Positions 1 to 64,000 of a stretch of DNA of 64,000 bases are shown here, piece by piece. The notes below the pieces were generated by a model, which searched no databases, had not been told where the DNA came from, and saw only the letters and a list, made by a program, of their open reading frames with translations. The stretch comes from Phaeosaccion multiseriatum (lineage: Eukaryota; Protista; Ochrophyta, other classes): contig OZ218958.1 in assembly GCA_965112735.1 (NCBI GenBank), positions 3,162,001-3,226,000 on the forward strand, read 5' to 3'. The position numbers were made by a program, and so were the translations under genes. Position 1 is the first letter of the stretch; the number at the start of each line of letters is the position of its first letter.

Positions 1-387
1 CCGTGCGTCTTGTTGAGGCTGGCTGGCTGGCTGGCTGGGTGGGTGGTTGGGTGACTGGGTGGCTTGGGAGGACTCTCCCATTGCCCTCACTCGCTCGCTC
101 GCTTGCTTGACATGGTCATGGTGTTCTCTCACTCAGTTTGACTCCGGGAGGAATGCGGATAGGTCTTTTGGTTTGGCTTTTGTGTGGGCCCTATCTGGTA
201 CCATGTGTCCTCACGACGTCAGAGACAGACATTGCCTGCAACCTCTCAGCCTCACTTATCGTCTACTGCACTGCACGCACGCACTCACGCACCGGGTGGC
301 TCGTTCGACCCCATGACTCACTCCACAATTGAATCATTCCCACGGTACCATGTCCAATCCATCAATATCACTCGTGCTGCGACACAG

Positions 388-535
388 GTTCTTCCACAAG
401 GGCCAGGCCAGACCCTCGCACACTTCCGAGTACCCGCACCCCCCGTACTGGAAGCAGGAGTGGCCCTTCGCTTGGGAGGGGATTGACGACGTTCCGCCCG
501 ACCCCGCTCTCTCGGAATACGCCCGCATAGAATAG
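388..535 (+). CDS. Terminal exon of a gene that starts upstream of the window (unknown product)
   Basis: Acceptor cacag| at 386-387, then non-repetitive protein-like sequence FFHKGQARPSHTSEYPHPPYWKQEWPFAWEGIDDVPPDPALSEYARIE* ending at TAG 535; upstream sequence is intron-like. Confidence 0.5.
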
Positions 536-1225
536 CCCCCCTGGGCGAGGTACGCACAAGCACAAGTTGGCAGCCGGTGCGTGTGCCAACAGGCCCGAGA
601 AGAGGCGGCCAGGCCCGTCACGTTGCCACGGAGGAGCGAGGAGCGAGGAGCGAGGAGCGGGCGCGGGGAGGACGGAGATGGCCGGTGCTCAGCAGCAATG
701 GCTGTACGACGCAAGCGTACCTTCACACATGCTTGACCGCCACAGCTCACTTCACTTCACTAGCACCAGAGATTGCTGTCACTTTCACTCATCCACCTTG
801 ACATTTTCGAGCGCATGCACCTCTATGACACCTTGGTCGCATAGGGGTCGTGCTTCGAGGAGCAAGGGAGGAATGATAGTTCTTTTTTTGTCTTTCTTTG
901 GGGGGAAATTGGTCGCTGCAATTTGCTTACATGTGCAATAAATAGCGCTCGGAAAACTTCGTCACTCGCTCTACTCGATCGAGGACTACCGTGAGCGCAC
1001 TCGCCAACAAGAGAAGCCGTGGGTAGGAAGCTCTCCGGTGGGCGGTGCCAACGACAGGCGAATGCCATCATTCTGCCTTCCTTTCGATTCCTTGTTGGTG
1101 GTGGGGGTGGTGCTTTGTCTTTGTCTCCAACAAATCTGTGACTGGTGAATATTTGGCGCTAAAAAGCGAATATGGCTAATTTATTTTCTGCCACAAACCT
1201 CCCTCTCTCTCTGAAGAGTTTTAAG

Positions 1226-1544
1226 GTAAGAGCTGGGGTAGGGAGGAAGAGGGGGCTTTGATGGTCTGTGATGCCTGTGTGCCCCTGGCTGTGTCCACTG
1301 TCTATGGGGGGGTGGGTTGCGCTGTAGAGGCTTTGCGTCTCTTGCCAATGTTTTTGTTGGCGCTGCTGCGTCAGATTCGTAGACTGAGGGATGATGGAGC
1401 CGCTAGTCTAGCCTCCCTCGCATTCGCACCTACTGAGCGACTACGGCCTCCCTTTCGTCCATATCTGCGCTCTCCTCCTCGCGCTGTACGGCGCTTTGTC
1501 TTGTCTCGGTTCTTGACTTGCTGCATGCATGTGCCTGTCTCCAG
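1226..1544 (+). other. Putative 5'-UTR intron of secreted repeat gene 1
   Basis: aag|GTAAGA donor and pyrimidine-rich ...tctcCAG acceptor 41 nt before the ATG; homologous intron (shared cgcacctactga and ctctcctcctcgcgct blocks) at 21895-22173 upstream of the paralogue. Confidence 0.55.
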
Positions 1545-1585
1545 GCGTTTGATTCTGTGTAGCGCCCAAGGGAGCAACAAGCGCC

Positions 1586-4500
1586 ATGAAGGTCAAGGCC
1601 GCTACTGTCGCGGCCTTCCTGGCCTTCATCTCCCCCTTCGCCGGCCGCGTCACCGCCATCGATGCCTTCGAACAACCGTCCACGCCTCAGCCTGTTCCCC
1701 CGCCTACGGAGGGGTCTCCAAGTGTGGACAAGCCTGTCTGGATAGAGCCGCCCACCGCCCCGGCGCCTGTCTGGACCGAGCCCGCGCCCCCCACCGCCTC
1801 ACCTGTCAAGAGCAAGAACAAGAAGAGCAAGAAGGAGGACAGCAAGAAGGATAGCGAACCCTGGACAGACCCTACCGTGCAGGTAAGCACTTGCAGCGAA
1901 CGGCCTGGGAGCATCGTGCCTGCCCGCGCCCGCCAAGCTCTAGTTCAAGTCCCGCTTCCGCATGCTCGCTGCTAAGCCTCTCTCTCTCTCTCTCTCTCTC
2001 TTGCTATGCTCTCTGCATCCTCCTTCTCTCGCTGCTGCTCCACATCATTGGCTACTCCTCGCCGGTCCTTGCTGCCCCAAACTACAGCCCGCCCCCGCGC
2101 CTGTCTGGATAGAGCCGCCCACCACCCCCGCGCCTGTTTGGACCGAGCCCCCGCCCCCCACCGCCTCGCCTGTCAAGAGCAAGAACAAGGAGAGCAAGAA
2201 CAAGAAGAGCAAGAACAAGAAGAGCAAGAAGGAGGACAGCAAGAAGGATAGCGAACCCTGGACAGACCCTACCGTGCAGGTAAGCACTTGCACCGAAACG
2301 GTGGGAGCATCGTGCTTGCCCGCCAAGCTCTAGTTCAAGTCCCGCTTCCTCATGCTCGCTGCTAAGCCTCTCTCTCTCTTGCTATGCTATGCTCTCTGCA
2401 TCCTCCTTCGCTCGCTACTGCTCGCCGGTCCTTGCCGCCCCAAATCACAGCCCGCCCCCGCGCCTGTTTGGACACCCGCGCCCACCACTACCGCGCCTGT
2501 CTGGATAGAGCCGCCCACCACCCCCGCGCCTGTTTGGACCGAGCCCCCGCCCCCCACCGCTTCGCCTGTCAAGAGCAAGAACAAGGAGAGCAAGAACAAG
2601 AAGAGCAAGAACAAGAAGAGCAAGAACAAGAAGAGCAAGAAGGAGGACAGCAAGAAGGATAGCGAACCCTGGACAGACCCTACCGTGCAGGTAAGCACTT
2701 GCACCGAAACGGTGGGAGCATCGTGCCTGCCCGCCAAGCTCTAGTTCAAGTCCCGCTTCCTCATGCTCGCTGCTAAGCCTCTCTCTCTCTTGCTATGCTA
2801 TGCTCTCTGCATCCTCCTTCGCTCGCTACTGCTCGCCGGTCCTTGCCGCCCCAAATCACAGCCCGCCCCCGCGCCTGTTTGGACACCCGCGCCCACCACT
2901 ACCGCGCCTGTCTGGATAGAGCCGCCCACCACCCCCGCGCCTGTTTGGACCGAGCCCCCGCCCCCCACCGCCTCGCCTGTCAAGAGCAAGAACAAGGAGA
3001 GCAAGAACAAGAAGAGCAAGAACAAGAAGAGCAAGAAGGAGGACAGCAAGAAGGATAGCGAACCCTGGACAGACCCTACCGTGCAGGTAAGCACTTGCAC
3101 CGAAACGGTGGGAGCATCGTGCCTGCCCACCAAGCTCTAGTTCAAGTCCCGCTTCCTCATGCTCGCTGCTAAGCCGCTCTCTCTCTTGCTATGCTCTGCA
3201 TTCTGCATCCTCCTTCTCTCGCTACTGCTCGCCGGTCCTTGCCGCCCCAAATCACAGCCCGCCCCCGCGCCTGTTTGGACACCCGCGCCCACCACTACCG
3301 CGCCTGTCTGGAGCGAGCCCCCGTCCCCCACCGCCTCACCTGTCAAGAACAAGAAGAGCAAGAAGGAAACCGTGCAGGTAAGCACTTACAGCGAACGGCC
3401 TGGGAGCATGGTGCCTGGGAGCATGGTGCCTGCCCGCGCCCGCCAAGCTCTAGTTCAAGTCCCGCTTCCGCATGCTCGCTGCTACTAAGCCTCTCTCTCT
3501 CTCTTGCTATGCTCTCTGCATCCTCCTTCTCTCGCTACTGCTCGCCGGTCCTTGCCGCCCCAAATCACAGCCCGCCCCCGCGCCTGTTTGGACACCCGCG
3601 CCCACCACTACCGCGCCTGTCTGGAGCGAGCCCCCGTCCCCCACCGCCTCACCTGTCAAGAACAAGAAGAGCAAGAAGGAAACCGTGCAGGTAAGCACAT
3701 ACAGCGAACGGACGGCCTGGGAGCATGGTGCCTGCCCGCGACCGCCAAGCTCTAGTTCAAGTCCCGCTTCCTCATGCTCGCTGCTAAGCCGCTCTCTCTC
3801 TTGCTATGCTCTGCTCTCTGCATCCTCCTTCTCTCGCTACTGCTCGCCGGTCCTTGCCGCCCCAAATCACAGCCCGCCCCCGCGCCTGTTTGGACACCCG
3901 CGCCCACCACTACCGCGCCTGTTTGGACCGAGCCCCCGTCCCCCACCGCCTCACCTGTCAAGAACAAGAAGAGCAAGAAGGAAACCGTGCAGGTAAGCAC
4001 TTACAGCGAACGGCCTGGGAGCATGGTGCCTGGGAGCATGGTGCCTGCCCGCGCCCGCCAAGCTCTAGTTCTTGTCCCGCTTCCGCATGCTCGCTGCTAC
4101 TAAGCCTCTCTCTCTCTCTCTTGCTATGCTCTCTGCATCCTCCTTCTCTCGCTACTGCTCGCCGGTCCTTGCCGCCCCAAATCACAGCCCGCCCCCGCGC
4201 CTGTTTGGACACCCGCGCCCACGACTACCGCGCCTGTCTGGAGCGAGCCCCCGTCCCCCACCGCCTCACCTGTCAAGAACAAGAAGAGCAAGAAGGAAAC
4301 CGTGCAGGTAAGCACTTACTACAGCGAACGGCCTGGGAGCATGGTGCCTGCCCGCGCCCGCCAAGTTCTTGTCCCGCTTCCGCATGCTCGCTGCTACTAA
4401 GCCTCTCTCTCTCTCTGGCTATGCTCTCTGCATCCTCCTTCTCTCGCTACTGCTCGCCGGTCCTTGCCGCCCCAAATCACAGCCCGCCCCCGCGCCTGTT

Positions 4501-7500
4501 TGGACACCCGCGCCCACCACTACCGCGCCTGTCTGGAGCGAGCCCCCGTCCCCCACCGCCTCACCTGTCAAGAACAAGAAGAGCAAGAAGGAAACCGTGC
4601 AGGTAAGCACTTACTACAGCGAACGGCCTGGGAGCATGGTGCCTGCCCGCGCCCGCCAAGCTCTAGTTCAAGTCCCGCTTCCGCATGCTCGCTGCTACTA
4701 AGCCTCTCTCTCTCTCTTGCTATGCTCTCTGCATCCTCCTTCTCTCGCTACTGCTCGCCGGTCTTTGCCGCCCCAAATCACAGCCTGCCCCCGCGCCTGT
4801 TTGGACACCCGCGCCCACCACTACCGCGCCTGTCTGGAGCGAGCCCCCGTCCCCCACCGCCTCACCTGTCAAGAACAAGAAGAGCAAGAAGGAAACCGTG
4901 CAGGTAAGCACTTACAGCGAACGGCCTGGGAGCATGGTGCCTGCCCGCGCCCGCCAAGCTCTAGTTCAAGTCCCGCTTCCTCATGCTCGCTGCTAAGCCG
5001 CTCTCTCTCTTGCTATGCTCTGCATTCTGCATCCTCCTTCTCTCGCTACTGCTCGCCGGTCCTTGCCGCCCCAAATCACAGCCCGCCCCCGCGCCTGTTT
5101 GGACACCCGCGCCCACCACTACCGCGCCTGTTTGGAGCGAGCCCCCGTCCCCCACCGCCTCACCTGTCAAGAACAAGAAGAGCAAGAAGGAAACCGTGCA
5201 GGTAAGCACTTACTACAGCGAACGGCCTGGGAGCATGGTGCCTGCCCGCGCCCGCCAAGTTCTTGTCCCGCTTCCGCATGCTCGCTGCTACTAAGCCTCT
5301 CTCTCTCTCTTGCTATGCTCTCTGCATCCTCCTTCTCTCGCTACTGCTCGCCGGTCCTTGCCGCCCCAAATCACAGCCCGCCCCCGCGCCTGTTTGGACA
5401 CCCGCGCCCACCACTACCGCGCCTGTCTGGAGCGAGCCCCCGTCCCCCACCGCCTCACCTGTCAAGAACAAGAAGAGCAAGAAGGAAACCGTGCAGGTAA
5501 GCACTTACTACAGCGAACGGCCTGGGAGCATGGTGCCTGCCCGCGCCCGCCAAGCTCTAGTTCAAGTCCCGCTTCCGCATGCTCGCTGCTACTAAGCCTC
5601 TCTCTCTCTCTTGCTATGCTCTCTGCATCCTCCTTCTCTCGCTACTGCTCGCCGGTCCTTGCCGCCCCAAATCACAGCCCGCCCCCGCGCCTGTTTGGAC
5701 ACCCGCGCCCACCACTACCGCGCCTGTCTGGAGCGAGCCCCCGTCCCCCACCGCCTCACCTGTCAAGAACAAGAAGAGCAAGAAGGAAACCGTGCAGGTA
5801 AGCACATACAGCGAACGGCCTGGGAGCATGGTGCCTGCCCGCGCCCGCCAAGCTCTAGTTCAAGTCCCGCTTCCTCATGCTCGCTGCTAAGCCTCTCTCT
5901 CTCTTGCTGTGCTCTGCATCCTCCTTCTCTCGCTACTGCTCGCCTGTCCTTGCCGCCCCAAATCACAGCCCGCCCCCGCGCCTGTTTGGACACCCGCGCC
6001 CACCACTCCCGCCCCTGTCTGGACCGAGCCCGAGCCCGCGCCGCCCACCGCCTCACCTGTAAAGAGCAAGAGCAAGAAGAGCAAGAAGGAGACCGTGCAG
6101 GTAAGCACTTACAGCGAACCGCCTGGGAGCATGGTGCCTGCCCGCGCCCGCCAAGCTCTAGTTCAAGTCCCGCTTCCTCATGCTCGCTGCTAAGCCTCTC
6201 TCTCTCTTGCTGTGCTCTGCATCCTCCTTCTCTCGCTACTGCTCGCCGGTCCTTGCCGCCCCAAATCACAGCCCGCCCCCGCGCCTGTTTGGACACCCGC
6301 GCCCACCACTCCCGCCCCTGTCTGGACCGAGCCCGAGCCCGCGCCGCCCACCGCCTCACCTGTAAAGAGCAAGAGCAAGAAGAGCAAGAAGGAGACCGTG
6401 CAGGTAAGCACTTACAGCGAACAGCCTGGGAGCATGGTGCCTGCCCGCGCCCGCCAAGCTCTAGTTCAAGTCCCGCTTCCTCATGCTCGCTGCTAAGCCT
6501 CTCTCTCTCTTGCTGTGCTCTGCATCCTCCTTCTCTCGCTACTGCTCGCCTGTCCTTGCCGCCCCAAATCACAGCCCGCCCCCGCGCCTGTTTGGACACC
6601 CGCGCCCACCACTCCCGCCCCTGTCTGGACCGAGCCCGAGCCCGCGCCGCCCACCGCCTCACCTGTAAAGAGCAAGAGCAAGAAGAGCAAGAAGGAGACC
6701 GTGCAGGTAAGCACTTACAGCGAACAGCCTGGGAGCATGGTGCCTGCCCGCGCCCGCCAAGCTCTAGTTCAAGTCCCGCTTCCTCATGCTCGCTGCTAAG
6801 CCTCTCTCTCTCTTGCTGTGCTCTGCATCCTCCTTCTCTCGCTACTGCTCGCCGGTCCTTGCCGCCCCAAATCACAGCCCGCCCCCGCGCCTGTTTGGAC
6901 ACCCGCGCCCACCACTCCCGCCCCTGTCTGGACCGAGCCCGAGCCCGCGCCGCCCACCGCCTCACCTGTAAAGAGCAAGAGCAAGAAGAGCAAGAAGGAG
7001 ACCGTGCAGGTAAGCACTTACAGCGAACCGTCTGGGAGCATCGTGCCGTTCACCATCTCCCAATGCTTCATTGCTCCATCTGACCTTGCTGTCCTTCACT
7101 CCATAAGCCATCACAGACATCGCTCTTGGCCAAGCTTATCTGTGATTGCTTGGTGCCCTTCACCATCTCCCAATGCTTCATTCCTCCATCTGACCTTGCT
7201 GTCCTTCGTTCCATTGCTCTCGCAAGGCCCACCAGCCCAAGGCCCCCGCCCCGACGACCTCTCCGACCAAGAAGGTAAGCCATCACAGACATCGCTCTTG
7301 GCCACGCTTATCTGTGTCAGTTGGTGCCCTTCACCATCTCCCAATGCTTCATTGCTCCATCTGACCTTGCTGTCCTTCGTTCCATTGCTCTCGCAAGGCC
7401 CACCAGCCCAAGAGCGATGTCTGTGATTGCTTGGTGCCCTTCACCATCTCCCGATGCTTCATTGCTCCGTCTGACCTTGCTGTCCTTCGTTCCATTGCTC

Positions 7501-10500
7501 TCGCAAGGCCCACCAGCCCAAGGCCCCCGCACCGACGACCAAGGTGTACTCTCCGACCAAGAAGGTAATAAGCCATCACAGACATCGCTCTTGGCCAAGC
7601 TTATCTGTGTCGGTTGGTGCCCTTCACCATCTCCCAATGCTTGATTCCTCCATCTGACCTTGCTGTCCTTCGCTCCATTGCCCTCGCAAGGCCCACCCGC
7701 CCAAGAGCGATGTCTGTGATTGCTTGGTGCCCTTCACCATCTCCCAATGCTTCATTCCTCCATCTGACCTTGCTGTCCTTCGTTCCATTGCTCTCGCAAG
7801 GCCCACCAGCCCAAGGCCCCCGCCCCGACGACCTCTCCGACCAAGAAGGTAAGCCATCACAGACATCGCTCTTGGCCACGCTTATGTGTGTCAGTTGGTG
7901 CCCCTCACCATCTCCCAATGCTTTATTCCTCCATCTGACCTTGCTGTCCTTCGCCCCATTGCCCTCGCAAGGCCCACCAGCCCAAGAGCGATGTCTGTGA
8001 TTGCTTGGTGCCCTTCACCATCTCCCAATGCTTCATTGGTCCATCTGACCTTGCTGTCCTTCGTTCCATTGCTCTCGCAAGGCCCACCAGCCCAAGAGCG
8101 ATGTCTGTGATTGCTTGGTGCCCTTCACCATCTCCCAATGCTTCATTGCTCCGTCTGACCTTGCTGTCCTTCGTTCCATTGCTCTCGCAAGGCCCACCAG
8201 CCCATGGCCCCCGCACCGACGACCAAGGTGTACTCTCCGACCAAGAAGGTAATAAGCCATCACAGCCATCGCTCTTGGCCAAGCTTATCTGTGTCGGTTG
8301 GTGCCCTTCACCATCTCCCAATGCTTGATTCCTCCATCTGACCTTGCTGTCCTTCGCTCCATTGCCCTCGCAAGGCCCACCAGCCCAAGAGAGATGTCTG
8401 TGATTGCTTGGTGCCCTTCACCATCTCCCAATGCTTGATTCCTCCATCTCTGACCTTGCTGTCCTTCGTTCTATTGCTTTCGCAAGGCCCACCAGCCCAA
8501 GGCCGCCGCACCGACGCCCAAGGTGTCCTCTCCGACCAAGAAGGTAAGCGATCACAGACATCGCTCTTGGCCAAGCTTATCTGTGTCGGTTGGTGCCCTT
8601 CACCATCTCCCAATGCTTGATTCCTCCATCTGACCTTGCTGTCCTTCGCTCCATTGCCCTCGCAAGGCCCACCAGCCCAAGAGCGATGGCTGTGATTGCT
8701 TGGTGCCCTTCACCATCTCCCAATGCTTCTTTCCTCCATCTGACCTTGCTGTCCTTCGTTCCATTGCTCTCGCAAGGCCCACCAGCCCAAGGCCCCCGCA
8801 CCGACGCCCAAGGTCTACTCTCCGACCAAGAAGGTAAGCCATCACCGACATCGCTCTTGGCCAAGCTTATCTGTGTCAGTTGGTGCCCCTCACCATCTCC
8901 CAATGCTTCATTCCTCCATCTGACCTTGCTGTCCTTCGTTCCATTGCTCTCGCAAGGCCCACCAGCCCAAGGCCCCCGAACCGACGACCAAGGTGTACTC
9001 TCCGACCAAGAAGGTAAGCCATCACAGGCATCGGTCTTTGCCACGCTTATCTGTGTCAGTTGGTGCCCCTCACCATCTCCCAATGCTTCATTCCTCCATC
9101 TGACCTTGCTGTCCTTCGTTCCATTGCTCTCGCAAGGCCCACCAGCCCAAGGCCCCCGCACCGACGCCCAAGGTGTACTCTCCGACCAAGAAGGTAATAA
9201 GCCATCACAGACATCGCTCTTGGCCAAGCTTATCTGTGTCGGTTGGTGCCCTTCACCATCTCCCAATGCTTCATTCCTCCATCTGACCTTGCTGTCCTTC
9301 GTTCCATTGCTCTCGCAAGGCCCACCAGCCCAAGGCCCCCGCCCCGACGCCCAAGGTCTACTCTCCGACCAAGAAGGTAAGCCATCACAGGCATCGCTTT
9401 TTGCCACGCTTATCTGTGTCAGTTGGTGCCCCTCACCATCTCCCAATGCTTCATTCCTCCATCTGACCTTGCTGTCCTTCGTTCCATTGCTCTCGCAAGG
9501 CCCACCAGCCCAAGGCCCCCGCACCGACGCCCAAGGTGTACTCTCCGACCAAGAAGGTAATAAGCCATCACAGACATCGCTCTTGGCCAAGCTTATCTGT
9601 GTCGGTTGGTGCCCTTCACCATCTCCCAATGCTTCATTCCTCCATCTGACCTTGCTGTCCTTCGCCCCATTGCCCTCGCAAGGCCCACCAGCCCAAGAGC
9701 GATGTCTGTGATTGCTTGGTGCCCTTCACCATCTCCCAATGCTTCATTGCTCCATCTGACCTTGCTGTCCTTCGCTCCATTGCTCTCGCAAGGCCCACCA
9801 GCCCAAGGCCCCCGCACCGATGACCTCTCCGACCAAGAAGGTAAGCCATCACAGGCTTATCTGTGTCGGTTGGTGCCCTTCACCATCTCCCAATGCTTCA
9901 TTCCTCCATCTGACCTTGCTGTCCTTCGTTCCATTGCCCTCGCAAGGCCCACCAGCCCAAGGCCCCCGCCCCGACGCCCAAGGTCTACTCTCCGACCAAG
10001 AAGGTAAGCCATCACAGGCATCGCTCTTTGCCACGCTTATCTGTGTCAGTTGGTGCCCCTCACCATCTCCCAATGCTTCATTGCTCCATCTGACCTTGCT
10101 GTCCTTCGCCCCATTGCTCTCGCAAGGCCCACCAGCCCAAGAGCGATGCCTGTGATTGCTTGGTGCCCCTCACCATCTCCCAATGCTTGATTCCTCCATC
10201 TGACCTTGCTGTCCTTCGCCCCATTGCTCTCGCAAGGCCCACCAGCCCAAGGCCCCCGCCCCGACGCCCAAGGTGTACTCTCCGACCAAGAAGGTAAGCC
10301 ATCACAGACATCGCTCTTGGCCACGCTTATCTGTGTCAGTTGGTGCCCCTCACCATCTCCCAATGCTTCATTCCTCCATCTGACCTTGCTGTCCTTCGCC
10401 CCATTGCCCTCGCAAGGCCCACCAGCCCAAGAGCGATGTCTGTGATTGCTTGGTGCCCTTCACCATCTCCCAATGCTTCATTGCTCCATCTGACCTTGCT

Positions 10501-10871
10501 GTCCTCCGTTCCATTGCTCTCGCAAGGCCCACCAGCCCAAGGCCCCCGCCCCGACGCCCAAGGTCTACTCTCCGACCAAGAAGGTAAGCCATCACAGGCA
10601 TCGCTTTTTGCCACGCTTATCTGTGTCAGTTGGTGCCCCTCACCATCTCCCAATGCTTCATTCCTCCATCTGACCTTGCTGTCCTTCGTTTCATTGCTCT
10701 CGCAAGGCCCACCAGCCCAAGAGCGATGTCAGTGATTGCTTGGTGCCCTTCACCATCTCCCAATGCTTCATTGCTCCATCTGACCTTGCTGTCCTCCGTT
10801 CCATTGCTCTCGCAAGGCCCACCAGCCCAAGGCCCCCGCAACGATCATGTGCTCAGACCTTTGCTCCGAAG

Positions 10872-10934
<63 letters not shown>

Positions 10935-10941
10935 TGTGTGT

Positions 10942-10980
<39 letters not shown>

Positions 10981-11471
10981 CGTGCGTGTGTGTCCCGCTC
11001 ACTCTAGCGCCTGCGTCTTCTGCCTGTTTCTGCCCCCCTTTCGCCCTTTCCACTCCTCCTCTGCAGACCCCATGTTATATGGACCCCACTTGCTCTATTT
11101 ATGGAGGTCTTGGATGCAACGCGCATGGTGCCGGCCAGAACTGCCGCTTCTGTGGCAAGGGCGAGTGGATCGATTGCTCTCGCATCATCCCCATCGAAGA
11201 TGCGCCCACGGACGACTCACCCGCGTGCACGCCTTCTTCCGCCGAGCTTCATCAAGGATTTGATAAGGGCATCTTCGCCGACCCCTCCTGCCTTGGCGAT
11301 GCTCCTGGCGTCCTGTGCAACTACATGGGCCTTGGACAGGAGTGCCGTGGCTGCTGGCTTACCTGTGAGGGCGCTACGGCTGCCATGGTGACCTACCCCG
11401 AGTTCACCCGCGAGAACATTGTCTTCTGCCCTTCATCGGGCCTCACCAGCTACTCAACGGACTGTGAATGA
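1586..11471 (+). CDS. Secreted Pro/Thr/Lys-rich repeat protein with C-terminal Cys-rich domain (gene 1; ~33 exons, ~1220 aa if all exons are used)
   Basis: Signal peptide MKVKAATVAAFLAFISPFAGRVTA. Type-A exons ending GTGCAG|gtaagc: 1586-1882, 2088-2279, 2451-2690, 2862-3086, nine 120-nt exons from 3258 to 5797, four 132-nt exons from 5969 to 7009. Fifteen 39/48-nt type-B exons from 7236 to 10873 (PKAPAPTxKVYSPTKK). Terminal exon 11067-11471 has two Cys modules (DPTC..GGLGC..NCRFC; DPSC..GVLC..ECRGC). All junctions are phase 0 with no in-frame stops. Confidence 0.8.
1740..7050 (+). repeat. Tandem exon+intron array A (17 units, ~295-411 bp)
   Basis: Near-identical units each contain cacag|cccgcccccgcgcctg...accgtgcag|gtaagcac; the last four exons repeat with an exact 303-bp period (5969, 6272, 6575, 6878). 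Confidence 0.95.
7051..10873 (+). repeat. Tandem micro-exon+intron array B (15 exons plus 10 dead exon copies)
   Basis: Repeated ttggtgcccttcaccatctcccaatgc...ctcgcaaggcccaccagcccaag block, followed either by an exon ending aagaag|gtaa or by agcgatgtctgtgattgc (no conserved donor). Confidence 0.95.
10874..10992. repeat. (GT)n microsatellite at the start of the last intron of gene 1
   Basis: Directly visible; the first GT serves as the donor. Confidence 0.95.
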
Positions 11472-11693
11472 GCGGCGGTGATGTGTCCATCGCTTCTCGA
11501 CTATATCGCGACGTCGAGACTCCCGAACCACCCTTCGCGTGGTGATCTCTTGATGTGTGTGTGACGTCAACTACACGTCGTTTTAATCCCTCGCCGCCAC
11601 GTATATGAATATTACATGATCTTTCAGTTCTCTGTAACTTTTTATCGCAGTCTAAAAAGGACACGGACGTCCTCACGCCTCCATGTGTGTGTG

Positions 11694-12463
11694 CTGCCTC
11701 CCCTGCTGCCCCTGCTGCTGCTGCTGCTGCCGCTGCAAGTGCGGCGGCCCCGAGGAGGGGCTCCGTCTTGAGCGGAGGCCTCATGATCCCGAGCAAGGCT
11801 CTGCTGAGAGCGAAGAGAGCCTCCACGTCTGGTTCTGCGAGTGCCCCTGCTACCACTGCTGCCGAAGCGTGAGAGAGATTGCGGAGTGGAATTGGGGAGG
11901 GGTCCGGGAAGGCGGAAGGGAAGGACGGGGGCGGGTATCGAGGAGGAAGAAGGAAGCAAAGTATGGCAGAGGAAGGCGGCACTGTTGCAAAGGTTTGGTT
12001 GGGAGGGAGTACGCGACGGAAGCTGAGTGGTGGATTGATTGCAGGGAGGGAAAAGATGCGAAAGAGGTCGGCGGGTGAGCGAGAGAGAGAGGAAGGGGGG
12101 CGTAGAGCGAGAAGAGAGAGCTGAGGCCAGAGCGAGTTGGAGCAAGGTTACTGTGAACGACGGAGAGCGAGATGTTGAGAGAGCTGAGGGGGTGTCGAAG
12201 TGAAAGTGTGTGTCAGTGACAGAATGCGAAGCAAGCGGGCTCGTCAGCTCGTCAGCAAGAAGTTTTTGTACGTGGAACTCAGAGGGGGGGAGGAAGCGAG
12301 GCGGAGAGGGACGAGGGGACGGGGGAAGAGGGAGACGCGAGCGAGGTAGTTTGTCCAAGTGCGAGAGGGAGAGAGAGAGAGAGAGAGTGACAGAGCTGAA
12401 GGGACTGAACGGTCTCCGGAACCACACACGCACACGAACACACGCAAATCTATTCAATTGTTA
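11694..12463 (+). pseudogene. Inverted duplicate of the XRN1 3' end (last ~55 codons, stop and 3' flank)
   Basis: Encodes [42 protein letters not shown], matching the XRN1 C-terminus; downstream DNA aligns with the reverse complement of ~26615-27510. Confidence 0.9.
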
Positions 12464-12959
12464 GAGAGGGCGTGCTTGCCGCACACGTCCCCCGCTCGGG
12501 CCTGGTTGTCACACCCTTTTACGCTGCACTGCCTCTGCCTCTTCTCCCCGTGCCTCCAGCAGAAGCCTCCGCTTTGGGTAAAGGTGACACACCCTTTTAC
12601 GCTGCACTGCCTCTGCCTCTTCTCCCCGTGCCTCCAGCACAAGCCTCCGCTTTGGGCCAAGGTGACACACCCTTCTCTGCTGCACTGCCTCCTCCCCCCG
12701 TGCCTGCAGCACACGCCCCCCTTTACGGCAAGGTGGTCGCACCCCTCCTCGCTACACTTCTTCACCTTCGCCCCGTGCCTCCTGCACACGCCTCCGCTTT
12801 GGACCTGGTTGGGACACCCTTTTACGCTGCACGTCTTCTTTGCCTGGTTCCTCTTCCTCTTTCCCGCTGAGCCGCTGCTGGCGTCGGCGGAGGCGGGCGG
12901 AGGCGGCGACTCGGAGGAGCTGCTGCTGGCGTCGGGTGGTGTTGGCGACTCGGAGGAGG

Positions 12960-12991
<32 letters not shown>

Positions 12992-13242
12992 ATGCGTTGG
13001 GCGATGATGGTGCACTCGGCTGTGTTGCATGTTCCCCCTCCACCGAAGCTGCGGGGGCTGCCAAAGCGGGCAAAGGCAGGGAGCCACTGGAGGCCGATCA
13101 TGGCGACGCAGGCTGTCTCGATGGCCTCAAGGCAGAGAGTTTGGTTCTCCTTGAGGTTGGTCGCGTCTTCGTCCGAGGAGGTGTCGCTGTAGGCCGAGTG
13201 GAGCTCGGCAGCGTGGAAGATGGTCACGTAGTGGAGGGAGAG
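12454..13242 (-). pseudogene. 5'-truncated gene copy encoding five Cx4Cx9Cx2H (WRKY19-like) zinc-finger repeats after a Ser-rich linker
   Basis: CSVKGCPNQVQSGGVCRRHG, CSEEGCDHLAVKGGVCCRHG, CSREGCVTLAQSGGLCWRHG, CSVKGCVTFTQSGGFCWRHG, CSVKGCDNQARAGDVCGKH; the N-terminal part (LEAIETACVAMIGLQWLPAFARFGSP) is homologous to ~18050-18310, and homology stops abruptly at ~13242. Confidence 0.75.
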
Positions 13243-13248
13243 GAGGGC

Positions 13249-13387
13249 GCCTCGAGGGCAGCAGCGCGCGGCAAGAAACAAGTGAGTGGCCGAGGAGAAG
13301 AGGGAAGGAGGGAAGGAGGGAAGGGGCTTTTGCTTGTCTGGCCTCTGCAACACAACACTCAGAGAGGCCTTCTCCAAAGGGATGTGT

Positions 13388-13422
<35 letters not shown>

Positions 13423-14860
13423 CGTGTTAATATCATGTGCCTGCCTCTAATGTCCTCTGCTGTGCTTCTCGTCGCTCAAGCAGAGACGCACGAGTCGCGA
13501 CAATCTGCGTAGGGGTGAGAAGGACGGAAGGGACGAGCCGGCGGAAGGGGGGAGCAGGGGAGGAAGGAGGAGGAAAGCGAAGGGGAGGAAGGGGGGGAAG
13601 GGGGCAAGCGGTGGCGATGGCGCCGTAGGAAGGGGCAAGCGGGGAAGGGACAAGATGAACGGCCTTGGCCGTGGCCTCGCAGCAGTTGGTGGTACAGCCG
13701 CAGCATCTTCCAACGGCCACTCGAGGGCGAGGAAGCGCTCTCGGCGAGAGGGGCGGGGCCAACGCGACGATTCGGTGGATGAGGACGAGTATTACGGGGA
13801 GGAGAACGATGATGACGACGAGGACGACGACGAGGAAGACGAGGATGACAGGAGTCCCTGGGGGTGGGAGAGGGAAAGGGACTGGAGCGTGCGCGGGAGG
13901 GGGGGGGAGGATAAGGGGCTCAAGAGGACCTTGTCCTGGGCGAGTGCTCTGGTGCAAGGGAGCGATTGGAAGAGCAATAGGAAGACCATGAAAGTGTTGG
14001 ACACAGGAGGACGGAAGAGGGCGCGGGGAGGGGTGGGAAGGGGAGGGCGCCCTGCCAGTTCGAGCAGCAGAAAGAGGAGGGCGGTCAAGAAGGAGGAGGA
14101 TGATGATGAAGAGGATGGGGACGAGGAGAGCGAGGGGGACCTCTATGTGGGCCCAGGCAAAAAGAGGAGAAGGCCCTTGTCCCGGCTCTCGCACAGCAGC
14201 AGGCGGCGGGACAGCAGCAGGCGGGACCAGCGGTTCAGAAAAGGGGGGCGACAGCACGGCCTGGGGGGGTGGAGTGAGGGGGACGAGACGGACAGCGCTG
14301 ACGAGCCACAGAGAGACGCGCGTGAGCGGCGCAGCAGGCGAAGGAGGGACGACAGACATCACAGCAGGGAGGAGGAGGAGGAGGAGGAGGAGGAGGAGGA
14401 GGAGGAGGAGGAGGAGGAGGAGGAGGAGGAGGAGGAGGAGGAGGAGGAGGAGGAGGAGGAGGAGGAGGAGGAGGAGGAGGAGGAGGAGGAGGAGGGAAGA
14501 CCGCGCTGGAGGGACAAGCGACCGCGCGATGCGGCGAGAGAAGGGGTCAACAACAACGGGTACGGCCGGCGGCTGAAAGAGTCGAAAGAGTCGGGGCGAT
14601 GGTTCAATAGGCCGGGCTCCAGCAGGCGGACGTGGCACCGGGACTACTCCTCGACCAGTGCAGAGGATAGCGCAGAGGAGGAGGGGCGGGCGGAGAGGCG
14701 CGGAGAGGCCTCGGCCAGGGCGGCGGCAGCAGGTGCGCCAATTGGAGATACAGCAGTCGGTGGGGAGTTGGTGAGAGTCGAACACATCCCTCGGGAGGTG
14801 CCACTGCCCGCCGCAACTGCTCATCTGATGTGATGTGATTTCTAGGAAAATGATCCCCGT

Positions 14861-14917
<57 letters not shown>

Positions 14918-15130
14918 CCTCTCTCTGTCTCTCTCTCATATTGCCACTCCAGGGCGACGGCAAAGACGGCGGAACTCCGAGTCGAGTGGGGGCAAAGCTC
15001 AGAAGGGCAAAGCTCGGAGGCCCAGCAATGCAGGCAGGCTAAGGCTGGAGCACGAGTGGCGCGAAAGAGGCAGCGGAAGAGACAGCCGCGGGGGAAGGAG
15101 CAGCAGACGGGTAGGCCGGGGAAGGAGCCT

Positions 15131-15182
<52 letters not shown>

Positions 15183-15569
15183 GGCGATGGCAGCAGTAGG
15201 AGCAGGAGCTGGAGTAGGAGCAGGAGCAGCGGTAGTGAGGGGGGGCGACGAGCGAGGAGGGGGCGGGGGCGAAGCCTTCGCGGTAGCAGCGAAGACCCGG
15301 AGGAGGACGACGACGAGGAGGGCGAGGAGGACGGCAACATGAGCAGTAGCAGCAGCCGGAATAGCAGCAGCGGCGATGAGAGCGACTCCGAGCGGCGAGA
15401 GCGCAGGGCCAGAGTGAGGCACAAACGGAGGAGAGGCAAAGGCAAAGCCAAGGCCACGGGTGCGGGTCCACGCAACAGCAGTACGAAGAGGAAGAAGGGC
15501 AAGGCCGGAGGCAGCAGCACGGGCGACACCGCTCGGCGGAAGGAGGGGGCGCGCAAGAGGAAGCGCTGA
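13249..15569 (+). CDS. Low-complexity Arg/Ser/Asp/Glu-rich protein, probably a 5'-truncated gene
   Basis: Phase-compatible model: donor at 13281, acceptor at 13512, exon 13513-14759 (poly-E, basic clusters), (CT)n intron, exon 14953-15569 ending RKRKR*. No recognisable domain. Confidence 0.45.
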
Positions 15570-16208
15570 CTGCCTGAGGGCAAAGGAGCCGAACGAACGT
15601 CATCCTCACGACGGGTACCGTAGGCAGTGACTTAAGGAACGAATGAATGTTTTTATGACGGACCGGGGAGACGTTCCCTCAAGCCGCCCGTACCGTACAT
15701 GAATGTCAAGCACAGCGTCAAGCGCCGCCTGCAGTATCAATGGCAGCTCAATCACTGGCTGGTATTGGATATGTGAAGTAAAGTGAAGGAAGTGCCCTCC
15801 TCCGCCCGTCTGTCTGTCCGCTCTATTCCCCCCCCGGCCTCGCTCCGACTATGAAGTTTGCTTGTTGACTACTTCTAGTATTTCACTACTACTAGTATTT
15901 CACAAGAACTGGCGTCTGCCAGGACGGAGTGAAGCTCCCCTGTTGACGGATCTACTTTTCCTCCATGCGGTACATAGGAGACTGCATTAGTAATAGACGA
16001 TCGGCCTATGCTCTTGGACATGTATTGCGAATGTGGGATCTGGGCTCGCACAAAGGTTACACACCCACACGGCATGGAGGCGTGAGGAGTGTAGGAAGTT
16101 TCAGAGAACTGAAAGGTTTGTTTGTCATGTTTTGATATAGAGAGCTAGCGAAAGCCAGCACCAAATGCGCGGCCTGAGCTCTAGTGGGACGAGCTCCTCT
16201 AGTCGCTC

Positions 16209-16560
16209 GAGGAGGAGGAGGAGGAGGAGGAGGAGGAGGAGGAGGAGGAGGAGGAGGAGGAGGAGGAGGAGGAGGAGGAGGAGGAGGAGGAGGAGGAGGA
16301 GGAGGAGGAGGAGGAGGAGGAGGAGGAGGAGGAGGAGGAGGAGGAGGAGGAGGAGGAGGAGGAGGAGGAGGAGGAGGAGGAGGAGGAGGAGGAGGAGGAG
16401 GAGGAGGAGGAGGAGGAGGAGGAGGAGGAGGAGGAGGAGGAGGAGGAGGAGGAGGAGGAGGAGGAGGAGGAGGAGGAGGAGGAGGAGGAGGAGGAGGAGG
16501 GGGAGGAGAAGGAGGAGAAGGAGGAGGAGGAGGAGAAGATGAAGAAGAAGGAGGAGGAGG
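16209..16560. repeat. Very long (GGA)n tract (~97 uninterrupted units, then degenerate)
   Basis: Directly visible, pure from ~16209 to 16500. Confidence 0.95.
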
Positions 16561-16671
16561 AGAATGAGGAGATGGCGAAGTGGAGGAGGAGAATGAGGAG
16601 ATGGCGAAGTGGGGAAGGTTTACAAGGAGCATTTCTCATTCTTATTGAGCTGCTGCCACGCTTTATCTCGT

Positions 16672-17032
16672 TCCCCGGGGACTCGGAGGAGGCGCTGCTG
16701 CTGCTGCTGCGGCTGGCGGGTGGTGTTGGCGACTCGGGAGAGGTGCTGCTGCTGCTGCTGCTGCTGCGGCTCATGTATTGGGCCTTGATGGTGAAGGGGG
16801 GGGTGCTGTTGTTGCTGCATGATCCCCCCCCTCCGACGCTGCCGGGGCTACCGAAGCGCGCAAAGGCGGGGAGCCACTCGAGGCCGATGACGGCGGCGCA
16901 GGCGGTCTCGATGGCCTCGAGGTAGACCATTTGGTTGTCCTTGAGCGTGGTGGCTTCAATGTCCGAGGACGTGTCGCCGTAGGGGGAGTAGAGCTCGTCA
17001 GCGTGGTAGAGGACGACGTATTGGAGGGTGAA
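16672..17032 (-). pseudogene. Fragment of the zinc-finger gene family (left arm of inverted triplication)
   Basis: Encodes ...VYLEAIETACAAVIGLEWLPAFARFGSPGSVGGGG...; forms an inverted repeat with 17051-17330. Confidence 0.85.
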
Positions 17033-17038
17033 GCTGGA

Positions 17039-17628
17039 CCTCGCCGACTACTTCACCCTCCAATACGTCGTCCTCTTCCACGCTGACGAGCTCTATTCCC
17101 CGTACGGCGACACGTCCTCGGACATTGAAGCCACCACGCGCAAGGACAACCAAACGGTCTACCTCGAGGCCATCGAGACCGCCTGCGCCGCCGTCATCGG
17201 CCTCGAGTGGCTCCCCGCCTTTACCCGCTTCGGCAGCCCCGGCAGCGTCGGAGGAGGGGGGTCTCGCAACAACCACACCCCCCGCTTCTCCATCAAGGCT
17301 CAATAGCAGCAGCACCTCCCCGGAGTCGCCAACACCACACGCCCCCGCTGGCGCCAGCAGCAGCAGCAGCAGCGCCTCCTCCGCGTCGCCAACACCACGC
17401 AGCCCCGCCAAAAAGAAGGCTAGACTCAGCAGCATCTTGAAGGCACCACCACCCGCCGCCGGCGGCAGCAGCAGCCGAGAGGAGGGCGCCAGCAGCCAGG
17501 CCGTACAGGCGGGCTTGTGTATTAGGCACCGGGGGGGGGGGGAAGCAGTGCAGCACAGAAGGGTGTCTCAGCTTGGCCCAAAGCGGAGGCGTGTGCGGCA
17601 GGCACGGGGGGAAGAAGCAGTGCAGCAC
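17039..17628 (+). pseudogene. Inverted fragment of the zinc-finger gene family (middle arm)
   Basis: LADYFTLQYVVLFHADELYSPYGDT...LEAIETACAAVIG..., premature TAG at 17304-17306, frameshifted zinc-finger remnants (GLCIRH, AQSGGVCGRHGGKKQCST). Confidence 0.85.
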
Positions 17629-20030
17629 GCTTTGGGCCACTCTGAGACACCCTTCTGTGCTGCACTGCTTCCTCCCCCCGTGCCTGTCACACACGCCTCC
17701 GCTTTGGGCCAAGCTGAGACACCTTTCTGCACTGCTTCCCCCCCCCCCGGTGCCTAATACACAAGCCCGCCTGTACGGCCTGGCTGCTGGCGCCCTCCTC
17801 TCGGCGGCTGCTGCCGCCGGCGGCGGGTGGTGGTGCCTTCAAGATGCTGCTGAGTCTAGCCTTCTTTTTGGCGGGGCTGCGTGGTGTTGGCGACGCGGAG
17901 GAGGCGCCACTGCTGAGGCTGCTGCGGCTGGCACCGGCGGGGGCGGGTGGTGGCGGGGGCGCGCTGCTGCTGCTGCGGCTACTGCTGCTGCTGCTGGCGC
18001 CAGCGGGCGGGTGGTGTTGGCGACTCGGGGGAGGTGCTGCTGCTGCGGCTCATGTATTGAGCCTTGATGGTGAAGGGGGTGGTGTTGTTGTTGCAAGATC
18101 CCCCTCCTCCGACGCTGCCGGGGCTGCCGAAGCGGGCAAAGGCGGGGAGCCACTGGAGGCCGATGATGGCGGCACAGACAGTCTCGATGGCCTCGAGGTA
18201 GACCATTTGGTTGTCCTTGAGCTTGGTGGCTTCTTCGTCCGAGGAGGTGTCGCGGTAGGGGGAGTACAACTGGACAGCGTGGAAGAGGACGACGTAGTAG
18301 AGGGTGAAGTAGTCGGCGAGGCCTCGCTTCTTGGCGAGTACGAGCAGGTGCTGCAGCGGGCCGCTCGTGTTGTACACTCCGAAACGGCCGCCATGGTGCC
18401 TGGTGACGCCCACCTTGCCTCCTCCCGTCATGCCTCCTCCATTCTCTGGCACGAAGGAGTCGATGAGCTTGAGCACCGCCGCGCCCACGGTGTCAAACTT
18501 GTCCATGTCAGGCACCTTGCCCCTCAGCAGCGCGAGAACTGTCGAGCCAGTGGAGTAGAGTGTTCATGGAGAGTATGGGCCGCAGAGTGGCCATGGCGTT
18601 GACAAGCAAGACAGGAAGTTGTGTTACTATTTGGTGGGAGGCGATCGTGTGTGTGTATGTGTATAGTGAGTCAGCTGCCCGCCCACAGAAGTCACAAACC
18701 TACCTTTACTCGCTCCATCAAGTCGTCCAAGTGGGGGTGAGGTGGCAGCTCATCAGGGCGCCCAAGGCTGCAGTGGGCTCAGCGGGTGCGGGTGGGGGTT
18801 GGCCAGGATCTGCCATCCTTCGAAAAGCTGCTGAACCTCCACAGGCGCTTTTGACTGGGTGGCAGTGGCGGGAGCTCTCTCCTCCCCTGACTGGTTGCTC
18901 TTGCATGCAGCCCAGGAGGCGCGGTGCATCGAAGACTCGCCTCCTCCTGCTCCCGAGGGCGCGCTGGAGGAGTCGCCGCTCGTTGACCCGGGGAGGAGAG
19001 CAGCGATGGGTGGTGGTTCCTGGGGCGAGGCAATCAACGGCAGGCAGTTGCGATGTGAGCATGCATCTCACAGCCGAAGCAAGCGAAATAAAGACCAACC
19101 GCCGCTCCTCCGCCCCAAGCAAACCCCCAGTCCACTCACCAACCGCTTCTTCGCCCCAAGCAACCCACCCATTCCACTCACCATTCTCCTTGCCGGTCTC
19201 TCTGGCGTTGCTAGCTTGACGAGCGCGGAGGGAAAAAAACGGCGTCACAGGGGCGCCGCGGACACGCTGCGTGGCGGGAGCATGTAGTGGCGAGTGAGGT
19301 AACCTATGGGGCAAGCACAGGAGCAGGGGCATCTAACGCACCTTTCTTCCGATTCCCCGTTTTGCTTCCATCGCCCACTCCAACCTCTTCTCATCGGATA
19401 GGGAGGCTTGACTTTTTGCCTCCTTCATGGCTTCCATCCAGCGCAGGGCATCGCCGCCCTTGAGCATCGCGGGAACAGCCGCATCGCCATCGAAGGGCTT
19501 CACGGATCTGATTGAGACGCGTTTGCCGTAGGCCGGATGGGATGGACAGAATTGCTTGATACCCTACTCTCGCTCACCCGCAATCCACCCTCACGAATGG
19601 CCATTTCCGCTGGTAGATGATGACCTGGTCAGTTGTCTTTTCCGTGTCCCCCAAAGGAACGAAATAAGGTTCACACACGAGTGCGGGCCATCTTCCTTCG
19701 TTCCTCAGCTCCAACATGACCATCTGACCCTTCCTGGCCTTCCTGGCTCGGCCCCCGATGCCATTGTTGGGGGTGAAGGCGCTCAGCATAGGCAACGGAC
19801 AGGCTGAGGGAGGGAGGGAGGGAGAGGGTCGAGGAGGGCAGCATGGGGGGGGGTGTAAAGAAGAGGACGAGGCGGGGGGGGCAACATCTCAGGAGGTTCA
19901 ACCAAAGGAAGAAACAGCGCACGAAAGGAGGAGGGAGGAGGGACAGAAAGGGGTAGCCATCAGTGTTTGAGGTGGGGCGAGTTGGCGCTTCCTCGCTCAC
20001 CTGGTCTCTCGGACGAAGCTGCTCCTTGTG
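17629..20030 (-). pseudogene. Longest, degenerate copy of a multi-exon gene: PWWP-like domain, linker, GIY-YIG-like domain, Ser-rich linker, zinc-finger repeats
   Basis: GQMVMLELRNEGRWPALVCEP...QFCPSHPAYGKRVSIRSVKPFDG (~19490-19730); intron 18699-18539 joins LDDLMERVKV|VLALLRGKVPDMDK; KVGVTRHHGGRFGVY and LEAIETVC motifs; frameshifts near 18005 and 17730; no start codon found. Confidence 0.55.
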
Positions 20031-20151
20031 TGAGAGCTCTCTTAGCGCGGGTATTCGGATCTAGTCTAGCGCGGGTTTGGTAAAAGTAAATTGAATACGA
20101 AAAATAAATACTACTACGAAGTACGTAGTAAAAGACAATCCAAAGAGTCAG

Positions 20152-20550
20152 TCTGTGGCAAGGGCGAGTGGATCGATTGCGAGAGCATCATCCCCACCGA
20201 TGGCGGAGATGCGCCCACGGATGACTCACCTGCGTGCAACCCTTCCGCCGAGATGAGCGCCATGCTTCTTCAAGGATTCGATTGGGTGATGCCCCTGGCA
20301 TGCTGTGTAACTACATGGGCCTTGGACAGGAGTGCCGGGTGTGCTGGCTCACCTGCGAGAGCGCGGCCGCCGGCATGCTTACCTACCCCGAGTTCGCCCC
20401 GGAGACCATCATCTTGTGCCCTTCATCGGGCCTCACCAGCTACTCTACGGACTGTGCATAAGCCGCGAGGCTGATGGCGTAGTTTCCCGTGTCCATCGTT
20501 TCTCGACTATAACGCGACGTCGAGACTCCCGAACCACCCTTCGCGTGATT
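20152..20550 (+). pseudogene. Orphan, frameshifted copy of the Cys-rich terminal exon and 3' UTR of gene 1
   Basis: CGKGEWIDCESIIP...APTDDSPAC, then a deletion removing KGIFADPSC and a frameshift, then GDAPGMLCNYMGLGQECRVCWLTCE...CPSSGLTSYSTDCA*; UTR matches ~11484-11545. Confidence 0.9.
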
Positions 20551-21069
20551 TAGAGGGGAGCAAGGCAAGGGCAAAACTTATTTCCAAATGTGTGTGTGTG
20601 TGTGGCGAACTGCACTTTGTTTTAATTCCATGTTTTAAAATTAAAATACACTTTATTTCCATGACTTGTGTGCTCTCGCTCTCCTCCTATGGCCGCTTGT
20701 ACTTGTCGAATGCCCTGGCGCATCATACATGTTTCAGTTCTGAAACTTGTTATCGCTAGTTCTAATAAGGACACTGATGTCCTCAGTCACGCCTCCATGC
20801 GCGTGTGTAGACCGCCTCTATGCGAGTAGCGTCGAGAGCGAAACGGCGCAGGTGCCCCCCTCGAGCTTTGAAGGGCGAGTGTGTATTCTTGCGAGGGCAT
20901 GGCACGAATGATTCCCTGCTCCCGGTTGCAAGCACGCACCCACGTACGCACCCTATCCCACATACTCACCCACATCCACATCCACATGCGCACCCACGCA
21001 CGCATGCACCCACGTACGCAACCATGCCAGCATTCACCACGCACGAACCCACTTACATATCCACGCAAG

Positions 21070-21284
21070 CATCACGTACGTGGCCTCCTGCCCTGTTCGA
21101 TGTGAGGATGGGGGGCATCAACGGATGCGTCTTCGCTCCCGATATCACTGGCGTCTGCCAGGACGACCCCACTGCCGATGGCTGTGAAGAAGCCCCTGGT
21201 GGCTGCCGTAAGGCTGGCACCTACGACGGAGTGAAGCTCCCCTGTTGCAGCGCCCGGCCTCGCTCCGACTACCACACCCACTGA
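21070..21284 (+). other. Isolated Cys-rich exon-like segment
   Basis: ...MGGINGCVFAPDITGVCQDDPTADGCEEAPGGCRKAGTYDGVKLPCCSARPRSDYHTH* after a CA-rich intron-like tract; scrambled pieces recur at 15833-15946. Confidence 0.4.
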
Positions 21285-22233
21285 GGTGCAGTCGAGAGGG
21301 CGTCTGACACTTAATGATGCAAACATTTTCCACGTTAAGCTATACATATATAAGGGTGTAGTATATGTAGTATAATGGCGAGTAGAGCGAATGACGCAGT
21401 CATGTATTGCAGAGACGTGTTTTGCGTACACTGGCTGTGCGCTGTGTGTGGGCGTGGGCCTTCCGCCCCTCTCCATCCCCTCCAAGCCCTCATGCCTCAA
21501 TGCAGAGCCGCGCTCGAAGGGCCTCCGCTGCGTGCCCTACAGGACCTGGTAGAAGTGCACAAGTTCCGACGCTTGGACCCACCTGCACGCACCCCAATCA
21601 TCAAACGTTTGTTCCGCTTTCATGCTGTGCTCTCCTTCAGCACACACACACACACACATACACACCTCTTCCGTTCATCTCCCATCACTCATCAGACGTG
21701 GGCGCACCGCCGTGTTCGGAATGAAACCCGCCAATTCGCCGGGTATTATTACAGCTTCATCTCTCAAAAGGGTTCTTGACCGGGGTGTTGTTCTTCTTTT
21801 TTCGCCAGCCTGTGAGTCAACGAAATTTTGGCCTATTTTTTTTTTTTGTTCTCCCCTTTTTCCTCACACTTCCTCTGGCTGCATAAGGGGAAAGGTAAGC
21901 TGCCCAGGGAGAGGAGGGGCTGGTGCGCTGTGTTGCTTCTGTGCCCTCGCTATGTATACTCTCGGGGTGCTGCAGGCTTGAGTGTTTTGCCAGTGCATTC
22001 GTTGGCAACGTTGCTACTGTGGGGCTGTCTTGGCTTGCTGAAGCTGCCCTTCCTCACGCTCGCACCTACTGAACGACTGAAACCCTCCTCTCTTGTTGAT
22101 CTACTCTCTCCTCCTCGCGCTCTTCGCCGCTTTGTCTCGGCTCTGTCTTACTGTGTGCTGTGTGCTCCCCCAGACACCCAGCGCGGATAGCGCCAAACTG
22201 AATACGAGGCAAGCAAACCTCATGATGGTTGCC

Positions 22234-25200
22234 ATGCAGGTCAGGGCCGCAACTCTCGCCGCCTTCCTGGCCCTCACCTCCCCCTTCTTCGGTGCCGCCG
22301 CGTCCGGTGACTCCGGATACGAGAGCTGGAACGGCGAGGTCTGCCCTCGCGACTGCCCCCACCCCCTCGTGCCGAGCAAGTGTGTTCCCCTCGATGAGTG
22401 CAAGCTCTTCTCGTGCGACTTCGAGCTGGATGTGCCCACCTGCAGCGGAATGGTCCAGCTGACCCTCTTCGGCGAGTGCGAGGACGGCTCCGGCTCAGGC
22501 TACAGCTGCACCTTCCCGGACGGCCTCGAGGTTCCTCAGAACGGAGAAGACTGCGATGGCACCGGACACCCGCATCGCTCGCTCCTGGGCTGGATGAACA
22601 GGAAGAAGAGCGCCGTGGTTTCTGCGACCGAGACGCTGGAGAAGCTCCTCCCCGTGGGCAGCAGCCCCTGTGGAGAGGGATACACCGTCGTCTTCGACCA
22701 CGACAGCTCCGAGGTGCACTGCTCGCTGTCGGAGGGGCAGCAGGAAGGAGGTCGCGAGCTCAGGACCCGACTGGAAATGGCCAAGACTTACAAGGTGGAC
22801 AATCCAAGGAAGAAGTGCAACGCCGGGCACTACCCCAAGTCGTGCCAGTGCCCCCATCCCGAGCGGTCCGTGTATGGCGACAGCTGCGCCGCCTTCTCTC
22901 ACGACATCCGCGAGCTCTGTTCGCCCGAGGGAGAGTACGAGTGTCGATACACCCCCACACCCGCGCCCACGCCTCAGCCTATCTGGATAAAGCCTCCGAC
23001 CATGAAGGTAAGCAACCACGGCAGTCAGAGGCAGAATGCTTTGCCCGTCGAGCGTGTCTCAGCCTGGCTTTAGTCCTACGCTCCTTGCTGCATCTCGCTT
23101 CTCCCCCGCGTTGCGTCCTCCGTCTCTCGCTGCTCATGAACCGCATCCTTCCCGTCATCCCTTCCCCAACCACAGCCCACACTGACTCCTACCGACGCTC
23201 CCACGCCCGCCCCGACCATGAAGGTATGAGATCACAACGGTCAGAGGCAGCGTGCTTTGCCCGTTGAGCTCGTACCTCAGCCTTGCTTCATTCCTACGCT
23301 CCCTTCTGAGTCTCGCTTCTCCCCGGCTTTGCTTCCTCCTCGTCTCCTCGCTGCCCCGCATCTTTCCCGTCCTCGTTGCCCCGCGCACAGCCCACAAAGG
23401 CTCCTACCGACGCTCCCACGCCCGCCCCGACCATGAAGGTAGAGATCACAACCATCAGAGACAGCGTGCTTTGCCCGTTGAGCTCGTACCTCAGCCTTGC
23501 TTCATTCCTACGCTCCCTTCTGAGTCTCGCTTCTCCCCGGCTTTGCTTCCTCCTCGTCTCCTCGCTGCCCCGCATCTTTCCCGTCCTCGTTGCCCCGCGC
23601 ACAGCCCACGAAGGCTCCTACGGACGCTCCCACGCCCGCCCCGACCACGAAGGTAGAGATCACAACCATCAGAGGCAGCGTGCTTTGCCCGTTGAGCTCG
23701 TACCTCAGCCTTGCTTCATTCCTACGCTCCCTGCTGAGTCTCGCTTCTCCCCGGCTTCGCTTCCTCCTCGTCTCCTCGTTACCCCGCATCTTTCCCGTCC
23801 TCGTTGCCCCGCCCACAGCCCACGAAGGCTCCTACCGACGCTCCCACGCCCGCCCCGACCATGAAGGTATGAGATCACAACAGTCAGAGACAGCGTGCTT
23901 TGCCCGTTGAGCTCGTACCTCAGCCTTGCTTCATTCCTACGCTCCCTGCTGAGTCTCGCTTCTCCCCGGCTTTGCGTCCTCCGTCTCTCGCTGCTCATGA
24001 ACCACATCCTTCCCGTCATCCCTTCCCAAACCACAGCCCACGAAGGCTCCTACGGACGCTCCCACGCCCGCCCCGACCATGAAGGTAAGAGATCACAACC
24101 ATCAGAGGCAGCGTGCTTTGCCCGTTGAGCTCGTACCTCAGCCTTGCTTCATTCCTACGCTCCCTGCTGAGTCTCGCTTCTCCCCGGCTTCTTCCTCCTC
24201 GTCTCCTCGCTGCCCCGCATCTTTCCCGTCCTCGTTGCCCCGCGCACAGCCCACGAAGGCTCCTACGGACGCTCCCACGCCCGCCCCGACCATGAAGGTA
24301 GAGATCACAACAGTCAGAGACAGCGTGCTTTGCCCGTTGAGCTCGTACCTCAGCCTTGCTTCATTCCTACGCTCCCTGCTGAGTCTCGCTTCTCCCCGGC
24401 TTTGCTTCCTCTTCGTCTCCTCGCTGCCCCGCATCTTTCCCGTCCTCGTTGCCCCGCGCACAGCCCACGAAGGCTCCTACCGACGCTCCCACGCCCGCCC
24501 CGACCATGAAGGTATGAGATCACAACCATCAGAGGCAGCGTGCTTTGCCCGTTGAGCTCGTACCTCAGCCTTGCTTCATTCCTACGCTCCCTTCTGAGTC
24601 TCGCTTCTCCCCGGCTTTGCTTCCTCCTCGTCTCCTCGCTGCCCCGCATCTTTCCCGTCCTCGTTGCCCCGCGCACAGCCCACGAAGGCTCCTACCGACG
24701 CTCCCACGCCCGCCCCGACCATGAAGGTAGAGATCACAACAGTCAGAGGCAGCGTGCTTTGCCCGTTGAGCTCGTACCTCAGCCTTGCTTCATTCCTACG
24801 CTCCCTGCTGAGTCTCGCTTCTCCCCGGCTTTGCTTCCTCCTCGTCTCCTCGCTGCCCCGCATCTTTCCCGTCCTCGTTGCCCCGCGCACAGCCCACAAA
24901 GGCTCCTACCGACGCTCCCACGCCCGCCCCGACCATGAAGGTAGAGATCACAACCATCAGAGACAGCGTGCTTTGCCCGTTGAGGTCGTACCTCAGCCTT
25001 GCTTCATTCCTACGCTCCCTGTTGAGTCTCGCTTCTCCCCGGCTTTGCTTCCTCTTCGTCTCCTCGCTGCCCCGCATCTTTCCCGTCCTCGTTGCCCCGC
25101 GCACAGCCCACGAAGGCTCCTACGGACGCTCCCACGCCCGCCCCGACCATGAAGGTAGAGACCACAACAGTCAGAGACAGCGTGCTTTGCCCGTTGAGCT

Positions 25201-26449
25201 CGTACCTCAGCCTTGCTTCATTCCTACGCTCCCTGCTGAGTCTCGCTTCTCCCCGGCTTCGCTTCCTCCTCGTCTCCTCGCTGCCCCGCATCTTTCCCGT
25301 CCTCGTTGCCCCGCGCACAGCCCACGAAGGCTCCTACCGACGCTCCCACGCCCGCCCCGACCATGAAGGTAAGAGATCACAACAGTCAGAGACAGCGTGC
25401 TTTGCCCGTTGAGCTCGTATCTCAGCCTTGCTTCATTCCTACGCTCCCTGCTGAGTCTCGCTTCTCCCCGGCTTTGCTTCCTCCTCGTCTCCTCGCTGCC
25501 CCGCATCTTTCCCGTCCTCGTTGCCCCGTGCACAGCCCACGAAGGCTCCTACCGACGCTCCCACGCCCGCCCCGACCATGAAGGTAGAGATCACAACCAT
25601 CAGAGACAGCGTGCTTTGCCCGTTGAGCTCGTACCTCAGCCTTGCTTCATTCCTACGCTCCCTTCTGAGTCTCGCTTCTCCCCGGCTTTGCTTCCTCCGT
25701 CTCTCGCCGCTCATGAACCGCATCCTTCCCGTCATCCCTTCCCAAACCACAGCCCACGAAGGCTCCTACGGACGCTCCCACGCCCGCCCCGACCATAGAG
25801 GTAAGAGATCACAACCATCAGAGGCAGCGTGCTTTGCCCGTTGAGCTCGTACCTCAGCCTTGCTTCATTCCTACGCTCCCTGCTGAGTCTCGCTTCTCCC
25901 CGGCTTTGCTTCCTCCTCGTCTCCTCGCTGCCCCGCATCTTTCCCGTCCTCGTTGCCCCGCGCACAGCCCACGAAGGCTCCTACCGACGCTCCCACGCCC
26001 GCCCCGACCATGAAGGTAAGAGATCACAGCGGTCAGAGACAGCGTGCTTTGCCCGTTGAGCTCGTACCTCAGCATTGCTTTAGTCCTACGCTCCCTGCTG
26101 AGTCTCGCTTCTCCCCGGCTTTGCTTCCTCCGTCTCTCGCCGCTCATGAACCACATCCTTCCCGTCATCCCTTCCCAAACCACAGCCCACGATGGCTCCC
26201 ACCCCCACGCCGGTCTGGACGCGGCCCCCCACGAAGGCTCCCGTCTGGCAGTCGGTACCCTACTACCCCTCCTCTAAGGACAGCGACTCAAAGGAATCGG
26301 ATTCCTCCTCCGACGACAAGCACAAAAAGCACCACAAGAGAAAGAGCAAGAAGAGCAAGCGGAAGAGAAGGGGCAAGGGCAAGGGCAAAGGAAAGGCCAA
26401 AGGAAATCGCAAGGGCAAGGGGGGCAAGGGAGGCAAGTGGTCTTGGTGA
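22234..26449 (+). CDS. Secreted protein with N-terminal Cys-rich domain, PTKAPTDAPTPAPTMK repeats and acidic-then-basic Lys/Gly tail (gene 2; 16 exons, ~569 aa)
   Basis: Signal peptide MQVRAATLAAFLALTSPFFGAAA is homologous to gene 1. Exon 1 22234-23007; fourteen 48-nt phase-0 exons starting at 23176, 23391, 23605, 23819, 24037, 24250, 24464, 24679, 24893, 25107, 25321, 25536, 25753, 25968; terminal exon 26186-26449 (...SKDSDSKESDSSSDDKHKKHHKRKSKKSKRKRRGKGKGKGKAKG...KWSW*). Confidence 0.85.
23008..26200 (+). repeat. Tandem exon+intron array C (~214-bp period)
   Basis: Near-identical units cacag|cccacgaaggctcctaccgacgctcccacgcccgccccgaccatgaag|gta. Confidence 0.95.
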
Positions 26450-26665
26450 CTCATATCATATCATTGATGCTTCCATGACTTTGTTTTAATTTCTATGTTT
26501 CAAATCAAATACTTCCATGACTTGTTTGCTCTCGCTCTCCTCCTATGGCCGCTTGTATTGTCGAATGCCCTGGCGCACCTCACGACCTCCTTCGTACGTG
26601 GACAAGTAACAAGTAACAATTGAGTACATTCTTATTGAGCTGCTGCCACGCGCTTGCTTCGCACC

Positions 26666-26757
<92 letters not shown>

Positions 26758-27336
26758 TTCCGGCGTTCCGGAGCCCTAGTCGTTTCCACTCATCACGGGA
26801 GAGGCTCGACGACCGTTCCCCGGGCCTTCCCTTGGACAAACTACCTCGCTCGCGTCTCCCGCTTCCCCCGTCCCCTCGTCCCTCTCCGCCTCGCTTCCTC
26901 TCCCCCTCTGAGGTCCACGTACAACAAGTTCTTGCTGACGAGCTGACGAGCCCGCTTGCTTCGCATTCTGTCACTGACGCCCGCTTTCACTTCGACACCC
27001 CCTCAGCTCTCTCAACATCTCGCTCCCCGTCGTTCACAGTAACCTTGCTCCAACTCGCTCTGGCCTCAGCTCTCTCTCCTCGCTCTACGCCTCCCTTCCT
27101 CTCTCTCGCTCACCCGCCGACCTCTTTCGCATCTTCCCTCCCTGCAATCAATCCACCACTCGGCTTCCGTCGCGTACTCCCTCCCATGCAAACCTTTGCA
27201 ACAGTGCCGCCTTCCTCTGCCATACTTTGCTTCCTTCTTCCTCCTCGATACCCGCCCCCGTTCTTCCCTTCCGCCTTCCCGGACCCCTGCGACACGTGGA
27301 TGTCGTCCCCTCCCCAATTCCACTCCGCAATCTCTC

Positions 27337-29296
27337 TCACGCTTCGGCAGCAGTGGTAGCAGGGGCACTCGCAGAAGCAGACGTGGAGGCTCTCTTCGCT
27401 CTCAGCAGAGCCTTGCTCGGGATCATGAGGCCTCCGCTCGAGAGGGAGGCCCTCCTCGGGGCCGCCACAGTTGCAGCGGCAGCAGCAGCGGCAGCAGGGG
27501 CAGCAGGGGCAGCAGGGGCAGCAGCCCCGTTGGGTGCCGTCCCCGCCTCTGCGTCGCCCTTGGCCTTGCCTTGCTTGCCTTGCTTGCCTTGCTTGCCTCC
27601 TCCTCCCTTGCCCTTACCCGCGGCTGCCCCTGCTCCTGCCGCAGCCTCTGCGGGCGTGGGGGCAATGCCAAAGTCGATGGACGGCGCTCCCTTAGCAGCA
27701 CCTCCTGCACGCCCCCCCCTCGCTCGCTGCCCCTGTTGCTGTGGTGGTGGTGGTGGCATCTGCAGGGGCGGCACCATGCCCATTCCCATCCCGGCTCCCC
27801 CAGGCACTCCCCCGGCCATGAGTTGCATGGGCATTGGGGGAATATACCCGCCCGGGCCCGGAGGACCACTCACGTAACCCCCCGGGCGTCCTCCGGCCAT
27901 CTGCGGCGGCATCATCCCCCCCTGGAGCTGCTGCAGAAACATCATATGGTTGTGCATATGCATCTGTTGCTGCTGGTGGTGGTGGAGCATCTGCTGGTGA
28001 TGTAACTGCTGCTCCTGAGGGGTCAGCTGCTGCTGCGGGGGCGGTGGCGGCGGCGGCTGACTCTGACCCTGACCCTGACCTTGACCCTGACCTTGACCCT
28101 GACCTTGACCCTGACCTTGACCTTGACCAGCAGCAGGGGGTGCAAGAAGGAAAGGGGGCGTGGACGAGGCCCCCATCCCCTCTTCTCCAGCCCCTCCTGC
28201 CCTTCCTGCCCCTCCTGCCCCTCCTGCCCCTCCTGCCCCTCCTGCCCCTCCTCCAGCCCCTCCTCCTCCTCCTGTTCCTCCGCCGAGCCCGAGCCCAAGC
28301 AATCCCTTGAGATGGTCTGCCTGCTGCTGCGCCTGCTGCTGCCCCTCCGTTCGAGGCGGTGGAGGGGCTGAGAGGGGCGATTCTCTCTGCTGCTGCTCCT
28401 GTCCCAGACCCTGCTCCCCGCCCCCCAAACTCATCGACCCGAGCCCCAAGTTCCCAATGCCCCCAATGCCCAGCATTCCCTTCAAGCTCTCCGACTGAGC
28501 CTGCAGGGCGCTCTCATGGACGCCCGCGGACTGCCCCTGCTGCTGTGCCGTGGCTCCTCCTCCCTGCCGCCGCTCGTCTCCTCCTTCATTCCCCGCCTGC
28601 CCGCCAGCCTGCTCGCCGCCCTGCCCGCTTCCCTGCTGCTGCTGCTGCGGTTGCTGTTGCTCAACCGTCCGACCTCCTCCCGCTTGCTCCTGAAGGCCTC
28701 CCGGCGCTTGACTGCCCTTCAGCGGGGTCGTTGAGCGAGAACCGCTGGCGCTGCCTCCTCCCACTCCCCTCATTAGCTTGAGCTTTGTGCGCTCCTTCTC
28801 CACTCCTCCCAATTTCGCACCACCCTCGCCGTCTGCGAGCAGCGAAGGAGGAGTCGTCCCCGGTATCCTCACGCCCCTTCCCGCTCCAAAGCCCCTCGTG
28901 CCGTCGGGGCCGAGTGAGCTTCGATAGCGGGGAGGAACGGCAGAGTGTTGAGAGCCGCCACGCCCGCGCCTTTGGGGGCTGGACAGGTTGGGGCTCGTTG
29001 TGCCGCCATGTGTGACCGCCTCATCCCCCACTTGTGGAGAAATATCGAGTGCCTGGAGAAGCACATTGCCATTGCTTGTGGCTGGGCCAGTGGAAGGGGG
29101 CGCGTCAGGGGCAGAAGCAGCTGCGGCAGCGAGGGCGGCTGCCGATGCAGCAGACGCGGCTCCGGATGCCTCGACTGCCGCCGCAGGAGAGGCACCTACT
29201 GTATCACCAACTTGCTTGGCAGCACTTGCCCCCGCCGCCACCGCCTCCGCCTCCCTCGCGTCCCCGCCTTCCTGCTGCGGCACCACCACCTGGGTG

Positions 29297-29328
<32 letters not shown>

Positions 29329-29699
29329 CGAGTCTATCATTCGAGCCCGTGCGTTGTCCAGCATAGCCAAGAGGGCCCCTGCCTCGGGGTTCAGTGCTGA
29401 ATCACCAACCGGCACTGTTGCAGCTTCTGTGGCCGCTGCTCCTGCCGCCGGCGCCTTCCCTTCACGGGTCTTTGCCCCAGCCGTAGACGCTGCTGCTGCT
29501 GCTGCTGCTGCTGCTTCAGGGGTGTGCTCCTTTGGTCTCGCAGACGGCCCTGACCCCCCTGTCTCAGGCAGTGCTGCTGCTGATGGTGAAGCTCCGCCCC
29601 TTCCTCCTCCCCCGGGGGCGGCGACGGGCTCCTTTGCTTCTAGAGATGTGGCCACGGTCGGTGCTGCCCCTCTCGCTGCAGCTGGAGCTGTCGACTCTG

Positions 29700-29751
<52 letters not shown>

Positions 29752-30058
29752 GACCTGCGCCCTGGCCTTGGCCAACAATGCCTTCATATCCGTCTTCGGG
29801 GTCGCTTCTGCCACTGGTGCTCCTGCTGATGCTGCGGCAGCTGTGTCACCAACAGCTGAAGCGGCCACCGATCTTTTCTCCTGTCCCTTTTTGCTGCTGG
29901 TCAGAACGGTCGGAGCAGAGACCTTCCCCTTCGCAGCTCCTCCCCCCGTGCCTTTCTCCTGAGCTTCCTTCGGCTCCTTTTGCTGCTGCTGCTGAGGCTG
30001 CTGAGGCTTGGTCAGGATTTTCATCGTTTGTGCAGGCTTGGCGTCCGCCTCTAGCTGC

Positions 30059-30089
<31 letters not shown>

Positions 30090-33000
30090 TCTTGGAGGCC
30101 TTCCTGCCAGTACCCGCCCCCCCTGCTGTATCACCAACTGCTGCTGCTATCCCCGTGGCCCCGACCGCGCCTGCTTTTCCAGCCTTGTCGGTCGCGGCCT
30201 TCGCCGTAGCAGCCTTATCTTTATCTACCTTAACCTTCGCGGTGGCACCACTCCCCTTCCCCTTCGCATCTTTGGCCTCCGCCTTCTTCCCTGCCCCTGC
30301 CGCCGCCGCGGCTGCTGCTCGAGCCGGGGGCACAGCAATGGCCACTGGGGTGGCTAACTTGGCCTGCTGCTTGGCTTGCTGAGGCGTCTGCTTCTGCTTC
30401 TGCTGGAGCTGCTGCGCTTGCTTCTGCTGAAGCGGCACTTGCGGCTGTGGTGCCTGTTGCTGCGCCTGTTGCTGCACCAGTTGCTGGGCCTGTTTGTGTT
30501 GGAGCAGCAGCTGCTGTTGGTGCTGCTGTATCGCCAACTGCTGTTGCTGCTGCAGCTGCTTTGACTGCTTACTCTGCTTCGGCTGCTGCGACTGAGAGGA
30601 CGACGCCCCTTTCCCCTTCACTCCTGCCGCCGCTGCTGCTGCTCCTCCCATCTTGCTGAGCATCGCCATCTGCGCCTTGGTGTGCACCTTGGCCAGCGCC
30701 GCCCAGGGCACCAACATGCCCCTGTAATTGCCACACATGCCCTGCAGAGTCCCTCCTCCCATAAACTCCTCGTCGAACACCACCTCCACACACCCACTGT
30801 GATGATGACACGCCACCACCGTGCCCCACAGACCAAAGGGCACCCCCCTCGCACTCATATTCACCACTCGGTCTCCCAAGTCCGGCGCTCTTCCAGAGTC
30901 CCCTCCTGACTCCATGGGGGCATCGGTCGTGAGGATGGTGTTGTAGCGCAGCAAGGCCGCCGCGGGGATGCCCCGGACGATCCGCTTGACAATGAGTTGC
31001 TTGCTCACGTTCATGGCGTGGCGGACATCGGCGGCCCTTTCCACGGCTTTGCAGGCCTCGCGGCTCATGGCCACCGTGGTCAGGGGCACGCGGGGCAGCC
31101 CTGTCATATGGGTGGGTGGGTGGGTGACGTGGGTGACGTGGGGGGCAAGGGGCGAGGAGTAAGGGTACACGATGAGTGAGTGGGTGAGTGGATGAGTGAA
31201 GGAGGGATTGAGAGGAGTGGGAGGGAAGAAGAAAGAAGCACACCAGAGGGAAGCAAGGAGGAAGAGAAAAAAGTATGCCATGACAATGCAGTTCCACTTT
31301 CCCTCCTCACCCACGCACGTACCCACCGCGTCCCTCCGCCTCCCCACCCACCTGCCGTCTCAGCCGTCTGCAGCCACTCATACACTCCCTCGATGTAGGC
31401 AGGGCCCCCAGGCCCAAGCAAGCGCGTCGCGTCGTAGAAACGCTCATGCCCGGCGTTGGTCAGCGCGCGGAAGAGCTTCCGAGGGATGGAAGTTACACAC
31501 AAACACACACGTACACATACACGTACAAATACACATACACACGACGTTGATGCGCACACGGGCAAACAGGGGGGGCGGGGAGGGGGGGTTGATATCGTTG
31601 AGGCAATGACACGTCAAATGAAGGACGGGCAGCGGCAAACGGACCGATTTTTCTAATATTTCTTGATGTGATATGGGAAAACGTCCTTCCGCCAACTCCC
31701 TCTCTCTCCTCCTCCTCCTCGTCGTCGTCCTCCTCCTCCCCCCCCCATCACCCTCACCCTCTTCTTCAACCCCCCTCCTCCACCACCACCACCACCACCA
31801 CCCTGCTCTCCCTCGTCCTCCACCTCTCCTCCCTCATACCTGCGGGAACTTTGTCACGTACTCCGCCACAAGCCGCATGGCCTTCTCCGTGAACTCCCAC
31901 CCTGCGCTCTCCGTCCCCTCCTCATCGTCATCCCTTCCCTGCGTCCCAATGATGGTCACCGTATCGCCTGCGCCCCATGCCGCTTGCTGCTTGAGCACGC
32001 TTCTGCTGTAGCCAAGCAGTTGGAATCTGTGGTTCTGCTTGAGATTCAGGCCCAGGTCGTATCTGCCATTTGGGGATGAGAGGGAGGTCGGGGGATGTAT
32101 AGGTGAGGGGGGTATAATTGATTTTGAGTCGGGATGGATGGAAGAGGGACGTGTGTGGGTGAGATGAGGTATTTTATCAGTTCTTCAGGTCTTTGCCTAC
32201 ATCCACTACATCTTTGTCTTTATCAGTTCTTCAGGCCTTCACCTACATCTTGTCTTGTAGTGCATCGCAATACACACACACACACAACTTGTGGACCACA
32301 GGGGGGGGGAGGGAAACGGAAGGCTCTCTCTCACTTCGCTTCACTTCCATGTCAAGCATGTGTCAAGCAAATGTCCGCGAAATTCAAACTCAAGCTCCAA
32401 AATTCACACTCACCTCCCTGGGTCGACGATGCAGCTGCCCACAAGCTTGCCGAACACCGTGGGGTTGATGCCCATCCTCTGATAAATCATATGGGCCGGG
32501 AAGTACTTATCGGCAATGCTGTTGGCCACCGCCAGGCCAAAGGGCGGCTCCACCGGCCGATGTTCCACCTCCACATCCACCTTATCCCCCCTGCTCCCAG
32601 ACACCCCCACCACCTTGCCACAGCAACCCCTCGTCTCGCCAGTTGTGAGGCAGAGTACTCGAGTCCCCACCGCGAATCGCTCCGCCACGGTGACTGCACT
32701 CCTCTCCTGGAAGCGCGGGTCCGGAGCCGGGTCGGACCACATTGTTAGGTGGAGGGGGACGTCGGCTTCGGTGGTGCCGAATACCTGACAGGACAGGACA
32801 GGTCAAACAAAGGGTCAAACAAAAGGTGTGCGGGGCGGGGAGGGGGGGGGAGTGAGTGAGGACGACAAGCAACAGGGTTGGGGTACTTTGCTTGTTGCAC
32901 GGGTTGGTTGTACAGATGGACAACAGCAGGGCTGGTCATGCTCACACCCATCCACACCGTCACTCACCCGCCCACCCCCTCACTCATCCACCCACCCACC

Positions 33001-34704
33001 CACCCACCCACCCACCCCACCCACGCACCAACCCCACCCACTCTCACCCTCACCCTCACCCTCACCCACCTTGGTCACGGCCCCTGTGGCAGGGTCCTGC
33101 TTCATCCCCTGCAGCGGATGCACCCTCAACCTCGCACCCACATGCCCAATGTCCACTCCTCCACTGCCCGCCTTGGCTCGCCCCTGCAGGTACAGGTTCT
33201 GCTCACTCGTGCTCTGCAGCGCCCATCGAGCGGCAACATCGGGCGGGTACTTGCTTGCCACCAGGTACTTGGCAAGGCCGGTGGGGCCCTCTGCCTTCTC
33301 TGCGTCAGTCAGGGGGGCGTAGTTTCGGTCGCGCTTGAGGCGCCACTCGCCTGTGATGTCGCTCACCCCAACGATGCGGGCCTGCGTGTGTGCGTGTATG
33401 TGTGTGTATGTGAGAGAGAGACAGAGAGAGAGTGTGTGTGTGGGTGGGTGGGTGGGTGTGGCGGGTGAAGGGCCGAGTCAGTACTTACTGACGCATGACT
33501 AACGCATACTAAACTGGAAGTCAAAATCTCAAAGAGTTCATCTTCGCCCTCCTTCCCAAGGAAAAGGCAAGAGGCCCACAAATCCAACCCCGCACCCCCA
33601 ACACCCTTGTAAAAAAAAATACAAAAGATAAGAGTATTATGATTAGAGAGGATAAGATCAGATCAGAAAAGAGAAGAGAGGATAAGAGAAGACAAGATAA
33701 GATAAGACCGAGCGAACCTAACCTAACCTACCCTAAACTAATACTCCGAAGTACCTCATGACGTCATGACCTTACCTCGTGCATGACGGGCCAATTGACA
33801 TACACGGCCCTGCCAAGAATGTGCGGTGCGAGCACCTCGGCGGGCGGCAGTGCCTCGGGGCGGCGAAGCTTGAGCACGAGTGTGTTGTAACGGCTCTCGG
33901 TGCCAAACACGTTGAGCTTCACGGGTCGGATCTCGGCAACGTCCATAGGGAGCACGTTAAGGCTAGGGAAACCTGGATAGGGCAGCTGCAGGTGGGTGGG
34001 GTGGAGGGAGAAAAGAGGGGGCGGGGAGGGGAAGAGGAGAGGGTGGGGGATAGGGGAGGGAGAGGGTAGTGAAAGCAGCATGAGACAAGGAAAGACGTAC
34101 CCAACACAAACACTCACACACTCACTCATTCACCAGGCCAGAAATGCCCAACACAAACACTCTTTCTCTCTCACACACACACTCACTCACTCACTCGCTC
34201 ACTCACTCACCACCCCACCCACCTCCTCCCTCCTTCCCTTCCTCACCCCCTCACTCACTCACTCACCGTAGTGCCGTCGCGCAAGACAGAGGTGAAGGCC
34301 GTGGTGCTCTCCACGCTGAAGGGGATGAGCTCACACACAGTGCGGCAGTTACGGATGTCCGACAGTCCAATGTCGTAGTTGCAAGACACCACCGTCTCTC
34401 CTGGCGCGTTCTGCATTCGTTCACAAAAAGGCAACCAGTTACAAATGGCACATGTATGATAGCGGTTGGTGGTGACAAGGGGGGGGCAGCAGAGGACTTT
34501 AGGGTAGAGGCATATGGGAGGAGGGAGACGAGGGAGACGTGGGGCAAGGTTAGGGTTTCCGACACTCCTCCTCCCCTCCTCAACGAATTTGTGAGTGAGT
34601 GAGGAGAGTCACTGGGGCCGTATCACCGGCTCCTCTTAAAGCAAAGCGCGTACACGCACCCGCATAGGCACGCAGGAAGTACGCACAAAGGCACACACAT
34701 ACAT

Positions 34705-34748
<44 letters not shown>

Positions 34749-35486
34749 ATCCTTACTTCGTCGTAGGTGAAGCAGTGAATATACCCGGGGCAGTTACGCT
34801 CCGTCTCCTCTGCCGTGAGCAGATCAGAGGGGCAGTGAGCTGCGACGGCCGCCTGCAGCCTCGACGCGTCGATGAACGGCAGCAGGTTCACAGCCTCCCA
34901 AGGGTTCCGCTTGCCGTTGGGGTCGATCTGTTGGCGTGGGTGCGTGCGTGTGCATTGTGTGTTGGTGTGTTGTGTTGTGATGGACATGGATGTGTGTGTA
35001 TATATATGTGTGTGTGTGTATGGATTGGGAGCAGCAGGGTGACAGAAGGGAAGGAGACACAGAAGTTCAGACAGGCAGGAAGAGCAAATGCGAGAAACTA
35101 ACAAACACAGCGCGAACCGATTGCCCGACCAAGACCCAAAACAAGACAGACCCAAGACAGACCAACAACCAACCAATCAACCAACCAACCAACCCACCCG
35201 CCCACCAATCCACCAACCATGTCTCAAGAAAACACTCCAACCAACCTTAAAGTCCTCGGGATAAAACTCCTTGACAGGGCTCTCCTCATCCGTCATGAGC
35301 TTCGCGTACTGCTGCGGCAGGCACCAAGTAGAGGCCGGGGGAAGGCAGCCCATGAGCTGTTCGAAGGGGCGGAAGGGCTGCCCCAGAGTGAAGCGGATGG
35401 GGGCGCTGAGCTGGGCAAGGTTCTTGAGGTCGCTGATCATGGGCACGTAGTGGAAGGGGTAGAACCAATCCTGGAGAGTTGGGGGG

Positions 35487-35541
<55 letters not shown>

Positions 35542-36333
35542 CAAGTGTTTGGGTGTGTGCGTATGTGAAGGAAGGCAAGGGATCGAATACATAGAGGGCA
35601 AGTGGGAGGAAGGCGGAGACGGGGGGGGGGGGGGGGGAGGGGGTTGAGACGAGACTTCATTACCGTGCCGTGCAAAGGGTGCGGCGGTACGACTGCTGCG
35701 GGGAAGGAGCTGCACATTTGCCGTGCAAGACACCGGTTGGAAGCTCCACTTTTAATGATCCACCCATCCACCCATCCATTGACTTACCCAACTGATGCAT
35801 CCCTTGTAGTAGTAGGCCAGACACCACATGAGGCCCTCAATATAGTGCTTCCTCAGCCGCTCGTGCACTTCCTGATGCCGAGGGGAGATGCCAAACTTCT
35901 CAAAGTAGTAACGGCCTTTAAAGTCCTTGTTGCCCTGGGGTCCTGACACCGGTTTGCACCCCATGAACTCTGTCATGGCGGCTTCGTAGGCCTGTGGGGA
36001 GGGGGAGGAGGAGGGGGTGGGGTGGATACGTATATAGAGGCGTATGGGTATGGGCGTGGGCGTAGGAAGGGTGAGCGTGGTAGGGGGAGAAGGTTGCGGG
36101 GGTGGGCAGAGATGGGGGAACACCCCACACGCACACACGCATACACACAAGCTGCTCTCGAGAGTGGGGAGGAGCACCACGAATCATCATGCAAGAGGCT
36201 GCAAGCCCTCCGACCCGTCCGTCCATCCCTGCACTTACCCTCTGCTTTCTCTCCTCCTCCAAGATGAGCTCCTCCTCCGTGGGGCCCGCTGGTCCTGGGG
36301 GTGTTGAGAGGTTGGTGTGGACGGTTAGGGACA

Positions 36334-36364
<31 letters not shown>

Positions 36365-39118
36365 GTATACATACACATACGCACGTGAGCGGTTATTCCA
36401 TGCACCGCGGCCTTCCACCCCTCCTTGCCTTCCCTCCTCCTCCTTCTCCCTGTCCTACCTTCGCCGAATCTCTGCCTGCTTTTGTTTCTCCTCGCTCTAA
36501 AAGACGCCTCTTCCGTCTCCCTCTTTTCAAAGATGGAGTCCTCCTGTTCCCCGATGTGGTACAGAAAATGCTCGAAACGGTCCATGCTCGAAATGTTCCC
36601 GTTCTCAGTGAGGTACTGCCCATCCCATGACGGGAACAGGTCCCTAAGGTCATATACCATTCGACATCCATCGTCGTCGCCAACCACGTCATTGTGGGCC
36701 ATCATGGGAGGGAGAGTGAGGGAGGCAAAGAGAGAAATAAGAAAACCGGTAGCGGAGAGAGAGGGAGAAAGAAGAGGTGAGGCAGCGGGCGCAAAAACGA
36801 AGTGACAAGGAGCAGAGAACGGCGCAGAGGGATAGCGCAATGAACAGCACGCACGCACGCACGCACGCACCTGTAAATGTCGAAGAGCAGTCCAAAGGCC
36901 TCCTCCCCAATGTCTAGCGAAGGCATATGGGGCAAGAAGTCGTTGCCCACGAGGAAGGTAATGAAGACGAAGTCGTCAATAATGCGCTCAAGATCGAGGG
37001 TGAGCATGAGGGAGGGCTCCATGCCTAGCGTAAACTCGGTCCACAGGTACTCGCGCAGGATGGACAGGTGCAGCAGTTGGAACTGAGCGTCTCGGGTGGT
37101 TTTGAGCTGTGTGGGGTGGGGTGGGGGTGGGGGTGGGTGGGAGGATGTTTGATTTGAGGGCGGGTAGGTCAGGCAGGCAGGCGAAGGCGGATAAAAGGGT
37201 GAGGGGAGGAGAGCGGCGGTGGAGGAAGAGCGAGGCCGGGGGGACGGGGGGTACATATACATACCAGCCACCTAACCAACCCACCCACCAACCACGCGCT
37301 TGAAACCGAACTCAAGCTAAAACTCCACACTGACACTACTACAAACTCCCTCCCTCTCTCCCTCACTCACCACCAACTTGACGCTGTTCTTGCCCTGCCG
37401 CTGCTGCCCCCTCGACCCAAAGTTGACCACCTCTCTCAGCAGGGTGAAGTGCGGCTCGTGCGCAATGAGGCCGAGGAGGATGAGGTCGGCGTCCTGGCCG
37501 TACATGCAGTGGCGGGTGTTGGCGGGAAAGTGGCCGAGGGCTCGCTCGTCGCGGATGAATTGCATGATCTTGTGCTCGCCCTCGCCGGGAACCTTTTATT
37601 TTGTTTTGTGTTGTTTTGTTTTTGTTTGTTTGTTTGTTGGTGTTACGTGCGTGGGAGTGAGGAGTGTGTGAGTATATAATAGAGATGGGGGTGGAAATGG
37701 GGAAATGGTGGGCACTTCCGAGTGTGTTGGGGGTTGGAAAGTGGCCAGACGCGTAACGTTAACGTCATCAACATCATCATCACCGTCATCAACATCACCA
37801 GCATCATCATCATCAGCAGTAGCATCATCATCATCATCATCATCATCATAATCATTGGTGCTCTCCTCCTCTCTTCTTCTCCTCCTCACCCCCCCACCCA
37901 CCTCCGGGCCACTAAAGTGTATGGTGAGCTTCTGCCAGAGCGGGTCCTCCTTCATCTTCTTCTTAACGAAGTACTGCAGGTGCTTCGACACCTTCCACAT
38001 AAACTCCGTGCCAGGGGTGATGCAATTGGAGTCGAACGTCTCTCGGTCTGACAGGTCCTCTCCCTGTTGGTCATACGTGGTATGCCAAATGCCGTAGAGG
38101 TGGGCGGGTGTATATTGAGAGGAGGGGAGGGGGATAAGAGGGATACGTGCGAGAACGGTGGGGAGGGAAGTGTCAGTGCACGGCATCCCAAGTACGCTAT
38201 CAATCACGCTCCAATCACGTCCCTATGAGGGAGGGGAAGGTTCACGCAGCATGAAAACATACACGATGACTTCAAGACGCCACGGTGGGCACCTCTCGAC
38301 CGTATGCCTCTTTGATGTACCCCACAGCCCACACCCCATACCCAATCACCCCCCCCCCCCCAACCTGCCCCACTTGATCAATCAACCAACCTTCTCCTCC
38401 GCCTCCTTCTTGGCCTCTCTGGCGTCCCTCGCGGATGCGAATCTCCTTGAGCGCTGCTGATTCATCTTGGCCCGAGGGGCGACGCCATCGATGGCCATGT
38501 ACAGCACCTTCATTCACAGATGGCAGGGGATAGATGTTACACACCACAGAGAACAAACACGGAAGCAATAGGAGGAAGGGGCGGCAAGAGGCAGAGAGTT
38601 ACGCCACGCGCGCACACACACACACACACACGAGAGAGACCAACGGGGAAACCGCCGTCTCCACACCCAGTGTTAGCGACACCGCAATCCGGCGGGGCGG
38701 TATGGTACGGTAGCTTTTATCTTACCTTTTGGGGCCTAACGATGTGCGAAACAATCCTGTCAATGTAGTTAAATACACCCAAGAATACGTCCCGCTCGGA
38801 CAGGGCGGCGGCTGTGGCGTCGTCGTTGGGGTGGGTGCAGCCGTGCAAGATGCCATTCATGTCGAGGTATAGGCAGTCGAACTCGGGGAGCATGGTGGAG
38901 TCGGACACCAGCTGGTTTATCTTCGGGTAACGCTCGCTTATCCATCTGTGGAGAGAGAGGGGGGAGACGGAGAGGAAGGGAAATGGGAGGGGGGGGGGTG
39001 TTGTTAGCAGAAGGCGGATGAAAGGAGCTGCGGGACCCATCCTTCCTCTCTTCCCCGTCCTCTCCCCCGGCTGTGGCCTCACTCAACACACTCACCGGTA
39101 AAACTTTGGCACACCCAT
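27337..39118 (-). CDS. XRN1: 5'-3' exoribonuclease 1 (~18 exons) with a long Q/G/A-rich C-terminal tail
   Basis: MGVPKFYR|[111 protein letters not shown], and a C-terminal SH3-like LGDRVVN...[10 protein letters not shown] domain that distinguishes XRN1 from XRN2. Confidence 0.97.
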
Positions 39119-39853
39119 TGTAGATTCAGAGTACTTCCACAGGAAGCGGTGCTGCGATGTCTATAAAGGGATGCTGTGTAAATGTGTGTGTGATGGGGTG
39201 GTTTGTTGTATGTGTGTGCTATCTACTTGGACTATTTCGATCTACTTGGACTCTTCGCCCACTAATGCAGTGCTTCTACACCCTACTATTAATAGAAGGG
39301 ATGCGAGAAGCTGTTTTCTGCTACTGAATGTGCTGGTGCTGTTAGTGCTCTTGGTGTGCTCAGATTCTCAGACGCTGCGAGAAAGAAGATGGCAAGGAAA
39401 GTCTAGGCGGGAGGCAGCTCCGCCCTTCGAGATCTTTCTCCTGCTCAACACTACCCTTCTTGTGTCTCCTGCTTCTGCAGCTTTTGCTCCGCCCGCCCCC
39501 CTCTCCAATCTCACTGGCTCCTCCCGCTCGGGAAAGAAAGAACTCCGCAGTCTGCTGTCCAGAGGCGCAACCCACAGCCTCGTTCCTTCCTCCGCCTCCT
39601 CCTCCACTGGCCCTTCCCCTGCTTAAACTCCTCTAGCCCCTCTCCCTCCTCTATTGTGAGAAGAAGGAGGGCGATCCGGTCGAGAGAAATCGAGCTCTAG
39701 AAATAAAGTAGAGAGAAGCGACTTTTCCTCACAGTATGCCGTGTTGGTTCTCCATTCTCTATTTTCTTTTTTGTTTTTTTCATTCTGAGTGCAGCAGGGA
39801 CAGCAACAGCGTGGCGGCTTGGATTCTATGTACCGAAGACCCCTTAATCTGAG

Positions 39854-41829
39854 ATGCAGCAGAGGAGTTGGATGGGGGGGTTGAACGCTCGGTTGCTCGG
39901 CTGCTGCTGCTCCTTCTTCTTCTTCCTCCTCCTCCTGAACACTTCCTCAGCATTCCGTATGATTCCCAACCCCGGTGATGGCAAGCGCGTGCTAGTGATA
40001 GGTGCCAATGGAAGGGTGGGAACGAAGGTTGTGGAGAAGCTGATCCTCAAGGGGTACGAGGTAAGCAGCAAAAGCCCTCTCTTCTTTCTCTGTGCTCGTG
40101 CTTATGCTCTTTGGGTTTTGGGTGCTGAATTTCCCATCATCTCGCACCCACCGGCCCATCCACACGCCTGCCTCCCTCAGGTGAGGGCCATGGCTCGGGA
40201 CACCTCCAAAATAACGGCGCAAGGGTCCAAGGAGGTCCTTTCCGTTGTTCAAGGCGATGTGACTGTCCCGTCCACGCTCCTCGATGCGATGGAGGGGTGC
40301 GACGCGTGCATTACCTGCCACGGCGCCGCTCGCCTTTCCAAAATCTCTGACCTGTGGACGGATCCCCGCGCCACCGGCGATCTCTCCCACCCTTATTTTA
40401 CAAACTATAAGGTGTGTCTTTCTACTTCGCGGCAGTCTGGGAACTTCTCACAGTTCCTTCTTAAGCCTAGTATAGGATGGTACAGGACCAGCTGGTAGTT
40501 AGGCGAACCTTTCAAGTGTGGCGACGATTTGTAGCTTTTGCCGCAACTTCCCCCTTATCCCTCCCTCCCTCCCTCCTCCTGCCCTCTCGCCTCTTGTTGC
40601 TCTGTGTGTTTCCGCTCTGTTGAATGCAAGGGGGTGGTCAACATCCTAGAGGCCATGAAAGCAACAAAGTGTAACCGTCTCGTACGGGTCTCGGTAAGTG
40701 CCAGAGAGAGAGAGAGAGAAGATGCCTACAGCTTCACTCGTCAAGACACTCCCCTCCCTCCCCGTTCCATCTCTCATTCCCTCTCACCATCTCTCCATAC
40801 GCACACACGCACTCTCCCTCGTCGCGCTGATGGCCCCTCGCTCTCCTCTCCTCTCGTCGCTGGCCTACCCTACTCGGCACCAGGGCCTCTCGGTGGGCAT
40901 GTCAGCTTGGGCCCCCGTTGCCATACTACTGAATACGGTTATCTCCATGGCCATTCGCTGGCAGTGGGAGGCAGAGAAAGCCATTAGGGAGAGCGGCGTC
41001 TTATACACTATTGTCCGCCCCGGAGGTGAGAGTGGAGGGCATGTGGATTACTGGAAAGGCATTGCATCCCCCACTCAAGCTCAGGCACCGCTCCTCCTCC
41101 TCGTCGTCGTTCTCCTCCTCCTCCTCCTCCTCCTCCTCCTCCCTCGCTTCTCCCCCTCCCTCTCCTCCGTCCTCCTCCTTCTCCTCCTGTATCACCAACC
41201 CACAGGGCTGACGGACGACGAGCGGCCCGACAGCGTTGGGCTCGTGCTCCGCGACGACGGAAAGGTGCCGAACGCATTGAAGAACGAGGGGCGCTTTCCA
41301 CCCACCCCCCAGTCCATCAAGATTGGGAGAGAAGATGTGGCGGATCTGATGGTACGGACGCTGGTGGTATGTGTTGTCAGGTCTGGCGACGACGGTGAAG
41401 GCCTCCGACAACCCATCCATATCCTGCTTCTTGTCATCCTCTTCTTTTCTGTGTTTTTTATGGTAATCTTTTGTTGCCTTATCCCCCCCCCCTCTCTCCA
41501 CTCACAACACATAGGCCACGAGTCTCGAGTACGACCAAGCCAAGAAGGCCACTCTGAGCTGTCTCTGGTCCAAGCCTGAGCGCATTCCCGAGGAGCGACA
41601 GGGGAAGAGGCTATGGACAGGCTGGACAGACACTCTGCCTCGCTATCCACAGGAGTGGAAGGAGCTGTTGGTCATGTCCGAGCCCGATCGCTCGGAGCTA
41701 ACGCCAAGGGCGCATCGAAAGGCCGTGCTCTCGGTGGTGGCAGCGGTTGCAGCGGTGCTGGCGGGTGTGGTGACCAAGGGTGTGATCTTCGTCGCACGCT
41801 CGCTACTTCGCGCGCTTGCGCGCGGGTAG
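39854..41829 (+). CDS. NAD(P)-binding Rossmann-fold (atypical SDR/NmrA-like) protein, probably plastid-targeted, with a C-terminal hydrophobic helix
   Basis: RVLVIGANGRVGTKVVEKLILKGYE|VRAMARD, VVQGDVT, AEKAIRESGVLYTIVRPG|GLTD, IGREDVADLM; six exons; N-terminus FFFFLLLLNTSSA-F. Confidence 0.85.
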
Positions 41830-41950
41830 AGGGGAGGGAGAGGGCGAGGATAGACGAGTAGAGAGAGAGGTGCTTTGTTTGTTTGGGTTCAAAAGAAGGG
41901 TCTGTCATACATATTTCTTATTTACATGCGTGAATTAAAGCAAAGTTCGG

Positions 41951-43830
41951 TCAGCAGCAGTCGCTCTCTGTCGAACTACTTACACTTACACACGTGTTGA
42001 GTTTAAAGCAGCAGTAGACGGGGTGGAGGAACGAGGCAACAACCGCGCCGCAACAGGGGAAGACTCTCCCCCTCTTGCTCCAGACGGGCGGACGGGCGTG
42101 GTACCCAAACAGCTCCTGGGGCCTGTCATCATCATCATGGACCGTACGCGACACAATCTTTGCGCCTCTTCCCAAGGGATCGGCTCTATCGAGGTCTTGC
42201 AGGCTGACCACCGCCCCCATCCACCGGGGGTCATCACCCATGCCATCCATATCCTGCTTCCCCACCACCCCCTCTTTCTCGTGAGCGCAAGGAGTTGCCG
42301 TGTTCATAGCTGGAACGATACGGCAAGAGCAAGTTTGGTCTTGGCTCAATGAGCGGCTAGAGCAAGTCTGGTCTTGGCTTAATGAGCAAGTTTGGTCTTG
42401 GCTCAATGAGCGACTTGAAAGTCCGTCATCCCACGCCCTCACTCTCCTTCTACTACCCACGGCGTGTCCCCTCCTTCTGCCCGCCGACGGACTCCTGGCT
42501 CCATCTCCCTCTCCTCCTCCTCTTCCTCCTTCTCCTCCTCCTTCTGCTCCTGCTGCTGCTGATACTGCTGCTCTGGACCTTGTTCGCGGTGAACTCGATG
42601 GAGGGGGTGGGGGTGACTTCATCACGTCTCTCCCTTTATGCCCTCCTCTTCGATGCCGACTCGGAGACCTCCCCGAGCCCCCCCCTCGTAGGGCGGCAAG
42701 GTCACTCGCCATCTGCTTCATCGCCTCCATGTGCTTGTTGAGCTCAGTGCGGCAGGCCTTGCCGGCCCTCCTCTCCCTCCACAGCTCCCTCCTCCGCTTG
42801 TCCCGCTCGTCCCGGTGCACTGCCAGCTCCAGCAGCCTCGCATGGGCCCATCCTTCTCTCTCTGTCTCCAGAGTACTCTCCGCCTCTGCCCGTGCCCTTC
42901 TCTCCTTCACCAGCTGCTTAGCGAACACCTGCACCGCACACATTTGAGGGTTGGCGCAGGAAGGGGGGGAGGGGGTCGGGAGAAGGTCAAAGAAAGTAGG
43001 TAGGTTAGAACGTAAGAAAATAGGAAGATGTAAGCATAGGGACAGCGCGGCACAGCTGCGTTTGCTCATACTCAGGAGGCTGGCACCGAAGCCCCTCCAA
43101 ACTCTTCGCCCGTCTCCCCCAAGCAAACTCACGCACGCACCTTCTCAGCCTCCTCCTTGTAGGCCGCCAATGCTCTCTCTGCTTCCAAGCGGCCCTTCGT
43201 CTCCCTCACGCGGCCCTTCGTCTCCCTCTCCAGTTGGCGCCGGTGCGTCTCCTTCCCCCGGACGCACTTCCGCTGAGCCTCAAGCAAGCTCTCCTGCACC
43301 CGCTTCTTCTCCGCTTGACCTTTGTCCCGGGCTTGCGAGACCGCGGCCTCTCGTGCAACTTGCTCTGCGGCCTGGGCTCTGTCTCTCTCGCGGCACTGCT
43401 CTCGAAGGCGCCCCACCTCCAGCTCGTAGCCCTCGGCCTGAATCTCCAGCTGCAGCTTGTGCTCCTTGTCGCGGCTTTCTATTCTGGCCAAGGCTTCGCT
43501 GAGCCGCCCTTCCACCTCCCTCCGGCTCTCGCCTCCCGCCTTCTCTGCCTCCTGTCTCGCCTTCTCTGCCCCGACAAGCCGGCGCCTGACATCCTTTAGC
43601 TTCGCCTCCACGCACACCCGTGCTGCCTCCGCGTCGGCCCTCCCTTTCTGAGCCTCCACAAGCTTGCCCTTCACCACCCGTAACTCATCAGCGACGAACT
43701 GAAAGGCATCGCTGCTCTGCATCGTCGCACGGCGCACTTCCGTCTCGAGCAGTTGCGCCAAGACAGCGGGCTTACTGCAGAGCTCCTCCTGATGCTGGAA
43801 GTGGCGGTGAGGATAGTGCATAGTCGCCAT
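41951..43830 (-). CDS. Coiled-coil hypothetical protein (at least two exons; start uncertain)
   Basis: E/R/K/A-rich heptad-like sequence in ORFs 43129-43926 and 41951-43132, joined by gagaag|gtgcgt (43140) and tgcag| (42929). Confidence 0.6.
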
Positions 43831-44150
43831 GCCCGCATGAGCTGGAGCCTGGCCCTGGCCCTGGCCCTGAGGAAGAAAGAGGGGGAAAAGGGAAAAGTAA
43901 CGTGCACCTGCCCAGTTGTGACCCACGTCGGAGGACCAACACGGCGACGTTGATGATCAAATCTCATCTCACCGGCAAAGTCAACAATAAAACAACAACC
44001 CTTTCAGAGAGACGAAGAGAGGGGGGCAGATTTGTGGTGGCACTGCCCTGAACTCACTCAGTTCCTGCTTGCTCGCGAAGACGCACCAGCGGTTCTGTAC
44101 TCTTCTCTATCTTTGGACTGGCGGTTAGGACGGGGAGCGAGGAGCGAGGG

Positions 44151-45368
44151 ATGGAAGAGAAGGGACACGATACCCCCCCTCCCCCTCCTCCTACGCGTGA
44201 CGCGCAAGTGAAGGAGGAGCTCCAAATGTACGATAGTGCCCAAAGGGAGGCGAAAGAGGCCGCAAGCAGGGCGGCGGCCAGGGTGAAGGCGACAAGACGC
44301 AGAGCCACGGCGGGTTCGGCAACGCGCAAGACACAGGCAGCGGGAGACAAGGCCGTGGGGGCAGCACTCCAAAGGACGGCTAAGCTGCGGGTGCAGCGAT
44401 ATCGCTCTCGCGCTGCCCAACGGGCGGAGGAGGAGACCAAGGTCAATGCGGAGGAGGGTGCAAAGGGCAAGCGCTGGTATCTGCACGGCGACAGAGCTCG
44501 ACTCATGCTTGTGGGAGATGAAGGTAGGCGCCTGGCTATGAGGAGATCGTCTGCAATACATAGGTCCCACTTGAGGGAGGAAGAGAAGGAGAAGGAGGTG
44601 AAATTGAAGGTGGAGAACAAGGTCAAGAGGGTCATGACTGCCGCAGAGAGAGCGAGGGAGGCGTCTTACAAAAAGTCGCAGGTGGTGGTCAGCTTACCGA
44701 AGCAAAGAAACAACAAGAAGATGATTACTATGAGCAAGACGAAGAAGACGAAGACGAAGAAGAAGAAGATGGCACGGAGAGATCTTGTGGGCGACGGGGG
44801 AGGGGGCTGCGAAGAAGCCGCTGAGAAAGGCATGGCCGAAGAGGCTGTAGAGCGGAGAGGCATGTCTGAAGAGCCGGCTGTGTTGCTGCAGGCAGGGGAA
44901 GGTCAACCCCGACGCTGGAGGGCCGGTGAGGATGAGAAGGGTAATGAGCAGGGGGGCAGGGGAGGATCAGTGAGAGACGAGCAAGGCGGTGGCGGTGCAG
45001 GTAAGGAGCACCAAGCAGGAGCGCCAGAAGAAGCAGCGAAGAAAGAGCAACAGGCAGAGGAGGCAAAGGATGAGGAGGAGGGGGAGGAGGAGGAGGAGGA
45101 GGAGGAGGAGGAGGAGGAGGAGGAGGAGGAGGAGGAGGAGGAGGAGGAGGAGGAGGAGGAGGAGGAGGAGGAGGTGGAGGAGGAGGAGGAGGTGATGCTT
45201 CCGCGCCACATTGTGGTGGGCAAGGCCTCGGGCGCCTGGAAGCCGTCGGGCTTTGAGAACCCCGCCACGCTCGCCACGTCAGACTCCAAGCTCTTGCGTC
45301 TCTTCTCAGAGACCGCACCTGCTGCTGGGGGGGGGGTCGATCTCCGGCTCGATCTCCCTATGGGCTGA
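44151..45368 (+). CDS. Charged low-complexity hypothetical protein with poly-Glu tract
   Basis: 405-codon uninterrupted ORF with a basic N-terminal half and an acidic C-terminal half; divergent from the coiled-coil gene. Confidence 0.5.
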   Translation: MEEKGHDTPPPPPPTRDAQVKEELQMYDSAQREAKEAASRAAARVKATRRRATAGSATRKTQAAGDKAVGAALQRTAKLRVQRYRSRAAQRAEEETKVNAEEGAKGKRWYLHGDRARLMLVGDEGRRLAMRRSSAIHRSHLREEEKEKEVKLKVENKVKRVMTAAERAREASYKKSQVVVSLPKQRNNKKMITMSKTKKTKTKKKKMARRDLVGDGGGGCEEAAEKGMAEEAVERRGMSEEPAVLLQAGEGQPRRWRAGEDEKGNEQGGRGGSVRDEQGGGGAGKEHQAGAPEEAAKKEQQAEEAKDEEEGEEEEEEEEEEEEEEEEEEEEEEEEEEEEEEVEEEEEVMLPRHIVVGKASGAWKPSGFENPATLATSDSKLLRLFSETAPAAGGGVDLRLDLPMG

Positions 45369-45741
45369 CGCACGAGCTCCTCTTTCTGCTTATTGCAATA
45401 TCATTTTGTTTTAGTTAATTACTAGATCAACAAAGGGCGTGTTTGACTACGCGCGTTTGACTACCTGCGGCAGGCATCACACATCATGCAGGTTGGGGCG
45501 TTGTCGAAGTATCGCTCGACCACCACGGTGGGAGAGCGAGTCGACAACAAAAACAAACCAAATGGAGGATGTGGGTGCCGAAGATGCAGCGGAACGTGTC
45601 ATTGGAGCTGCGTGTCACAAAAATGACACGAGCCACACCTAGGTGTGGCTCAAGAGCTCACTTCATCACGCACCGAAACAAGCCAAGTCCGACAAATTGC
45701 TTTTGCTGACTTGCTCGCTTCCGTCCTTCCGTCCTTTCTTG

Positions 45742-47928
45742 CTAGCATCCGAACTGGTCAGCTTTATCCAACACGTAATCATACCACCCCAAGTCGTGCA
45801 GGTTGGAAGAGTCTACAAGACTCAAGTGGAGAGTGGAAAAGCTGTTCCCGGGGATGTGGTGGTCCAAGCAGGTGCCAGACTTGTCCTGATATATATGGTT
45901 GAACTCCTCCCCCTCGTTGCGGTCGTAGTAGTGGCACAGCAGATATGTCTCCTCCGCCGCCACAAGCTCGATCTTGCCGCTCTGCAGGTCACGAACTGCG
46001 TCCTCCTTGAACTGGTAAGTAGTGATGCCCCACCTCTTGCGCTGGTGCACAGCTCCGGTATAGTAGTGCCGGAACCTGTCAAAGTGCGAGTGTTGAGAGA
46101 GGGAGATATCACGACAGCGAGAGCGGCACAGTGGATAAGCATGTGCGTGTGTGCGTGTGTGCACGCGCATGTGCGTGGGCGGAAGGGAAGAGATGGTGCA
46201 GCGTGTCAGCCTTTGGGGGTAGTGTGGGGGGGGGGGGGTCACTACCACACATACTCCGAAAAACGCAAATCCGAAACGTCTGGCCAGACGGGAGCATCCG
46301 AAGGGTGGGGAATATCAATAAAGAAATAAACGTTCCGTGGTGTGGGCACGCACCAGTCTCCCTCCCGCACTTCGGGCGCGCTGTTCTTCTTAAAGGCCCT
46401 CGCCGAGCCGTAAGTGGTGACTCTTATGGTGGAGGCCCTCACGCTCCTCCACTCGCCGTAAGTCGTGATAAGATCGGTGTAGAGCATTTGCGCCTGCAAG
46501 TGGAGGGGGGTGGGTAGCAAGTAGAGCGTAGAAGGACAGGAGCGAGAGGGGCCGTGTGGTCGGGTGAGAGCGAGCAACACAGCTGGCGGTATGTACTGTC
46601 GAGGAAGGCAACAAGTCAAGACAAACACGCCCATCCCGATCCTTGACTGACTCTTGCGGCCCCCTTGCTCAGACTCCATGAAGGGTACTCACCATAGCTC
46701 CGCCTAGACTATGGCCTGGGAGAGGAGGAAGCAGAGGGGGAGGAGGAAGGTAAGGACAACGTGGCCGGGAGGAGGAGGCCGCGGCTTGCGCTGTGGCGAG
46801 CCCTGCAATACTAATGGTACCAGACCCTCCACGGGAGTCAATGGGCTGGCCGCGTGTGGACACACGCACACACACAGCCATTAGAGAGTGGCAGAGGTCC
46901 AAGAAGCCAAACCTTCGCTCATACGCCTCGCCGAGGCCACTCACCTGTAATGTGGATGCCCTCCTGCCCCACCAGGCCGACCGCTTCGTTGAGGCAGCCC
47001 AGATTCTTCAGGGCCTCGATGGCCTTGGCCCCGATGGATCTGTACTCACTCCGGAAGCCCCGGAGCACACGGTACTGATCGAGCCACGTTACGTAGTCCA
47101 GGCTGCCAAAGAAGCCCTGTTTGGGGTACACATGCAAGTACAGCAAGACGGATCCGACGAGAGAATGAGTGAGCAGAACGAACCAACAGTGCTCCGCCCG
47201 CATCCATTGCTCTGGATCCTCTGGACTCCACCCCTCAACCCCCCACGCCGCACGTACCGTCAACCAGTCACTGTTGTCGTCGATTCCATGGAACGCTACC
47301 CAGCACCACCGCCCCTCGTTGGTCAACTCCTCCTCGCTACTATCCTCGTTGTCGTCGTCGAGGTTATTTCCATTGTGCCCGTCCTTGCACACGACAACTC
47401 TGTCCTTGCCCTCCGACGCCCAAGAAAACACCCCATCGTAGTCAACAGTGATGGTGATGCACCTGCGAACGTCCTCGTCCACACTGTCGCCGTCAGGGAC
47501 GATGTACGGCATCTTGCATTCATCGTCCGCGTCTCCGTTCTCGTCACTTACATAAGCGTCAGCCGCCATCATCAGGTATTTCCTGCAGAGTGCAGTAAAG
47601 GGCGGAGAGAGACAGACAGAGACAGCGAGAGAGAGAAGGGGGGTGGAGGGACGGAGACAGAAATGGGAAGGAGGGGAGGAAAGAAGCAAGTGGTAGGCAG
47701 AGTGAGTAATAAAGGGGGCGGAGAGAGAGACAGTACCCAACCTCGCCTTCGTTCTTACCTCTGGTGGCAGGTTGCGTAGTCCACACAGCAGCCCGTCGCG
47801 GGACAAATATCATAAAGCCCAGTACTTAACGCAGGATGATCATCGTCCCAAGGCAAGAGCGTCCGCTCTCCTGGGAGGGCGATTGCACCCCCAATGGCGC
47901 CCACCACTGCCACCAAGAGCAACCTCAT
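45742..47928 (-). CDS. Secreted class-3 lipase (alpha/beta hydrolase), copy 1, six exons
   Basis: Signal peptide MRLLLVAVVGAIGGAIA; CWVAFHGIDDNSDWLT; VLRGF; IHITG|HSLGGAM nucleophile elbow; VTTYGSAR; EDAVRDL (candidate catalytic Asp); NLHDLGWY (candidate catalytic His). Confidence 0.85.
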
Positions 47929-48148
47929 GTTGTTCTGTTGCCGACGGCCGAAGCCAATCAGTCTGTCAATCCCCCTCTTCAGACTAGCAGTAGAGGGATA
48001 GCTGCATCGAGATAAGATGCGGGTTGGGTGTGTGGAAGCAGAACAAAAGAGGAGATAATCAATAAACTAGAAGGAGGGGCTAGGTGTTCTTAGTTTGAAC
48101 TTTGAGTTTCAGTTTGGTACTTAAAGTAATCGAAGCCAATCCCACCAG

Positions 48149-48889
48149 TCCCGCGCTTTTTTTAGGGGGCGCAACTCCACCCCCCGGCCCCGCACCGGCA
48201 GCTTCCGCAGAAAAGGACTTATGGCTTCGGAGGCTGCAGCTCTTGAAGATGTGGATGTCAATGCTTCGCATCACGGGGCGCAAGCCTTGAGCTTGAAGGC
48301 GACGACAATGCGGCTTCTCTGTGTGAGGAGGACCTAGAATTGCTCAAAGAGAATGTGAGCGGAATGAGTGGGGTGATGAGATCATACTTCGGTGGGAAGG
48401 ATCTACGGTTGCAGGCTTCACGAAACCAGAGCAGCCCTTTGAGTATTTTGATGCCATGACCCACGATAGGTTCAAGGGGGCCCAACAAGGGATGCCCTCC
48501 TGCTGTGTATTCTTCGGCGGCTGCGGCGGAGGGAATACACAGGGCATCCCTTGGGCCCCCTTGGACTCCCCGTGGGTCATGGCATCAAAATATTCGAAGG
48601 GCTGCTCTGGCGTTGTGAAGCCTGCAACCGCAAACCCTTCCCATCGAAGGATGATCTCAGCCATCCCCGCCCCGCCGCACTCATTCCGCTCACATTCTCT
48701 TTGAGCAATTCTAGGTCCTCCTCACACAGAGAAGCCGCATTGCCTTCAAGCTCAAGGCTTGCGCCCCTTGATGCGAAGCCATTGACATCCACATCTTCAG
48801 CCTCCGAAGCCATGGGTCCTACCTCGCTCTGCTGAAGCTGCCCGTGCGGGGCCGGGGGGTGGAGTTGTGCCGCCAAAAAAAGGGCGGGA
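48149..48889. repeat. ~740-bp imperfect palindrome (fold-back) centred near 48522
   Basis: Arms are reverse complements, e.g. aatgcggcttctctgtgtgaggaggacctagaattgctcaaagagaatgtgagcggaatgagtg (48307-48370) vs 48678-48741; loop of ~20 nt or less. Confidence 0.93.
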
Positions 48890-49513
48890 GAGAGAAGAGG
48901 AGGCGTTGGTGCGGGGCTCTGGATCTCTACTCGCTGCGCCTGGCTTCGCGTGCCCTACAGCGGCCCGTAGTGCGTCAAATGTGGTCAGATGGTGGCCTAG
49001 GGTTTGCAGCACAAGTTGAGACTCCAAACTGGCCCTCGATGGCGTCAAATAAAGGGGCGCAAAGCAGCGTCAAACGCCTTCAACGAGCTCAAACAGGGGG
49101 CTCAAGCGTCGTCAAACGTCGTCAAAGTAATCGTCATTTGGGGTAAAAAAAATCGCGGGGCGTCAAAAGTGCCGCTCAACCGCGAAATCGCAGTATCAAT
49201 TAAATAAAAAAGTAATTTTAAATTAAATTAAACTACTTACGAAGTAAAAAAAATGATTGAATGCAGCTCCAAGGGCGTGCTTGACTACGCGTGATTGACT
49301 ACCTGCGCCGGCAGGCATATCACATCATGCAGGTTGGGGTATTGTCGAAATACCGCTCGACCACCACGGTGGGAGAGCGAGTCGAGCTGCGTGTCATGAA
49401 CATAACACGAGCCACACCTAAGTGTGGCTCGAGAGCTCACTTCATCACGAACCGAAACAAAGTCGATAAATTGCTTGCTGGCTTGCTTGCTTCCGTCCTT
49501 CCGCCCTTTCTTG

Positions 49514-51663
49514 CTAGCATCCGAACTGGTCAGCTTTATCAAACACGTAATCATACCACTCCAATTCGTGCAGGTTCCAAGAGCCTGCAAGAGTCAAGTG
49601 GAGGTTGGGAAAGCCGTTCTCGGGGATGTGGTGGTCCAAGCAGCTGCCAGACTGGTCCTGGTATACATGGTTGAACTCCTCCCCCTCGTCGCCGTCGGAA
49701 TAGTGGCACAGCAGATATGTCTCCTCCGCCGCCACAAGCTCGAGATCGTTGCCCTGCAGGTCACGGACTACGTCCTCTCTGAACTCGTAAGTCGTCCTGC
49801 CCCACCTCTTGCGCTGGTGCACAGCTCCGGTATAGTAGTGCCGGAACCTGTCAATGTGCGAGTGTTGAGAGAGGGAGATATCACGACAGCGAGAGCGGCA
49901 CAGTGGATAAGCATGTGCGTGTGTGCGTGTGTGCATGGGCATGTGCGTGGGCGGAAGGGAAGAGGTGGTAATACCACACATACTCCGAAAAACGAAAAAT
50001 CCGAAACGTCTGGCCAGACGGGAGCATCCTTAAAAAGAGTGGGGAATATCCATAAAGAAAAAACACTCCGTGGTGTGGGTACGCACCAGTCTCCCTCCCG
50101 CACTTCGGGCGCGCTGTTGTTCATAAAGGCCCTCGCCGAGCCGTAAGTGGTGACTCCTATGGTGGAGGCCCTCACGCTCCTCCACTCGCCGTAAGTCGTG
50201 ATAAGATCGGTGTAGAGCATTTGCGCCTGCAAGTGGAGGGGGGTGGGTAGCAAGTAGAGCGTAGAAGGACAGGAGCGAGACGAGCCGTATGGTCGGGTGA
50301 GGGCGAGCAACACAGCTGGCGGTATGTACTGTCGAGGAAGGCAGCAAGTCAAGATCAACACGCCCTCCATAAATATGACAGAACGGAAATCCCCATCCCT
50401 GAATGACTCTTGCGGCCCCCTTGCTCAGATTCGATCAAGGGTACTTACTCACCATAGCTCCGCCTAGACTATGGCCTGGGAGAGGAGGAAGCAGAGGGGG
50501 AGGAGGAAGGTAAGGACAACGTGGCGGGGAGGAGGAGGCCGCGGCTTGCGCTGTGGCGAGCCCTGCAATACTAATGGTAGCAGACCCTCCACGGGAGTCA
50601 ATGGGCTGGCCGCGTGTGGACACAAACACACACACAGCCATTAGAGAGTGGCAGAGGTCCAAGAAGCCAAGCCTTCGCTCATACGCCTCGCCCAGGCGGC
50701 TCACCTGTAATGTGGATGCCCTCCTGCCCCACCAGGCCGACCGCTTCGTTGAGGCAGCCCAGATTCTTCAGGGCCTCGATGGCCTTGGCCCCGATGGATG
50801 TGTACTCACTCCAGAAGCCCCATTGCACCTGATACCGATCGAGCCACGTTACGTTGTACTCGCCAAAGGCGAGCTGTTTGGGGTACACATGCAAGTACAG
50901 CAAGTCAAGGCGGATCCAAGGCAACGAGAGAATGAGTGAGCAGAACGGGGGTCAAATTAACCCCCCACGCCCCACGCCGCACGTACCGTCAACCAGTCAC
51001 TTTCGTCGTCGATTCCATGGAACGCTACCCAGCACCACCGCCCCTCGTTGGTCAACTCCTCCTCGCTACTATCCTCGTTGTCGTCGTCGAGGTTATTGCC
51101 ATTGTGCCCGTCCTTGCACACGACAACTCTGTCCTTGCCCTCCGACACCCAAGAAAACACCCCATCGTCGTCAACAGTGATGGTGATGCACCTGCGAACG
51201 TTCTCGTCCACACTTTCGCCGTCAGGGACGATGTACGGCATCTTGCATTCGTCGTCCGCGTCTCCGTTCTCGTCACTTACATAAGCGTCAGCCGCCATCA
51301 TCACGAATTTCCTAGGGAGTGAAGTAGAAAGAGAGAGAAGGGAGGTGAGGCAAGGAGGCAGGAGCGGGTGGGAAGGAGGGGAGGAAAGAAACAAGTGGCA
51401 GACAGAGTGAGAAGAAGAGGAAAGGGGAAAGGGGGGGAGGGAGACGACAGAGAGAAAAGAAGGTGTATCCAACCTCGCCTCCGTTCTTACCTCTGGCGGC
51501 AGGTTGCGTAGTCCATACAGCAGCTCCTCCCGGGACACACATCATACAGCCCAGTGCTGAATGCGGGATGATCATCGTCCCAAGGCAAGAGCGCCCGCTC
51601 TCCTGGGCGGGCGGATGCACCCCCAAAGGCGCCCACCACTGCCACCAACAAGTGCAACCTCAT
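49514..51663 (-). CDS. Secreted class-3 lipase, copy 2 (tandem paralogue)
   Basis: Same exon structure and motifs as copy 1 (MRLHLLVAVVGAFGGASA; ITG|HSLGGAM; EDVVRDL; NLHELEWY); duplicated unit ~49270-51730 vs ~45432-47995. Confidence 0.85.
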
Positions 51664-51888
51664 GTTGTTCTATTGCCCACAGCCGAAGCCAATCAGTCCG
51701 TCAATCCCCCTCTTCAGATCAGCAGCAGAGGGAGAGAGAAGTGGGTTGTGCGTGTGGGAGCACAGGACATAGACATGGAGAGTTTTCCGAGTTTTCGGAC
51801 ACACCCAAGAGTCTGAAGATCGTTATTCAAAAATTATATGTAACGGAAAATACCGTTCCGCACCTCCTTTCCTCCGAGTACCCTTGCA

Positions 51889-53703
51889 CTAATCACCCGC
51901 CCCCCCAAAAATGCTGATGTCTTCCCCGTCGACGGGGCATGTCCGCTTGCCCATGCCCAGCCACTGCGCGATGCAGCCGTGGCAAAACATGTGAAGGCAC
52001 GGAAGCGTTGTGACCTCTCCCTCCAGCGGGCAAAGGCAAACGGGACAATTGCTGTCTGACGTTTCACCCCCACCCTTGCCGGCAGCCCCAACTCCTCCTC
52101 CTCCTCCTCGTGCCGCTGCTGCTGCCCCCGCCGCCCCCATAGAGGTGCTTCCACCACTGCTGCTGCCATCCCCCACCTGCGGTCGTATCACCTGCGTGGG
52201 CAGCAGAGAGATGAGCTGTGCGGTCTCCGCGCTCCGCTCTGCCGCCTTCTTCTTCTCCTCCTTCTCATCCAAAGCAAGCAGGCGCTCGTAGTCCTCTGGT
52301 GTAATGTCTCTCCGCTGGAGGTCGTCCGCTGCCCCTCCGCCTCCCCCTCCCCCCATGCCCCCCACGCCCATACCCGGAAAATCCTGGTAGTCTCCTTCAA
52401 AAAAGTCCAAGCCAAATCCCATGCCTCCTGCTCGTCGTCCTCCTCGCCCCAACTCATAGCCTGCCTCTGCCCCAAAGTCATCCGCTTCTGCCGGCCAGTC
52501 CAACCCGCCGGCATCGGATACCCTCCTTCCTCCCCCGCGTCGCGCGCCTCTCCCCCGTCCTTTCCCTCTCCCCCGCCCTTCTCCTCCTCTTACCCTCCCT
52601 TGCCCCCCCCCTCCTCTTCCCCGCCCTCCCCTGCCCTTTCCTCCTCTTCCCCGGGCCGCTACTACCCTCGCGAGCCTATCCTCGGCGGCGAGTCGTTCTG
52701 CCAATCTCTTGGCTAGGAAATGATCCTCGGCCACCTGACGCTGCTGCCCTCCTTCGATACTTATCGAGCTCCCGCCTCTGTCCCTTGATCCCACCCCCGC
52801 GGCTACTGCTGCTGCTGCTGCTGCTGCTGCCGCCGCTTTTGCTGCCCTCGCTTTGGGGACCTCCATGGCCTGTCGCACTTGCCGGTCGTCTTCAGCCTGC
52901 AATCTCCTCGCGAAGGCTTCGTCCTGTTGCATGGAAACTTCCTCCGACTCGCGCTGTCGGTTGTGCGGAGGGGGGTACTGACAAGGTGGTCGCTGTTCCT
53001 GCTGCTCCTGTCCCCGTTGCTGCTTCTGCTTCTGCCGCTGGGTGGTGCTCATTCCAGTGCTTGGCCACGAGAAGTCCTCATCATCGTCACCCACACAGTT
53101 CAGGTTCCTCGCCGCCGATGCCCTTGCCGTTCTAGCTGCTGCTGCGGTTCCTGCCGCACCTGCTGCTGCTGGGGAGCGAGTCCTCCCCTCGCTGGTGCCT
53201 TCCTCACCAGAACGACGCATGGCTGCCGCGCCAGGCCTCAGTTCAAACCTAATGCTCGGCCTGGAGGGTGACACCCTGTCCTGCTCCTGATACTGCCCAA
53301 CCATGGGATCGCTCGGCTGTCGTGGCCTTTTCCTGAAGCTGGTGCTCTTGTTGGCGTTGCATCTAGCGCCTCCTCCCTCCCCCTTGCTCTCCTCCCCTCG
53401 ACGCTCATGGTGGGGAGCAGAAGAAGGGCTGAGCAGATCGATGACAATAGGCAGGGCCCGAGGCCTTGTCGGGCCTTCTTTCATCCCCTCTTGCTCCTGT
53501 GTAGGCCCTTCTAGCGCGCCTCCCCGTTTCATCAGACTCGGCGACAATGGACTGAGGAGATCTATGACTTCCACTTCTCCAGCACTGCCGCCTTGCTTCT
53601 TCCCCCTCTCTATCCTCCTGGGTGTCTCAAGCCCCCCCCGGTCTCCGCTTCCCTCCTCATCGCTACCATCTACCATCTCCACCACGTCGACAGGCCCATT
53701 CAT
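51889..53703 (-). CDS. RING-finger E3 ubiquitin ligase with SIM-like, MIU-like and RGG segments
   Basis: 604-codon ORF; C-terminal CPVC-x12-CLHMFCHGCIAQWL-x6-CPVD, preceded by DITPEDYERLLALDE. Confidence 0.85.
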   Translation of the reverse strand: MNGPVDVVEMVDGSDEEGSGDRGGLETPRRIERGKKQGGSAGEVEVIDLLSPLSPSLMKRGGALEGPTQEQEGMKEGPTRPRALPIVIDLLSPSSAPHHERRGEESKGEGGGARCNANKSTSFRKRPRQPSDPMVGQYQEQDRVSPSRPSIRFELRPGAAAMRRSGEEGTSEGRTRSPAAAGAAGTAAAARTARASAARNLNCVGDDDEDFSWPSTGMSTTQRQKQKQQRGQEQQEQRPPCQYPPPHNRQRESEEVSMQQDEAFARRLQAEDDRQVRQAMEVPKARAAKAAAAAAAAAAVAAGVGSRDRGGSSISIEGGQQRQVAEDHFLAKRLAERLAAEDRLARVVAARGRGGKGRGGRGRGGGGQGRVRGGEGRGRGKGRGRGARRGGGRRVSDAGGLDWPAEADDFGAEAGYELGRGGRRAGGMGFGLDFFEGDYQDFPGMGVGGMGGGGGGGAADDLQRRDITPEDYERLLALDEKEEKKKAAERSAETAQLISLLPTQVIRPQVGDGSSSGGSTSMGAAGAAAAARGGGGGVGAAGKGGGETSDSNCPVCLCPLEGEVTTLPCLHMFCHGCIAQWLGMGKRTCPVDGEDISIFGGAGD

Positions 53704-53962
53704 ATCTGTTCTTGCCCGGAGGCTGCTCCCTTCTTCTCACACAACGTTACCCCCTCAATGCCCCTTATCAGTCTCCTCCTTCCGCTCCCTCCATCCCCAT
53801 GCTCTCGCTCGTTGTGACTATAGATGTGTGTGTTGTGATGTTGCATTTGTGTTTGCCCGTAGGACTCCACATCCCATCGTGCTCCCCGCCAAACAAAGGC
53901 CCGTGGGATTCGTCGTGGAATATCGAGAAGGAGGGGGGTGTGGCTAGGCCTCCTACGCCAGC

Positions 53963-55405
53963 ATGAGTAGCAGGGGTAGAGCAGCTGGGCGGCAATGGGA
54001 AGAGGAAGAGGAAGAGGACGGGCAGCAGAGGCAGTCCGTGTGAGTACCATACCTCCTCTTTTGACACCAGTTCCCCGAGTAATTGCAGTAGCAGCAGTAG
54101 CAGCGAACAGCAGGAGCAAAATGCTTCTCCTTTCTGATCCCTTCTTTCTCTCTCTCCTTCTCTCGCTCTATCTCTCTCCCTCTCTCTCCCTCTCTCCCTC
54201 TCTCTCTCTCCCTATCTCTCCCTCTCTCTGTGTGTGTGTCCCTCTCTCTCACTCTCCCGTCTCTCCCTTTTCATCACAACAGAACGGTTTGCGCCCCTGG
54301 CAAGGTTCTTCTGGCGGGAGGCTATTTGGTGCTGGAGAGGCCCAACTCGGGCATGGTCATCGGAGCCAGCGCTCGCTTCTTCTCCACAGCGGTGCTCTCC
54401 GTCCCGGTACGTGAGCTTCACACTTGAGGCAACGTCCTTCACGGCCCGCCGTGCTCTGCTGCTCCTGCATGTGGGAGGCTGGCTCGCTGCTTTCGCCCCC
54501 ATCCTTTGTCTGCTCCCATGTGTGCGGGAGGCCCCGCACCGTCCTTCCTGTCTTGTAGGTGAATGCAGGGTAGTGGTGCTCCCAGTCCATTCACACTCGT
54601 GCCCGTGCTCTACCGCTGTCCGCTCCGTACCCCATCAGGCCTCGAAGGAGGAGGAGTCGTGGGTGACGATGCAAGAGCCCGGCAGCAGCGACAGTGGTAG
54701 CAGCAGTAGTGCGTCCAGTGGAAAGGCAGGGAGCAGCCTGGTCATTGCCGTGTATAGCCCGCAATTCCACACCAACTTCGCTTACATGTGCTCATGGCCA
54801 TCCGAAACTGAGCTTCCATCACTAACACCGCTGTAAGTGACAAACCTCCAGCTCTCTTCTATGCAAAGTAGAGCCTACGTTTGACATCATGATGCCCATC
54901 CGTGAGTCTCTGACCTCTCCCCCCCCCCTCCTCCGTCCTCTCTGGTAACAAACGTCCCTCCTGCGCAGGTTGCCCGACCAAGACGACAACCCATATGTAG
55001 AGCACACTCTGACGTACACAATGGGCTTCCTGCGGGGCTTCCTCCCGGACGGGGCGCTCTCTGCCAAGCTTCGCCACATGGCGGAGCGAGGCCTCCTCCT
55101 GCGCATCAAGCTCAGGGCTGATAACGACTTTTACTCACAAACACACGAGGTTGGTCCAGCCAAGTATAGGATACACCCTGTGCAGCCAAGTGTCTCTCAG
55201 ACACACGCAGAGATTGGTTTGCGAGGGAGGTTCGAAGGTGGGCGTGCAGTCTACTCACTCCTGTGGTCCTGTGTGCCGTCTGCTTGCGGGGGCGGGAGCG
55301 GAGTTGATGAGGGCAAGCACGGAACGGAAGCCGTCGCTCATATGGCCAATGTCCCGCAATTTGAGGCTGAGCCTCCCCTCCTTTCCTTTCTGCCTGCCTG
55401 CTGTG

Positions 55406-55443
<38 letters not shown>

Positions 55444-56077
55444 TATCTGTCTGTCTGTCTGTCTGTCCGTCTTTCCGTCTGTGTGCAGATGAAAGCCCGG
55501 GGTCTCGCCGTATCCGCCGAGTCACTGGCCAGTCTCCCTCCGTTCCTCCCCTGCCCCAAACAAGAGGACGGCACGGTGCTCATCGCCAAGACTGGCATGG
55601 GCAGCTCTGCCGCCCTCATCACCTCTCTCGTCGGGTGTCTCTTGAGCTTCTTTGAGGCGGTGGCAGCACCAGGTGAACCTGTCGAGGCGGGCGGGGGCAA
55701 GGGGCTGAAGCAGCAGCAGGAGGAGGAGGAGCGTGGTTTGTCTATAGTGCATAACTTGGCACAGATCTGCCACGGGATTGCCCAGGGGAAGGTAAGCCGC
55801 GGGTCCTGTGGGCTGGGATTTTGTGTTGGTGATGGTGGTTGTGGTGCTTGTGCGAAGCAAAATTGGGATGTGCAGAGGGAGTCTTGTCTTGTTGTCAGCC
55901 ACAGGTTGTCGTGGGCGCAAGGTCGTACATATGCACCCAACTTTCGTGTACCAGTGTAGAGTGTCTGTCAGGTCCTGCTTCGAGAGTGTGACCCAACCAT
56001 GTGTTCCTCAGCCAACCCCTACCCCGCCCTCCTGCGACTCTAATTGTACGCATTGCACATGCCTTGTGCGTGTGTGT

Positions 56078-56128
<51 letters not shown>

Positions 56129-57109
56129 CGTGTGTGTGTGCAGGTGGGGAGTGGGTTTGACGTGTCTGCTGCTGTGTACGGGTCGCACGAGTACACTCGC
56201 TTCTCGCCCAGCATCATTGAAAAGGTGCTCGCGGGAAGCAGCGATGGAGGCGGAGGAGAGGAACAGAAGCAGAGTCCAGGTGCTTATCCGGAGCTGCTCC
56301 AGCAAGCGGTGTGCAGGGAATGGGACTGCGAGCGAGCAAAGGTGGCCCTGCCTGCAGATTTCCGCCTCCTCATGGGCGACGTGTCGGGCGGCTCCTCCAC
56401 CCCATCCATGGTGCGAAAAGTGCTGGCCTGGAAGAGGGCGAGCAGCACTGCGATGGAGGCAGAGGCTCTGTGGGCAGAGCTCGCCGCCGTTAACGCCTCC
56501 ATCGTCGCACTCGTGAGGGAGATTCACGACCTGTCCACCATGGATGGTGCTGCAATTAGAGGAGTAGACTCGGAGGAGGCGACAGAGCCCAACAAGGAAG
56601 AAGGCGCAGCGGTGGTTGCTGCTTCAGCATTCAAGACTGACATGGCAGCCCTCGCCGGTCAATGCGGAGAGCTTTGGCCCTCTGTAGAAGCGGGCGCGCC
56701 AGATGGCAATGACTGCGACTCTTCCCTGGCCTCTCTGCTGCGCAGGCTCCGAGCAGCGTTTGCGCGGGCGCGTGAGTTGCTTCGCCACATGGGAGAGGCG
56801 GCGGGAGTGCCCATTGAGCCCCCAGAGCAGACGGCACTGGCCAATGCCACTGCCGCGCTACCTGGTGTCGTGTGTGCTGGCGTGCCCGGCGCGGGAGGGG
56901 TGGATGCGATTTACGCCATTGCGATTGGGCAAGAGGCGGTGGCGGGAGTAGAGAGCCTCTGGGCGAGCTGGGGAGGTCCTGGCACCTCAGATGGTGGTGG
57001 GAGTGGCGTCGGTGGCGTGGGGGCAGCGAGGGTGTGCCCCCTGTCGCTAAGGGCGAGCACGGAGGGCCTTCGCTGGAGCGAGTTGGGCTGGGATGGGTCG
57101 AGTAGATGA
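53963..57109 (+). CDS. ERG8: Phosphomevalonate kinase (ERG8/plant type, GHMP kinase), six exons
   Basis: APGKVLLAGGYLVLE, SPQF, NPYVE, ADNDFYSQ, KTGMGSSAALITSLV, AQGK|VGSGFDVSAAVYGS, GVPIEPPEQT, GVPGAGGVDAI; first exon 53963-54039 is phase-compatible with the acceptor at 54282. Confidence 0.95.
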
Positions 57110-57428
57110 GACCTTGCAGGAGAGCTTGCGACTGCTGCTGTTGATGCTGGCTTGAAGCTATCATCGTCTGCACGCCTTCGCGGCCTCCTGCCTGATTAGT
57201 TGTTGCTAATAAAGAAATAAAGAAACCATCCGGCCGGGTTTGCTTGGCCTCGCCACCTCCGTGTGTGTATGTGTACGTGAGTGTGTGTGCATGTGCGCGT
57301 TTATGCTAACGACGTTGTTCATTCAACCTCACAGATTTTCGGCGAAATTTCCCAAAAGCGCGGGAACAACGCAAAGTCCAGGCCAGAACCGGTTGCATCC
57401 AAAGCGACGGCACGCAAAGCAAGCATCA

Positions 57429-58178
57429 ATGACGAGCGCGCAGGAGCATGAGCAGCAGCAGCAGCAGCAGCAGTATCAGGAGGAGGAGCGACAAGAGGAG
57501 GATAACGCCGGGGTGAAAGTGGTGGTGAAAGACATCGTGGTCGCGCTTGAGACACATCTCCTCGAAAAGGCCGGAATAGCTCCTGCGGGAAGCCAATCCA
57601 TCGGCGCCATCACTCGAGCGCAGGCCAGTCTTCGCGGAGGCGAGCAGCAGGGGGCTCCGAGTCCCAAGCCCTTCGCCACGATGGACGGTGAGACTTTGAC
57701 CGCCCCGCCAGACGGCTTTTTGGAGCCTTCTTTCGTTCACAACCAAGAAGGCCGCCATGCCACCGTGAGCCCGCCTTTCGCAAGAGCACCCGCAGCGGCT
57801 GGAGGAGGAGGCGGAGGAGGAAGAGGAGGAGGAGGAGGAGGAGGAGGAGGAGGAGGAGGAGGAGGAGGAGGAGGAGGAGGAAGGCCTAGAGTTCCGTCGG
57901 ACCTGCGCAGTGATTGGGTTTCTCTCGAGTGGGGCCGGGGCGCGCCTTTTCCGTCGGCCATGCTCCCACTCGGAGTGGCAGTCCCGCAGCCGCAGCAGGA
58001 GCGGCACGAGCAGCGGCGGCAGCCTCAGGCGCACCAGCGGACGGACTCCCTCCTCGACGACCGATTCGGCGACGCCAGGCATTGCAACTGGGGGAGGCAT
58101 GAATGCTCTGTCGTGTCGGACTTTTCGGAGGGGGGAGGAGTGGAGGAGTGGACGCATCCTCTCAGCTTAGGCTGGTAG
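57429..58178 (+). CDS. Hypothetical low-complexity protein (poly-Q, poly-G)
   Basis: ORF starting MTSAQEHEQQQQ with one helix-like stretch (VKVVVKDIVVALETHLLEKAG); no domain recognised. Confidence 0.35.
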   Translation: MTSAQEHEQQQQQQQYQEEERQEEDNAGVKVVVKDIVVALETHLLEKAGIAPAGSQSIGAITRAQASLRGGEQQGAPSPKPFATMDGETLTAPPDGFLEPSFVHNQEGRHATVSPPFARAPAAAGGGGGGGRGGGGGGGGGGGGGGGGGGGRPRVPSDLRSDWVSLEWGRGAPFPSAMLPLGVAVPQPQQERHEQRRQPQAHQRTDSLLDDRFGDARHCNWGRHECSVVSDFSEGGGVEEWTHPLSLGW

Positions 58179-59314
58179 GCGCACAGGTGTAGGGGGGGAG
58201 CCGAACGAGGAGGGCCCGATGATCAGGAGGAGGTCGCAAGAAGAAGAGAGGACACTCGAATTTGAAGGGGGCCGAGGCAGAACGCCCCTACTGCTCAGCC
58301 ATTGAAATTGAACCATTTTACCGTGTATAGCTTTGCAATTTGTCTCAAGACTCTCCTCGCCCCCTCGTCGCGCTGATGCGTTGGTGCCCTTCCTGTCTGA
58401 ACAAAATGAGTCTTGCTTCACGGACCAATGCCCTCCTTGGCGGCATCTTCTCTCCTTCCCCCCCGCTGGTTACCCCGCTACCGGCCCCGCGCCCCCCCCC
58501 TCTCCTCTCCACCCGCACTCGGCTTTGCTCTTGACTGTCCACGATGATACACGTCCCCCTCCCTTTGCTAAAAGGACGAGGCTGACGCCGGAGTCCGAAT
58601 CCGGAGAGTCAGAGACGAGCCTGAGCTGTCGCGAAGAGCAGATGCCATCGCATAAAGCCTTCACCACAGCACCACCCTCGAAGAAGGGAGAGGAGACCCC
58701 ATCTAGGAAATCGTTCACGCCGTAGCTTTGCCCATGACCCCCCCTGCAATGTCTGTGCATCGTCCCAAAGCAGCCAGCACAATGCGCAAGTCCCCCTCCG
58801 CTTTCCAGACAGAGCCCCTGCTCGAGCCCAACTACCATTTGCCGAGCAACGGCCACGAGACGCGGCAGCCTCGTGCCCCCCTTCTTGTCGGCTCTATGGG
58901 CAACGACGTTGCACATGCAAGCACGCATCCACTCTGCTCTGTGAAATGAGATGTGAAGAGGGCCTTTTCTTATCCGCCTCCCCGTCGGAATCCCCCCCCC
59001 CGAGACACAGGGGGGGGACTGAGACAGAGAAGCGCTTCCTGCACCCACGGCTCCTCGATTGTGTGAAATGTGCAAGCTTATAGGTTACAACCCGGCAAGG
59101 GAGAGCCCTGCTACGGCGAAGGCCTACGAGCTCCTCTGCAGAAGCCCATTCTCGCCTCCCTTGTCAAATCGGCCCGTGCTACCCCGCCGGCTGCCATCCC
59201 AAAGCGACTCTCGACCACCCAAGCACTTACACAGACGGGCGCCATGCTGGTGCTGCTTAGAAGCGTTTTTGTAAACTATTCCAGGAATGTTGTTGGAAGC
59301 CGACGAGCCGTGGC

Positions 59315-60079
59315 CTAATGTGGGTCTTCCGGCTGGTAGCTTGTTGGAGCCGTTGACGGCCTGCGGTCCAATGAATTTGCTGGTAGTGGAGATGCTCGCG
59401 CATCTGGTCCAGTGAAAGGGCCGAGTCTGAGGCTGTTGTCGGCTGGCGGTGTATTGAAAGGGCATGTAGTGAAGCCGATGCTGGGCGGTGGTCCGTTGAA
59501 ACCGCAGGTCGTGAAGCCATTGCCGGTGGGCGGTGCGTTGAAAGGGGCGGGCATCAGGCTGTTGCCGGGCATCAGGCTGTTGCCGGGCATCAGGCTGTTG
59601 CCCGGCGGTGGTTGATTGAAAGGGCCGTTAGTGAAGCCGATGCCGGCGGGCGGTGCGTTGAAAGAGCTGGACATGAAGCCCCGCGAGGCCCCGGCTATCT
59701 GCGACCAACCCCCGCTCCAGTTCAAGTGGGAAGTGCCGCCCACCGACAGCGGAGTCCGGGTAGGAGCTTGAGAGGCGGAGTAAGAGTCCCCTTCAAAGCC
59801 GATCGAAGGCGATGTGTTCCCACCAACGCGGCTGGTGGATAAAGCAGTGCCCTCCCTCGCCGCGGGAGCTTGCTCGAAAGGTCGCTTAGGCTCCTTAGTC
59901 GCCGCCTTCGCAGCGGCCTCGGCTATATGCTGCTCCATCATAGTGCGGTGCTGCTCAACAACACCTACGAGAGTCTCATCATCCATGGACGCGATCCATT
60001 CGATGATCAACTCGCGGGCCTCTTCAACCCTCTTCTTCCCCACGGGCGCTGTTGGACGACGACCATCGAAGGAGGACAT
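59315..60079 (-). CDS. Intronless hypothetical protein with an N-terminal helical segment and FNxPP repeats
   Basis: RVEEARELIIEWIASMDDETLVGVVEQHR, then five FN[AQGT]PP units and (GNSLMP)x3. Confidence 0.55.
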   Translation of the reverse strand: MSSFDGRRPTAPVGKKRVEEARELIIEWIASMDDETLVGVVEQHRTMMEQHIAEAAAKAATKEPKRPFEQAPAAREGTALSTSRVGGNTSPSIGFEGDSYSASQAPTRTPLSVGGTSHLNWSGGWSQIAGASRGFMSSSFNAPPAGIGFTNGPFNQPPPGNSLMPGNSLMPGNSLMPAPFNAPPTGNGFTTCGFNGPPPSIGFTTCPFNTPPADNSLRLGPFTGPDARASPLPANSLDRRPSTAPTSYQPEDPH

Positions 60080-60999
60080 GACTGTCTCATAGCGGACCGC
60101 TCCACCGCAAGCACAAGTTCAGCGCGAGACAACAGACGAAGGGGCGACACGCAGGGAGCCGGAGATTGTGTATGGGGGAGAGATGGCGTTAAAAGGAAAA
60201 ACTCCGAGCTTTCGTTTCCCCCCAGCTCCGCCACCGGCCGTGTTGCTATTTCACCGTATCGGAGGCATAAGAATAGTGTGGAGACTTCGCTGCTTACCTT
60301 CTCTTGGCTTTGTAGTCGAGTTTCTTATTATTAGGGGGAGAGAGAGATAGGACGCAGTCGAAGCGTTAAATGGTAGGAGGGGCCTTCAAACGCGACGAGA
60401 AGGTGCTGTCAGCGCCGCTGTGACCAAGAGGTAGAGCGCAGAGCGAAACCAGATCAAGCAGAGGGCGATGGGGAGACTGGGGACGATCTCGCCCTTCAGC
60501 ACGCATACTTGCGTCAGCCCACCATTTGGTGTCAGGACGAGCTCAGCGCCTCGGAGAAATCGATTACTTTAATCACACTGTCTCTGTGTCCTTTATTCTA
60601 AAGCAGGCCTCTCGCGGAAGCTTGACTCTCGTTCCATGAGGCAGAGGGGCCGTTTCGATTCGAGCATCTCACCTAGCCCTCCCCCTAACCATCACATTCT
60701 CCAGTTGCTTCAATTCGTGTCCTCCGAGATGATAAGCTCTGACATATATACACTGCCCCTGGACATCATCGGCCTCCGTGCTCAGGCGCACGTGTCTCTG
60801 CCTGTCGCCTCGAATACCCACTCCTCTTAGTGAGAAGCGGGGGGCGAGATGGAGGGGGCAGCAGGCGAGCGAGCCTGCCAAGCGGGAGAAGCAAGCCATC
60901 ACCCTCTGTAACGCGCTGGTCTAGCGGCCCAACGCTTCTCTCTCATTGAATACCAAGTCCGCTCGCCCAAGCTTCGCAGTGTCGAAAAGAAGTCGACTC

Positions 61000-62079
61000 T
61001 CAGTCGTCCTCGCAGTCGCAAGGGTGGCCGTTTGCGTGCACCCACCGCTTCATCTCCTCGAAGGTCTTGCTATCCCAACTCTCGTCCCTATGCGCTTCTG
61101 GACATGCCCGCGCATCCCACGCACACATGACGCTCTCGGATCGAAGCCACTGTAGCATGGCCAGGTCTTTCGCATAGACAGCATATTCGCAAATATCGCT
61201 GTCCCACTTGCACAAGTCTCGCACATTCGCGTGCAGCCATTGCAACGCCTCGAACTGTCCATAGCTTGCTGCGTAGTGAGCTCCATGCTGCCATCTATTG
61301 TCGCCATTGTCCAGCAGTGCCGCCCTCACCTTGGGCTGCTCCGAGAGCACGTCCAAGGCGGTGATTACCCCACTTGTTATGGGATGGATCCAAATATTGG
61401 CGGTGAACGGCGCGTCCTGAGAAAGCAGCCACACCAGCGCCTCTGCATTTCCTTTCTTTGCGGCTGTAGTGCAAGTCCACTCGTCCCACGGGCACTGTGT
61501 TTTGTCACCGAGCCCGGGGAGGTCTTCGGAGCGGAGCCACATGAGAATGCTCAGGCTGTGCTCTGTGTTCCGGGCAGCGGCGCGACACACCTTTTCGCTC
61601 CAGGGACAGCCATGGCGATACAGTGCCTGGCAGATGCTCACGTCGGCCCACTCCGCTGCATGCTCGAAAGTCGCGACGCTCAAGGGGTAGCCCTGCTCAT
61701 TGACGGCCCAGTCGAGGCACTCCACAGAGCCGAACACGCCTAGGCGAAGAGACGTCTCGAGGCCGGGGTACGCGGCGTTGTACAGCTTCCTCCAGCCTTT
61801 GCTCACCCCAGCGACAAAGACATGGTGCCCCTGCCCCAAAATGCCCATGGCCATGCTCAGCGTCGCCTCCAGAGCCAGCACGTTCGTACGCGATGGATGC
61901 TTCCGCTCCGACGCTGAGGCGGTCGGGGAGATTGCCCCGGCTCCCGCCCCTTCTTCGTTTGAGACCATTAGTCGCCCTCTCTTTGCACGGCCTCCCAGCT
62001 CTGTCATGAGGATCAATTCCCGTGTCTCGGAAGGCCACGTGAGTACGTGGAGTGTGGTGGGGTGCGACACAGCGCTCAT
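61000..62079 (-). CDS. Intronless ankyrin-repeat protein (CPW-type repeats)
   Basis: HGCPWSEKVCRAAA, CPWDEWTCTTAAKKGNAEALVWL, AASYGQFEALQWLHAN, CKWDSDICEYAVYAKDLAMLQWLR; N-terminal FVAGVSKGWRKLY motif. Confidence 0.85.
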   Translation of the reverse strand: MSAVSHPTTLHVLTWPSETRELILMTELGGRAKRGRLMVSNEEGAGAGAISPTASASERKHPSRTNVLALEATLSMAMGILGQGHHVFVAGVSKGWRKLYNAAYPGLETSLRLGVFGSVECLDWAVNEQGYPLSVATFEHAAEWADVSICQALYRHGCPWSEKVCRAAARNTEHSLSILMWLRSEDLPGLGDKTQCPWDEWTCTTAAKKGNAEALVWLLSQDAPFTANIWIHPITSGVITALDVLSEQPKVRAALLDNGDNRWQHGAHYAASYGQFEALQWLHANVRDLCKWDSDICEYAVYAKDLAMLQWLRSESVMCAWDARACPEAHRDESWDSKTFEEMKRWVHANGHPCDCEDD

Positions 62080-62288
62080 GAAGTGGGGGGAAACACCGGC
62101 ACGCCAGCCTGTGAGTAAATTGTATCACCGACGTGCCGACGTAGAATAGGCAGGCCCTTTGCCACCACGCTGAATCAGAGCAAGCAAGCGCGTGACTGCA
62201 GCTCAATAAGAATGTATTCAATTGTTACTTGTCCAAAATAGCGAAGGCCGGAGTGTTGGGAGACTCGAGAGGACAACCCGAAGCAGAA

Positions 62289-64000
62289 TCACTTCTTGCC
62301 ATTGCCCTTCCCCCTTCCCCTCCTCTTCTTGGTGCCCTTTCCCTTTCTCTTCCCCTTTCCCGTCGGAGCTGTCCAGACGGGCGCGTCAGTGGACGCTGCT
62401 GTCCAGACGGGCTTGGTCGTGGGAGCGGGGGTAGGTGCGTCCGTAGGAGCCCTCGTTGGCTGTGGGTGGGGAAGCGAGCACGGGAAGGAAGGACGGGGAC
62501 ATGAAGTGGAGCAAGGGGTAAGAGACGCGTGAGGCTTAGCGGGGAGCGTAGAGCTCGAACGGGCCGATCCCACGAGGTCGACGGGCACGGCGGACTGCCC
62601 ATGACTGCTGAGATGGCTCACCTTCATCGTCGGGGCGGGGGTAGGTGCATCCGTAGGAGCCCTCGTGGGCTGTGGGTGGGGAAGCGAACAAGGGAAGGAA
62701 GGACGGACATGAAGTGAAGCAAGGGGTAAGAGACGCGTGAGGCTTAGCGGGGAGCGTAGAGCTGAAACGGGCCGATCACATGAGGTCGACGGGCACAGCA
62801 GACTGCCCATGACTGCTGAGATTGCGTACCTTCATGGTGGGGGCGGGCGTAGGTGCGGCTGTCCAGACGGGCTTGATCGTAGGAGCGGGGGTAGGTGCAT
62901 CCGTAGGAGCCCTCGTTGGCTGTGGGTGGGGAAGCGAGCAAGGGAAGGAAGGACGGAAATGAAGTGGAGCAAGGGGTAAGAGACGCGTGAGGCTTAGCGG
63001 GGAGCGTAGAGCTCAAACGGGCCGATCACATGAGCTTGACGGGCACAGCACACGGCCCATGACTGCTGAGATTGCTTACCTTCATCGTCGGGGCGGGGGT
63101 AGGTGCATCCGTAGGAGCCCTCGTTGGCTGTGGGTGGGGAAGCGAGCAAGGGAAGGAAGGACCGAAATGAAGTGGAGCAAGGGGTAAGGGAAACGCGAGG
63201 CTCAGCGGGAAGCGTAGAGCTCAAACGGGCCGATCACACGAGGTCGACGGGCACGGCGGACTGCCCATGACTGCTGAGATTGCGTACCTTCATGGTCGGG
63301 GCGGGCGTAGGTGCGGCTGTCCAGACTGGCTTGATCGTAGGAGCGGGGGTAGGTGCATCCGTAGGAGCCCTCGTTGGCTGTGAAGTGAGCACGGGAAGGA
63401 AGGGCGGACATGAAGTGGAGCAAGGGGTAAGAGACGCGTGAGGATGAGCGGGGAACGTAGAGCTGAAACGGGCCCATCCCTTGAGCTCGACGGGCACAGC
63501 AGACTGCCCATGACTGCTGAGATGGCTCACCTTCATCGTCGGGGCGGGGGTAGGTGCATCCGTAGGAGCCCTCGTTGGCTGTGGGTGGGGAAGCGAGCGA
63601 GGGAAGAGAGGACGGAAATGAAGTGGAGCAAGGGTTAAGGGAAACGCGAGGCTTCGGGGGGGCGTAGAGCTCAAACGGGCCGATCGCATGAGGTCGACGG
63701 GCACGGCGGACTGCCCATGACGGCTGAGATTGCTCACCTTCATGGTGGGGGCGGGTGTAGGTGCCGCTGTCCAGACTGGCTTAGGCGTGGGAGCGGGGGT
63801 AGGAGCATCTGTAGGAGCTCTCGTGGGCTGTGAGTGAAGGAGCGAGCACGGGAATGTATGTGGAGTCGCAGGAGAGCGAGGCTTAGGAGTGTAGGAAAGA
63901 GACGACTCGCACACACCAGCTCGACGGGCACGGCACCCGGCCCCTGACTGCTGAGATGGCTCACCTTCATCGTCGGGGCGGGGGTAGGTGCATCCGTAGG
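62289..64000 (-). CDS. 3' part of a third Pro/Thr-repeat paralogue with a basic Lys/Gly tail (gene 3; extends beyond the window)
   Basis: Phase-0 exons >64000-63965, 63827-63738, 63578-63531, 63377-63288, 63127-63080, 62919-62830, 62669-62622; terminal exon 62459-62289 (PTRAPTDAPTPAPT...GKGKRKGKGTKKRRGRGKGNGKK*). Confidence 0.85.

Follow-up and report, generated by a model that had tools for sequence, protein, structure and literature searches.

The window, a 64,000-nucleotide stretch of a Phaeosaccion multiseriatum contig, contains a gene for a secreted repeat protein (1586-11471), part of which consists of a regular series of short exons, here termed the B array (Table 1). Each of these exons encodes a single unit of the type AHQPKAPAPT[PT]KVYSPTKK, and on read-through of the introns an in-frame TGA is met 87-90 nt past the donor in 13 of the 14 cases, and after 312 nt in intron 11. 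Repeat periods of 110, 180, 290 and 363 bp are found in the array, at 93-97% identity. The near-identity of the units, their symmetric (phase 0) exons, the distribution of shared variants as a mosaic and the presence of higher-order periods are together characteristic of a homogenised exon-intron cassette array, probably evolving by unequal crossing-over. Comparable LRR/ROCO cassette arrays are found in brown algae, where one repeat is likewise carried per symmetric exon, introns are near-identical through recombination and units have been shuffled in number and content, although partial dead units within inverted repeats were not reported there (PMC3341825). Neither the first exon of the gene nor the Cys-rich exon encoding its C-terminus had a match in Pfam, and an Atlas search with this gene gave no usable match; a word-based protein search retrieved one marine metatranscriptome protein, having in common only the motif C..DPTC...GGLGCNA.GAGQNCRFCG.

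Table 1. Positions of the B array, the decoy modules, the complementary arms and related features within the window
Feature	Position	Strand	Description
B array	7227..10873	+	15 exons (48 or 57 nt) and 14 introns; every exon open in phase 0
B-intron donors (1-14)	7275, 7565, 7849, 8249, 8544, 8834, 9014, 9194, 9377, 9557, 9841, 10004, 10294, 10584	+	
Decoy modules	7321-7430 (intron 1), 7614-7723, 7895-8004, 8005-8114, 8298-8407, 8590-8699, 9606-9715, 10050-10159, 10340-10449, 10630-10739	+	period 110
5' arm, intron 1	7277..7301	+	25-nt form, AAGCCATCACAGACATCGCTCTTGG
5' arm, starts of 20-nt core	7282, 7575, 7856, 8259, 8551, 8841, 9021, 9204, 9384, 9567, 10011, 10301, 10591	+	
3' arm, intron 1	7408..7432	+	CCAAGAGCGATGTCTGTGATTGCTT
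3' arm, starts of 20-nt core	7408, 7701, 7982, 8092, 8385, 8677, 9693, 10137, 10427, 10717	+	
Double decoy, intron 3	7895..8114	+	5' arm predicted to pair with proximal 3' arm (P 0.98) over distal (P 0.01)
Arm pair, intron 12	10011..10156	+	-38.3 kcal/mol with own partner, -35.6 with consensus partner
Complementary allele pair split between introns 4 and 5	8254..8701	+	C 8266 (intron 4, 5' arm) matches G 8689 (intron 5, 3' arm)
Edge relic in A/B junction intron	7043..7149	+	partial intron tail without acceptor, TAAGCC, then head ending CTTATCTGTGATTGC
Paralogous cassette array (outgroup)	22996..26131	+	intron heads with 19/24-nt homologue of 5' arm

As the first-pass annotation had described, nine of the 14 B introns (1-5, 10 and 12-14) harbour extra copies of the acceptor region, ten in all. 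Each of these decoys belongs to a 110 bp module comprising a 77-nt intron tail ending CGCAAG and a 33-nt stub, made up of GCCCACCAGCCCAAG, identical to exon nt 1-15, followed by AGCGATGTCTGTGAT and TGC. The decoy acceptor reproduces the true acceptor letter for letter from the branch site across the pyrimidine tract and AG to the 15 exon bases, the only ones retained, and no conserved donor follows. From the donor to the decoy AG is 123 or 126 nt, as long as an entire decoy-free B intron, and a transcript spliced there would be 110 nt longer and frameshifted. Because the decoy acceptor is both identical to the true one and at the canonical distance from the donor, some bypass mechanism must act at the decoys if the protein is made in frame. 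The earlier suggestion that the remainder of the exon had been replaced in these copies does not hold: the sequence past the decoy CCAAG is intron head, as the tail of the stub (CTGTGATTGC followed by TTGG) equals the tail of a relic intron head at the edge of the array (7131-7153).

The decoy tails have position-specific variants in common, and differ from the true tail of their own intron at 3.89 positions and from the decoys of other introns at 3.25. As they are no closer to their own intron's tail than to one another, and as a period of 290 is present, the decoys are likely to have had one origin and to have spread as a unit. Identical 5' arms are found with a decoy in intron 14 and without one in intron 9, which indicates that modules have been shuffled by recombination.

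The decoys are flanked by complementary arms, the first just inside the donor and the second within the stub. These had been presented as exactly complementary 20-mers, which is the case for six of the ten decoys (introns 1, 2, 3 twice, 10 and 13), whereas the other four have between one and four non-Watson-Crick positions, the variant bases in the 3' arms being A 8392, G 8689, C 10149 and A 10731. In fact, the complementary stretch is 25 nt long, with a single mismatch (7277-7301 with 7408-7432), and extends to donor position +3. A loop of 106 nt lies between the arms and holds the decoy branch site, pyrimidine tract and, in agreement with the original description, AG. Every decoy comes with a usable stem: the predicted probability of arm pairing is 0.82-0.99 across all nine decoy introns, the cis stems have energies of -28 to -41.5 kcal/mol, those of introns 4 and 14 being weak and those of introns 1, 2, 10 and 13 strong, and the structure is far beyond chance (z -5.6), the ten copies tracing to one event rather than being independent observations. 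On these predictions, pre-mRNA folding into the stem is to be expected in each of the nine introns. Between the donor and the 20-nt stem are 7-10 nt, and approximately 46 nt separate the stem from CTGAC, the putative branch site by motif, giving total linkers of 53-56 nt; the 25-nt form covers donor positions +3 to +6 in seven decoy-bearing introns with GTAAGC donors, and +6 to +10 in three GTAATAAGCC introns. Intron 3 does carry two decoys for a single 5' arm, as had been claimed, and, since this arm is predicted to prefer the proximal partner, the favoured stem does not enclose the AG of the second decoy (8081). In intron 11, the 5' arm has been lost through a 17-nt deletion at 9855.

Both arms were absent from the rest of the window when searched for. 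This, the lack of a target-site duplication and an interior consisting of the array's own intron tail and exon start led to rejection of the 156-bp arm-to-arm element as a MITE or introner.

Covariation analysis, which the first-pass annotation had advocated as a check, yielded an RNAalifold covariation term of -0.18 kcal/mol, with one double change against six broken cells. When the 3' arms were permuted among introns, 218.6 cells were paired, compared with 219 observed (P=0.42), and an arm's own cis partner was better than the consensus partner in one intron and worse in three. Substitutions have a density of 5.0% in the 5' arm, compared with 2.0% in the 3' arm; the adjoining tail stands at 2.75%, so that conservation of the arms does not exceed that of nearby intron sequence. 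The double change put forward as compensatory in intron 12 is present (G 10018 opposite C 10149), but it replaces a G-U pair tolerated by RNA with G-C, for a gain of only 2.7 kcal/mol, and a U-C mismatch is present at 10029 in the same stem. The 'compensated' position is A/G polymorphic (6:5) in the paralogous array, where there is no partner arm at all. A further pair of complementary alleles is divided between introns 4 and 5: the cis stems of these introns are each weakened, at -30.7 and -40.3 kcal/mol, and the cross-intron combination of 8254-8278 with 8677-8701 is the strongest pair of all (-43.6 kcal/mol). Given the lack of covariation, the weakness of the single double change, the split allele pair and the unremarkable conservation of the arms, there is no sign of selection for pairing, and nothing in the sequence marks the hairpin as a splice switch under selection or regulation. 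The allele sets {A,G,C} and {T,C,G} found at one pair position are complementary, which is unlikely under independent mutation (p ~0.05, a rough estimate), and show some flow of information between the arms; selection could also produce that.

Evidence on the history of the arms comes from the paralogous cassette array, in which a homologue of the 5' arm occupies the same place after the donor. Neither a decoy nor an inverted copy was found within this array, which aligns with the B introns in the head and not clearly beyond it. Since the 5' arm has a homologue there and the 3' arm has none, the latter appears to be the derived copy. The tail of the edge relic's head, CTTATCTGTGATTGC, is itself a local quasi-palindrome (hairpin of -8.3 kcal/mol, z -2.5), and the last 10 nt of the relic are identical to the tail of every stub. 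Scans of metagenomes with patterns for the stub junction and the intron tail found no match and no orthologous locus. Quasi-palindrome template switching in DNA, offered by the first-pass annotation as its own alternative, accords better with this anatomy, in view of an outgroup without the 3' arm and the quasi-palindrome at the edge.

We consider it on balance probable that the decoys are a 110-bp tandem repeat nested in the 180-bp repeat of exon plus intron, which arose and has been maintained at the DNA level. In a single rearrangement, base 15 of the exon (...CCAAG) may have been fused to the intron head, copied in inverted orientation; the exon CCAAG is complementary to CTTGG at the end of the head arm, and replication would then have gone back, at CTGTGAT, to an older form of that head's tail (GATTGC followed by TTGGTGCC). 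This could have occurred through a two-switch template-switch mutation or, by another route, through a CCAAG-to-CCAAG microhomology deletion followed by the perfecting of a pre-existing quasi-palindrome. The 290-bp unit would subsequently have spread, the number of decoys per intron drifting to zero, one or two through unequal crossing-over and gene conversion. The near-perfect match of the arms would then reflect youth and homogenisation of the array instead of purifying selection, complementary alleles at one arm position would represent arm-to-arm templating or a shared variable site, and the pre-mRNA hairpin would be a by-product. Decoys might be tolerated either with the help of the stem or because exon definition fails at an acceptor that lacks a donor 48-57 nt further on.

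Template switching is documented as a one-step generator of perfect stems and of apparent compensatory changes (PMC8794818), and the hairpins so described by Monttinen and Loytynoja (2022) resemble those of the B array in that the exact reverse complement of adjacent DNA takes the place of the original stretch, the arms match perfectly from the outset and apparent compensatory changes come about without selection. Accordance with such an origin is seen in the exact reverse complement of adjacent, older sequence (20 of 20 positions in six decoys), in the CCAAG/CTTGG microhomology, in the CTGTGAT that the stub has in common with the tail of the edge head and in the quasi-palindromic fold of that head, suggestive of an earlier imperfect palindrome, with the order of events being our reconstruction. 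Unlike the published cases (PMC8794818), the event in the B array also removed the exon body and donor, its product was amplified in a tandem array and the ancestral state is not reconstructable from an orthologue. If the DNA-level reading is right, the locus is a clear example of how template switching, combined with unequal crossing-over, can give rise to pseudo-acceptors and perfect intronic hairpins in exon-cassette genes, and of how a change may look compensatory without selection on RNA.

Standing against an explanation confined to DNA is the exact placement of a stem of considerable predicted stability, making it an obvious candidate for the bypass. In addition, the 5' arms are somewhat more decayed in introns that lack a decoy. 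The first-pass annotation had noted altered 5' arms in the decoy-free introns, which is true of four out of five; however, three of the nine decoy-bearing introns are likewise altered, and the association between an intact arm and a decoy (6/3 intact to altered with decoys, 1/4 without) is not significant (Fisher one-sided p ~0.13) and is confounded by the shared descent of the units. Whatever its origin, the stem may therefore be proposed to function by looping out, with the 106-nt loop neutralising the decoys, the donor being brought within ~53-56 linker nucleotides of the true branch site and the true acceptor being used, a possibility that we view with some doubt. Decoy modules could, under this proposal, spread only because each carries its own neutralising arm. 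The hairpin would tentatively represent a built-in neutraliser, in which the module that created a competent acceptor also supplies the arm that zips to the head of the intron. The strength of the predicted pairing across nine introns and the location of the decoys at canonical intron length, such that their use would lengthen and frameshift the transcript, are consistent with this function. In yeast, stems covering cryptic 3' sites are enriched, and the linkers of the B introns would be compatible with the rule of at least 42 nt modelled for zipper stems (PMC12350175), which shorten effective distance and take an unwanted AG out of play, as the stem proposed here would; the loop here differs in enclosing a full duplicate of branch site, tract and AG rather than an AG alone, and the predicted stem starts 7-10 nt from the donor (2 nt in the 25-nt form). 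Pairing within the intron likewise draws splice sites together in zebrafish AC/GT introns, but these involve simple-sequence repeats at both intron ends, genome-wide, whereas the B introns have a unique 25-mer in one gene, closing only the first half of the intron (PMC4691745). Against a functional stem, the decoy signals are not themselves paired by it (unpaired probability 0.47-0.61, against 0.46-0.56 at true acceptors), the second decoy of intron 3 escapes it, and neither covariation nor cis-optimisation is observed. Furthermore, the 25-nt form overlaps donor positions and could hinder the donor as easily as help it, every 3' arm has an equally good partner in the next intron's 5' arm, a pairing that would hide a real exon, and an intron of 233 nt needs no shortening, since the other introns of this gene and those of a neighbouring gene in the window measure ~200 nt. 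Were the neutraliser to be real, the locus would be an algal case of RNA structure prevailing over the 'first come, first served' choice of acceptors, and one transcript would contain a natural allelic series, running from -28 to -41.5 kcal/mol, with one decoy outside the stem and five decoy-free controls. Should the stem matter, its nine graded forms and five controls in a single pre-mRNA would constitute a ready-made natural experiment on structure-guided acceptor choice.

The remaining explanations are much less credible than either an origin and maintenance in DNA or a functional stem. It is improbable that the decoys are spliced in, whether as a 21-nt in-frame micro-exon (GCCCACCAGCCCAAGAGCGAT then GTCTGT, adding AHQPKSD) or as alternative 3' sites giving frame-shifted, Pro/Arg-rich isoforms. 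The length of the micro-exon is divisible by three, no in-frame stop occurs in the 110-nt extension, a GTGTGT donor at 10874 appears to serve the last intron and, because the shifted frames first end in the last exon (at 11389 or 11261), save for a single stop at 9821 in one of them, no early stop would mark a decoy-spliced transcript. The micro-exon, which would generate a ...AAGAGCGAT junction, was nevertheless set aside as unlikely: its putative donor is poor, having C at +3, lies within the 3' arm and is gone from two of the ten copies (GG 8688-8689 and GC 10148-10149). A frameshift, for its part, would delete the Cys-rich C-terminal domain. Still harder to sustain is a regulated switch in which competing pairing between introns loops out whole in-frame exons, varying repeat number, even though all exons are symmetric in phase 0 and cross-intron pairs are as strong as those in cis, the best being the one that joins introns 4 and 5. 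A cis partner lies nearer, upstream, and is transcribed earlier, and near-identical arms specify no choice. The analogy drawn by the first-pass annotation with Dscam1, in which complementary intronic segments also occur within a duplicated-exon array and could bias against 'first come, first served' choice (PMC8791459, PMC3535345), fails on the defining features of that system: there is an arm pair per intron with no single, shared docking site or distinct selectors, and the enclosed decoys are donor-less, non-coding stubs. Pairs in the B array are one-to-one within introns, with no mutually exclusive choice and no covariation within the array. It is equally implausible that the number of decoys, or the cis pairing of arm variants, reflects misassembly of an array that is hard to assemble. 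The read-derived contigs, DNA-like in character, were unspliced and contained no splice junctions. No such contig covers both arms of a pair, such that their cis phase is that of the assembly, and one contig collapses 7922 to 10657; however, each junction type and the variant arms are represented without mismatch in contigs from four runs, all of one sample that is possibly the source of the assembly, and short-read contigs locally confirm the variant 3' arms at 8363-8422 and 10119-10188.

The B array, the second run of cassettes in the first gene of the window (G+C content 59.5%), consists of 15 exons, 48 or 57 nt long, phase 0 throughout and each open, encoding AHQPKAPAPT(P/T)KVYSPTKK-type repeats; the cassettes of the preceding A array are Pro/Trp/Lys-rich. 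Exons were translated singly. As read-through from the donor meets an in-frame TGA after 87-90 nt in 13 introns, and after 312 nt in the other, intron 11, the exon/intron assignment appears sound by coding criteria. The exons are also stop-free in all three frames nearly everywhere, the one exception being at 9821 in one shifted frame, and a frameshift within the array stays open into the last exon, reaching stops at 11389 or 11261.

Features of the two genes discussed in the text
Feature	Position	Description
First gene of window	1586 (start ATG)	signal-peptide-like first exon, then A array, B array and Cys-rich final exon
B array	7227-10873 (+)	15 short exons, 14 introns
Final exon	11067-11471	Cys-rich
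Cassette array of neighbouring gene	22996-26131	introns homologous to B introns

Nine B introns (1-5, 10 and 12-14) contain an extra copy of the acceptor region, or 'decoy', within a 110-bp module, of which there are ten, two being in intron 3; these counts agree with those of the first-pass annotation. Each module opens with a 77-nt intron tail, TTGGTGCCC...CTCGCAAG, which includes a pyrimidine tract and a branch-like CTGAC motif, and continues as a 33-nt 'stub' formed by exon nt 1-15 and AGCGATGTCTGTGAT + TGC. The exon-derived CCAAG and the stub sequence following it, the 3' arm, are the exact reverse complement of ATCACAGACATCGCTCTTGG, the 5' arm, which begins 8 or 11 nt inside the intron. 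The exact inverted 20-mers described earlier were thus recovered, separated by 106 nt and perfectly paired in six of ten cases (1-4 non-Watson-Crick positions in the other four), with complementarity extending further, to 25 nt with one mismatch, as far as donor position +3. Read-derived contigs locally matched the variant 3' arms; none spanned both arms of one pair. The distance from donor to decoy AG, 123 or 126 nt, equals the entire intron length in four of the five introns that lack a decoy. Splicing to this AG would lengthen the product by 110 nt, or by 112 nt in intron 4 and 220 nt if the first of the two decoys in intron 3 were chosen; the extension would shift the frame, as had been proposed, and has no in-frame stop. 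Intron 11, 106 nt long, has lost 17 nt of its head between two GC dinucleotides (9841-9870), removing the inner part of a quasi-palindrome and leaving its outer ATCACAG/CTGTG arms.

The exon body had been thought to be replaced in these modules; however, the sequence following the decoy CCAAG is intron head, since the degenerate head at the 5' edge of the array has the same tail (7131-7153) as the stub, CTGTGATTGC+TTGG. This degenerate head forms a quasi-palindrome that shares the outer stem. In the neighbouring gene's array, exons likewise end in CGACCA(A/T)GAAG before an intronic GTA, the 5' arm is matched at 19 of 24 nt in the same place and TGCTTCATTCCT is common to the intron tails. As that array has no decoy or inverted repeat, the 5' arm is likely to be old and the 3' arm a derived inverted copy. 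The similarity between arrays of different genes suggests old paralogy or inter-array exchange; metagenome pattern scans with the stub junction and intron tail found no orthologue or second locus. The simplest history is that offered by the first-pass annotation as its alternative, quasi-palindrome template switching in DNA: one template-switch or microhomology event, via CCAAG/CTTGG and CTGTGAT, would have deleted the exon body, donor and 5' arm, leaving a perfect inverted copy. Template switching has a documented capacity to generate perfectly paired stems as well as seemingly compensatory changes (PMC8794818). Decoy tails carry common position-specific variants, with 3.89 differences from their own intron's true tail versus 3.25 from other decoys, which, with TRF periods of 110, 180, 290 and 363, points to a single origin followed by spread as a 290-bp unit; unequal exchange altering decoy number would explain the intron with two.

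As the first-pass annotation anticipated, ViennaRNA predicts the stem in all nine decoy-bearing introns (mean arm pairing probability 0.82-0.99), the fold of intron 1 lying 5.6 standard deviations below shuffled controls. The decoy branch site, tract and AG are not themselves paired by the stem, their unpaired probability (0.47-0.61) being the same as at true acceptors, and the only predicted effect on them is closure into a 106-nt loop. In intron 3 the pairing probability of the 5' arm is 0.98 with the proximal and 0.01 with the distal 3' arm, placing the second decoy outside the favoured structure. Each 3' arm also pairs equally well with the next intron's 5' arm, 125-137 nt downstream, which would enclose a real exon.

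There is no signature of selection for this pairing. Over the array units, the alignment of nine decoy-bearing intron halves gave no covariation signal, the covariation term being only -0.18 kcal/mol; its 25-bp stem cells include one double change, two wobbles and six broken pairs, and re-dealing the 3' letters among introns gave a mean of 218.6 paired cells against 219 observed (P=0.42). Duplexes between arms of the same intron range from -27.9 to -41.5 kcal/mol, and the intron's own partner beats the consensus partner in intron 12 only (-38.3 vs -35.6), being worse in introns 4 (-30.7 vs -36.4), 5 (-40.3 vs -45.4) and 14 (-27.9 vs -33.0). The double change previously noted in intron 12 (G 10018 opposite C 10149) is real, but not evidence of selection: it turns a G-U pair, already tolerated by RNA, into G-C, and the same head position is A/G polymorphic in both arrays, with six A and five G in the neighbouring array, where there is no partner arm. 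Another pair of complementary alleles, C 8266 and G 8689, is divided between introns 4 and 5, weakening both stems. With substitution densities of 5.0% for 5' arms (3.3% in decoy-bearing introns), 2.0% for 3' arms and 2.75% for the adjacent tail, the arms are not specially conserved. Four of the five decoy-free introns do have an altered 5' arm, but the suggested association is not significant: intact and altered arms number 6/3 with decoys versus 1/4 without (one-sided p ~0.13). Moreover, introns 7, 9, 12 and 14 have the same altered haplotype in common, and the arms of introns 9 and 14 are identical although only intron 14 has a decoy.

Because the decoy acceptor equals the true one in quality and is transcribed first, some factor must favour the true site. 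Exon definition is a candidate, the decoy having no donor 48-57 nt downstream. The predicted stem is another, its geometry resembling yeast zipper stems and stems covering cryptic 3' sites (PMC12350175), although we doubt that it has a material effect. A regulated switch of the Dscam docking/selector kind, to which the arms had been likened, is far less probable still, the defining features of that system being absent from the B array. The decoy could instead be a 21-nt in-frame micro-exon; this reading is weak, as C occupies position +3 of the putative donor, which two of the ten copies lack.

Another type of dead unit occurs in the A/B junction intron (7043-7103), where a partial tail minus its last 20 nt and AG is fused straight to TAAGCC (the donor minus G), exon and acceptor being deleted. 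Heads of A-array introns at 3398-3432 and 4013-4047 contain a 15-bp tandem duplication (two copies of GCCTGGGAGCATGGT); nested small duplications in cassette introns are therefore not specific to the B array. The last intron (10874-11066) apparently starts inside a 120-nt (GT)n microsatellite (exonic GAG, then GTGTGT...), so its donor would belong to a length-variable repeat. The final exon, over 11067-11468, matches no Pfam family and could represent a small Cys module not yet described; its motif C-Y-x-D-P-T-C ... G-G-L-G-C-N-A-x-G-A-G-Q-N-C-R-F-C-G is shared with one marine metatranscriptome protein. A second form of this exon, an allele or paralogue, is present in all four read sets and diverges from the window after 11466, differing in the last codon and 3' end, and a fragment of the C-terminal domain with 70-81% identity lies at 20151-20455.
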